Below are positions 1 to 64,000 of a stretch of 64,000 nt of DNA, in pieces. Origin of the DNA: Tubulanus polymorphus (taxonomy: Eukaryota > Animalia > Nemertea). The notes under the pieces are model-generated. The model had not been told where the DNA came from, ran no database searches, and saw only the letters and a list, made by a program, of their open reading frames with translations. The stretch covers positions 13,328,050 through 13,392,049 of the forward strand of contig NC_134026.1 of the NCBI RefSeq assembly GCF_964204645.1, in the 5' to 3' direction. Every line of letters begins with the position of its first letter. The first letter of the stretch is position 1. A program made the position numbers and the translations under genes.

Positions 1-492
1 TGTGTGATAGAAATCATGGAGATGACGAGTTGATTGAGCCCGAGGCGCACAGTCAATAGAAGTTGAATAGAAACTACAAACATAATGCATTTTCTTTAAA
101 ATTGTTTCATCTATAGAGATTTATTGCAACTTGTCAACAGTTTAATTTCTATAATGTAATGACCTATGTATGGATATATTTTTTTTTGTTTTACGCGTGA
201 AACTGGAGCATAATACCTCCGCCCAAACATTCCACGCCCATGATACCATTTAATGAATCCGAAATATATCCAGGCCCAACATCTAGAGTTCATGCTAAAT
301 GATGAAGACTAGGAATATCTTAGCAATATAATTTTCGGAAAGAGTTTAGAATAGCAGGCCAGACTCATTGTTAGGATCCACCATAGTTCTATAGTGAATT
401 GATTACAAGTAGTTAATTCAACAAAACAAAGTAAATTGTTCATAATTAGTGCATTGCCAAGACCATTATTCAAAATTACTAACTACATCTAT

Positions 493-1231
493 GGTTAGCG
501 GCAAAAATCATCTCGGTAAAAATCCCCGATTCTTTAGTGTAGGTAGAAATCCCCCTCCTTTTGAATGGATTGTAGATACAATCTTAAGGTCAATTAATTC
601 ATATCAGGGAGGTGGCACCTCCCTGTTCATATTATTGATTCATATATCCAATTTATTCATATTTTACTGTGAAACACCATAATGATATCATGAGTATACA
701 AACTATAGTATATACTATTTGAATTAAAACGTACTACAAAATTAACATTGTTCATTACTACTAAATGGGTAAATCAAGTGATCGCACAGCTTAATGAAAG
801 GGTTCATCGCACATTTCAAATATATTACACTAGCTTGAATCTAAAATATTTCAAATCAAAAGAACATTATTTCTAATAATTTTTGGCATCGCACAGCTGA
901 AATATACCACAGTTAAAAGTCCGCAGTTCAAAAATACTCCTGTTCGAATCTTTAGATATTACAAAATAAAAATTTATTATTCTTATCAATTCTAACAATT
1001 TATTTTATGCTAAGAGTTTTACTTAAGAATTTATCGCAACGAAAGATTTCATTGCACAGTTCTAACATATTTCAGTCTCATAGCAAATTAATAAAATTGG
1101 AGAAACATTTTGCTTTGAAATGTCTTTGAAAATCACCGAGTGGGGATTTTTACCTACTTTGAATATTTTCGGTTTAACACAGGGGATATTTACCTAGGGG
1201 ATTTTTACCAGGGAGATTTTTACCTACAACC
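493..1231. mobile_element. Non-autonomous foldback DNA transposon with GGTAAAAATCCCC subrepeats in its TIRs
   Basis: Left end GGTTAGCGGCAAAAATCATCTCGGTAAAAATCCCC is the inverse of right end GGGGATTTTTACCAGGGAGATTTTTACCTACAACC. The right half recurs inverted at about 34290-34710. Confidence 0.6.
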
Positions 1232-3104
1232 ATATTCCTATGGTTTTTTGAATGGTTGAAGGTTTTTTGAGGGAGATATTTTGGTTCAGATATTCTGGAT
1301 ATGGGACTCATTATCATCTCTAGCTACGGTAGATACTTTTCTCATTGATTATTCGCTACGATATTTATTACATATCACGCAAATCCGCATATACGCTTGA
1401 ATTCATACTGTTAGCAGATATAACAAAGTTTGCTCATTTTGTAATAATTTTGAAATCGTCAAATTTTATTGCAGAGATTCCCCGATATATCACGAGTAAT
1501 GAAACAGATATCTCATTTAAACGTAGATTTTTCTTTTATTTTGAAATCCATAGCAAACATTTATAGGAACCTAATGTTATTGAGCATAAAGCTTCTGACC
1601 CTCCTTGCATTTATACATCGGGAAATCCAACTCTAAACTATAAAAGGCTTTTCATCATGGTGTAATATAGCTTGTGCAACAGGACGCCACTCAGTCATTA
1701 CGTAAATTGTGAGAGGTGTTTATACATAATAGTTCCCTGTGCAATTCATATATTGGGATCACAATCGGAAAAGATCTGCTTAAAACACTTTATCACCTTA
1801 GGGAGTTTGTGCTTCTTGATTACTCGATTAGCAGTGACACCGCAGATAAAATCCCCCCTTCAAAATCGCCCTTTCCAATATTTAATTAAAAGCCATTGAA
1901 AGCAAGATATTTTCTCAATTCTTTTTGAATTTATTCATAATTAATAGCTAATTCTTAATAGTAATACATGTAATATCATTAGGAATCTGATTTTATGCAC
2001 TTCTAGTTGTAAAACGTAGCTGTCAGATCTACGAGCAATTATCTCATTAATGAGATAATTGCTCGTATGTCGGATGGATGGACATATTGGTGTGTACCGG
2101 TCAACAGTGTCTGTAATCAAAGATGCCATTTGATATCTGTCGAATTTCTATGAAAGAGTACAAACAGAAATATAAACCGGCCTATACAGGGTACAAATCA
2201 GAAGTTAAAACTAGGACAATGGCTAATTTGCAAACAAATTGGCTCGAATCAGGGTCCGACTTTAATTGTTTTCATGGCTTACCAAAGAGCGCGCTGATTT
2301 TCATGTTCAAATTTATTTCACATTCAAATGCAAACCCATTCATTCGATACTAAACAATGCTTGAAGAGACTCTAAAACGAGTCCATACTTAAGCAAAGCG
2401 AAGTGACTGACTTCCAGAACCAGTTTAAATTAACACGCTCTAATTTGACTCGGCTTAATTTGACTCAGGTCTGGTCGGACTATTTGGTCGGGCAATTAGG
2501 CATGGGTCAATTTGGCGCTTGTTGTTTCTTTTCGTCAGATTTCTCCACCCTACCTTCAACTTATTTTTTATTATCCACGTATTTCAAATTCGATTTCTTC
2601 AACTTGTGTTAATTTTATACCCATGGAAAGCACACTGGTTACAATTTGCAGCAGTGCGCTATATAATGATGAGTAATATTGATTATTAATATCAATATCA
2701 AATTTGAATTCGCAGTTGAAACATAATTGATTTGATCAACAATATAATTTGATGTAGACCTCCCAGCGTGAATCAATCAAGAAAAAATTTTACTAGTCGT
2801 CTCAGATCAAAACAAGAAAAAGGAAGATGCATTCTAATAACTGATTGCGATGTGAAGACTATATTAGGCTCATTATTAGAACCTGTACTACGGCTATTTA
2901 ACTTTCTAAAATTATTTGTCGCAGACCCTCAAATACAGTGTATATTAACAATCAAATTGCCTAAATATGTCTGGTTTCGTCGCTATAGTATACTATTTAT
3001 TAAAAACAATTACATCAATATCATTTATGTAGACCTATCATTCTAAAAGCTCAGGTTTTTAGCGTTAGAGGTTTGGACGAATATTCAATATTCAAAGTCA
3101 ATAT

Positions 3105-3322
3105 TTCGAATATCAGACCTAGGTCCATTTTCCTTCGTTTGACAGTCGGAGGAATATTCCTCCCGAAGTCGATACTTTGAATATCAGAACTGAAGGTCAA
3201 ATTCTCTTAGTTTGACCTTGGGAGGAATATTCCTCCCAAATTCAATTGTTTGAATATCAGACCCCTTGGTCAAGTTTCCATCGATTGACTTTGGGAGGAA
3301 TATTCCTCCCACAGTCAATTTT
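3105..3322. repeat. Three ~72-bp tandem units, each containing the palindrome GGAGGAATATTCCTCC
   Basis: GAATATCAGA recurs at about 3108, 3179 and 3252, with the palindromic core in each unit. Confidence 0.85.
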
Positions 3323-3689
3323 CACAATAGCGGTCCTCTTAATTGGTGATGATCAATGAACGTGCGGCTCATATTTCTATTGTGTGCCTATCCGGTGTAA
3401 CGCGCGACACGCTTACATAATCTTATCTGTAAATGTGAAGACCTCGGGGGCATTATGTTCTCTAAAGCCCGACATTATCCCACATTCGGGACTGTGAATG
3501 GGTTGATTTTACGGCTGAGTCGACATGTTTCAACAATTTTTAACTGTTCATTTATGAATATTTGAAGACTTATGAACTAAAAATTACTTAAATTTTTGAT
3601 ACATTTTGAGAAAGTCACAAAACATTTGAGACTGCGTTCAAATCACCACGTTTAAAAATTTACGCCGGTATTTCTTTTCCATTTACACC

Positions 3690-4960
3690 TCAACGACAAT
3701 TGAAGCAGGTAATCCCGCAACCACCGATGCCACGTGATCAGCAAGAATTTAGAGGACAACTATTAATTGTTGCTTCAGTTTCAGCCAATACCGTTCTCAT
3801 TGACCAGTTGCTCTTTCAAATTGCTTTCAAGGCGCGTTGAGTGCTTTTAACGAGCCGCTACCATGCTCCTCCGAAATGAGGGGCAAATGAAGGCAAGAAG
3901 CGTCTTTTTCTGTAAAAGGAAGTCATGTATCTGACTGTTGTTCCATCTTTTCCAAGCCAGCGGCTAATTCCCCATCGGCCCTCAGAAAGTTTGTTCCGTT
4001 ACCGCTATAGATATCGGTAGGTACGCTGCACAAATGAACGTTCGAAGAGTCATAATAAAATCATCAGTTTCGTCCATGAATCTACTAGTTCTAGGTGCAC
4101 AGCTCTAGTGACAAGTGAACAGACAGCCCCACTTTTTTAAGCCTATGCCAACCCAGTTTGACCCGGAGAGGACCAAAGAAATCAACTCCCACGAATTGAA
4201 ACGGACGAGAATACGCTGCTAACCTGGACGCAGGTAGGTCAGCCATAATAGGTACATGAGGCTTTACTATACGACGATGACATTTAGGGCAACGACTATT
4301 TATTCCTTCAAACGAGCTTAATCGGTCAGTACTGCTGACGACATTCAGCAATAATATGTTCGTAAACCACCGTGGCCCAAAATCACATGAAAGTGAGAAA
4401 TGATCAATTCACTTAAGTGGTGACAGTTTGGTTTAACTACTTGTTTTGCACTATAAAGTACTGCTGCGTTTTTTATTCTACCTCCAACTCCTAATTAATG
4501 TACCGTTTAATGGACCGTCAAAAAACGGATTTAATGAGCTGAGACAACTAGCGCGGGGCATGGATCCACCACACTGCAATTCGTGTAACTCCTCGGCAAA
4601 TGCATTGTGCCGTGACAAGGAGTTGTCTTTCTGTGGATTTAAGTTCCTCACATGATAGATATTTACCAATACATTAACTTCCAGGATAAAGCTACAAGTG
4701 ACAGAGATCGACGAACAGCTCTTAATATCCATGCAGTATGGCGCTTGGGCTCATACCACGAGGAAAACCCTTCAATATGGCCACTCTCTCAATTTTCAAT
4801 GATAGAAATCGTGTGTGCATTTCAATTATTTCGGCTGTTAGGGTTTTAAGGCACAATATAAGTGTCTGATGTGATATGGCGATGTTAATTAATGATAATT
4901 CCGCAGTGAAGCTAGTCACGAACGGTGCCGATTGAGTGTACAGCTGCAAAAACACTGAAA
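3690..4960 (-). mobile_element. Degenerate BEL/Pao LTR retrotransposon pol fragment (integrase zinc finger and core)
   Basis: ORF 4091-4351 gives CPKCHRRIVKPHVPIMADLPASRLAAYSRPFQFVGVDFFGPL. The CxxC...MADLP...R...PF...GVDxFGP pattern is typical of BEL/Pao integrase. Flanking frames are disrupted. Confidence 0.8.
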
Positions 4961-5199
4961 TGTGCGTAGTTGCGTAACTATTTGCGGTAAATTGCAGACG
5001 AAACGTGAAGCCTTAACGGCCGTTTAAAAAAAATTATACCAATCGCAATTGTAAAATAAAAATTAGATAGAACCTAAGTTAAAATTCTGGCCATTTCTAA
5101 AAATGTTATTACTAATTTTTAGTCAGTGCGGAACGTTTAGTTTTCCAACAATAATGAGGGGTGGTAGGTAGTCATGCAATTCAAGTCATCATTTATTAC

Positions 5200-7640
5200 A
5201 CGTTACTTCCGTGTTGTTGAAAATCTCGTGAGTCCTGGACCAAACCCAATGAACAATGTGATCTGTGTGCTGGCCACAAATGCACACAGATCACACTACA
5301 CTACCCATTTCACACTCCAATACCCACAGCTTTCATATATCCATCCAAATATTTAGTGTCTTTCTTCCTGGATTACTGTCAGCGTTAATCATGAATATAT
5401 ATGTATGCAATGGTTTCTTCTATAGGTTACCGTCCCAATCACCTGACAAACGTAAGGATTTCATTGACCATTTCAAAATTTCAGTTGAGTCTGTCCAATC
5501 ATCCAGGAACCCTATCTATCGCGCTGTTTTTTGCTTAGGGAATTTTTATGGCAAAAACAATAACTGGTGCATCAATGATATCACTAACACAGCAGATACA
5601 CAACTAAAGCTAGTTGCTGATGATCTGAATGTCTTACAATTAATTAATGAACCCACCAGAACCACCCCTTACACATCATCGTGTATAGACCTTATTTTCA
5701 CAGTTTCCCCGGTAATGTAAAAAATGTTAAGGTACTAGAACCAACTGGAAGCTCTGACCTTAATACTTCGTATGAACAATAAGTGCAATGTTAAAAAATT
5801 CCTACACTAAACTTATCTGGAATTATGATTTCGTCAATTTGAATCGGTTGCACGATTGCTTTGAAAATGTTAACTGGGATGAAATTTTTAATATTGATAA
5901 TTTCGCTAATTTGGTTAACAAATGTACTTCCAAATTACCCGACGTATATAAAAATATCCATTCCTCATCGTTTTGTTACAATTAAAAACACTTCCAAACC
6001 TTGGTTCAGGGAAAACATTTCAAAGGAAATCAACACAAGAAACCGTTACTATTGTCTGTTTAAAAGATAAAGAAACCGGTACGTGTATGAACTTTTTCAC
6101 AAGCAATCAAATACCGTTAAAGTCCTCATCAACGGAAATAATATCCTAGACAATCTTGAACCCTCATCGAAATCTTCAAAGGATTACTGGTCAATTGTTA
6201 AAAAATTATCTGAAAAAAATTGTATCCAGCATTCCCAACCTGCTTGACCAGGGAACTAATTTTGAACGTGTGTCCAATGAAGGTAAAGCTAACTTATTTA
6301 TGAATATCATAACAAAGAAATATCATAGTGATACGGAGTGGTTAAATTTACCAGATTTTCTAAATCGATGTCAGAACAATGTTGTATTGCATGAAACGAC
6401 TCCTGATTTTATAACAAAACTTATTAATGGCTTACCGGGAGATTAAGCCTGCGGTACAGACGGCATAACAAATAAAATGCTCAAAATATCAGTCAGACAC
6501 GTCCCACCATTCATATGTAACTCATTTAATGTAGTATTAGCAAAGAAATCTTTTCCGGAAATCTGGAAATCAGGAGTTATCTCATGGATCTTTAAAAAGG
6601 GTGATAAATCAGATCCGAATAATCATCACCTTAACTTTGCTAAATACTCTATCAAATCTGTATGTATAAATTTTTTTAGAGGCAGCTCTCCCTCATACGT
6701 TAACTCTCTATTCAATCGATATTACAATGTTGTCACCAGGGCATTACGTAATATTAAACCTTTCCGCATACCTGCACGTTAATCTCAAAAATTAAGAAAC
6801 TCTCTCCTTATAACTCTAATGTTGATTTGGAACAACACTTCCCATACGTGAAGAACAATTCGAACTTCTTGTCAGTTCAAATCAGCAATCTATTATAGAA
6901 AGTCCCTCCTTAACCAAACATCCACCATATTGTTTATCAATTTAAACCGTAAGGTGGAGATTTGCCTCAATAGGCTACGAGTTGGTTTACTTTTAAAATC
7001 TCATTTATTCGACCACAAATTTCAAAATATAAGAAATCCCCTACGTGATTACTGTCTAAAAAGATACGGTACTAAACACTTCCTTCTGACATCCCGCCAT
7101 CCCACCGACCAAATTAACATCAGAAACCTACTCATGGACCTTGATTCAATATCACCTGGTTTGAAAGATTTTGACTGACCAAACTAAAATATTGCTATTT
7201 GGTGACCACTTAGACTTATCCCATAGCATACACTTATTGATTTTGAAAAATACAGCCAAATTCATCAATAGTTTTGCTAGTTAACCTTATGATCTAGGCC
7301 CCTTTCGTCACTCGTACTTTGTAGTAATTTCAGTGCAGTAATGATTCTGACGATTATAATTTTCACTGTTGCCATTAGGCTAACTTGCCCCGTTTGTCGT
7401 CGTCATCATCATTACTAGCACTATTTATGATCATGTCTATATTTGCTATAATTGACTGTCACCTCCGTTGCTATTATTAGTATTGATAGTGGTATTGATA
7501 GTTAGTATTATGTTCCTTGCTATAAATATCTGTTATATCATTCAAATGTAAATTCTTTTAGATTTCTTTGGACTTCAGCAAGCATGATACTTGTTCATTT
7601 ACTCTGTATGAAATGACGGTTAATATAAAAAAAGTCAACT
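5200..7640 (+). mobile_element. Degenerate CR1/L2-group LINE ORF2 (APE endonuclease, RT N-terminus, large internal deletion, C-terminus)
   Basis: Endonuclease motifs FYRLPSQ...LGNFY...QLINEPTRTTPYTSSCIDLIFT, then SKPWF, and KACGTDGITNKMLK...FPEIWKSGVISWIFKKGDKSDPNN at the RT start. The sequence then jumps at about 6625 to C-terminal LNRLRVG motifs. Confidence 0.85.
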
Positions 7641-7719
7641 GGCTGTTGACTATGCTGTATTTGCAGAGATTGAAATTATGTTAAAAATAAGTCTAGCCTA
7701 TTGTAATTAATCGAAAGTA

Positions 7720-8300
7720 ACAACCGAATCTGAAGCATAAACCAAGGCACAAGATACTCTTACAATCTTATCTAATGTAGTGTTATCTGAACCAGAATTC
7801 TTAAGGAGGGAAATCGGAATTAAAGCTTTCAAGAATAATGTATTTTTGTCGCAATGTACCGATCATTCGCTCCACGTGTATACGCGCAGCTGCAATTGTC
7901 CTTGTCTTTTCGATATCCACTGCATCCAGTTGGTTCTCATTACGGGTGAATGCTGGTACCTGTAATGTTGTGCCTCGTGATGCGATATTTTCCTCTACTA
8001 CGAATCCTCTGTCGGCCAAAACCAATTGACCAGACATTAAGAAGTTAAGATACCCACCTGTGCTCAGTGATATATTTCTCTGATGTTCATCCTCCCCAGC
8101 CGTTTGAGATGAATGAAATGAATCCTCGCGGCGTGATACTTATGAAGGAATGTTACTGTATTATGGGATTTGTATGATGAATATGTCTGAGCTCTGGCCT
8201 TAAGATCACTTGGCCTTTCACAGATGAATGACATTTGGAAAAGGCCAGAAAACAAGCAGCGGTACCAATCGATCATTCATAACGTTAATTGTATCACAGA
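7720..8300 (-). mobile_element. ISL2EU/Harbinger-type DDE transposase fragment
   Basis: ERPSDLKARAQTYSSYKSHNTV and VLADRGF...PAF...QL...EKTRTIAAARIHVERMIG are motifs of the DDE_Tnp_4 family; frameshifted. Confidence 0.85.
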
Positions 8301-8342
8301 ATATTTGGGAGATATACATTAAAAATATATCCGAGAAACTGA

Positions 8343-10980
8343 TCATTCATTCATTCATTTAAATACTCCAGCACACTCGCATTCGCGAGTATTTTTTGGA
8401 GCGTGCGCGTCCGTGTTAGAAGAGAAAGAAAAAGAGTGTGCTTGGAAAATTCAATTAATAATAATAATAAAAGATACAATGTACATTTTAAAAACACTTA
8501 ATCGGATTTTGGAATAAATCTAGGGATATGTCACAGATACTAGCCTCCTGAAGGATTCAGGTGACTAGGTCAGGACAACTGATGCAGGGAGAGTATTCCA
8601 ATGGGCTATTGTTTTTGGAAAGAAAGAGTACTTGTAGCAGTCACGTGTTGCTCTTATGGTCATGAAACGGAGGGGATGGCCACGACCTGTGAGGCGCGTG
8701 GGTTGGGCCAGATTCGCAGGTAGGGGGACTGCCACAAGGCAGTAAACAATTTTATACATGAGTGTTAGTCGGCCTATAGCTCTGCGCTCATCGAGGGTCG
8801 GCCAGCCGAGTATGGCACTTAGGTGTCGAGCATGGCACTAACACTGGCTTGGGGGCTGTAATTGTCAAGGACCCACCGTGCAGCCCTGCGCTGTACTTGT
8901 TCAATGGTGCTGATTTGCGACTTGAGATAAGGGTCCCATGCAGCTGCAGCATACTCGAGCTGTGGGCGGGCAAGGGCCTTGTAAGCAGTCCCTCTGATTT
9001 TGGGGTTTGGTGTTTTGATATTACGTTTGATGAAACCAAGGGATTTATTTTGAGTTGTGGATATACGTGATACATGATGGTTCCACTTTAGCGAATGGTC
9101 GATGTCCACGCCTAGGTATCGTGCATAATACACCGACTGAAGTGTATGGCCATGTAGCATGTAGAATGTAGGGATGGGCTTTCGTGTGGTTTTATGGATT
9201 ACTTGGCATTTGGTGGGATTAAACTCCATATCCCATAGGTCCTCCCAGGCCTCAAGCCTTGTAAGGTCACTATGTAGTGTGTTCTGGTCTGTGGGTTTTA
9301 ATATTGTGAGGTAGATGGCAGTGTCATCCGCAAATAGACGGACACTGCTCTTCAGGCTTTTCGGGAGGTCGTTGATGTACATGAGGAAGAGTAACGGGCC
9401 CAGAACTGAGCCCTGTGGAACTCCTGATATTACCGGAATAGGAGAGGAATGTTCGCCAGATACAACGACTGTTTGGAAGCGGTGGGAAAGGAAGCATTTG
9501 AACCAGTCGACTGTTTTTGGCTCAACACCATGTTTTCTGAGCTTGTGGAGAAGTTTGTTGTGGTTGACTTTGTCAAAGGCTTTACTGAAATCTAGTAGGA
9601 TCTATCTGTTTGCTGGCCTGGGTGGTACGAGAATGGTCATCGATCAGGGAGATCAGTTGTGATTCACAAGATGATCTCTTCTCTCGGAAACCATGTTGGA
9701 GATCGTACAGAATATTGTTTCGGGCAAGGTGCGTGTTGAGATTTGAGACTATGATATGTTCCATCAATTTAGATAGGATGCAGGTAAGAGAGATGGGTCT
9801 GTAGTTTGCTGCTTTGGATTTGTCCCCTTTTTTGAAGATTGGGGTGACGAGGGCTGCGGTCCAGTCAGCCGGGAGTTTGCCAGAATCGCATGATGTTTGG
9901 AAAATTTTTGTGATAATTTGGGCCAATGCGCTATGGAGTTCTTTTAGTAGTCGAGGATGAATTTGGTCTGGGCCGCAAGCCTTTTCAGGGTTTAGGTTAC
10001 GCAGGAGGCGATCAACTCCTTTTCGTGTAAATGCTGGTTTGCCTTGGACTTCGGCGTAGACTATGTCGTGGTCTCCTAAGGGGGGTAAGGTGGTTACTTT
10101 GTTGACTAGTGTTGGGTTATTTGTTAGGAAAAGGTCAAGGGTATTATTGCCTCTAGTTGGCTGCGTAACTATTTGTGTGAGGCTGAAGTCATATATAAGG
10201 GTGATAAATTCCTCATAGATACCTTATTCTGACTATCATGGATTTTTGGTTCACAATCTTGCCATGAAATGTTTGGCAGGTTGAAATCACCAAGGATCCA
10301 GATATTATTATCTTTTGGTATTTTCGACAGGGATTCCCTAAGGTTGGCGAGGCTATTGTGGTCATTTTCTTGTGGTTTGTAGTATGCGCCATGAAGATGG
10401 GTTTGCTCCTAGTAAGTTGTAGTTTATCCCTTAGTATTTCACACTTAGTCTGCAGTTGGGGTTGGGCTGAACAGACAAGGTTTGGATAGCTACTCCCCCT
10501 CCACGTGTGTTGTTACGATCTAGTCTGAATGGGGTATATCCTAGGGAGGGAGGAAAAATTGCGCCATTTGCTTTATCTTCAGATAGCCAGGCTTCTGTGC
10601 CTACGACTATGTCCGGTTTAACGGAGTCCAGTAGTTGGTAGAAAGATGGAAGTTTGTTGTTGGTTGACTGAAAGGTTATATTAAGTACTTTCAGGGCTCT
10701 AGGTTGGCGCTGTTGATTCAAAGTATTTTTTATACATTTCTTGTGGAGATTTGAGAACTGATGGGGGGTTAGGTTCCGACCCTTTAATGGGGGTGGATGT
10801 GAGTGGTCCTTCAGTTTCATCTGCAAGTTCATCATCAGCGAGTAGGGAGAAGGAATTTGGAGAGGAAAAACTGGAAGAGGTAGAGGATGATGCAATTGGT
10901 GCATTAAAAATATCTGTAGTGATCGCTTAAGGATGGGGAGGAACAACCATATGGCACGATGTCGATTGGTCAAAGCCATG
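8343..10980 (-). mobile_element. CR1/L2-group LINE (endonuclease and RT, pseudogenised) inserted into the ISL2EU-type transposon
   Basis: KPDIVVGTEAWL...RLDRNNTRGGGV; PIFKKGDKSKAANYRPISLT...QHGFR; GVPQGSVLGP...YINDLP...RLFADD; YKYSFFPKTIAHWNTLP. A 3' hairpin and (TGAA)n tail lie at about 8343-8395. Confidence 0.92.
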
Positions 10981-11079
10981 CAGGCAGGCTAAGGGTTCGA
11001 AATGAAATTTGTTTTTAGATAAACATGTCTTATAAGTTGATAGATAAAACTTTACAGTCAATTAAACCCAAGGCCTACC

Positions 11080-11260
11080 CACCTGATATAAAATGACTGC
11101 TGCATAGCCTAGTGTTGTCTTTTGGCACACAATTGTTCCTCTTAATAGCGGCTAGCCACCTGCTTCGACGTAAATATTCTCGTGGTATGCGGTACCGGTA
11201 ACAAGAAAGTTTCATCTACGAATCGGCGCAATCAGCCTGAAAACGAACTAGGCCGCGAAC
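11080..11260 (-). pseudogene. THAP DNA-binding domain (N-terminal part of the ISL2EU-type transposase)
   Basis: Manual translation gives YRIPREYLRRSRWLAAIKRNNCVPKDNTRLCSSHFISG, matching THAP (W-x3-I...LCSxHF). It lies on the same strand as, and upstream of, the DDE fragment at 7720-8300. Confidence 0.8.
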
Positions 11261-12945
11261 CGTAAATTATCGGCCGTCAGTTTTCAAGTTTGTTTACATC
11301 CGTTGCCAAGCCCCCACAAAGCCTTCATGAATTCTTACCGCAGTTGGAGACGCCACTGTACGTTACTTACAGCTAATTTAACTAGCGGTGATACCGTCTC
11401 TCGTGATGGGCGGTTTTATTGAGTAGGCCGAGTACTAGTCGAATTTTTGGGAGGCTTACCAACCAATTCTTACCAACCAACATGGTGGCATATAAGGTTG
11501 CTAAGAAGCGTGACGTCACGTCAAACACGCTAGGTATGGGTCGAGCTAAATAACATCTTCTAGTCACCTTTATATTTTCTTTCCGATAACATTATAAGTG
11601 TTGCATATTTATCCCTTACTTTTTCTAATACATTGTGTGGATATGCCAATCAGTTATCATGGGCTTGCAGGATTGCTATCATAGCGATTGATAACTTGCA
11701 AGGGGAGAACTTCGATAACTTTCGTTAGAAACTTTCTTGGGCTCTAATATATACACAATTAATGCAGTAATAAATAGGTTCCTTTCGTTTATTGGTGATA
11801 TCGTTTTCTTTGTTTTATGATTTAGTATTTCATTGGTTTAGTTATTTCAGTTATTTCGTGTTTGGTCTCGAAAAAGGTACTCATGCGTGGCATAGTGCTG
11901 ATGACAATTCACATCATTCTTTATTGACACAATTGAAATTTCACAATAAAACACTTTCACGTCTTTGAAATTAATTTTCCTTTACTTTCACTGGGTGCTT
12001 GCATAAGCGGCCATTTGAAAAGAAATCGTTGTACACATGTATGAACATTTATACGTTTTCTGTTTAAAACTTAAAACCGCTATTCTGTTAGATAAATTCT
12101 GAATTCAATTGACCGGTTTGACTGGTTCCCTATCTCTTCAGAGAGCCAGGGGGCGATAGTTTATTTTCGCATTTAACTTTATCGGATGATTGTAGTGGAT
12201 TTTCATTTGAAGGAAATGCAACTTATTCTTGCTTAATGTCTTTATAATTTAATAAGAAAAATCGTGGCTCCTATCTAGTTTACCTAGTAGCTCCTGTTTA
12301 GTTCACCTAGTGTTCACTTCTCCTCACCTGAAGTCACTCGAGTTAGTCACGTTTTTTTTCCTTCAGCTGTAAATTGTTCTATACAGCATAATTATATCAA
12401 CACAATCTCATCACATATGTAATCTAGCAATTATCAACATAGGCCCTATGATAGATTCCGAAAAGACACCACAATATTCAAATAACAACCATCTATAAAA
12501 GCTTGCACTAACTTGGTCCACGTCTACAATAAAACCATTCCGATTTAAAAAGTTATCAGTTCGTAGTTCAATTAATTTTAGTACAGAAATACAAACCACC
12601 AAGCTTTCAGTACAACCATGACAGCAAGCCCATTTTAAGAATTTCTTTCTTGTTTTTTTTTGATAGCACATCAGAAATTTACTCGTCTGCCAATTTGGAA
12701 GAACGAGTCATCAGAGGCTACGAAGCCTTATGCTCTCTCGAAATGTAAGCTCAACGTCTGGAATCAGGTGCTATTAGGTGTTTCGGTGGCGATATGTTAA
12801 ATTAAATTTGTATTTAATGTAAAGTGTATTATATATTTGGACGGCTGTAAATAACAACATATACAATTCCAAATATATGTTACTTTGAAATGAACTTTTT
12901 ATACAATTCATTGCTAAGGACTAGGAAATTATGATCAATACTCAC

Positions 12946-13062
12946 CTCCATTGTATTTTTTCATCGAAAGTATTCCAGATTGGTTCATACATCTATAGCC
13001 AATGCAGTTAGTTGTAGTAATGCCATTTTCTTTTAGGCATGTGCCGCCTGGTAGCAAACATC
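12946..13062 (-). CDS. Host gene internal exon (phase 1-1), cysteine-rich module 3
   Basis: ttacag|GA TGT TTG...AAT GGA G|gtgagt; 117 nt, open frame: GCLLPGGTCLKENGITTTNCIGYRCMNQSGILSMKKYNG. Same Cys spacing as the exons at 40815 and 63398. Confidence 0.85.
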
Positions 13063-13394
13063 CTGTAAATAGAATTTATGAAATATACCACGCTGGCGGT
13101 TTAATTAAACGGGAAGAAAAGTGATAGCAAGGTAATATCACGGGAACCAGATAATAAAGACGAGGATATAATGAGCCTTTTCCTCGAGCTGGTAGTTATT
13201 CAACGTTTCTACTATATTCTAATCATCTTTGGGTATACTGAGGTACAACAGGAATTTTGATATATTTATATACGACCCAGAACAAAACTAAGGGATCATA
13301 AACATAGAGCATGTCCGCTTGGACCTACTCTCGATTATTACAATGCAGACTGTAATATTATGATCGTATCGTCTCTATTTTTAAGGATGACACC

Positions 13395-14566
13395 TTTTAG
13401 CCCACTTGGGACTTTAGTCCCAGCAGGCTATTGCGTTCACTTTTCGTCCGTCCGTTCGTTAGTTCCTTCGTCCGATCATCCGACACATCTTCAGCCCAAG
13501 AACTGGCCCTGTCAGATTAAAAATAGCCGACTTGCAGCCATTTTTGTAGCCAAAATCGGCACTTTTTACACATTTTTTAACTTTTTGAGGGAAATTTTGA
13601 AGATGAGTCAACTGATCAAAAACCTTGATCTTTCGTATATATTTGAATCCCCCAAGAGCCCATCAGCATAGGAAAAAATTGGGTCGATCGTCCTATGACC
13701 TTTTTAGAAGCCAAAATTGTCAATTTTTTCCCGAATTCTGATTCCTGTAGCTTCCTACTAGTTTACATTTCTCATTGCAATTTGTGATGGGTATTCTTTG
13801 GAAAGGGATCTTTTATACCTGAGACAGGTGTTTTTGATCAGCAAATTATGACGCAATTGGCGGCCATCTTGGTGTCATCAGTACTCATTCGTAGGTGGGA
13901 AAAATTTTTTCCACATTACTTTGATACCTAAGTATATTCTGGCACGATCAATTGGAAAGTTGTGGCTCATCACGTGTTCTTATATTTTTGTGAGTTTCAA
14001 TGTCGTTGGTTTTTGTATATGTCACCAGGGGGCGTTGAATAATACAATAACTTAGTATTTCTATATCATAGTTGTACCAATGCATATTTTGTTTCCACAA
14101 TCGATAGCAAAGTTGTAGGTTATGACATCGTCTATGATTGTGGTTGGTTTTAAGCACATTAGTTATGCTATATGGTCACCAGGGGGCGTTGAAAAGTAGA
14201 ATTACTTAGTATTTCATCATTATATTGGTTCCTAGGTATATTTTGTTACCATGATCAATTGCAAAGTTTTAGTTCATGGCATGTTCTATGATTGTGGTGA
14301 GATCCAAGATCATTGGGTTTTGCATATGGTCACCAGAGGGTGTTGAATAGAAGATTAACTTAGAATTACCATATTAAATTACTTACGAGGCATATTTTGT
14401 TATCGCAATCAAATACAAAATCGTAGCTAATGACATGTTCTATGATTTTGATGCGTTTCAAGGTCATTGGTTTTTTATATGATCACAAGAGAAGGCGTTG
14501 AATGTTGAAATTGTTAGATTGGTGAGCACTTCCAAAGTGGACATGGTGTCACTGGACTGCTAGTTT
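13395..14566 (+). mobile_element. Helentron-associated non-autonomous element (HINE/DINE-1-like), family C, with an internal ~153-bp tandem array
   Basis: 5' TTTTAGCCCACTTGGGACTTTAGTCCCAG hairpin, GTCC/GTTC microsatellite, four ~153-bp units, and a 3' subTIR-like AAGTGGACAT ending CTAGTT. Inverted homologues lie at 45660-45716 and 46178-47060. Confidence 0.7.
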
Positions 14567-16239
14567 AGTTCTGTTTCTAACTGTTTCTACGAAGAGTTAT
14601 TTGGTATCGTTATAGAGAAACACTCTTAGACCGATTCCTAGTCAATTCATTCATAGAAAGACGTTGAATTCTAAAATATTACCCTTCCATAACAATATTT
14701 ATCTTAGAATCTGGCTCAGATAAGTCGACGGTGTACTTACGACGATGGACGATGTTCTCTTTGAATCTTTGTACACATTTTTGTCTTTCAGGTTCGAACC
14801 AGTATCAAACGATAAAATACCCCTTCCTAATATTTTGATGTTTAATTGTGTCTTTGTTTTGGAATTCTCGATTTATGGAAACCCACCGACTACCAGACCT
14901 CCATTTTTGTATGGTCGACGACCATATTGGCATCGTAGCTGGCTCACAGGTGGTCTCCGCTGTGCTGTCACGCGCTGATACACTCAAAAGGTTGATAATA
15001 AACTGGGCGGTGTGGTTTAGACCGACTGGGAAAGGGAACAGCCGAGATACTGACATTTGCACGCATTGATGTCATTTTTACAAACACACGAAGTTTGTCT
15101 TTTTGGTGGGGATGCCCGCCTTAAAGGGACAGCAGTGCTTTATGTACACACGGAGAGTTAAGCGTGTCCCGCATCGTGTAAACACAGACTGAGTCGGATT
15201 TAAAGACGAAAAATGCCCAGTTCGGTGAGCGTATAGTAGGAAAAAAGAAATGATAAACTTGAATTTATTATCACTCACAATGACATCTCCTCATACATCC
15301 ACCCACTACTAGTCAATCTTAAACTCTGTCTTCGACCATATGGACCTTCCGGTCCTCTTGTTATTTTGCTTCTCCTGGTATCAAGCTTGATTTAGCTCAA
15401 GGATTATTTCTTCGAGCCCTGAAAATTTGCGACCATTCATATTTGCCTAATGAAATACGACATGTTAACTATTTGCTCAGAAAACTTGACTAGAACCCGG
15501 TAGCCTGATTTTATTTAAAAAGCTCTTCTTAAGGCTCGCTATTCTGAGTTTAGGAATAATAACTTGAGTACTCACGCGTTGGTCACGGATAAACAGCCTA
15601 TCATTGTACCGTATGTACCTTTACTCGAAAACTCGCAAGTCCCTATTCGGGATAATGAAGTAAATCCTTGCAGCGATAGGATTTTAAGATATTCAAGAAT
15701 CTGCTCTTAGAATTGAAAATTCAAATATCTGTGCAAATCTCAACCACGACACATTTGGCAAACCAATTGGGGAATTGATACGCTGTCCATGCGCAGCGGT
15801 ATCCGCCCCATCAATACGTTCACAGGCGAACGCGAAGCCGTATGGACCGCCTGACACTGATCCAATTGTTTACCAGAACTTAAAAGTGGATAAATGAACA
15901 ATATCAACACAAGGTATTTCTGTCATATCTTAAAATGATTTGCAGTTCAAAATATTTAGCGTCATTCTCGCGAGATTATCAACAACCTGTAAGTAAAATC
16001 CAAGCCCCTGTGCTGAAAGCCTCTTGAAGCAGATGAATGACAGCCGCAGAAAAAAACTTATCTGCTAAGCTGTGCCATGCAATTCAGAATGATTGGAATC
16101 GTAGAAGATTTAAATACAAAGGCCTATATTGCATCGTCTGATTTGAACCTAATATGTACCCACTATTCTCAATAAATCAGTTTGGCTTTGGTTTTCCTCG
16201 CTGTCGGACGTGCTTTAACAGTTGTGGTTAGGGTTAGGG

Positions 16240-16357
<118 letters not shown>

Positions 16358-16599
16358 ACTTATGCCATTTATGCTAATCATTTAATATATAACTATTATT
16401 TTTATGGATTATTAAAAAATGATATCTAATATATTTATTATAAAGTATTATGATGTAATTATCACCTTTATAAAATATGAAATATAATATCTAATATATA
16501 TATTGTATCATTTTGAAATATAGAATATATAATTGGATGAATATGATTCATGCCATGATGCTATTCATCCAATTCATTTAATATATAAATATTATTTAT

Positions 16600-17985
16600 A
16601 TAAAATATAACAAATATCAAAGAAACAACAGTTGCTGAGAATGCAGATTATGAAAATAAGCAAATTAATTGAATTAATTTCAAATAAGAAATATTGGAAG
16701 AAAGTAAAAAACATTTAAAAAATATGGAAAATATTATGAAAATAATTACAGATGAAGAATATCCAAGAATAAGTATAGATTCACAAGTTCAATTCAAAAA
16801 ATCAGAAGTTAAACCAATATATAATATTCAATCTAATTCACAACATATTATTTCAAAACAACATATCGTGATGATTTAGATAAATGTTATAATGACGTAA
16901 AAAAAAAATAGAAGAGACACATTTTGAAGGATCTGGTTTGATAATTGATGAAATTATATTTATGACTTAAAATTTTTAAAATACAAAATATGATAGATTA
17001 AGTTAATCAAAACCAATAGATGAAAATAATCTATTATATTATAAAGATGATAATATAAATGCACCGAGTTATATTAAAGTTACCATTTAAAACTAATGCT
17101 GTCATAAATGTACAATATTTTGATGATAAATGTTTATATTGTAAGTTGTTTACATCCAGCAAATCATAATATTTGTAGATTAACACACTATAAACAGTTT
17201 GAAAATAATTATAGGATAGATAATTTTCCTGTTAAAATTAAACCAATTCCAAAAATAAAAAGAGATAATAATGTGAAAATAAATGTATTCGATTTAATTG
17301 ATTACCAAATAAATATGGTAATAATATAAAACATTTTACATTTGAACCTTTAGAACCTTTATATTTATCAGAAGATTATGATAAAATGATGTTATAGATA
17401 TATTATAATTATAAAAAATGATTTTACGTGGATAAAAATATTGTTTTTTAGACTTTTTAAATTAAATTTTAATTCTGAAACAAGAAGCCCATGGGCCTTG
17501 AAGCATTGGTAGATTATACTTTGGTATTAAGTGGTTATAATGTTTTACATCTGCCGGCAAATCTTCTATGACGATGTTGATTGGGAGGACCACAGACTTA
17601 AAGGTCTATTTGTCTAGTACGATTTTATTCCTAAAAAAATGAATTTATTTTCTGCCGAACGATTTAGTCTAGGCTATTTCTACTGTTAAACAAAAAAAGA
17701 TTACAAAAAAAGGAATTAAACCTGAAAATCATTTTCATACATAAATTTTAATGGTTACTCAAGAAAATAAATTTAATTCTGTTATTCATTATAGAATGTT
17801 AAAATTCTATCTAAAACAAGCAATGATATTTAAAACAGTACATAGATATATTTCATTTTGTCAATCTAAATGGTTAGAAAAATATATAGATTTTAACACA
17901 AAACAAAGAACAATATCTAAAACAGATTAAGAAAAAAACTTTTTTTAATTAATGAATAATGTGTTCCACGAAAAAACATATGAAA
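16600..17985 (+). pseudogene. Polinton/Maverick A: protein-primed DNA polymerase B, N-terminal and central fragments
   Basis: Fragments EGSGL...APSYIK.PFK...INVQ..DDKC, then QSKWLEKYIDFNTKQR...LMNNVFHEKTYEN (motif B-like KLMNNxxxGKTxEN). Many stops and deletions. Confidence 0.8.
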
Positions 17986-19428
17986 ATATAGCTGCGAAGC
18001 AGCGATGACGGGTTTTCTGCAAAGCCATTCAGAAAGTTGGGAATTGTAGTAAATTGAAATATCGATACATAGAATCAAATGCATTGACAGATTCGAACCT
18101 AATATGCTACCACTGTGTAAACGTTAAATATGATCAGGTTTGAAACCGAACATACGCGGACGTACAATCAACAAATATTAATTTATTTGACCAGGCATTT
18201 ATTTTGGCATTCAAACATCATGATACTGTATTATCACCATGCTTAAAAATGGATCTGTCCTATTAAGAACTCATCTTAAGCACCTGCTGAGTCGATAGAT
18301 TGAGTGGATTTACAGATAAGAACGTATTATGATTTAGAATAGATTTAAGAAGTTAATGTTTTTATTGAAATATTTGAATAAATACATATATTGTAGTGTA
18401 GATTCAATCAATAAATTATGAATTGATCTGGTCTGGGTTTTCGGCTGATGTTGATTTTGGCTTTTATGGATTACAAATTCTATAGTGATAAACAATTGAT
18501 ACCTGCAACATGTCTGTAAATCAAACCTATTCCGCTAGTTGCGTGTGTTTCCTAATAAACGGTAGAGTCACTCTTGATCTGAGTTATTAGAAATATAATG
18601 TTCATTTAGTTATAGAAATTCATTGCCTTTTTGGAAATTCTGTAATAATATTTGTTCTGTCCCAATTTTTATTACTGTATGAACCAATGATATGCTTTGT
18701 AAATATGATGTAATAAAATAAATTTGAATTTGAATTAAATTTGAACATGAGAATCAAGCATAACTTGTGTTTTTTTCAACTTGTCTTTTGTTCCAGAGTT
18801 TCAATTACAATCAAATCCAAATTGGCTAAAAAATACATAGGACTAAATGAAATGAACCGTTAGTTACTGCAAACCTATTCCAGTGTTATGTCGATCGTGT
18901 TGAATCACTTTCCTTGAGTTGAAAGAATCAGATCTTCTATAGTGCAACATCGGTCGAAGAGAGATATCTTGGTGTTGACTCTCCTTGACCATCTAACTGC
19001 ATGCATTCGACATTGGAATCAGCATCATACCCATTTGAACTGCAAAATATTCATACAACATGAAAACCTACAGTACATGTATACAGTAATCAAACTTTCA
19101 CCGATGTTGGATATTTGAATGAACGTTGGGCTTATTTCAGTATTCTAAAGCAGGAAATAATAAGACCAATCAATAGGCCCTATTCCCATTGGAACAATTG
19201 TATAATGCATACGCTGTACCATCAGTCAGTCACTTATCAGTCAAGAATGGAGAAATCGGTATACCAAACCTACGAACAGCAAAATGTACAGGCCTACAAT
19301 GATTTCGGGTATACAAGCCGTGACCACATTGACTAATTATGTCAGCAGGTCAGAGAAGGCCTGGCCAAATTTAATCACATGACTCAAATCAATTAGCCTT
19401 TCTGCGTGTGAATACTTCACTGTATTGT

Positions 19429-19591
19429 GGGATCATTCATTTATTACGTACGCATTAGGGGAGGGGGAGGGGTCAGGTAAATTACGTACTGTAATGCTTA
19501 ATGTACATGAAAAAATGGCAGATTTTGCGTACAGAGGGGGAGGGGGTTGAAATAATCAAATTTTATGCGTACGTAATAAATGAATGATCCC
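19429..19591. mobile_element. 163-bp MITE with 3-bp TSD (PIF/Harbinger-like)
   Basis: TIR GGGATCATTCATTTATTACGTACGCA, TSD TGT. It is absent from the sister HINE copy near 45025, and a second copy lies at 34894-35066. Confidence 0.9.
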
Positions 19592-19764
19592 TGTTTTAAA
19601 AATAGGCCTATCGAGTGAATTAGTAAATAGACTGAATTAGACTTTGACTAGTCCTGGCCAAATCCTATCCATGTTATAATTGCACCAGTTATAGTAACAT
19701 CACTGTAGGGCCGACGAGAGGGAAAAAGTTGTGTTTGTAGTACATAGGCATGGTAGGCTTGTCG

Positions 19765-20258
19765 TACTCACTTAATACCCGGTACTTAAAACGCTGTTGT
19801 TACCAGTACGGTGATTTCTACAGGTTAGCCGTATGTGAGTATGTTGACGCTCAGACTTGCAATATTGGGATTCGAAACGAAACGAAAAAAAATCCAGTTG
19901 TAGTCCAGTGATTTACCCACTGTGCCACAGAACGTAACTGCAGGTCGGATGAAATTTGATTTACAAATAGCCTAGCCTCACCTAACCCAAACTCTATTCT
20001 TTCACGCATATTGCACGTTTGCATATTTTAGGAACTCACTTACGGCCTTTTTAGGGAACTCACGTACGGTTAAACTGTGGATATCACCGTACAGTCACTG
20101 GCACGTACGGGTAACAACTTCGTACTTAAAAAATGGTATTGCTACTAGAGGAACTCACGTACGGCGTCAGTAGGGAACTCACGTACGATTAACCTGTGGA
20201 GATCACCGTACAGTCACGTACGAGTAACAACTACGTACTTACTGGTATTGACTACTAT
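19765..20258. repeat. Inverted-repeat element with a tandemly duplicated right arm (GGAACTCACGTACGG subrepeats)
   Basis: GTACGGTGATTTCTACAGGTTAGCCGTATGTGAGT is inverse to ACTCACGTACGGTTAAACTGTGGATATCACCGTAC. The right arm is repeated at about 20030-20150 and 20150-20258. Confidence 0.6.
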
Positions 20259-22111
20259 ATAATAGACCTATAGACAAATAAATACCGGTACTGTGGTAGG
20301 CTTTCTTAGCTTCCACACTTCACAACCAAACCAACTGACCAACCAGTATATTTATTCCCAGTACGCACCAACCGGCACAGGCCTAACACTGTTTGTCAAC
20401 TGTGTGTACCGTAGTAGGCTATCGATAATCACCTGATACTTTTCTGTCGTTTGTTTTCTCTCTGAGACGAACGTAATTCTGCAAAAGGTTGAAAGCCTGT
20501 TTTGGTCGATGGCTAGTGACGTCATCAAGATCGCCTTTTTGTTACCCCCACAGCTAAACAACTCACTTTTAACGGTTACCCGCTGAATTTGAATTTGCCG
20601 TCAAGTGTAGTCTTGCTGGCTGTTGATTAAAAGATTGTGAATCATGTTTTCCGAACGTGTTAAGCTTGTCTCCGGACCAGTTGGTGGGAATATTGGTTTG
20701 AAAAAAGAGGTAGATTGCAAGATTATAAAAAACTCACTGGGTAACACCGTGCACGGTGGTGCAGGCGTCGCGACCGCGCGGCGGCAGGGCTTTTTAATTT
20801 TGGCTTTTGCCAGTTTTGGAGTCTTGTTATTGCCACCACGGCCACGTTACCACCACACTCACATTGTCGCTAGGCCTACTGTACTGCCACCACTTTACTT
20901 GCTACTAACTCGGCTAATTTGTCTTCATCCACGCTTACTCCCCCCCCCCTCCCAATGTTAACAAGTAATTTCTGCCAACCGAACCACCAGTCGCAGTAGC
21001 CGTAGGCAGTATACTATAGTGCAGTAGTGGGTACCCAGTGGCATGCCATTGCCATGCCACTGGGTATAGGCCTATGTTGCCCGTACACAGTCACCACCTA
21101 TTAGGCCTTAAATATTCCAACAACCATTCCAAATCCAGCAACAAAAAATAAACAATAAATTTTAAGGCCTCGAAACAGAATGGTAGTTCCCTGTATTCAG
21201 AGTCAATGAAAAGGTATTTCTTGTTGCAGATAGATAGCCTAACCAATTTCATAATAAGTACTTTTCATTCCTTTATTTATATAGCCTAACTGTTCAATCC
21301 TGGCCCTGGCCACTGAGGGTGTATGCATTAGGTCTGGTCCCAGTTTCACTGAGCTAGTTAGCCAACAATTAAGCTGAGAAATTTTGTTAAGTGGCAATTC
21401 AGGGTCAGATCAGGAGAGTATACAGGGGTGTACACCCCTTAAAACTTTTAAGTTGCACTGAAATTTAAGGGGAAAATGAAAAATATCAACAAGTATTTTT
21501 AAAAAGCTTATATTCCAAAACATGTTCTCTGTAGGCCTACTTCCAAAATATAGGTGTTATGTTTTCTGGTGCCCTTTTGATTTTTATTTATATATGATAC
21601 TGATACGTATGCCCTATTTTGGGCTGCACCCCTCCCTGAATCAGTCTGCCTGCAATTAAGAGGATGTTTATAGATAATTTGATTTAGAGGAATCTTTTTA
21701 ATTTAGTGCCTGATGTTAGGCCTTCCACAGCCTGGTAGAGGTGGTTTAGGTGAACAAGTTAGTCTTCATACTGCAGGACTTTTAGGTGAAGGTGAAACTG
21801 GCCCTTGTTTATGCATAGGCTACTTACTGTGTGTGCACGCTTATCTTTATGCTTATTCAATTAGAATACCCATGTAGCTACCAAATAAGCACCGCTTCAG
21901 AAGTTTTTAGAAATTTTCACTTCAATAACACTGTGTTCTATTTTTGGGCACTAGCTACTATTATGCACAATTTTTTCAATCAATTCTATCACATTGATAT
22001 ACATATATGTGTCACTTCTTTTGCATATAGTAGGGTCTTACAGTAACCAGTGTGCTCTCTCACACCTCCCTGTGATATTGGCCTGAGACTGACAAATAAT
22101 CTTTTTTGTAG

Positions 22112-22600
22112 CGTATTGGTCTCGTAGCAGACAGCATTTTAAAGTATGCTGGGCTAGATGGTGTAGGCTTATTTGAATGGACAAGGATCGTGTGCCCCGG
22201 AGGAACCATTGAAACATTGATGGAAGGTAATTTCTCGGTTCAGTACTGATTTATATTGTTCATTTTCATTGGGTTACTGATTAGTTGTATATTACAGAAT
22301 TGAAAAAGGTGAAGATGCTGAATGTGGAACAACTAATCGTCCATGTTGGAACAAATAATATGACGCGTGATGTCCCGCTTGAGATTGTTCTGCGAAGACA
22401 CGTTGAATTAATTCGATTGTTGCTCTATAAATGTACTGGGACCATCATTGTACCAGCTCTTTTTCCTCGATGTGATGAGTAAGTATCAAGAATAGATTTT
22501 TCTTGAAGTACTATATTTATGATCGATGTAATGATTTTTAAATTTCTTTCTTTTTTAAAGTTTCGATGCTGACTACTACTCATCCGATTTCAATAATTAA
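22112..22600 (+). pseudogene. Intron-containing SGNH/GDSL hydrolase gene remnant inside the HINE (exons 22112-22226, 22298-22478, 22561 onward)
   Basis: Spliced translation RIGLVADSILKY...VCPGGTIETLME/ELKKV...LIVHVGTNN...IIVPALFPRCD/DFDAD contains SGNH blocks I (ADS), II (PGG) and III (GTNN). Canonical, in-frame 71- and 82-nt GT-AG introns; truncated in exon 3. Confidence 0.8.
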
Positions 22601-23605
22601 ACTACCTACACTGACCTTATGTTGTTATCTTTTCATTGTTTACACTCCAAAGAATATATTTGAAGTTCAAGTGGCTGGAAATTGCCTCTAGAAATATTTT
22701 ATTACCGCTTTTGTTTTACTAAAAAACGGTTCCTCGCGAGACTCACCCGCATGAAAAAATCAATATCTTAGCAACACAACAATGGATACCGCTCTGCGCG
22801 ACTCGTGGTTATTTGACAAGTCATGAAAAATCGTTTCATACACAAAATGCGATGACAAAATGACTAAATAAACACAACAGTAAGAACAAGAAAGATCAGA
22901 GGTTTGCAATGATGGTTTATTTTTTGAAATCGGTTGAATGAGAGCTGAGTAGTGATGATATAATTAGAGTTGAATTAAAAAGAATTTAAAATCACCGCGT
23001 ATATGGCTTCCGCGACTTAGTGTCAGGGGTCGCATTAGCGATATACCACTGACACTAAGGTTCTCAGTGAAGTTTATTGACGCATTTGGTTACATGAACT
23101 GATCAGCAATATACTTAAATGAAATAACCGGAATAACAAGAAATCAAAAATATTAAAGAGGTAACAAACAAATGCCCGTAAACCTGTCAGACACGCGAAC
23201 GCCGGACTCGTAAACTCTTGGACTCGGACCCGCTGAGCAATAAATTCATAGAATTTACTTTGAAATTGATTGTGGAGAAGAGAGGGAATAATTCGATAGC
23301 TCTTCCTCATAAAGAAGAGAGAAATTTCGGAAAGAAAAGACAACATGGCTACTAATTGAACGGAGCCAAATTTTCGATGTTTACGGCTCGACAGTGCCTT
23401 TATAACGTGGATTTATCAAAATTCCCATGCAGTATCTGGAGATTAAAGTGAGCTGAAGGATATCATACGGATTGATTGTATCGGCGACAGCGGTAAGGTA
23501 AGGAAGCCTTTACACTTTTAACAAAAACTGTGTGGAAAAGGGAAAAAAATAATAATAATCACGCGAATTTCAATGGGGTTTTCTGTGAAGCAACAGAAAA
23601 CCCTA

Positions 23606-23920
23606 AATATTAGAAATAGAAATGATATTGAAAAAGTTTGCAATGGAAAGAGAATTAGACATTTACAAACATATCCAAAATCTTTAGGAAATAGATTATT
23701 TGGTGAAAACTTAGCAGCAGTAAAAATTTAAAGATGAATTAGATCTAAAATTTATAGTTATACAACTAAAACTCATGAATCAATGTAATTGATCGGAATA
23801 ACAAAGCACGTTATTGAAGAAATGTTCATTTCAAAGATTATAGAAATTGTATTTTTAATGAAGAAACTAGCAATCATGAAATGAAATGTTTAAGATCTGA
23901 AGATCATGATATAATTCTCT
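23606..23920 (+). pseudogene. Polinton A pPolB continuation (C-terminal fragments, motif C deleted)
   Basis: IRNRNDIEKVC...LFGENLAAVK jumps to KFKDEL, SKIYSYTTK and HEMKCLRSEDHD, homologous to 60330-60590 on the minus strand. Confidence 0.75.
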
Positions 23921-24439
23921 AATAATATAATCCATACAATTTGTCTCCAATACTCCATTATATAATCAATTAATTATCCACTTTTGAACCATATATTAAG
24001 AAGAAAAATTACCATCTTCAAAATATTTTGTTATTTTAGTTTTAATTAATTCAACATTTATATTATCATTAGTTTCATTTTCATATATTTCAGTTATAAT
24101 ATTTTCTTTATCATCAAAAATAAAATCTTCGTCTAATTCATAACTTTAAAGATTTTCTAATAAAATCACTAATTATTTCTACATTATAAAAATTACTTTA
24201 TTTATAGTTGTTTCATAATTAAATGTAGTATTTTTAATATGTGTTATCACATCATTAATATCAAATTTCATTTCTTTTTCACGTTTGAAATCAAAACCAA
24301 AACATATACTCGTTCCAACAATAATATTCATATTTATATTGGGAGTAAAATTACACATTACATCTTTCATAAATTACATGAACATTATCCAAATCAATTA
24401 GATATCCATTATGATTTCTTATTTCAATTAGATATCCAT

Positions 24440-24640
24440 TATGATTTCTAATTTCTAATTTGAAATTATCAAATTGTGAAATACAAGGTTTGATTTCACA
24501 TTCAGATAAATAATAATTTATTAGTGTTCCTAATTGTTTTACATTTTCAATGGCAAATTACTTAATAAACTAGAATTACAAATTGAACTTTCATTTGCAT
24601 CGAATGTTTTTGTAGGTTCTATTAAATTACAATAAATATA
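24440..24640 (-). pseudogene. Polinton A: possible minor capsid (penton) C-terminal fragment
   Basis: IYCNLIE...SSLLSN...LGTLINYY...KPCISQFDNFKLEIRNHNG resembles the C-terminal IYCDLIE...i.i.d..G pattern of Polinton minor capsid proteins; frameshifted. Confidence 0.4.
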
Positions 24641-25141
24641 ACAAGAGGCCCACGGGCCATATACCTTCATGATGCAGTAGAAGAAGAATGATTCAGTATT
24701 CAAAGTTTTACAGAAAGATTTACATTGTAACGATGTAACAAGTTTTAGAATAGTTAAGATGGTATAGGCTATGTGGCGATAATGTTCATTTTCTGTTAAG
24801 ATATCCTTACATGAAAAGACAAGCACATTCTTGCTGCCCCAAAGATCACACTACATGAAATAAATTGCCCATGGGCAAAGTCAGGTTTACCTTAAAAGCT
24901 AGAGGTTGTTTGGAAGGGCATTGCTTGAAAAATCTTTTTAATTCGTGACTTCAAAGTTCCACAAGTTTATATTGTATTTTATCTTTCTTAAAGAATTATT
25001 TTGTAGTCAAATAAGACCAAAGATATACATTTGTTTACGGTCCACGTCCAAAATTTTGTAGGGTACAGGTAGACGCGGCAGGGAAGCTATTCTATAATTT
25101 CCAAAAAATGTGTTTCACAATATGAAAAAATATTCAAATAA

Positions 25142-25716
25142 GGCCATCCCAAAATAATTGTCTGTTTGCCGAAACACCGACTCAACTTTTCAGGATGAGT
25201 CGGTAGATAGGTAGAAATTTCTTTTGCAAAATTTTTGGGCAAAAAACCCAAATTTTTCACCTTTGGGCTTTTTTTACATGGAAACAATATCGAAAAAAAA
25301 AATCATCTACGTTGTGCACGGGAAATTTGTCTAATAGCGTAGATTTCAAGAAATATTCTAAAATTATAACTTCGTCCAGAGCGTCATCTCTGAAATGAAA
25401 CAGTACATTGAATATGTGCGCGCTTTTACGTTACCAGCTTTAATTTTGTCACTAATAGAATGAATGGCAGCTTATTGGAACACTGCCAGTTTCCTGGAAA
25501 ACTTAAACTAGGCCACATCTCAAGGCATGTTTTCACACGATGCACACTTGAATTCAAACATACGTAGCTCATACGTCGGCAGTGGGTCGGTCGGTCGGCC
25601 GTTTTTATCAAACATGACATTTATTTCAATGAATCCCAGAAAAAAAGTTTTCACTCGGTACCTTTGAAGTCGGGTCGGTCGGGTTACGGCAAACAGACCA
25701 TTATTTTGGGATGGCC
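25142..25716. mobile_element. MITE with TAA TSD (PIF/Harbinger-like)
   Basis: TIRs GGCCATCCCAAAATAATTGTCTGTTTGCCG and CGGCAAACAGACCATTATTTTGGGATGGCC, flanked by TAA on both sides. Confidence 0.88.
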
Positions 25717-26629
25717 TAAAATTCATATGATGTCACATATCAGAGGGTGTTGCTGAATATTGGGTCATGGAAACCTCTTTCAATGTTGGCCACGGAAGCT
25801 AAAATACCGGTACAGAAGAAATCGACTATAAGATCGTTTTAAATCCTGGAATTTACCCCTACAATATTCAGACCTCGACCTATAGTTTGCTGCTTAGTAT
25901 TTTCAGGTCACAAGAAATTACAATTTATTACAAATTCTATCGAACAGAAAACACAGCGCTCATCTTCTGCTACGATTAGTCAGCCTATTTTCATTTCAAA
26001 CGCGCACGCGTTACAGCATCACCTTGAGTAGTATACTGTACGAGCTTGTGTGTGTGTGTGGTGTAGCACTCCGCGTGCATGTGGAGGCCTCGTGTAAGTG
26101 AATATTCGCTTACACCTCAATGTCAATCAAAACAATCACCGAGTACTAAAATGAAACAATACCTATGGCAGATGAGTGAAATAATTACATCCTCACCAGC
26201 AATGAGCATTTGAAATCGGCACGTATACGGTACCTAGTTCAATGAAACGTACGCCATTCTATGGCTTTCCCATAATTATTTTAGTAGCGCCGGAATTCCC
26301 CGTAAATCCCCAAAACAGCCAATCCCATTTGCTCGTAGAGATGACGCCCCCAATCGGTGTCATTGCAATTTTATACGCGAGAGCTAAGAATTCTCCCGCC
26401 AAAAACACTTTTTTCGTAGAATTTTAATTCAGTTGACCATGTCATCGACGGAGGTTCGCCTGTGTCTTCAATCGCATCGATTCTACGTCGTTTAAGCCGA
26501 GAACCAATGAAACAAATGCTCACATAAAAAAAAACGTTCCGCAATTTTACATGAATTGGCTCAATGCCAACATCATATCGCTGACAAAGGTAAACCAAAA
26601 ATGCATGAAGAATTGGTGTAGGCATCGTG

Positions 26630-26990
26630 CTGAAAAGAAATCCAAGATGGATGGCAACTCTGGTGGCCATACTTGAACTCAATTTTCAATAAGGGGTAGA
26701 CATTTTACCAATAATTCTTACACCTAGTATCATGAAAAGGCATCAAGAATTGCAGTTCGTTTCGTGCAAGAAATTCAAGATGGATGACCTTGCGGCCATA
26801 TTTGAAAGCCGATGACCTCCATGTACAAAAGGCATGGACAGTTTACCTATTCTGATCCTCACACCAAATTTTGTGGAAATCCATCAAGAATTGCGGGCTG
26901 CATCGTGCAAACAAGAAATTCAAGATGGACACCCCAATGGCAGCCATATTTGTTCACCAATGACATTTTTTTACAATAGGGACCCAATCT
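26630..26990. repeat. Diverged ~140-bp tandem units containing CAAGATGG...GGCCATATTTG (HINE-type internal satellite)
   Basis: CAAGATGGA recurs at about 26643, 26777 and 26921 with shared flanks (CATCAAGAATTGC, CAAGAAATTCAAGATGG). Confidence 0.6.
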
Positions 26991-27054
26991 TCAAGCTAAT
27001 TTTCTCAAAGATGCATCGCAAATTACAGGCGAATTACTGTGTTGAATTCAATTC

Positions 27055-27869
27055 AATACGGGATATCGACAGATTCAAGTTCTGAATTACTCGTTTGATG
27101 GCGCTAGTCAGAACCGGAAATTGGAACCTAAATCGGCCATGTTCTAGTTCATTTGCAGTAGAAATCTCTCGCTTCAAGTTTTTAGTTAGCGATATTTTAC
27201 ATACTATACAACGGCACGCATAATCCTTTAAGTATGATATCGGGACAATGTGTTGAATTCGATAAAACCCCACTTTGAACGCTAAAGATTACTAGAAATG
27301 TAAAAAACACCCAATAATAAGAAATTTAGCGATGACGCTCGATGCAGCTAACGGTAGTAATGACTGGTGCCGGGTGTCATCACTTTGTTGTTAAGTTCAA
27401 GACTCTTAAGGTAAATATGTTGCAGGCTACACTGATAAAATAATATTATGAAATAAAATTGATTTTAAAAGGACTAAACTCGTAGATTCATAATGAAAAT
27501 ATGAAAAGTACCAGGACTAGAACCAGCAATCAAAATTGGGCCTTCAAGTGCTGCCACCAAGTGACACTTGGCAACCAGTCTTCCATCCAACCATCGTCAG
27601 CAGTTGCAAAATGTTTTTTGATAATTCTAGGACATTTATAGTGATTTCTAGAGGTTTTATCATATCCATCGTAGTGGTAGGATATCATATTTGAAGGATT
27701 ATGCGTGACGATATATAGTAAGTAAAATATCGCTCATTGAAAACTTGAAGCGAGAGATTTTCATTGCAAATGAACTAGAGCATGGCGGATTTAGGTTCCA
27801 ATTTCCGGTTCTGACTAGCACCATCAAACGAGTAATTTCAAGAACTTGAATTTGTCGATATCCCGTATT
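27055..27869. mobile_element. Non-autonomous DNA transposon with ~190-bp TIRs
   Basis: 27055-27245 and about 27680-27869 are near-identical inverted repeats (AATACGGGATATCGAC...). Confidence 0.85.
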
Positions 27870-29711
27870 CCAGAGGGCCTAGCTTAGGCCTGTACAATAG
27901 GAGTCAATAATTATTCGACTTTTTGAAAAACCAGCACAGACGCCTATTCAAATCACATGTAATAAAAAAATTGACTGCTTCTTAGTTTTATGTCCCTGTT
28001 TTCATCGCGCACGTGGTTGAAATGATTGTTTACATCGAACGTCTTCAACTGCTGATACAATCGCACCCACCTCTGTCAATCATCTCAGGTAATTGATTTA
28101 TATACTAAAATGCTCACCATGAAGACACTATGCGGTGAATCAATCCGGAATTTTTCAGTAGAATGTCAGACACTAGCTACCTTTCTTTAAGGGTTTATTT
28201 GTTGTATGTCATTAACAATCACTTATATAGTACTTTATTCATAACTTTGAAGCGGCGCGCCGGCAGCGAACGCTCAAGCAAGGTCAGTCACGTAGGCCAA
28301 CGATAACACGAAACAGACCACGGTTTTGCCGGTTAAGAGCGTCTCTCCACATGAATTAGAGGGACTGTAATGGACCACTCGTTGACACTAAACTTTAATT
28401 ATATTCGTATGGATAGAATCAAGATAATTCCACCCTATAATTCCACTATTCAACGATCGACGCGCAGCTTATACATGGCGACGCCATTCAACACGTTCGT
28501 CACGATGTATCTCTACACACATCCAAATCACACTTGAATTACAAGTTTTGACCTATGAGAAACGATCGAAATCTAGCAATTTGATAGGGAAAATAGCAGC
28601 ACTATGGTTGAAAAAAGTTGATAAACCACTTCTGACTGTCTAATCATTTAAAAGCTGCCTTCACACGAAATAATTTCCGCCTTATCACAGGGTTAGTTCT
28701 AAACCTGGCATGTCATATGGCATATGGCATGGCATTTGGCATTTGGTATGGCATTTCCTTTGAATCAAAATTTATTTCACTGATTTATATATAATCGATA
28801 TATAGATATCATAAGTTAGATAGCCAGTTTGAAAATAAAACTCTTAGTCAAAATCGCGAACCAATAGTAAATGAATATACTAAGTATGGAAAATAACAGT
28901 TCTAAACAGAGGCACCGCAAATACAGGTGGCGCCACAAGACACGAGCTTCATCGAAGACGCCGTAAACTACAACAAGGTTTATTTCTAAAAGGAAATATG
29001 CTGCGACAGGTGGTTTTGCAAAGTCATTAAAAATCAAGATCAAAAGCCTCTACAATACAATACATATAGGATACAATTCTTCCGATTTTGGAGGGAGAAG
29101 TCTTAATAAAGATTGAATAAATTAAGGAAGATTAAAAAATCGGAAGTAATAAACGAACAGTTTAAAAGCGGAAGCACCCGTCGCGATAAAACGAAGATTG
29201 AAATATTACAAAATCATTATGAAAAACGGAATGAAAAGAAACAAATGCTACCGTTGATAGTATTCACGTACAAATTGTAGAATGATAATGGAAATTAATT
29301 GAATACAAGTCAGGAGAAGAGCAAAGAGATTTAGACAATCAATCCGGCGGCTTGAAATAAAGAAACTCCTTAAAATGAATAAACTCGAATGCAAGATCTT
29401 TGCTTTCGTATAATTTGTTAATTACAAGGGTAGACCTAAGGTTCATATAAATCCCGGCTATATTTTTGAGTTTTGAATTTTGTAATCAGGGTATCTAAAA
29501 ATAGTATTCATCATAAGCGGGACGTCGATTCAGCAATTAATTTTTCAGGGAAGAGCCGATCCCGAAAGGCTCATTGCTAATTAAAGTTGAAAAATAAAAT
29601 ACATGAACGTTTTTTTCTGAATACTAAAAGATTCATAATTTTATTTGTGTTCTGTCCACTTAATTGCAGAAATCCGCAATGTATTTGCAGTACTGGGAAC
29701 AATAAAGTAAA

Positions 29712-31509
29712 ATATAGCTGCAAGCAGCGATAACGGGTTTCTGCTTTCTGGATAGAATGGGATGCGAGCAAAGATTTCACCCGAAATCAGTTCGTTACAT
29801 TCCGTTTTTTTTTTGAAAGAGTGCCACCTAGGGGTCAACTCACAACATGGATATGTTGACCCACATGTGCTACTTCGTGCATGTGCTACTACGCGCAAAG
29901 TTCTAATGTGCCAGGTTTTGGGGGAAATAACATCGAGAAGAACCAAGCTACGGTGTTTTTACCATTCCCTAGTGACAGTTTAAGCGCATATTCGGTTATT
30001 ATTAGTTCCGAAAAAAAGTCGACTAGATAAGAAAACCGAATTTGGCCCAAAGCACAAATTTGGCCTATAGGGTATAGAGTCAAGCGATCGGGGACTACAA
30101 TTCACATATGAAATTGACGTCCAATAACCATTATAACCATCACTTTCGTACCCCCCTCCCAAAAATTTTTATTCCTGTATATTATTAATCAGGGAGGTAT
30201 GTAGAGTCAAAATAAATTACTTTTGACCAAAAAAAATAATTTTTTCCAAGCCAAAATTCTGATAATTTGGGGCCGATTTCCTCGATTCAAACCATATTTC
30301 CGCACTAATTCGGTCGGCCATATTTCCGCACTAATTGCCACCTAAAAATATCTGAATAGATACATCTCAATAAATTTAATTGAATTGACAAAATTTCGTT
30401 TTTGGGCATATAACTTTTCTTGATCAGAACATCTGTAAATCAATAGCTAAGTATGAAAATAATGCAAACATACGCGTCATTTTCAGAGATGGTTATGTTT
30501 GAAAACATGGTTTTTTGCAAAGTTTTAATGTCATGGCATTTCAGTGGAGAGTTAGAAACTTTGATTAACATCCAATATGGCGTTGTTGACGTCGCGAATC
30601 GGCGAAATAAAAATTTTTTGGAGGGGGGTACGAAAGTGCAATAGCGCCAACATAATCACGAACAGTACCATCACTCCTCATTACTAACTGTCACTGGTCT
30701 CTGGCTAACAATCATTCTTTATCGGTGCAGTGGGTAGGTATTTTCAACTGACTTTGTTCTTCTATGACATTACCATCGCCGCTGCGTCACGATGACATAC
30801 ATGTACAACCTCCAATTGGGACCTCTAATTTGTAATGTATGTGATGTAAACTGACTTTAGACCGTTTAATATCGACGATAACAAGGTATCACCGACGCTG
30901 ACATTTTCTGACGCTAACTAGTATGGCCCGCCTTTTGGACCGGACCAATTCAATTCAATTAAAAAAACGCGTACCGGTACAATAAATAAATAAACCGCTG
31001 TTGATTTTTCGAAGTATTGATATCCACGAACAAAACTATACTATTATAGAATGTTTAAAAGGAACTGCTTTTAATAACAGTATGAATAAACTTACTTCAC
31101 AAACAAGGAAGTACATATTTAACTCGTGAATGGTCGAATCCCAGTTATTCACAGTAACCTGTGTTTTGGATATTCTCGGAGCCTTCCTTTTTCATTTATT
31201 TATGAAATGACGTCACAAACTTTCAAATTCGCGCCAGAATGCGCGCCATGATTGATGAGTGCTATTTCCACCGGAACTATCTTTAAGTAACTTCACGTTT
31301 AGAGTAGGAAGCACAGTACATCCATAGAAACTACGCGCAGAAAGAGACTGTTATATTATTATCAGAGTTTAACATTTCGTTTCAAAGTTGTTAGTAGTCA
31401 AATCTAATAGAAAATGATTTTTATGTTACGAAACTCAGTGGAAAATATGTTAAAATAATAATCAGCAGGAATCCAATAGGGTTTCTGCCGAGGCAGCAGA
31501 AACCCTAAT
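29712..31509 (-). mobile_element. HINE element (family B) nested in the MULE
   Basis: Ends are ATATAGCTGCAAGCAGCGATAACGGGTTTCTGC and the hairpin TAGGGTTTCTGC-CGAGGCA-GCAGAAACCCTA. Confidence 0.85.
30130..30648. mobile_element. MITE nested in the HINE
   Basis: CACTTTCGTACCCCCCTCCCAAAAATTTT is inverse to AAAATTTTTTGGAGGGGGGTACGAAAGTG. Ends are approximate. Confidence 0.75.
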
Positions 31510-32289
31510 AAAGTATTGAATAAAGTAATAATTAAGTATATCTGAATAAGTATTAATAAAGTATATTTGAACTTGAATTGAGCCCACTAGGTGGTGGTAT
31601 TGGAAGACACCAGGTGGTTTGATCATCTTAATATATTAATGCTCCAGCGCCGTGGCGCTGTCGCAAAAAACGTGAAAATACGTAAGTGCTAAGTGAATAA
31701 TTCAATAAAGTCTCTGTTTCCAAAGAAATAAGTCGAAATCTTTTCTTATTTTTTTCGAAAGAAACTGACCCTATCGTATTTTTTCCAGGAGTACAAAGGA
31801 TGGAACATGTAAATCAATCAATCATTGCAATTCCGCCAATTTTTATCTTAGGACGAAGGTTCTGACTGTGGAGAGGACAAAAGCACTACAGGAGGAGCGA
31901 TTTGTTAAAAGGCGCGATTAAAGAAAACAGGAACGATTTGATTTTAATTGCGCAATTAGAATATGTTTTGAATTACGGAATTTAGGAAAAAATAAAAGAT
32001 ACTAAATTCTATTTGAATGGTCTTGGCATGCCATGCAATATGCCAAATGCCATGCCCTGCCATGCCTTGCCAGGTTTAGAACTAACCCCTTATCACAGGT
32101 GCACTCTACCACCGTAATTCGCCCATTCAACGATAAAAACTTACCCACGGTCTTACTATCGGCATTTTCTAATAATTTAGGGAAATACTTTAAAAAAGCG
32201 AAATTTCACACTCTGCGTTAATAAGATTAAAGTATTTATTCGTTTGACAAATCTTCCACTGAACTGTTCCTCTGTTCCTGTTAATTAGG

Positions 32290-32674
32290 AATCACACGCA
32301 ACAAGTGGAAGAAGTTTGATATTTGAACACATGTTGCAGGTATAAATTGTTATCAGTAGAGAATTTGTAATCCATAAAAGACGAAATCAACATCGGCCCG
32401 AAACCCAGACCAAATCAATTCATAATTTATTGATTGAATCTACACTACTATATATGTATTTATTCAAATATTTCAATGAAAAGATTAACTTCTTAAATCT
32501 ATTCCAAATCATAATACGTTCTTATCTGTAGATATACTCGATCTATCGACTCAGCAGGTGCTTGAGATGAGTTCTTAATAGGACAGGTCCATTTTTAGCG
32601 TGGTGATAATACAGTATCATGATGTTTGAATGCCAAAATAAATGCCTGGTCGAATAAATTTATATTTGTTGATT
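32290..32674 (+). repeat. Internal fragment of HINE family A
   Basis: Near-identical reverse complement of about 18165-18555 and 43470-43850. Confidence 0.85.
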
Positions 32675-32677
32675 GGG

Positions 32678-33067
32678 GGACGCTGAAAATGCACGACATG
32701 AAAATGAATGTAATGGAATATTCCTACAATGAAAACATGAGAATAATCCACCATAAGAAAATACTAGACACGGCACAACCTGATAAAACAAGAACTGGAA
32801 AATATAGGAACGTACACACTGGATTATAAAATAAACATCCAAGAGCGGAATATACAAGAAATACCCCTTACTGGAAAATACAGGAACTGGAAAATGTAGG
32901 AATTTCCTGAATATTCCAGTTCCTGCAGAGTGTGATGCATGTTTTTCTGGCATTTTCCTGTTCTTGTACTTTCCAGTTCTTGTTTATTATTGATGTGCAC
33001 ATTCTTGTATTTTCATGTCATGCTTTTTCTAGTTCTTGTATTTTCATATTGTTCATTTTTAGCATCC
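32678..33067. mobile_element. Foldback MITE built from ~15-bp subrepeats (GAAAATACAAGAACT-like)
   Basis: GGACGCTGAAAATG...CATTTTTAGCATCC, with mirrored subrepeat arrays in the two halves. Confidence 0.65.
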
Positions 33068-34048
33068 TACTGTCTATCGCTGAATGTGCACAACATGAAA
33101 ATACAAGAATTCATTAATGATCTTTATATAGAAATTTCGGGATTTCATCCAGTTTTCAATAAATAATTAGTGACATATGGCCTATAAACATTTGCAATAG
33201 CAAAGATCTTTAATCATCCACGAAATTATTCTCTTTCTAGTGTTGATAATGCATCATTTCATTATTCTAATGTTTATTTAGATTATTAGTACCAAATGTA
33301 AGCGAAGTTGAAAATTTGATATAGATATTCTTAAGAATTCCACGTATTGGCATTGTATGTACAGTTTTACAGGATTAGTGTAGTGTTATTAGGGGAAGAA
33401 TTATTAGCAAGCTAATTTAATTCGAGACAATATCCAAGTAACCGATGAATTGGGGGAAAAATTGACGTATAAATTACATTCACTGTATCCCTAGGAAGAC
33501 AACAATGTTAGTTTGTCTTCTACTCATAATTAGTTTAGGGGATGCTAATTAGAATATGCCTATATATCGGGTGCTGCATGTCACAACATACCTTTTCTGC
33601 GTTGAAGAGTTTTGTCCAGGGACAGCGAAGATTTCCGAAAATAGACATCGAATCATTGTAAGTATGAAAACTTGTTTCTGCGACATGGATAGAATTTTGT
33701 TCTTATAAATTTTGACTAGAAAGTTATTAGATATGATAACATGCACTTGTGATTATATCGTCTTTGGTTTATTTTAACCAGAGGTATTGTTAGCATGGTT
33801 AGCAACATGAACATCTTATTTCGTACGCTGTAGGCTTATTTCCTTAATACAACAATACAAATGTTACTTAATAGGTCAACGTGTTTATTTCACGAATGAG
33901 CTTTTACTATTAATATGTAGTAACTTAATAGAACGATAACCACACTCAAACGTGGTGAACGGATAATAAGATAAAAACCCAATATCTACATATTAAAAGA
34001 TTTTAAATCAAGAATTCATTTATTCGAACAATCTAGAATATATAAAAT

Positions 34049-34090
34049 ACACGACGTTTCGATCTCACACTAGAGATCATCGTCAGGTGT
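34049..34090 (-). ncRNA. Minimal type I hammerhead ribozyme (Penelope-associated type)
   Basis: Minus strand ACAC-CUGACGA-U-GAUCUC(UAGUGU)GAGAUC-GAAAC-GUC-GUGU: intact core, helix II, helix I ACAC/GUGU and GUC cleavage triplet, with AAUAAA downstream. Confidence 0.8.
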
Positions 34091-34289
34091 GAGATATACA
34101 CTAAAAACAGGGGTATATATACAGGAGAGAACAGGTTAATTGAGTAAATTGGTGAGTGAGTAAATAATTAGTGTTTGGCAAGGCACTGTATGTAGTAACT
34201 TCATGTAGTAACTTCATCAGAAGCGCGTTTACACGTTTAGATCGGTCCAATTTGGACCGGACCAAGCGAAATGTCTGATCTCGATTGGT

Positions 34290-34710
34290 CCGAATGTGGA
34301 AAATTCCCCTGGGTAAAAATCCCCAAGGTAAAAATCCCCAAATATTCAAAGTAGGTAAACATCCCCACTTGGTGATTTTGGTGATTTTCATGAACATTTC
34401 AAAGCAAAATGTTTCTCAAACTTTATTCATTTGCAATAAGAATGCAATATGTTTGAACTGTGCAATGAAATCTTTCGTTGGGATCAATTCTTAAGTAAAT
34501 TGTTACAATCAAATAAATTGTTAGAATTGATATAATAATAATAAACTTTTGAACTTTAATAATGAACTTTTTATTTCTAATATCTTAAAATTCAAACTGG
34601 AATTTTCTTGAACTATGAACTTTTTTGTTATCTTATGGTATATTTGAGCTGTGCGATACCATGCATTGTAAGAAATAATGAACTTTTAATTTGAAATATT
34701 TTAGATTCAA
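34290..34710. repeat. Partial inverted copy of the foldback element at 493-1231
   Basis: Reverse-complement match to about 820-1230 (GGTAAAAATCCCC repeats, TTTCAAAGCAAAATGTTTCTC). Confidence 0.75.
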
Positions 34711-34893
34711 GCTAAAAAAAAGAAACGCCTAGCTGACATACGAGCTCATTCACAATTTCGACTTATTATGTCAAAACTCGACTTAATAAGTATTATTATA
34801 ACATAAGTATATTATATCTTTGGCAATACAGTGTACACAATATTATATAAAGAGTAAATTAGTAGTAGTTTTCCACCTCTCAATAGCCCCTTA

Positions 34894-35066
34894 GGGGTCA
34901 TTCATTTATTACGTACGCAGTAGGGGACTGGGAGGGTGGGTGTTCAGTGCAATTGCGTACTGTAATGCTTAATGTATATGAAAGAATGGCCGATTTTACG
35001 TACAGAGTGGGGGGGGGGGGGTTGAAAAATTCAAAATTTATGCGTAAGTAATAAATGAATGATCCA
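34894..35066. mobile_element. Second copy of the 19429-19591 MITE, TSD TTA
   Basis: Same TIR and internal sequence; flanked by TTA on both sides. Confidence 0.88.
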
Positions 35067-35240
35067 TTATCTAAATTGCTCGGTGTACTTGTTAGTCAGG
35101 CCAGGGTCTAAACACTTCCCTGGTCAGGCCTAGGTCAGGCTATCAGTCTAATGAGTGCGCTTAATTGCCATTTGTTTCCCCTGTATTCCATTCATCTGGG
35201 GATATGGTCTATGATGGTACATACTGGCCATGTTTAATGC

Positions 35241-35957
35241 GAATGTAAAAAAGGCCCAAAAATGGCCAAGGAAAAAATGGCCAGGGAAAGAATGGCCAAG
35301 GTATTTGCCTAGGAAAAAATGGCCAAGGAAAAAATGGCCACAGAAAAAAAGTCCAAGGAAAATTTATGAGAACTACTGACAATGTTGATAAACGTTAAGC
35401 TTTCAATTTAATGACAGCATTTATTTTTCATGGGGCTAAAAATAATTAAAATCGGTATAATGAGTTCAGAAATGTGATTCATTTAATTTCATTACATAAT
35501 GAATATATCAAGATCTATCCTGATAGAACTATCATGCAAGTGGGCAATGGATAAACTTAATAGTAATAAACTTAAACTTAATAAATTAACTAAATTAATA
35601 TTTCAAAACATCTAAGTAAGCTATTAGGGCACAGAATGTCTTAAATCATCAGAGGTAAATGCATTGAAATTGTGTGAAAATTTACATAGCAAACTGGTGT
35701 AGTGTCTGATAACATCGAATTGAGATATGCTCATCATAGATTTACCTAAACTAATCCAGGAATAGGTCTAATAATCTCAAAAAGTGACATGTCAAAACAT
35801 CGATGCGTTTGATTTTATTTTTAGTCAATGAAATGATGGTTAGTTTTCTATTTAATCATCCTTGGCCTTTTTTTCCGTGGCCATTTTTACCTTGGCTATT
35901 CTTTCCTTGGCCATTTTTTCCTGGCCATTTTTTTCTTGGTCATTTTTTCCGTTCACC
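35241..35957. mobile_element. Foldback Mutator-like MITE with 15-bp AAAAAATGGCCAAGG arrays and 9-bp TSD
   Basis: Mirrored tandem arrays at both ends; TSD GTTTAATGC at 35232-35240 and 35958-35966. Confidence 0.85.
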
Positions 35958-37019
35958 GTTTAATGCACAGTGTATAATCGTCCATACCTTACCATGAATG
36001 TAGGTAAAAATTCACTTTTTGATCAAACAAGATTATTAAGATTAGATTAAACGTTTTACAACAATATTTAAATCTGAAATTTTCAATGATTTAAAATTTT
36101 CATTAACAATGAGACTGAAATGTGTTTGAACTGCGCAATGAAATCTTTCGTGCGGAAAAGGGCGCCCCCGAGTAGGGTGCCCTTCGGTGTTGAAACAAAT
36201 ACATCCAAAACGATGAGTTTGACTCGCAATTACTAAAAAACTAATAAAGATAATTGAAAACGGTAAAAAGTATATAAGACCACATATAGGTGTATATTGA
36301 TCCTGAAAACTCAAAAAAATTTAGATCAAAATTTGTAAGAATTATATATTTATTGTTTTGAATGAGATGAGCAATAATTCAAGTTGAATTATCGGGAAGG
36401 AATTGTTGCATCAACTTTATAAATAATATGTGATATCATAAAAAAGTTTATTATCACCCGAGTTCATCGATATTTTTACTTTGTTTCTATCTTAACCAAA
36501 TCCAGAGATATGAACGAAAAAATTAAACCGGAGAAAAATAGGGACAAAAAAATCAACAATGCGGACCCGGCGGGTACCCAATAAAATGGCGCCTGGAAAC
36601 TGTAAAAAGGCTCGTAAATCGCTTAGCATAAGGATTTTTTTACTCTTCACTAACAATTATTTATCTAACGTTCAGTGATCGTATTGTACATGTAATGGAT
36701 GGAATTTCCTTCATGTAGAGTTGAATAAAGAATAAGAGTTTGAATCTATTTTGAGTTTTTTAAACAGTATGTTCAATTTCATTGCAAATTTTAGTGAAAT
36801 CAAATACGGGCAGATTTTTAATGTATTTTAATGTTTTAGAAACCAATAGCAGATTTATTTGGATTAAATCCAGAACTTATGTATGGAAATAAACTGAAGG
36901 TCGTTCTACCATTTTCACATAAAAAAACCATATCTAGCCCATCGTACAAGAGAAGATGCCATCAAAAATTAGTATTTTTTTCTGAGATGAATTTAAAGTT
37001 CAACTGTTTTCTTTTCTTC

Positions 37020-37420
37020 AGAGGCAACACACAGATCATTCATCGGCAGATGAAATCGCTGAGTTAAAATTGGTAAACAAATTCAGAAAGCGGGCTGCTG
37101 AGGAAGATCTGTCACTCAGACAGATTTTCGATGAAGAATCTAGAACAAATGATGTTCGGGACCGAATAAGTTTCTGCGACATAGAGAGTGGGATGAATAA
37201 AAGACGGAGATTGAATCAACCTGCGCTGCCAAATACATTGGGGGAATTGCCCGCTGCAATCCTCAATAGCGTTCACAATGAGATGGCTGATGGTTCTCCG
37301 TTTTTTTTGTGGTGTTGTTGATGATGGTGCCGATGGATTTGCGTTGATATTTGCTAGTGATGCACAGATCCAACTACTCACTGGCCGGAAATCAGTCAGT
37401 ATGGATGCAACCTGATTTTC
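37020..37420 (+). mobile_element. MULE transposase fragment
   Basis: KFRKRAAEEDLSLRQIFDEE...ISFCDIESGMNKRRRLNQPALP...ALIFASDAQIQLL...MDAT (first catalytic D, DGTF-like). Truncated by a HINE end. Confidence 0.75.
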
Positions 37421-37575
37421 GGTTTCAAAGCTGAACCACATTTGACTTTTACACAGCGGTTGAATATTAGGTTCGAATCTGTCTATGCATTTTATTCTGT
37501 GTATCGGTATTTCAATTTACTACAATTCCCATCATCCTGAAAGGCTTTGCAGAAAACCCGTCATCGCATATATTT
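37420..37575 (+). repeat. Terminal fragment of HINE family A
   Basis: Reverse complement of about 17990-18150, ending GCAGAAAACCCGTCATCGC. Confidence 0.8.
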
Positions 37576-38371
37576 TGAGCTTAGTTTATTCGATGATTGA
37601 ATAAACTAAGCTTAATGACAAAGTATTTGTATGAATAATCTTAAAAGGCAATTGGTATTCAATGTCTTCTACAGCTCGGCACTGTACACCGGACCCAAAT
37701 GTTCGGATGATATGCCACCCTCGTGTAATTATGAATTGTAAGTCATAATTCAACATTGGATCCTAAATTTCAACACTTACTTCGTATGCTAAAGTAGGTA
37801 AATATCGGTGTTGTTGCAGAATCACGGAATCGCAGAATTTTCCAATAAAGGACCATGGGTCCATTAGGATCAACTGAGTACATTTTAGTTTTGAGCACAA
37901 AAATCGATTTGTTCTTGGATGTGCAATAACGTATAACCAGCTGACATACATGAAACCATGGTGCAATTTGTAGCAAGCATGTGTAACTTTGATGATATAC
38001 ATGGTAATGGGTCTTCCCTATGAGTCACAAGTGCGGGTAGAGAACAGTTCTTGATATTGTTACTAGGAAAACCTTCGAGAGGGATTTCCAAGTGATGCCC
38101 TTATGAAGAGATTTCCTTGTGATGTCATGAAACTAGGTCAAGCATCGATTAGTAGAATGGGGGAAAAGTTCATTGAAATTTTACACATTCTCTCCCAGCA
38201 CATCAAAATGGCTTAGAGCTGATGGACGAAATTAGCCATATCAATTCCACCACCTATTGCCCTCATAATGACAAAATATCAGCTGTTTATATCCAGTGGT
38301 TACAATTTGTGCCAACAAGAGCTAACAGAAAGTTACTCTCAGAACCATTCTATAAGGATCATCACAGAACG

Positions 38372-39147
38372 TTGAATTTCTTCATTTTCACTATAAATAT
38401 TAACCGGGTTTTTCCACGGGCTACCCCTTTCCGGACAAGGCACCGGATGCATGTTTTCATTACCGGTACCCGGTAGGCCTCAGTGATAATTTATTACTAT
38501 CGTCACTCAACAAACTGATCTATGTGATAAAACAATCTAGAGAAATATCCCATAATGATCGATGTCAATCGAAAATAAATAAAAATTTTAAGCATAATCT
38601 AGCTGTGGGTTTTCATGCGTGTCGAGGATCTAAATTGTGATTTATGCGAGTGTGGTGTATGTAGAAAAATTTGTACAAGTTGAACGATATTAAAGATTAT
38701 ATAATGGTTCCTTTTTATAACTTTGCTTTCTGTGAAAAGAAAGTTGTAACATTCCAGTTGATTCCTTGGACCATTTAGTACCGATAACAGTGTTATCGGT
38801 ACGAAATGGCATTTTCTATCAAAAATAATTTTCAAAGAACCGGCTCATGTTTTGGCGTAGCACATTTCACGTTTGCAGCCATCTGAAACGACGGCACGAC
38901 CTAAAGCAAGCTTGCTCAATACCCGAACTGATAATATGCGGATCTCTTTTTCCGACAAGATTCTGACTGCTGCTGCAGGTAACTGGCAGCAGTGAACGGT
39001 ATCATAAAACAATGTCATATAGAATTGCGTGCAAATATTGAGATTCGAAGCATACTCAGTGTATCGATAGGTCCGGTGCCTTGGTCAACATTGGGTATCC
39101 CCGCGGGAAAACCCAGTTACTATTTATAGTGAAAGTGAAGAAATTCC
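38372..39147. mobile_element. Non-autonomous TIR element with ~75-bp diverged TIRs
   Basis: GAATTTCTTCATTTTCACTATAAATA...CAAGGCACCGGA is inverse to TCCGGTGCCTTG...TATTTATAGTGAAAGTGAAGAAATTC. Confidence 0.7.
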
Positions 39148-40814
39148 GTGTTTTTGGAAAATTCCGCGATTCCATGATACCTCGATACGACAACACCGCA
39201 TAATTAAACCGTTTATAATTAAACTAAATGCACCTCCTGATTCACGTACATCCACATTGGCGATGTGATAGAATACATCCATGATTCTTTTTATATATTA
39301 TAACTGGAGGATGCTGCCCTCTCTAGGAAATAATACAGAGCAATAGGTGATTGTTTACGGTACGTAGGTCCGAAAAACAAAATATGCATAATATGCATAT
39401 TCTCTTGCTAACACATACACGAAGACTAGCAACTTAGAGACGTTTCTGGCATAAGTATACACTATTTTTCTCCGAGACAACCTTCTTGTCTGAGTTAATA
39501 GCACATACTCCTCTACGTCAGTTCTTGCGAAAGAATGAAATGCTTGAAAAGAGGGTGCCCCCAGTTAAGGGTACGAAAACGACTCGTTCGAACGCTATGA
39601 GTAAAAAGCCACCAAACCCTCAGCTTAAAACCAACGATTATGTGTCTAGCCTACGACAATGGAACATGAAACATGAATGAGGGCATAAAAGTATAATTCC
39701 ATCTTAAAATCAGATGAAGTACGCGTAATCAGTTGATTTTAGATGATTTGGGACCCAACATTTTTTTTAATCTTTTACTGAACAAATTGTAGTTTGTTGA
39801 TTTCTGATTCAGTCCATTTTCAGCGTGACATCAGCGTTTATGTACTTCACTAGCAATAATTCACGCTGGGACATTTAAGTTTCAGTCGGGCAATTGGAAC
39901 GAGATGGTCATCATCACCGGAGAAGGCAATTTTTGTAAATTTTTTCAAAACATTTTGTTCCAGCGCACAAAAAGCAGTGCCATTTAAGTGCTGTATTGGT
40001 ATCGAACGTCTCTTATAGTACTATACTAAGAGGCGACAATAAGAATACAGAGCGGATTCCAACAATATCATGGGGCGATAATACGAATGGAGTGGATTCT
40101 AAAAAGGAGAATAACGCTGTATGGGCTACATCCTGGCGAAAATGAGTGGAAAACGAACTATGGAAGTACCATTATCTTCGACGAATGTTAAACATTTTGA
40201 TACTGTACAGTCCCTGATATGGTAACTTCAAAGTGATAGTGACCTCATTACTCACCACAACCAAATTAGGCATAAGGTACAACTTTGCAAATAATTGTGG
40301 CATGTAGCAAAGTATGTATGATATGAAATACAATGCACCTGGGTGAACCTATACCAAAACGTAGGATCTTGTGACCAGAATCGATGCACATTGACCTACA
40401 ATTTCGAAAGTATTTTGTGGTAAGAAAATATGTATAAAAATGTACCCGTTATAAATTCAAATACTACTCGGGAGTAAAGAACTAATGACCTTTTTTAACT
40501 GCAACTTTGCAGTTGCTATTCATTAGAAATATAATGAGAAGACTTAGATATAATTCAATATCCAACTACCATTAGATAGGAAAATAAAAGACTCGGTAAC
40601 CCCATTTCTAAATGAGATGATTTGGCATCTGACAATATACACAATTTCAAGACTCCAAGTTTAACAGTTGATATTTACGTACACAAACCTTTTTTTCATA
40701 CTGATAAAAGAACCTCACCTTTGGAACACCTCTGCAATCCTACACTTTGGTGAAAAATATCAAATTTCGAAGGAAGAATCAGGCAAACATTTGGAATTAG
40801 ACGTATGATTGTAC

Positions 40815-40937
40815 CTGCTTTAACAATAGCTACGTTATAAACATTCCCCTTCTTTTTACATTCTAGTGTAGTGCAATTGTGTTTTGCCGACCACTTATCA
40901 CCTGCATTTCGACACGCTCCATTGATATCAACACACC
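40815..40937 (-). CDS. Host gene internal exon (phase 1-1), cysteine-rich module 2
   Basis: tttttttgtgcgcag|GG TGT GTT...AAA GCA G|gtacaa; 123 nt: GCVDINGACRNAGDKWSAKHNCTTLECKKKGNVYNVAIVKA. Confidence 0.85.
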
Positions 40938-41057
40938 CTGCGCACAAAAAAAACAAGTTGTCATTAACAGTAATCAGAAACACACTGAATAACTTACACG
41001 TGATCAAAATAACATTACAAAGTGTACCAATAAAATGCCTATTTTTGTATAGTCGTA

Positions 41058-41285
41058 CGCGGCCTCGGTGGCTCAGTGAGAAGTGGGTTCAAATCCAGCT
41101 GGCTGCTAACAGTGTGCAAACAAACAAAGATTTATCATTACCTAAAAGCTTGGATGTAGGAAAGATGTTGTTTAGCAACCTAGCCTATTTACGTAGGTCT
41201 GTAAAGTTTGTCCGGTTCCGAAAACTGGTGTCCAAGTCAGGACCCGTTGCCAGCCATGTCTTCGAGTTTGTTGGATTTCCATAAA
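41058..41285 (+). mobile_element. tRNA-derived SINE-like remnant
   Basis: Pol III A-box TGGCTCAGTG and B-box GGTTCAAATCC at about 41069-41095 with a shortened spacer; no full cloverleaf. Confidence 0.5.
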
Positions 41286-41959
41286 AGTGGAACCCTTTGA
41301 TGGGAGTGGAGGTACCCACGCAAATCCCGGAAAGAAAAGAAATTTCGCAACTGCTAGCATTTTCGGCTGAAAAAAATGTCGGTTAAAATTTTTTTTCTAA
41401 AATTTGGTCTCGAAAAAAGTAAGTTTTGAAGCAAACGAGAATATCATGACCAAAACTAATGAAAGTTTTAATTTTGAGTGCATCTTTTGAAATCGGTGCC
41501 TTCATTTCTTACGGCTGGTATATCGGTGGAACTTCAATGGGCGGGAGGGACGTTCGTTCAAACCTCCTGAATCCCCGAGTCCTTCTTCTGTTTTTCATTT
41601 TGTTTATTCGTGTTTTGCATTTTAGATCGCTGTGATAATATGTGAATACAATCCAAAAGCTAGTTTGCTTATCAGTGACATCGATTAGGACAGCCATCTA
41701 TAATAAGTCGGAATGTCAAAATATTCTCTTATGATAATTTATGTTACTTGATTTCTGAGTCCTTTGTGAGTCTTTTTGTTAATCACATTTCTATGTAAAC
41801 GGTATGGCTGTTCATGCATTCTCGGAGACGTATACTTGTGCATTGTCGAATCGGCTAACGAACTCAGTTTAAGATCATTCTGCGTTTCATCATTTCGTTT
41901 GAACAAGGATCCTCACAACGACATCGATCATTCGACATATTCAGTTCATGAAGATTTGA

Positions 41960-43313
41960 ATTTATATAAATTACATCTATATGAACCAAAATTATGAGAT
42001 TATTATTCACTAAGTAATGAACAAATGAAATATGAAATCACTTGGATTTTAGGTTGAACAGTTATTGTTATATTTGTGGCTGATAAATTAACAACTTAAT
42101 TGTGTATTAGTTTTTCTTTTATAAATGGAATAGAATTGATGGTATTGATATTATTCCGCATGATGTAAATGAATCTAATCAAAAATCATATTAAGAAAAT
42201 CAAATATTAGAATTTGAAAGTTTTTTGAGGATAAAAACAAATAAAAAAAAAGAAATCGCATATTATTTGATAATAAGTGAATCTGTTACAATTGGATCTG
42301 TAATAACATTTTAGCATTATTTTTCCCATAAACATTGGTGCTTTAAGATTATCATCGAGTGTTTTCACAGGAATAGGTTCAAAGTTACATATTAAGAAGA
42401 ATAAAGAAAGAATTAAGTCTTAAATAAAAGAAATTAATGAATTGAAAAATACATTGGATTATATAATAAGTTCGAATGGGAATATTACAATTGAAGAACA
42501 AGATAAGTTGCTAAAAGATATAGTCAATTACTAGTAATTTTTCTATTATAACTTATTAAATACCTTAAAATATAAATGACAGATAATTTCCAAAAGCTTT
42601 TGTTTTTAAATTCATTAATGAATTTAGAAATCAATATTCTTCAAACTGATAATTTTATTTCTAAAATGGAAATTATATTTGATATGAAGTTACTTTTACT
42701 CGGGATGAATATGATATTTGGAAAATAAAATCTAATACGATATACTAACAGAATCAATTCAATTTTGAGATGTATTGCGCAACAACAGGTTGTGGTATAA
42801 GTTAGAATAATCATAAAAATAATTAAGATAAACTTTTAAATTAGTCTGGTTTAAAATTTATTCATACTATATTTAGATTCCATACATATTTTAAATTAGA
42901 ATCATATTAAATGAGTTAAATGGTCCTTTCCCTGGATCAAAATATTTTAATGAAATAAATATCAATATTAATCTATCTAAGTTTTATATAGTATATAATG
43001 AATTTGATATGAATATAAATAATTCTGACTTTTGAGCGTATGGTGAATTACATGGTGTTGGTGAACAGTTTATAATATAGGTAATTGATTATATGCACAG
43101 AGCTGAGCTTATCATCATTATGAAATTGATAATAATTGAGGCTGGGTTAATTTTATCTTAGAAAATAGTGAATGTTTTACAAAATCGGGTATACACAGAA
43201 TGAATAAATCTATTACATTGTATTTAATTTGTATTTTAGGCACACAAGTTGAAACAAGATCGCCAATGATTGGAAACTAAAATACTTCATTTGATGCACG
43301 AAAACAATTTAAA
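41960..43313 (+). mobile_element. Polinton/Maverick B remnant
   Basis: Collinear with the reverse complement of about 57130-58560: DIIPHD...QILEFE, NGNITIEEQDK, YCATTGCGIS, LNELNGPFPGSKYF, CILGTQVETRSP. Cut by a HINE at 43314. Confidence 0.8.
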
Positions 43314-45165
43314 ATATAGCTGCAAAGAAGCGATGACTGGTTTTCTGCAAAGCCATTCTGGAAATACCCATAAATAGAATAAAATGCATCGACAGATTCG
43401 AACCTAATTTGCAACCACTGTGCAAGCATCAAATGTGATTCAGCTTTGAAACCGAACATACACGCGCATACAATCAACATATATGAATTTATTCGACCAG
43501 GCATTTTTGGCATACAAACATCATGATCCTGTATTATCACCACGCTAAAAATGGACCTGTCCTATTAAGAACTCATCTTAAGCACCTGCTGAGTCAATAG
43601 ATTGAGTAAATTAACAGATAAGAACGTATTATAATTTGGAATAGATTTAAGAAGTTAATCTTTTTATTGAAATATTTGAATAAATACATATTGTAGTGTA
43701 GATCCAATCAATAAACAATGAATTAATTTGGTCTGGGTTTCGACCGATGTTGATTTCGGCTTTTATGTTTTACAAATTCTATACTGCTAAACAATACCTG
43801 CAACATATGCGTAAATATCAAATCTATTCCAGTAGTTGCGTGTGTTTCCTAATAAACGGGAGAGTCACTCTTGATCTTAGTTATTAGAAAAATAATGTTC
43901 ATTTAGTTATAGAAATTCATTACCTTTTTGAAAATTCTATAATAATATTTATTCTGTCCTAGTTTTTATTACTGCATGAACCAATGATATGCTTTGGAAT
44001 TAAGGTGATGTAATAAAATAAATTTGAATATGAGAATCACGCATAACTTGTGTCTTTTCAGCATGTCTTACTTCTCGTTAACAGTTCCAGAGTTTCAATT
44101 ACAATCAAATCCAAATTGGCTAAAAAGTACATAGGACTAAATGAAATGAACTGTTAGTATCTGCAAACCTATTCCAGTGTTATGCCAATCGTGTTGAATC
44201 ACTTTGATTGAGTTGAAAGAATCAGATCTTCTATGGTGCAACATCGTTCGAAGAGTGATATCTTGGTGTTGACTGTCCTTGACCATTTAACTTCATGTGT
44301 TTGACATTGGAATCAGCATCATACCCATGTGAACTGCAAAATATTCATACAACATGAAAACTTACAGTACATGAATACAGTAATCAAACTTTCACCGATT
44401 TTTTGATATTTGAATGAACGTTAGGCTTATATCAGTATTCTAAAGGCGGGCGTAGGTCGGCCTTGCGACGGCTTGCGACTCACTGCGACCGCCGGCGACG
44501 ATCGCGTCGCAACGAGCAACCGACCTACGCTACCTTGCGACTGCCAGCGACGGGTTGCGACTGCCAGCGACGCCAGTCGCAATGAGTCGCACATGTTCTA
44601 CTTTCTGCGACGCGACGCGACCGTCGCAACCGACCTGCGCGCTCTTGCAACTGGCAGCAACTAGTCGCTGACAATCGCGTCGCAACCGACTTACGACGCG
44701 AAGCAACGCGACGATCGCGTCGCGTCGCAAGGACGACCTACGCCCGCCTTTAAGCAGGAAATAATAAGCCCAATCAATAGGCCCTATTCCCATTGGTACA
44801 ATTGTATAATGCATACAGCTGTACTGTACACTTATCCGTCAAGATTGGAGAAATTGGTATACAAAACCTATGTACAGCTAAATGTACAATGGCCTTCAAT
44901 TTCCGCGACCACATGAACGTTTTGGATCTAGGTTTGACTATTAATGTCAGCAGGTCAGAGAAAGCCTGGTTAAATTTAATCAAATGGCTCAAATCAATTA
45001 GCCTTTCTGCCTGTGAATACTACACTGTATTCTTTTGATAATATCGAGTGAATAGTGCATAGACTGAATTAGACTTTTGGCTAGTCCCGATCATATCCTA
45101 TCATATCGTAATTACCTGATACTTGTCTGTCGTTTGTTTTCTCTCTGAGTCGAACGTAATTCTAG
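43314..45165 (-). mobile_element. HINE family A copy, missing its hairpin end
   Basis: Starts ATATAGCTGCAAAGAAGCGATGACTGGTTTTCTG and aligns closely with 17986-19670 and 20430-20480. Confidence 0.88.
44444..44749. mobile_element. GC-rich palindromic MITE (PIF/Harbinger-like, TWA flanks)
   Basis: TIRs AGGCGGGCGTAGGTCG and CGACCTACGCCCGCCT. The empty site TTCTAAAGCAGG is seen in the sister HINE at about 19143. Confidence 0.88.
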
Positions 45166-45270
45166 TAGCCACCCGCGACTCAACAACCTTGATTTCAACT
45201 TGATCAATTCAAAATCTATTTATTGACACGTTTGGTTCCATGAAAAGATCGGTAATATACTTAAATAAAG

Positions 45271-45716
45271 ATATAGCTGCAAAGCAGTGATAACGGGTTT
45301 CTGCCATGCTGGATTGAATTTGGTACAGGAGGAGTAGAAGGATTTCGTCAAATTCAGTTACTCGGAACGTACGGCTTTAAGGAGCACCACCTAGGAGCTA
45401 ACTGACATGATACGTGGAGGGCTAAATTATTTAAAATGTACTGATGAACTAAGTTTTGGTTATAACGAAGATATCGATGAAAATGTGTTTCCAGTGATTT
45501 ATAGATGGTGCTACTGGAGAACCATACCATGGAGTCAGACAGGGCCACTTTGTGGCCTGAAGGTGTGTCTGGGGTAGATACATGTGTAACCAAATATTAA
45601 GACATTGCGCAATTGAAGCGTCTTTAAAACTTCCCAAAATAACTCGATTCCGTCTACAGACTGAAGAGAAGTGAACGCAATAGCCCGCTGGGACTACAGT
45701 CCCAAGTGGGCCAAAA
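45271..45716 (-). mobile_element. HINE with a family B end joined to a family C end
   Basis: Starts ATATAGCTGCAAAGCAGTGATAACGGGTTTCTGC (like 29712) and ends GGGACTACAGTCCCAAGTGGGCCAAAAA (inverse of the 13395 end). Confidence 0.6.
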
Positions 45717-46177
45717 ATCCAATTCTTTGAGTTATTTCCAGGCATATATGCCTACAGGTTCCTTAAAAATTTGTTGTAGTAACTGGTCAATAATTCAAGG
45801 ACACAACAACAATTTCTCGGATTTCGCGGATTGTTTTACAAGGAAATGGTCGAAATAATGACGAAAGAACTTTATTTGAACAACTGAAAATGTAAAGTAG
45901 AATTCCAAAAACTAATCAATAACTGAGTCCAATCAAGATCCAACAGATGAAAAAGATCTAGGATTGAAGCCCGTGTTTTACACCAGAGATTTTCACACTC
46001 ATTCTCCCAATCGCGATAATATCCATCGTACGAAACTAGTTTTTTTTATCAATCCGACATTTTATGCAACAAACTTGAATAAGCGTAGTCCAATAGTCTG
46101 TAAATACCAATGCGGATTATATTGTCACCTGGTCGGTGCAGTAAACCTGAATCGAGGCATTTTTACTAATATACGCT

Positions 46178-47060
46178 AAACTAGGGGTCCAGGGAAAACA
46201 TGCTCACTCGGGTTTAGTGGTTTCAAATGCTTAACCATCTAACAATTTTAATATTCAACGCCCCCTAGTGACCATATACAAAAACAAGTGCCCTAAAACT
46301 CACCACTATCATTGAACATGGCATCAGCTAAGATTTTGTAATTGATTGCGATAACAAAATGTGCCTACGTACCAATATATGGAAATACCAAGTTATTCGA
46401 TGCCCCCTGGTGACAATATGCAGAACCCAATGACCTTGACTCACCACAATCATAAACCATGTCATGAGCTTTGCTATTGATTGTGGCAACAAAATATGCC
46501 TAGGTACGAATATAATATTGAAATTCTAAGTTGTTTTATTATTCAACAACCCTGGTGGCCACATACAAAAACACATTGATATTGAAACTCACAATCATGG
46601 AACAATACATTTTATGGGGTACAACTGTCCAATTGATTGTGGTAAAAAATATGCTTAGGTATCAACATAATGTGGAAAAAATGTTTCCACCTACAAATGA
46701 GTACTGATGACACCAAGATGGCCGCCAATTAAGTGATAATTGGCTGATCTGCCTCAAAATATTTGCCTCAGGTATTACAAGATTCCTTTCCAAAGAATAC
46801 CCATCACAAATTGCAATGAAAAATGGCAAACCATTAGGAAGCCGCAGGACTCATAATTCGGGCCAAAATTGACATTTTTGGGCACAAAAAAAAACGTCAT
46901 GGGACGGCCATCTTGAGTCCGATCGACCCAATTTTCCCTACGCTGATGAACCCTTGGGGATTGAAATATATCCAAAAGATCGAGTTAATGGATCAAAGCG
47001 TCTTCAAAACTTCCCTCGATAACTTAAAAATGTGTAAAAAGTGCTGATTTTGGCGAAATC
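46178..47060 (-). mobile_element. HINE family C copy, inverted relative to 13395-14566
   Basis: Reverse-complement similarity to about 13555-14566, including the tandem units and GAGTACTGATGACACCAAGATGGCCGCC. Confidence 0.8.
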
Positions 47061-48995
47061 ATTAAACTCATTAAACTCAAAGAGTCAAATCTTAACTCGG
47101 ATCTGTGGTTAACGTCTAAGACACCGGTTTATCAATACCGGTTTATGAACCGGTATGAACAAAGGCCATCTCGCAGCAAACCGAAAAGATTTGTACAAAC
47201 CGATTTCAAACAAATTGGCCTACCTACCTGACGATATTACCAAACCTGCATAACTCTACGGTATTTTTGCAAGTATAATCGCATTATTTTTTGCACGTCT
47301 GCGATTCTATGTAAAATATCACCAACTATGCGAATGTAAGAATCGACACGATAGTAAAGAATCGCATTATTTTTGCGCGTATGCGATTGTATGAATATCA
47401 CCAACAATGGCACAACGTATCCAATCCGTGACGAAAAATCAGTTTCTCCGCAAACATATTCCGATACCAAAATACAGCGTTTTTGTATACATTCTGGGAT
47501 CATTTCCAAAACTTTTAAGAATACCTATAAATGAACCATTTTCACTGTTATTGCCATCTTGATATTTGGGCATCATTAATTTGCAAACATCCGTCTTATC
47601 ATATAGATTTTTGTCTTTTAGTAATGCATTTTCAGATCTAAATTTTGATGATATTTCATGAATATTAAAATCACTTTCTGTCCTAAAATATAAATCTATT
47701 TGTTTTTTTTAACCACATTTAATGTTCATTTTCATCTTTTTTATAGTATAATAGATCTATCAGATTTTCACCATCATATTTTTCTCTTAAATATAAAGCT
47801 TCTAATTATAATTGCATTAATTCGAATACATTTATTTTTAAATTATTAACTTTTTCTACTTTAGGAATCAATTTTATAGTTTCTGCATATTGATCAATTT
47901 TATATAATATTTCATATATCCGATAATCTGCTATTCTGCAAACAATTTTCCTCAGCAGGGTGTTAACAACAAATAATTGACCACAAAGACATTTATTATC
48001 TTCATTTTGAACATTTATAACTAACTGTTTTTTAAATAAATGGTAATTTGATATATGACGATGCTTCAATATCCTTTTCTGTTGTACATTTTGAATCATT
48101 AGTAATCATTTCATCACTATTTGATATTTTATTCCTTTTTGTATTGTAAATATTTAAATATAAAAATATGATTTCATTTAACGTTAAACCAGAACCCTCA
48201 AAATATCTTTCCTCAATATGACGCATAAATTCATTTAATATTTATTTCTAATTTCTCTTTTATTTGTGTTTTTGAAATTATTTCTTCAGAATGTGTTTGA
48301 ATATTACAATCCATTTTTTTATTCATCTGACTTAATAAAACTTAAAGAGCAAATGCCATCAAAATAGAATATTGTGTAAAATTCATTTTCAAATGTGATG
48401 TATTCACAAATATCAAATATGGAACTGGTTTGAATTTTAGTTCAGCCATTACTGAGAAATATCACTTTTAAATCGGAAATTTCAGCACGAGCTCACTGTT
48501 ATTGTTTATGTTAGCAGGTGTGTGTTTCTGACGTCATCTCTGACAAACGCTCGCCGCTTCCAGTCATTTCACTAGACATTTCATGCGGTATTTTATCGTT
48601 TTAGGAGTGATTTGAATAAATAAATTCTTGCCATTGTTAGTGTTGCTACCGTTGTATTATGCCATGATAATCGTATATAAGTGAGTAGCACTGTAGGTCA
48701 GTGAATACGGTGAACAAATGATGTTTATTTTATCGATTATACATAGGCTACGCGTACTAGCGCACACATGTGCTAGTGTTGATTGTCATAGTTAACATCA
48801 TAAATAGCGCCACCCGCGGGTTGAATATGAACTATACGCACGGAGTGAAGGATAAATAGATAACTATTCCACTAACTATTACGGCTTATTCGTACTCCTT
48901 TTTTCAATAAGTCACATCTCAGGTCGCTATATGTATACTAAAGTTTCTTCTGGTTAAGAAATCGGGGAAAGTACAATTTTGATGACTACCTTTAA

Positions 48996-50769
48996 GGTAG
49001 GGGCATATGAACGTATTTTTTCGCCCGATCGCGGCGAATTTATAAATCGCCCGAAAAATTCTTTCGTGTGGCCATTCACGGCGACGACGATTTCGCGGCC
49101 GACTCGATCGCCCGGCGAATCGCCGTATCAAACATGTTTGATATTTTGCCCCGATTATTTACGCCGGGGATCGAATAGTCCGCAAAATCGATCGTCTGCC
49201 CGCAATCCATTTTTGTTGATATCGTGTGATTTGTTAAAGGGTAACTGACACTTTTTTTTATTTCAAAATATGATGTATTCTATTGATCTATACACTCATC
49301 TTCAACCGTTCTGTTCCAAAATGTTTAGTTTACGCGCAATTTGTGATTTTGTAACAAGATTTTTGACCTCATTTCGTTGTTTACATCGCTTACTGTTCAG
49401 CGTCGGCTAAATCAGCAGGTGCGCGCTGCAACGTCATTACAGGCAGAGCTGAGAAATAGCGTCTATAGAAATGCGTTGAATTTTGAGGAAACTGCGTGTA
49501 TTTTCTGTTATATCTCAATGCCAGATTGTTTTACAGCCTTGAAACTGGCCAGGGAGGTAAAAGGATCTATTGTCTATTGCATAAACCTATTTCAAAGAAT
49601 CAATGAGTAATTTGAATAGGCAAAATCGATCAAATTGAAGATGCAGATTTCAATCCGCTGCTATGAAGCTATTAAAGTACACTATGCTAAGCTCTCAGCA
49701 CTGTTACTGTTGCTGCATAATTCACCTATAGTTCAGCACAACAAGCATACTACACAGTGTCTTATAAGCGATCACAGATTTCGATCTCGCTAAAGAATAA
49801 ATAGATTCATATTCGTTTACTATTTACTATTTTTCATAGTCATTTAAGACTAAGTAGTTTGAAAACTAACACTTCAAAACTCTACAAAAACTTTCATAAA
49901 TTTCTACAGCCTTTACAACAAATATTCAAAGGAATAATGTTTTTCGATTAAAGTTTCACGCTGCAGAAGAGTTTTGATAGATTACATCACAAATCTTAAA
50001 CAAACATTATTTCGAAGTTTTAAAATAGGATGGATGAGGAAATATTCTAATTTTGTGACCAAAGCCGCTACCAATACGAGGTATATTTCAAGAAAAGAAT
50101 TGAAATTGTTCTTGCGGCTAATTCTGTCTAAGTTTCATCAGTTCATAAGTCAAAATATTCTTAGATGTAACCATGATCTTACTATCACTAAATGATAATA
50201 CAAAACGATGATTTAAACATCCGTGTTCCTGGCTGTCTACTAGAAAATGCCATGGATTGCTATTCAAATCCTATTTTTGCGCTTAGTTTGAACGGATATG
50301 GTCCGTTCAACAGCTAATTATAATCATTAATATGTAGACTTTCAAAATCAAGAGACATTTTGTCTGAATTCGAATGCCAAATAGGTATAAAATTAAGTTG
50401 AATTGCTCTTGTAGCTTAATCATTTCCGAGCCGTCACGTACTTTAGTGACGTAGTTCTATTAATAGGCACAGTACCACGCGTTCAGCAGAAGCAATGTAT
50501 ACACTGAACAGGTGCGCGAACATCAAAATCATCAATTCTGACTAGATTGAAAAGATTTTTCCAATTATGAAATCACCTAGCCTTATTGTATAGTATAATA
50601 TATCGTTTAGTGTAAAAAGTAGAAAACCTTTAAAAAAGTGTCAGTTACCCTTTAACTCTCTTACTAAGTGGCGGTCGCACCGAATTCAGGTTTGATCGCT
50701 ACGTAAGGCGTGAAAATTCGCCAGCGAATTTTATCGTCGCGATCTGGCGAAAAAATATGCTCGTCTACC
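48996..50769. mobile_element. TIR element (GGTAG ends) containing a nested Kolobok-like element
   Basis: GGTAG...CGTATTTTTTCGCCCGATCGCGGCGA is inverse to TCGTCGCGATCTGGCGAAAAAATATGCTCGTCTACC; TTAA/TTTA flanks. Confidence 0.65.
49238..50651. mobile_element. Non-autonomous Kolobok-like element with TTAA TSD
   Basis: TTAA|AGGGTAACTGACACTTTTTT...AAAAAAGTGTCAGTTACCCT|TTAA. RR...YY termini with a TTAA TSD are characteristic of Kolobok. Confidence 0.8.
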
Positions 50770-51589
50770 TTTACTTTTCTGAAAGATTTATTTTTGGATA
50801 TTCAACATCTGTTAAAAATCCATTATTTTTTTCCATTATATCAATAAATTTACTATAATCTTTTATTGTTGTCCCTTTAAAGAATTTAAGTTGCAGGACC
50901 AATTTTACTACGAATTGTTTCTGAAATTTCAATTGTATGTTTTATTTCTAATCAACCAATATATTTTCTAACATTTTCCATACAATAATTATTTGAAATA
51001 GATTCAGTTTTTTCAATAGAATTTTTTACTTGAGAATTATCATCAAAATATTCTGTTCCTAAAATATTCATACTTAAATTTTGTTGATGTTTTTGTGATA
51101 TCTATCATAATTCCTTTTTGTTTCAAATTCATTACAAACTTCACATTTGGTTTCATCTATTTTCATGTTCTTTAATTGTTCTTTTCTTTCCCTGGAATTT
51201 TCTGGAAGTTTCTATATAATCTATAACATGTTTTACAGTTTTTTCATGTCGAGATTTTTGGGATTTAATAGTGTATTATTTACAATATGGTCAATAATAT
51301 TCATTTTTATTAACATAATTTCCATCATCTTTAAACTCTTTCCCATTTTACAAGGAAACAAATTATGATGAGTGATGTGTCGAACTCTCGACCTCTGATC
51401 TGAAAACGCCATTTTGTAAATGCTGTATCATCAATATATAAAAAGTCCACTTGTAAATTCGACAGCAAATGTTGTACAAATCTACTTATGTTGTGTTTAC
51501 GTTAGTAGACCAAGATGACGTACACGAACTCAAAACTCCGTTCAATACTAATAGATTTAGCTTTATATAATTTCCAGATGTTTTAGCTA

Positions 51590-52080
51590 ACATTTCAACC
51601 TATGAGTTTTTTTCACAACAATTTTTTAAATTTTTGATATTAATTTCTTCTATTTTATAAAATAGCTGTTTAATGAATAAATGTGCGTCACAACCACTTA
51701 AAAAATAATAAAAAATTATGAAATATAACAGGAACAAAATAAATCTTTTTAGCTTGTAAATTACAATGTTCATGTGCTGCACCTCTAAATCTCGCCATTT
51801 AAATGATCACGATCTCTAACTTTCTTATCAAACGAATAAAATACTTTTTCACAATAAAAATATTTATCTGAAAAATTAAATTCTTCTTCATCATCTTCTG
51901 TCATTATAATTTCTATATGTGTACTAAATTTCGTTTCATATTCAATTAACAAGTCCCAAAAATTAATAGCATTTTGAGATCTATAATTATAATATTCACT
52001 TTCAATTAATTTTGGGTAATCTGAATTCATATATAATCCGAAAGCTGCAGCACTTTGATGAATTCTCATCTAAATACAAA
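51590..52080 (-). pseudogene. Polinton pPolB middle fragment (endonuclease VII-like/exonuclease region) from another copy
   Basis: MTEDDEEEF...YCEKVF...KVRDRDHLNGE...AAHE and LSGCDAHLFIKQL (NLSGYDAHLFIK-like) match typical Polinton pPolB. Confidence 0.75.
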
Positions 52081-52102
52081 TTCTTCACTTAAATCTATCC
52101 CT

Positions 52103-52170
52103 TACAGAGTGCCCCAAGGCTCCGTCCTTGGACCTCTGCTTTTTTGGTCTATGTTAATGACCTTAGCCAT
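52103..52170 (+). mobile_element. Short LINE RT fragment
   Basis: VPQGSVLGPLLF...YVNDL motif. Confidence 0.7.
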
Positions 52171-53284
52171 AATTTGGTAACGCCATTTCAATGCGTAGAG
52201 ATGAATGGTGGGGACAATTAACAAATACCATGACTATTACTTAAACAATCAATATTTTCCTAAAAACCGCTTTTTCCATCTATGAATGAGGACTGATAAC
52301 ACTGATGGCGTGATACTGACTGATCGAGAAATCTATCGATATGTTCGTACGATCTCTTCCAAAAGTAAACAACGAATTACAATGGGAAAAATTCAAACCA
52401 TTGGAAAGCTATTATTAGGTATTGGAATTCAAGGCAAAGAGTCAAAGTGTCAAAGAACGGCCACGTTGTGTCCGAGTGACCCAATGTGTTTCACGAATGA
52501 CAACACTGACATTAAACCTTCAATACTAAATCAATATGGAACGTTAGCTCCGTAGGGGTAATCATACTATGTAATGTCACTGGCCTGCTCCTGTTCTACC
52601 CGAATCACGTTCTTAAGGTTTCACGTAAATGATTTCGTGTGACCATGACCTTTGAAGCTTTGGATCTTGAAATAGTTGGGCCCCTGCTCTTCCCAGCAAA
52701 TTCATATTATGAACATGTAATATCATTGTCCTACTTTCAAAGGTTCTTCAAGAATCGTGTTCACAAGATTTCATGTTAATGACATTTAGTGACCATGGAC
52801 TTTCAACCTTTGGACCTAAAAAATCAAAAGAGCACATCCTCTCTCCAGGGGTAATCATACTAAGTAATACCATTGTCCAGCTGTTATTGGAAAATCAGGG
52901 CTTGAGATCAGAGGGCGAAAGGGCGACACACCACTAATTACCACAAGTAAAAATGGGAGATAGAAAAACATTCTTAGCGACAATAAATAACAGGATAGTT
53001 ACTGTAATGTTAGTACAACGCGAGAATTTAAAGTATTTTCACCTGATAAATGGGTTTCATTAAGAACAGAGGTATTAAAAGATTTAGAAGGATTTAAAAT
53101 AATTTACCATGGGAAAAATGAAGACGGGCATCATGATTTAGAAGTTGTTGATTAAATAAAAAAATTAATTGATAATAAAAATAATGAATATCTAGAATCC
53201 GAAATGACTTATCTGGACAATTTAATTGCTCCGCATATATAGACAAAAGTAGTGAGATATTTAATTAATTAAAAATGAAATTAT

Positions 53285-53675
53285 TTTTTTACTCTTTTTC
53301 TGAAATAGTAATCCATTTTTTTATTGTGAATTTTGAAATTTTGGAAGTATTTTTATTTTTAATAGTAGTAGTTTCAGAATTATTAATATCATAAATTTTA
53401 TTTGATTTTTTAAACCAACTACACCCAATCAAAATGAATACAATTACAAATCCAGTTGTAAAATATAAATATTTATCAAATATTCTATTATCAGAAGGAG
53501 TAGAAATAACAATATTTTCACCATTTTTATTAACATCTTTATTATTCATTTGTTCTTTATAGCTTTTTTAAATTCTCTTGATTTAATTCCTAATTGCCGA
53601 GACCATTCAATTTGTTTCTGAGTTCTCGGATTTTTCTTCACAGTTAATCCTTTCACGTCTTCCACTTCGCTCATT
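53285..53675 (-). pseudogene. Polinton C small protein with a C-terminal transmembrane segment
   Basis: MSEVEDVKGL...KNPRTQKQIEWSRQLG...YLYFTTGFVIVFILIGCSWFK. Confidence 0.5.
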
Positions 53676-54234
53676 TATTGTAGAAAAATTTTTACTTTCA
53701 ATATTTGAAAATGTTATGACTCCAGTTGACAATAATGTCATAACCTAATTGAAATGATAGATATCCAATCTATTTATTTAATTCAGTCATAACTAAATAA
53801 TCATTTTTTAAATCAAAATATAATTTATTTTCATCTTGAATTGGTAGCATATATTTACATCATTTACTATAACCTTTTACTACATTTTCTGATATCGCAT
53901 CATTAATTCTAGCTATTCTCGCAGTTTCATAAATCTTAAATAATTTAATGATTTCATCTGATTTCATTGTATCTAATTCATTATAAGTTAAATTTTTAAT
54001 AATAAAGTATTTTACATTTCCCAAATGCTATCAATATTTCTAATTGATGTTTGCAAAATAATATTCATAATTATTGTTTGTAGTAATATCATTTAAAGCA
54101 TCATTATTATCTGGTGTTAATTTTGTTTCTGTTATACCTAAATCATCCAAAGTTTTTTCAATTGGAAGATCACTATTTTTAGATTTAATTTTCTTTGCAT
54201 CGCCCATTTATATAACAAAAAAATTAAATGTGTT

Positions 54235-54555
54235 GTTGCAACTAGAATTTAACTAGAATGTTACTAAAAATATACTAGATTAACAAGCTAGTAGAAATAT
54301 TAATGTTTTTATTTATTTCTTGTTCAATTTTATTTCTTTTTTGATTTTATATTTGATATTTGTTTTGAACTACCAATAACTAGAATTCAACTAGAATGTA
54401 ACTAAAAATATACTAGATTAAGAAGCTAGTTGAAATACTATTGTTTTTATTTATTTCTTGTTGAATTTTATTTGATTTTTGTTTCAACTACCAATAACTA
54501 AAGTTTAACTAGAATGTGACTAAAAATATAATAGATTAACAAACTAGTTGAGTTT
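54235..54555. repeat. Internal ~120-140-bp tandem repeat of Polinton C (about 2.5 units)
   Basis: ACTAGAATTTAACTAGAATGTTACTAAAAATATACTAGATTAAC-like units at about 54241, 54378 and 54497. Confidence 0.8.
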
Positions 54556-54787
54556 AAATAAATTCATATTTAAATGGGTGTTGTAATCGAAATAGTATTT
54601 TTGACCTTTTATTATTTTTCAATTTATCCATATATTCATTATGTAAATCATGTGGAATAATAACATTATCAAAATAGTTTTTATAAATAGTTTCTAATAA
54701 ATTTAATATAAAATAAGTTCTTCCACAATTTGTTACACCAGAAATTAACATATTATGAGGTTCAAATATAAATAATTCTTTATTCAT
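54554..54787 (-). pseudogene. Polinton packaging ATPase (A32/FtsK-like), internally deleted
   Basis: EPHNMLISGVTNCGRTYFILNLL (Walker A GxxxxG[KR]T) fused directly to a C-terminal tail; adjacent to the integrase. Confidence 0.75.
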
Positions 54788-54809
54788 TTATATATTTTTA
54801 ATTTTACTC

Positions 54810-55750
54810 GATAATATCCATTCATTGAATTTATTTACTAAAGAATATTTTTTTCTATTATCAGTTTTTGTTTTTAATTCTTTTTCAATTCTATATTCTT
54901 GTTCTAGATTTTCAGTAGTTAAACTTAATTCTTCTTCATAAAAGTACCCATCAACTTCTTCACCATCTAAATCTTCTAATTTATGGACATATGGTTTTGT
55001 TGTTATTACCTTTTTTATTTTATATATTTCTCTATTAAAATTACGATCGTATCCTTTGTCAAATACTTTTTATACTAGAAGAATGATAAGAATTATTGTA
55101 ACCTTCTATCAATTTTGGTAAAATATCAATCCATTTAAAATTATCATTTGCTGTAAAATATTTCCACATTCTTGTTGTTCATGTTCTATTAAATCTTTCA
55201 ACAACTGCTGCTTTTTTATCCGATTTTGTTGAAAAATATTCAATATTAAGATAATCTAAGAGTTCATGAAAAGATGAATTATCAAATTCTTTACCATCAT
55301 CAAATTGTATTTTTTCTGGCTTTATTTTACCACCTGACAGAAATTTTCTTTAAAAATGTAATGTTTGTACAGCATCTTTTCTGTAAAGTGGGAAGCTCCA
55401 TACATAACGACTAAAAATATCAATTATATTCAATATCCACCAATAATCATCATTATCTTTTTTAGGATTTTTCATATCAATCATATCAATTAAATCTCCT
55501 TGCCACTGTTGATCTACATAACTTACCATAGTTTTACGAGTTTTATATTTTCTAACAATTTTTCTATGTGTTGTATATGTTGGTTGTTCTAACATAAAAT
55601 CATTTATACTTTTATATTTAACTACATTTTGTGGGATTATCTTATCTAATTTATCTTGTTTTACTTGACGCCATACATTTTTGGTAGAAGAATAAGCAAC
55701 TGAACTCTCAGGGTTATCATATTAATTTCTTAAATATTGTTCTTTATCCT
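54810..55750 (-). pseudogene. Polinton retroviral-like (rve) integrase
   Basis: YTTHRKIVRKYKTRK...QWQGDLIDM...IIDIFSRYVW...QFDDGKEF...KAAVVERFNRT; DDE triad present, frameshifted. Confidence 0.9.
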
Positions 55751-55779
55751 TAATATTGAATACTATCTAATTGAGAATT

Positions 55780-56760
55780 TATAATATTTAATTGCGCGTC
55801 AGATATAAGATAAATATGCATTTTATAATTTAAACCTCCTTATATCTTTTTCATGAATAATTGTATTTCATCTTTTGTGTTCTGCAGCTTTCTCCCAGAA
55901 CCATTTAATAAGTTATCTTCAGTTGATCTAAAATCCAACCATAATGCATATTTATTGCCGGTATAATAATCAATTTGATTAATATTACAATCCTCAGTTA
56001 GTTTACTTCTTTCATTCATAAAATAATCTCTAATTTCTGGCCACTGATCAATCATTCTCATTCCCTGGCAAAATATTTTATTTGCTATACCTTCAATTGT
56101 TATTTCTACTTTTGATATTTCAGGATTATAATATTTATCAACTTTTATTGCACCATTAGAATATGTTGCAATGGTTAAAAGTATTAATATAACTTTAATA
56201 GATCCTCTTGGGAAGTTAATATTCTCATTAATATTTCATCATTTGCACTAATAGTTACAGTTTTAAATTCATCAATATAATTTTATAGTAATGAAAATCC
56301 TTGGTTACATTGAGTTTGAATTGTGCTCGCAATATTTTCATCAGTTACTGTATCATATTCTAAACATATATTTGATAATTCATAACCCATATCTTTAACA
56401 ACGCTAGATCGCACAATTTCATTAACAAGAGTAAATGTTATTTCGAATATAATATCCTCTTGTATTGCATTATTATTTATCAATTCAAAATCTAATGGCA
56501 TTTATATTTGCTTCCATAAATCTTTTTAATCAAATTATCTGCAGCATTATCTACTTAATCATTAGCGTCTTATCTTAATTTATTTTGATTTAAGGATTGG
56601 ATGCCTTGAAATATCATATTTTTTCTATTTTCTTTTTCTATTTTCTATTTTCTTAAATAAATTATAATCATCTAATGAAAAAACTGTTTCTGGTCCAATC
56701 TTTATAATTAATTTTTTAATTAAATATCTTCCAAAATTAGCTACAGCATAATTATTTTCA
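55780..56760 (-). pseudogene. Polinton major capsid protein (double jelly-roll/hexon-like)
   Basis: YELSNICLEYDTV, YNPEISKVEITIEGIANKIFCQGMR, YALWLDFRSTEDNLLNGSGRKL and CIFYLISDAQLNI match, by recall, the capsid gene of invertebrate Polintons/adintoviruses. Confidence 0.7.
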
Positions 56761-56771
56761 AATAATTGCAC

Positions 56772-57900
56772 TTACAACTTTATTTTAGAATCATTATCCA
56801 ATTTAATATTCTTAGTTTTTGTTTCAGTTGATTGAATATGTTTTTTAATTTTTTCACCTTCCATTAGTTTTGAAGCAGTAATAATCTTTTTATTTATGTC
56901 ATTTAATCCAAACTTATTATTTATTGTTGCAGTTTTAATTAGATTATTATAACCAATTATATTTCCCATTTTTAATACTAAATCATTATAAATAATTAAT
57001 AAATTAGGTCCTATACAATAATTTAATCTAACATGTGATTTATCTAAATAATCTTGATATCTTACAATGTTTTCGGGAATTGATCTAATTTAATCATTAT
57101 GAATTGAATCCTCAAATAATACTTTTGAATTGTTTTTGTGTATCAAATGATGTATTTACATTTCCAATTATTGGGGATCTTGTTTCAACCTGTGATCCTA
57201 ATATACAAATCAAATATATAAATATATTCTAATAAATTGATTTATTCGCTGTATACCAGGCTTGGTAAAACCTTCACTATTTTCTAACATAAAATCAACC
57301 CAACCATTATTATTTTCTTGTTTTAAATTATCATAGAACTTCGGCAATTTATTGAAATTTAATGTTTCTAAATCCATATTTTCTATTTTACCATAACCTA
57401 ATTTATTATTATAGATATTATAAAAACTATTAATTGGTAAGGGAAGTGTACAATATTCTGCAATTTTTTTAGGGCAAGGAAGTGATCCAATTTTTGTTCT
57501 AAAATCAGAATTATATATATTTATATTAAATTCATTACAAACTTTATAAAACATTGATGAATTAATATTATTATCTAATTCTTTAAAATATCTAGATCCT
57601 GGTAAAGGACACTCTAATTCATTTAATATTAATCTTATTTGAAAATAAGTATGAAATCTAAATAAACTTTGAATTAATTTATATTTAGAATTATTCAAAT
57701 GATCATTCCAGCTTATTCCACAACCTGTTGTAGCACAATAAACTGCAAAATTTAATTGGTCCCGCCATTACTTCATATAAGATTTTAATAACCATTGATT
57801 TTCATCTTTCATTTTTTTCAAATTAATTAAATATCCATGAAATATATTTTCCATCTTTACATTCAAATTATTAGTTTCAGTAACATAAATATCTAAATTA
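56772..57900 (-). pseudogene. Conserved Polinton protein of unknown function (FAVYCATTGCGISW motif)
   Basis: ORFs 57210-57698 and 56772-56969 plus upstream frames; a homologue lies in Polinton B at 42560-43310. Confidence 0.65.
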
Positions 57901-58049
57901 ATTAATGAATTTAAAACTACATTTCAATATGTGATATTTTTATTACAAATCTATTGCTGTATTGTATATTATATTTAATTGATTTATTATATTGAAGAGC
58001 TTTTGGAAAACTATCTACCATTTATATAATTAATTAAAATATTAATAAT

Positions 58050-58398
58050 TTATTGATTTGTTTAATTGTTTATCTTGTTCTTCAATTGTTATATTACCAT
58101 TTAAACTTATTATATGATCTAATGTATTTTTCAATTTATTTATTTCATTTATATTAGATTTAATTTTTTTAAGTTACTTTTTATATTTAATTTTGAACTT
58201 ATTCCGGTTAAAACACTTAAACTTAAACCTAGCGCACCAATTGTGATAGCTAATGGTGTTAATGGACTGAAGATATTTTTTCTTTTTGATTTTTAAATCA
58301 TTTTCAAATTCTAATATTTGTTTTTCCAAATACAATTTTGATTTTGTTTTATTTATATCATGAGGAATAATATCAGCATTATCAACTTTATCATCCAT
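58050..58398 (-). pseudogene. Polinton hydrophobic-hairpin protein (possibly adintovirus GasderminX-like)
   Basis: After a frameshift: PLAITIGALGLSLSVLTGISSKL...INKLKNTLDHIISLNGNITIEE. Homologue at 42120-42530; the family name is inferred. Confidence 0.4.
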
Positions 58399-58419
58399 TT
58401 ATTTAGAAAAAAAATTATT

Positions 58420-58838
58420 AATTAGTAAATTTATAAGCAACAAATAATACAATAACTGTTCCACCTAGAATCGGAATTATTTCATATTGTTGTTGTTTTT
58501 TACTTGGTGTATAATAATCTGATAATTTAGGTTTGTATAGATGTAATTTTTGTTTATTTGTTACTGCATTATATGAACTCATAGCTTCATCAACTGCTTG
58601 AAAATCTCTGTGTTATTTTTTGATTATATAATTCTCTATTGATATAATCCATATAATTTTGTCTTCATTCTCTATATTCTTCTGCTGCTTTATTTTATTT
58701 CTCTAATGCTAAGTTATGTCTTCTTTGTTCTGCTAATGAACTATTTTCATCAATATGCTTAAATAAATAAGCACCACCAGTAAATGCTAAGGCGTTAACG
58801 ATTGCTGATCCTATAATAGTTATAATTTCAGATGCCAT
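58420..58838 (-). pseudogene. Polinton small coiled-coil/membrane protein
   Basis: MASEIITIIGSAIVNALAFTGGAYLFKHID...EQRRHNLALEK...KPKLSDYYTPSKKQQQYEIIPILGG; the 3' part is also present in Polinton B near 41980-42100. Confidence 0.55.
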
Positions 58839-59630
58839 TTATTTAGTAAAAAAATTATGTATTTATATAGAAAGAATATATTTTTGTTTTTCTAAATAAT
58901 AAATTGTTAAAATAGATAAAGTTACTGCTAATGCTAATTTCAAAATATTTTTAATTTTAACTAAAAAGACTCTATGTTCAAGAGTTTTATTCGATATATC
59001 ATGAAAAGAATTACATAAACTTACATTTACGAATTTTAAACCAACACAATTTTTAAATTCTTAAATTTCTTAATTTTTAAATTTAAATAAATTTAATAAT
59101 TATGTTAAAAACATTCAGAAGTGTAAAATTAATGACTCAACAGTTAATGTTGATATTAACGAAAGTAATAATAATTCTGTTGAAGTTGAACCTGAAATTA
59201 TTTGGAAAAAGACCATTTCTATTTTATGACAAGAATAATATAAAAGATAATTTCTGTGAACCTTGTCGAATAAAATATAGCCCTGATAATATAGAAGATT
59301 TGGAGAATCATCAACTTCGTAAAGCACATATAGAGAAAATTTCTAATAAATTTGAAACAGAATTCAATGAAAGAAAAATAATATATTAGCAAAAATAAAA
59401 TACGAGAAAACGTTACCAGATAATAAAGAGACACTTGAAAAGTTAGAAAAACAATATGATGAATCTGTAAATTGATTATTACAACAAGTAATTCAAATCT
59501 ACATAATGGAACAATAAAACATAAAGAAAACGTAAGAAAATACCAAGAACTGAATGAAGATCTTTTACCAAGATATGATAGAAAATAATGCCCACAATGT
59601 ATTTATGAGTAGTTAAGACAAGAAGATTCT

Positions 59631-60259
59631 GTGATATTTTGTAATGAATGTGGTTGGCAAAAAAATTTATGGGGTGATGAAAAAACTAGAGATATTCTTA
59701 TGGAATCAAAATTAAAATATCTAGATGAAATTTTTAAGATATTTTCTATGGAAGATCATACACCAGAATATAAGCAATGGCTTGAAAAAATGAAAATGAT
59801 AGAAAATAAAAATGGTGAAATAACTAAGAAAGATATAATAAAAACAATTATTCCATCAACATGTAACACAAAAGAAAAGAAAATGTATTTATATTTATTA
59901 TTTAACGATTATTATAAAAAAAACCTTAATTAACAAAAGAAAATATGGAAAATATAAAAGAAACATTCACAAACATATTAAAATATTATGTGGATAATAA
60001 AATAACAGATTTTATCAATTATGAATTCTTTTTAAATAAGATTGTAAATTTTTTAAACATCGATATTATAATTCCATTTGATGAATTAACAAACAAAAAG
60101 AAACAAAGAAAGCGAGATGAAATGTGGAATGATATAGAATTTTATTTAAATGAGAAAAATGAAATGGAAGAACCTAAAGAAATTATAGGAAAACAATTTG
60201 ATGAATGTGAAGAAACCAATAGTGATTTCGAATATGATGATATTGATTTTCTGTTTTGA
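59631..60259 (+). CDS. Two small Polinton C hypothetical ORFs (59631-59933 and 59945-60259)
   Basis: Open frames of 100 and 104 aa convergent with pPolB; the first has a CxxC motif (CNECG). No family recognised. Confidence 0.4.
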
Positions 60260-60717
60260 TGGCCATAAGGTAATGTTTTTATTCCATCACCCAAAATCTA
60301 TCTTTTAAACTAGTTTTTTCAAGATTTAAACTAGTTTTTTTCAACTTCATTAATGTACATCTCGTGGTCTTCTGATCTTAAACAATTCATTTTATGTTTC
60401 ATTACAATTGAGTTATATAAACACTTTATATAATCTTGATATTCTATATGATTATCAACCACATGTTTTGTTATTCCTTTTAACTTTTTAGCTTCATGAT
60501 CTTTTGTTCTATAACTATACATTTTACTTCTTATCCCAATAAATTCAATCATTTCATCACCCCCTAATTCATCTTTAAATTTACCAGGCTGCTTTTTATT
60601 ATCATTGCTAAATAATTCATGATCTTTTGGATAATTGCTAAAATCAAAATGATGTTTTAATGTTTTTAAGTCTTTTGTTATGTCATTTGTCTTGATTATT
60701 AGTATGTACGCATCCGT
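60240..60717 (-). pseudogene. Polinton C pPolB C-terminal part, from motif C onward
   Basis: TDAYILIIKTNDITKDL...FDFSNYPKDHELFSNDNKKQPGKFKDELGG..MIEFIGIRSKMYSY...KLKGI...DGIKTLPYGH. Confidence 0.92.
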
Positions 60718-60975
60718 ATGGACTAGGATTAATGGAAACCCAGAATTGAATGTTCCATCTTCAGTTGATAAATCATAAACATAATCAGTTGGGTTATATA
60801 TTTCAAATAAATCTTAAACTTCTTCAGTTAACTCATTTTCTACATAGCTTGAATTAAAACAAAATACCATACCATTTTAAAATACCATTTTCCTAAATTA
60901 TGTTTTGCATTTAATACATAATCTTGCACTATACGAGTAAAATCCCACAATAAAAGAATTAGATGATAAAATGTT
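60718..60975 (-). other. Intein C-terminal remnant (blocks F/G) in frame with pPolB motif C
   Basis: In-frame NPTDYVYDLSTEDGTFNSGFPLILVH directly precedes TD(S>A), in place of the usual LLYxD. It matches the intein block F consensus VYDL[ST]x3-5F. Confidence 0.72.
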
Positions 60976-62150
60976 TATTAAAACATATAAGAAATATTTC
61001 GGGTGGTTACTACCACCCTTCTTCAGTCTAAAATGACTTGCCAAATACAGTATTAATACATGAAATATGAAATAAGACACGAATCGCTGCACATTACGTT
61101 ATGGAGACTAGAGCACTGACATAACTTGAAAGAAGTTTATTATGGGGGCTGAAACCATTATTTAGTTTGACAGAACGATCGGAATGAGTAGTAATTAAAG
61201 CAGATTCAACTATATGTCGTTTAGTGCGACTACTGTTGGAAAAGATAATATTGGCTCTAGAAAAATCAAAATTGTGTCCGGTAACCAAAGAATGGGAGAC
61301 TACCCCACTTTCTAATTTAACCCCATTAAAAAAATCTCGTTTATGTTCTTTAATACGATCCTTAATATTCCTACCGGTTTCCCCAATGTAAAAAAGGTTA
61401 CAATCAGAACAGTTGATTTTATAAACATCACAATGGACATTAGGGTTCAGATTGTTATTGGAGCAAAAATTAGAAATTTTCTTATTATACTTGAAAATCA
61501 AATAAGTATTCAAATGACGAAGAGCCGGTTTGAATTTGTCAAGGCAAGGGACAAAAGGAACTATAATTTTGTTTTTGGGTTTTGTTTTTGAGTCTAGGTT
61601 GGGCAGGAGAAAAATACTTTTTTGGCTTTGTGAAGGGCTTTCACTAAAATCTTGTCAGGGTATGCAAGTTTTTTGAAACTTGATTGAATATGTAAAATGT
61701 CATGTTCTAAAAAGTTTTTATCACAAATCCTATGAGCCCGAAGGAAAAAACCTTGAACAACGGCCACTTAAAGGTAAGTTGGAGTGAACGAGAAGAAATG
61801 TAGGTAGGATTCACAGTTAGTAGGTTTACGAAAAACAGAGAAACCTAATCTCGAATTAGAATTATGTATGAGAACATCCAGAAAAGGGCATTTTCCCGTC
61901 AACTTCAAGGAAGGATAAAAGGAATTGAGATATGTCAAAAATAATTCAAGGTTAAAATCAGTTGATACTAAACGTCAAATGTCATCAACATACCTGAGCC
62001 ATAGAAGAGGCGCGAACCAAGTGTATAGGGGTAAAATTTCCGATTCAATATGTTCTAAGGAGAGGTTAGCTAAAATCGGCGAGAGGGGGTCAACCATAGC
62101 GAAACCATATATTTGCTCAAAGAAAATGCCATAACATTGAAAATAGTAAA
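60975..62150 (-). mobile_element. 5'-truncated Penelope-like retroelement (RT C-terminus and GIY-YIG endonuclease) inserted in Polinton C
   Basis: GFAMVDPLSPILANL, WLRYVDDI, FSVFRKPTNCESYLHFFS and GIY-YIG VYKINCSDCNLFYIGETGRNIKDRIKEH. Confidence 0.92.
60991..61032 (-). ncRNA. Minimal hammerhead-like motif at the Penelope 3' end
   Basis: CUGAAGA-A-GGGUGG(UAGUAA)CCACCC-GAAAUAUUUC. The helix III region is a perfect palindrome; helix I is weak. Confidence 0.6.
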
Positions 62151-63397
62151 ATCTTTTATGTAATAATTCATCTCCAAAATGAATTTAAAAAAAGCAAAAA
62201 AGCAATTTAAAAAAGCAAAAAAAATACTTTAAATTCTCGCGTTGTACTAACATTACAGTAACTTAAATTTGCTGATATTTTATCTCCATATTTAGTTTTT
62301 ACCTTTTCTAATTTTAATATTTTATGATCAATTTCTTTTGTTACATCGACTAACTTTTTCAAATTGTCTTTTTGCTGGTGTTATTCTGTTATTTATTGTC
62401 GCTAAGAATCTCCCATTTACTGCTTGTGATGATGAGTGGTGTGTCGCCCTCTCGTCCTCTCCTCTGAAGCCCTGATTTTCCAATTACTTCCAGCTATCAG
62501 TGGCGTTTCGTGAATCGCGTTTACAAGTAGATGCGGATGGAGCGGATACCAAGTCCAACACCACACATGGGGAATTATTTGTTATGGCCAATTACAATTT
62601 TCTATTCCGAACGTTCCAATTACCCCACGAGTGTACTTATAATGAATAAATAACAATGGGTATGAAAGAGATGATTTTTAGGGATCAATAGTTTAAAAGG
62701 GAAATATATCTATACCGTTATTGGTGGCTCGCACCTCAGCGGTCACCTAGCACTTGGGTGCAAATATCGCTGTATTAAAGCATTTCTCGCAGTTTAACTG
62801 GTTCCTTCGAGCTCTGGTCGTTGGATGTTTCGGATCGTGGGCCATAGGAACATGTGTTGTAAGTTGGAAATTTTACTGTATTTTTGTCACTTTGAATTTA
62901 TACTTTAGTAGCTAGTGCAACTGAGAAATGTAGTATTTTACGTGGTTTAAGGCACTTTCGTTACCTATTATTAACGTGTATTCTTATTTAGTTGTTAATT
63001 AGACCGAAGTCGTTTTCAATTGTGTTACCTTCAAAGTAACGCCATACTTGGCAATATTTGCTATTAAGTCTGTTTATTGCATGCATTCTTTGAGACGTTA
63101 TTGTTCTAACATCAATGTCTTTAGCTTAGTATTTATCAAGGGAAATAAAGATTAATACATCATTATTCACCAACAAGACGCGTTAATCAATTATGGTCGG
63201 GGATTGCCATCGCCCACTATACCACCCCACGCCCCCCCCCCCAACCCACACACACACCTAATACGAATCCGAGGATCCAACAGGGTACTAATGTGAATGA
63301 ATTTAGATTTTCATATTCAAACATCCTTAAGATCGGCCTGCATTTTTAATGGGACACCCAGTAATAAAGATCATATATTGGCCAATCAGGGTCTTAC

Positions 63398-63514
63398 CGT
63401 TACTGATAAATTTGGCCACATATCCGTTTTTGTACTCCACGCATTGGAAAAATCGACAATTTTCTCCCCAGGTTGCGTCGACTTGAACACAGGTCCCGTT
63501 ATTTGTTTGACATC
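63398..63514 (-). CDS. Host gene internal exon (phase 1-1), cysteine-rich module 1
   Basis: gtattttag|GA TGT CAA...AGT AAC G|gtaaga; 117 nt: GCQTNNGTCVQVDATWGENCRFFQCVEYKNGYVAKFISN. Confidence 0.85.
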
Positions 63515-64000
63515 CTAAAATACATGGTATGGTACAGTTAAGTTTATATATATTTTCCTCGGACACCGAGGTTTAAATTCAGTATCCGTTATTTCTATAT
63601 ATACATCTATGATTTTTCTTTTTCGTTCGTTATCACTAAAGCTAGGTAGAGCTTAGTAAATGATGTTGGCTTTTCGGCATTTACCGTCCAATGGGCATGG
63701 TTCCTTTTTTTCTACAGATATACGGTGTATTTTCACGATTTTGAGCTGTTTTTGCGAGGATTTGTGCTGTTCAATATTATTTCTAATATTTGGTATACAA
63801 CTTTAACATAATTTGGGGTAATATAATGGGGAACCCGAACTGCTACTTTGGCTATCGAGGATTCCACGTATGGCAGGCGAGGATCCGTGAGGTAGATGGT
63901 TGGTTTTCCGCGTTCAATTTCCTTCTACATTTCGATTAAATCTGAATGAACATTTCCCTTAAATGAATCAATTATTCATGAAAAATATTATCGAAATCGG

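Follow-up and report, generated by a model that had tools for sequence, protein, structure and literature searches.

A LAGLIDADG intein remnant at motif C of a decayed Polinton DNA polymerase and its probable kinship with giant-virus-type inteins

The closest described systems to the locus reported here are the motif C inteins of giant-virus family B DNA polymerases (PolBs), such as those of Mimivirus (P0338) and ChoanoV1 (P0369), which sit at the YxD|TDS site. Inteins have also reached eukaryotic nuclei inside viral genes: according to the part of PMC10710043 available to us, intein-bearing viral DNA polymerases occur in the nuclear DNA of Klebsormidium, Tetrabaena and a labyrinthulomycete. 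A September 2026 preprint (10.64898/2026.09.14.751524) places inteins, in its accessible portion, everywhere except in the nuclear genomes of multicellular metazoans, and the accessible portion of a 2018 survey (PMC5784728) lists no metazoan intein; four further papers (PMC12220804, PMC5718144, PMC3671162, PMC13768754) treat inteins in general terms in the parts available. For the protein-primed polymerase (pPolB) of Polintons, the available text of Krupovic et al. (PMC11071308) proposes that its nuclease domains derive from intein invasions and describes no splicing domain, and that of Jeong et al. (10.1101/2023.08.22.554363) mentions neither intein, Hint nor LAGLIDADG. The word intein is absent from the main texts of the Polinton papers PMC8502044, PMC11131425, 10.64898/2026.06.19.733378 and PMC8097293, vertebrate, coral and PLV surveys among them. 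In the open-access PMC and bioRxiv articles that we searched, no Hint/LAGLIDADG intein is reported from a Polinton pPolB or from the nuclear DNA of an animal.

In the window, by which we mean the whole 64,000-nucleotide stretch of DNA analysed, a minus-strand ORF (60813-60334) spans an intein/extein junction at 60718|60717, just as the initial annotation had read it, with the +1 Thr codon at 60717-60715. On sequence grounds, the segment upstream of this junction is the C-terminal end (blocks F and G) of a LAGLIDADG intein placed at motif C (YxD|TD) of a Polinton pPolB (Table 1). Window positions 60858-60724 match intein residues 308-352 of P0005, a pPolB with an intact intein, at 58% (E 4e-12 in the window), and the F/G piece is 67% identical to P0157 over 45 aa; with both proteins it is collinear across the junction. 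From 60717 onwards, the frame encodes pPolB from motif C, 72-82% identical to the intein-free proteins P0001-P0004, a match limited to the extein part. In these empty relatives, YFD stands directly 5' of TDS. Over the columns of the extein tree described below, the window extein is 83% identical to intein-free P0001/P0121.

The proposed intein identity was checked with a custom HMM. For this, 198 inteins were extracted from 250 proteins, the 5 Polinton ones were taken out, and the model was built from the remaining 193 motif C inteins, all of non-Polinton PolBs. Its sole significant match in the six frames of the window was 60828-60718 (iE 1.1e-5; next 0.28), and the 32-aa window piece scored 23.6 bits, whereas none of 1000 shuffles exceeded 2.8. 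Taken alone, the piece (30-33 aa) is too short for Pfam and NCBIfam, neither of which returned a match. The profile comparison foreseen in the initial annotation was therefore borne out by the PolB-intein model, while the general libraries stayed silent.

A second remnant, in another frame, corresponds to residues 45-61 of P0157 (65% over 17 aa, E 0.001 for the whole window). In the alignment across the scar that separates the two remnants, P0157 residue 61 falls at 60879 and residue 115 at 60858, and the net deletion between the endonuclease-domain remnant and the F/G piece is about 140 nt; contigs of other copies diverge from the window around this scar, at 60884 and at 60841-60862. In the window copy, blocks A and B and both LAGLIDADG motifs are gone, the endonuclease domain is down to 17 aa, and neither the P0005 comparison nor the custom HMM recovered an intein piece in the window beyond the two remnants. 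The terminal Asn is absent as well, which makes the window copy a remnant; it is dead, unable either to splice or to cut. The initial annotation had reached the same verdict from the missing Asn, upstream stops and the loss of the N-terminal part at a Penelope junction, and that verdict holds; its position for the junction, 60975, needs correction. At 60931, 278 raw reads diverge from the window, which fixes the junction near 60931/60932.

Table 1. Coordinates in the window of the intein remnants and of the neighbouring mobile-element features
Feature	Coordinates	Strand	Remarks
C-terminal intein remnant (end of endonuclease region, blocks F and G)	60718..60858	minus	In-frame stop at 60816-60814; terminal Asn absent
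Second intein remnant, part of LAGLIDADG domain just 5' of its second motif	60879..60929	minus, other frame	P0157 match
Internal-deletion scar	60859..60878	minus	About 53 codons of the relative P0157 reduced to 20 nt
C-extein: pPolB from +1 Thr of motif C to C-terminus	60260..60717	minus	Open to 60334, then three stops
Penelope-like retroelement, 3' end abutting the intein remnant	60932..62150	minus	GIY-YIG ORF 61654-61094, PF01541 E 2.5e-5, over cut-off
VLTF3-like ORF of Polinton, convergent with pPolB	59930..60259	plus	PF04947 E 2.2e-6, over cut-off
Putative major capsid protein gene, fragmented	55840..56771	minus	PF16903 Capsid_N E 0.036 on 56771-56628, under cut-off, weak
Retroviral-type integrase, fragmented	54788..55721	minus	PF00665 E 4e-4 and 0.03, under cut-off
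A32-like packaging ATPase fragment	54554..54787	minus	PF04665 E 0.004, under cut-off

The element around the window intein is, by its gene content, a decayed and truncated Polinton. The protein-primed family B polymerase is documented by the identity of the extein to full-length pPolBs and by PF03175 on P0005, P0278 and P0293, and the integrase, capsid and ATPase fragments lie together at 54554-56771, each below its Pfam cut-off. The VLTF3-like ORF, of poxvirus type, is a further gene type in common with large DNA viruses. In the Penelope-like element, a degraded reverse transcriptase (RT) was read by eye upstream of the GIY-YIG ORF, and its far boundary is approximate.

Elsewhere in the window, this Polinton group has left additional pPolB fragments, likewise decayed, at 16694-18080 (+), 23606-23970 (+), 47565-48317 (-) and 50768-52069 (-); the piece 23627-23818 skips motif C, so that its intein state is unreadable. 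An inverted partial copy (41968-43317) of the Polinton segment 58549-57119 is 78-84% identical to it, and a short dispersed repeat occurs both where the Polinton remnant ends on its far side (53039-52883) and past the Penelope element (62221-62487). A Harbinger-like DDE_Tnp_4 fragment adjoins a fragmented LINE reverse transcriptase at 7801-10988. The sole possible host exon seen is a candidate 124-nt phase-1 exon (AG...GT) at 40937-40814 (-), whose product would be a small module rich in Cys; its TILa and PSP94-like leads are weak (Pfam E 0.058; Atlas score 0.76), and it has no match in the PDB. Exon, tRNA and Rfam scans of the window gave nothing of use.

The lesions of the window copy can be set against other copies in its own species. 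The region is partly present in four sequencing runs of the window's species, all from one study (share of words 0.06-0.20). A genomic run from 2026 with the same species label (about 12% of it read) was aligned together with three contig sets to 59800-61600 at 80% likeness. Since few of the aligned raw reads are 99% alike to the window (112 of 5527), most come from other copies. Raw-read depth, which is not copy number, falls from about 490 on the extein side of the junction to about 170 on the intein side, and 136 reads diverge from the window at 60708, near the junction; the two observations together are as expected with mostly empty copies and a minority of filled ones. The data thus point to both filled and empty pPolB copies in the window's species. 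Moreover, 82 of 92 raw reads are unlike the window at the last intein codon and 164 of 170 at the stop 60816-60814, indicating that these lesions are private to the window copy.

Both intact and intein-free relatives, as the initial annotation had predicted, were found in public data. A search for longer relatives of the window ORF gave 141 matches among 473 candidates, 120 of them listed, and P0005 covers 99% of the query. The intein is rare among relatives of the window extein: the site is filled in one of the 120 matches listed, empty in 113 and unscored in 6. One of the empty-site pPolBs, P0006, has a C-terminal PF01712 extension (presumably a deoxynucleoside kinase), possibly a fusion or a read-through.

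P0005 is a pPolB of 1693 aa that carries, where ordinary collinear polymerase sequence would have spoken against an intein, a 354-aa insert between YGD and TDS with Pfam matches to Intein_splicing and LAGLIDADG_3. Altogether, at least five intact and two partial pPolB inteins were found. P0005, P0278, P0279, P0280 and P0293 are full pPolBs in which inserts of 337-354 aa separate the motif C Asp from the Thr-Asp-Ser that follows, which agrees with the site and the Thr nucleophile given in the initial annotation; the empty relatives have YxD there. Ser1, the block B TxxH, two LAGLIDADG motifs with Asp, the block F Asp, the terminal Asn and Thr+1 are kept in all five. The full motif set was confirmed in P0005, P0278 and six members of its cluster, P0279, P0280 and one member, and P0293, and both LAGLIDADG Asp residues are kept in each of the 12 full-length sequences checked, cluster members counted. 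At the penultimate position they have His, Lys or Ser, the Lys being found in the Mimivirus and ChoanoV1 inteins too. With PF14890, P0278 scored over the cut-off (37.7 vs 35.8) and the other intact inteins matched below it.

Structure prediction agrees with this assignment. Modelled from a 38-row alignment, the P0005 intein has a Hint fold with an inserted LAGLIDADG domain (pLDDT 92.5), and its top PDB matches are the homing inteins TliVMA, PI-PkoII, PI-PfuI and PI-SceI (E 4e-18 to 6e-11). By sequence, the nearest solved structure is PI-PkoII. A single-sequence fold of the P0278 intein (pLDDT 34) was discarded. Among predicted viral PolB entries, the P0005 model matches those of a phycodnavirus, Pandoravirus, Marseillevirus, Megavirus and Heterosigma akashiwo virus.

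Searches with the P0005 intein showed in what company it occurs. One gave 2058 representatives (150 listed) and a second 1232 proteins (120 listed). The matches listed comprise 249 distinct proteins, namely 6 pPolBs (P0157, P0278, P0279, P0280, P0293 and P0343), 213 RNA-primed-type PolBs (rPolBs) and 30 unassigned. A contig scan with the P0005 intein found 37 loci, 17 of them named as giant-virus bins and none with pPolB, and a metagenome scan found 62 loci, one with pPolB (L038). Of the 99 loci fetched, 76 carry an rPolB and 22 are unassigned, the remaining one being L038, which is the same as P0343, a second filled copy with stops inside the intein. Viral contigs gave no relative of either full-length protein, P0005 or P0278, and none of the P0278 intein, phage records gave two weak intein matches only, and nine further pPolB clusters and the P0278 cluster held no new intein-bearing member among those listed. 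Several giant-virus-type PolBs (P0129-P0136, P0281-P0292 and others) carry two or more related inteins and reach lengths of up to 2800 aa.

The initial annotation suggested kinship with giant-virus PolB inteins and a phylogeny as the way to examine it. In a quick, unrooted IQ-TREE analysis of 78 rows (7 Polinton inteins and 71 of the 193 others, 45 of these picked by likeness to Polinton inteins), all seven Polinton inteins fall on one side of a branch with SH-aLRT 99, inside a likewise 99-supported group with 40 rPolB inteins including that of the Mimiviridae ChoanoV1. They therefore sit among giant-virus-type inteins, and the suggested kinship is upheld. The window piece, compared with 199 C-terminal ends, is closest to P0157 (67%) and then P0005 (58%), and it groups with both. 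One tested locus of the viral relatives lies in a giant-virus bin with capsid genes. The simplest reading, and a likely one from these trees, would be one capture from a giant-virus-type polymerase. From the unrooted tree and the relative abundance of the two kinds of host polymerase, we infer that the transfer ran from giant virus to Polinton. The giant-virus donor is putative, because the sister group of the Polinton inteins also has phage-like polymerases (P0139 and P0176, phage-like by eye). Among the closely related motif C inteins P0139, P0176, P0327 and P0345, the polymerases look phage-like or bear an archaeal MAG name; phages, along with giant viruses and Polintons, may therefore be among the carriers of this intein family.

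How the intein spread among Polintons was assessed on an extein tree of 84 rows and 154 columns, from which the first 12 residues past the site were omitted; 8 candidates without a recognisable site had been dropped before dereplication. Intein presence requires 6 changes on this tree, at least 4 of them forced by strong branches, and the intein label is no more clustered than in shuffles (93 of 500 as low). P0293 stands out: it shares 42-49% identity with the other Polinton inteins in the intein and 24-30% in the extein, where it has a very long branch, and its PF03175 score is strong. The available part of the class description by Starrett et al. (PMC8502044) suggests that P0293 belongs to the Alpha class and the other filled pPolBs to the Beta class. 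The evidence goes a step past the initial annotation, which proposed one carrier Polinton lineage: it supports movement of the family between Polinton lineages, so that the intein would be no one-off capture into this one.

At closer range, the P0278 cluster (136 members) provides copies for comparison. Its 15 members listed, each from a contig of its own (57 kb to 1 Mb in length), divide into 7 filled copies, 5 empty ones and 3 fragments; the filled and empty exteins are 94-98% identical. The differences between filled and empty copies are concentrated at the insertion site: 8 of 22, 8 of 26, 8 of 31, 9 of 35 and 8 of 64 lie within 12 residues of it (binomial p 7e-9 to 7e-5, for copies of one family that are non-independent). 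By comparison, six other filled copies have 0 differences within 12 residues of the site. This is the pattern that co-conversion would leave upon homing from a different Polinton. We would note that a similar picture could result from a single recombination long ago or from selection favouring empty sites that are resistant, and that a patchy distribution can also arise by repeated loss.

Class 1 inteins splice by an N-O acyl shift, transfer to the +1 residue and cyclisation of the terminal Asn, after which the exteins are rejoined. In the intact Polinton inteins, Ser1 is predicted to undergo the N-O acyl shift, the N-extein would then be transferred to the +1 Thr, and cyclisation of the terminal Asn would let the Asp-Thr-Asp of motif C be rejoined; the polymerase is thus predicted to be active only after splicing. 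The LAGLIDADG endonuclease, for its part, would cut other Polinton copies at their empty motif C site; repair off a filled copy would then import the intein with some of its flank. A multi-copy element would supply empty targets within one nucleus, which may be why the intein persists in Polintons. We are fairly confident in the core proposal, that the window holds the decayed tail of a motif C LAGLIDADG intein whose family probably goes back to one capture from a giant-virus-type polymerase and is predicted to splice and to home into empty Polinton copies. The joint reading, that working inteins reside in animal genomes after one jump from a giant virus and act as a gene drive among germline Polinton copies, crossing the two main polymerase classes, seems to us evenly poised between right and wrong.

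A more conservative account keeps the intein and gives up its mobility: it would have entered this Polinton branch once, been inherited vertically and been lost many times, with homing at an end. The account draws on the fact that 6 of the 7 intein-bearing exteins share one 22-row clade (SH-aLRT 98), and on the similarity of intein (42-50%) and extein (45-51%) identities among P0005, P0278, P0279 and P0280. Against it stand the unequal identities of P0293 in the two parts, the coexistence of filled and near-identical empty copies with differences clustered at the site, the retention of both LAGLIDADG Asp residues in all full-length sequences, and the window extein itself, which is nearest to empty proteins. 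On balance, we see little chance that this account is right. That no intein is involved at all, the piece being ordinary polymerase sequence, a chance match or a Hedgehog/Hint fragment inserted beside the Polinton, is scarcely credible. It could appeal to the blank Pfam and NCBIfam scans and to the absent terminal Asn; yet the piece is collinear with P0005 and P0157 across the junction, its HMM score is far above all shuffles, the empty relatives have YxD at this point, and an endonuclease-domain remnant lies just upstream. Hedgehog/Hint or bacterial intein-like domains, which lack a homing endonuclease and interrupt no conserved enzyme, were rejected given that in the relatives a LAGLIDADG domain is present and motif C of the polymerase is interrupted, and the intact relatives likewise dispose of a chance match or ordinary polymerase.

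It is also conceivable that the intein is real and mobile but its host is no animal: the Polintons could be integrated in the genome of an alga or protist, or the DNA could stem from a cobiont that was assembled along with the rest. Adintovirus-like PolBs do occur in non-animal eukaryotes too (PMC8502044, in the part available), the accessible text of PMC10710043 describes intein-bearing viral polymerases on nuclear scaffolds of algae and a labyrinthulomycete, and most of the intact relatives are known as contigs only. Several leads within the window argue otherwise. Decayed pieces of LINE, Harbinger-like, Penelope and Polinton elements make up its mosaic, and its LINE RT has relatives of 54-62% on many Mb-size contigs. 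The one LINE RT match with an organism name lies on a MAG of Ca. Thiodiazotropha, a clam symbiont, and is for this reason probably host DNA. The TILa and PSP94-like leads of the candidate exon, weak as they are, are of animal type. We regard a non-animal host as unlikely, and continue to favour a mobile intein family in animal Polintons.

If this is true, a homing intein in Polintons of animal nuclear DNA would break the rule of metazoan absence, with the proviso that it resides in a viral-type gene and no host gene. It would further be the trace of a meeting, within a single cell, of a Polinton with a giant-virus-type polymerase gene, and of homing across two very different polymerase classes with only a short motif in common. 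Homing between lineages would serve as a marker for Polintons meeting as infectious viruses, and the presence of filled and empty copies in one genome makes intein homing directly testable from existing assemblies.

The intein is thus of a known kind, in a host gene class that is new and a host kingdom that is probably so. Its Hint and LAGLIDADG architecture is shared with the archaeal PI-PkoII, PI-PfuI and TliVMA and the Neq polymerase split intein (NEQ068), from which the Polinton inteins differ in identity (13-18%) and in that the archaeal host genes are prokaryotic. Closest are the giant-virus PolB inteins, the nearest of them at about 40-44% identity. Those of Mimivirus and ChoanoV1 share with the Polinton inteins the YxD|TDS site, Ser1, Thr+1, block B, two LAGLIDADG motifs and a similar size. 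Unlike them, the Polinton inteins form their own long-stemmed clade, and the polymerase that hosts them is protein-primed and belongs to a small element that integrates, whereas the viral PolBs are RNA-primed. With Polinton/Maverick elements and animal adintoviruses, as described in the available part of PMC8502044, the window element has pPolB and putative integrase, capsid and ATPase remnants in common; it differs by its intein, unmentioned in the main text of that paper. The HNH/VSR insertions, in the accessible portions of Jeong et al. (10.1101/2023.08.22.554363) and Krupovic et al. (PMC11071308), are likewise nuclease domains within pPolB. They are fixed domains, whereas the Polinton intein is complete, splits catalytic motif C and has empty alleles. 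Finally, the cases in the available part of PMC10710043 resemble the present one in that an endogenous viral polymerase gene brought an intein into the nucleus of a eukaryote; there the hosts are non-animal and polintons are unmentioned, whereas the Polinton carrier is a multi-copy element in which filled and empty copies exist side by side.
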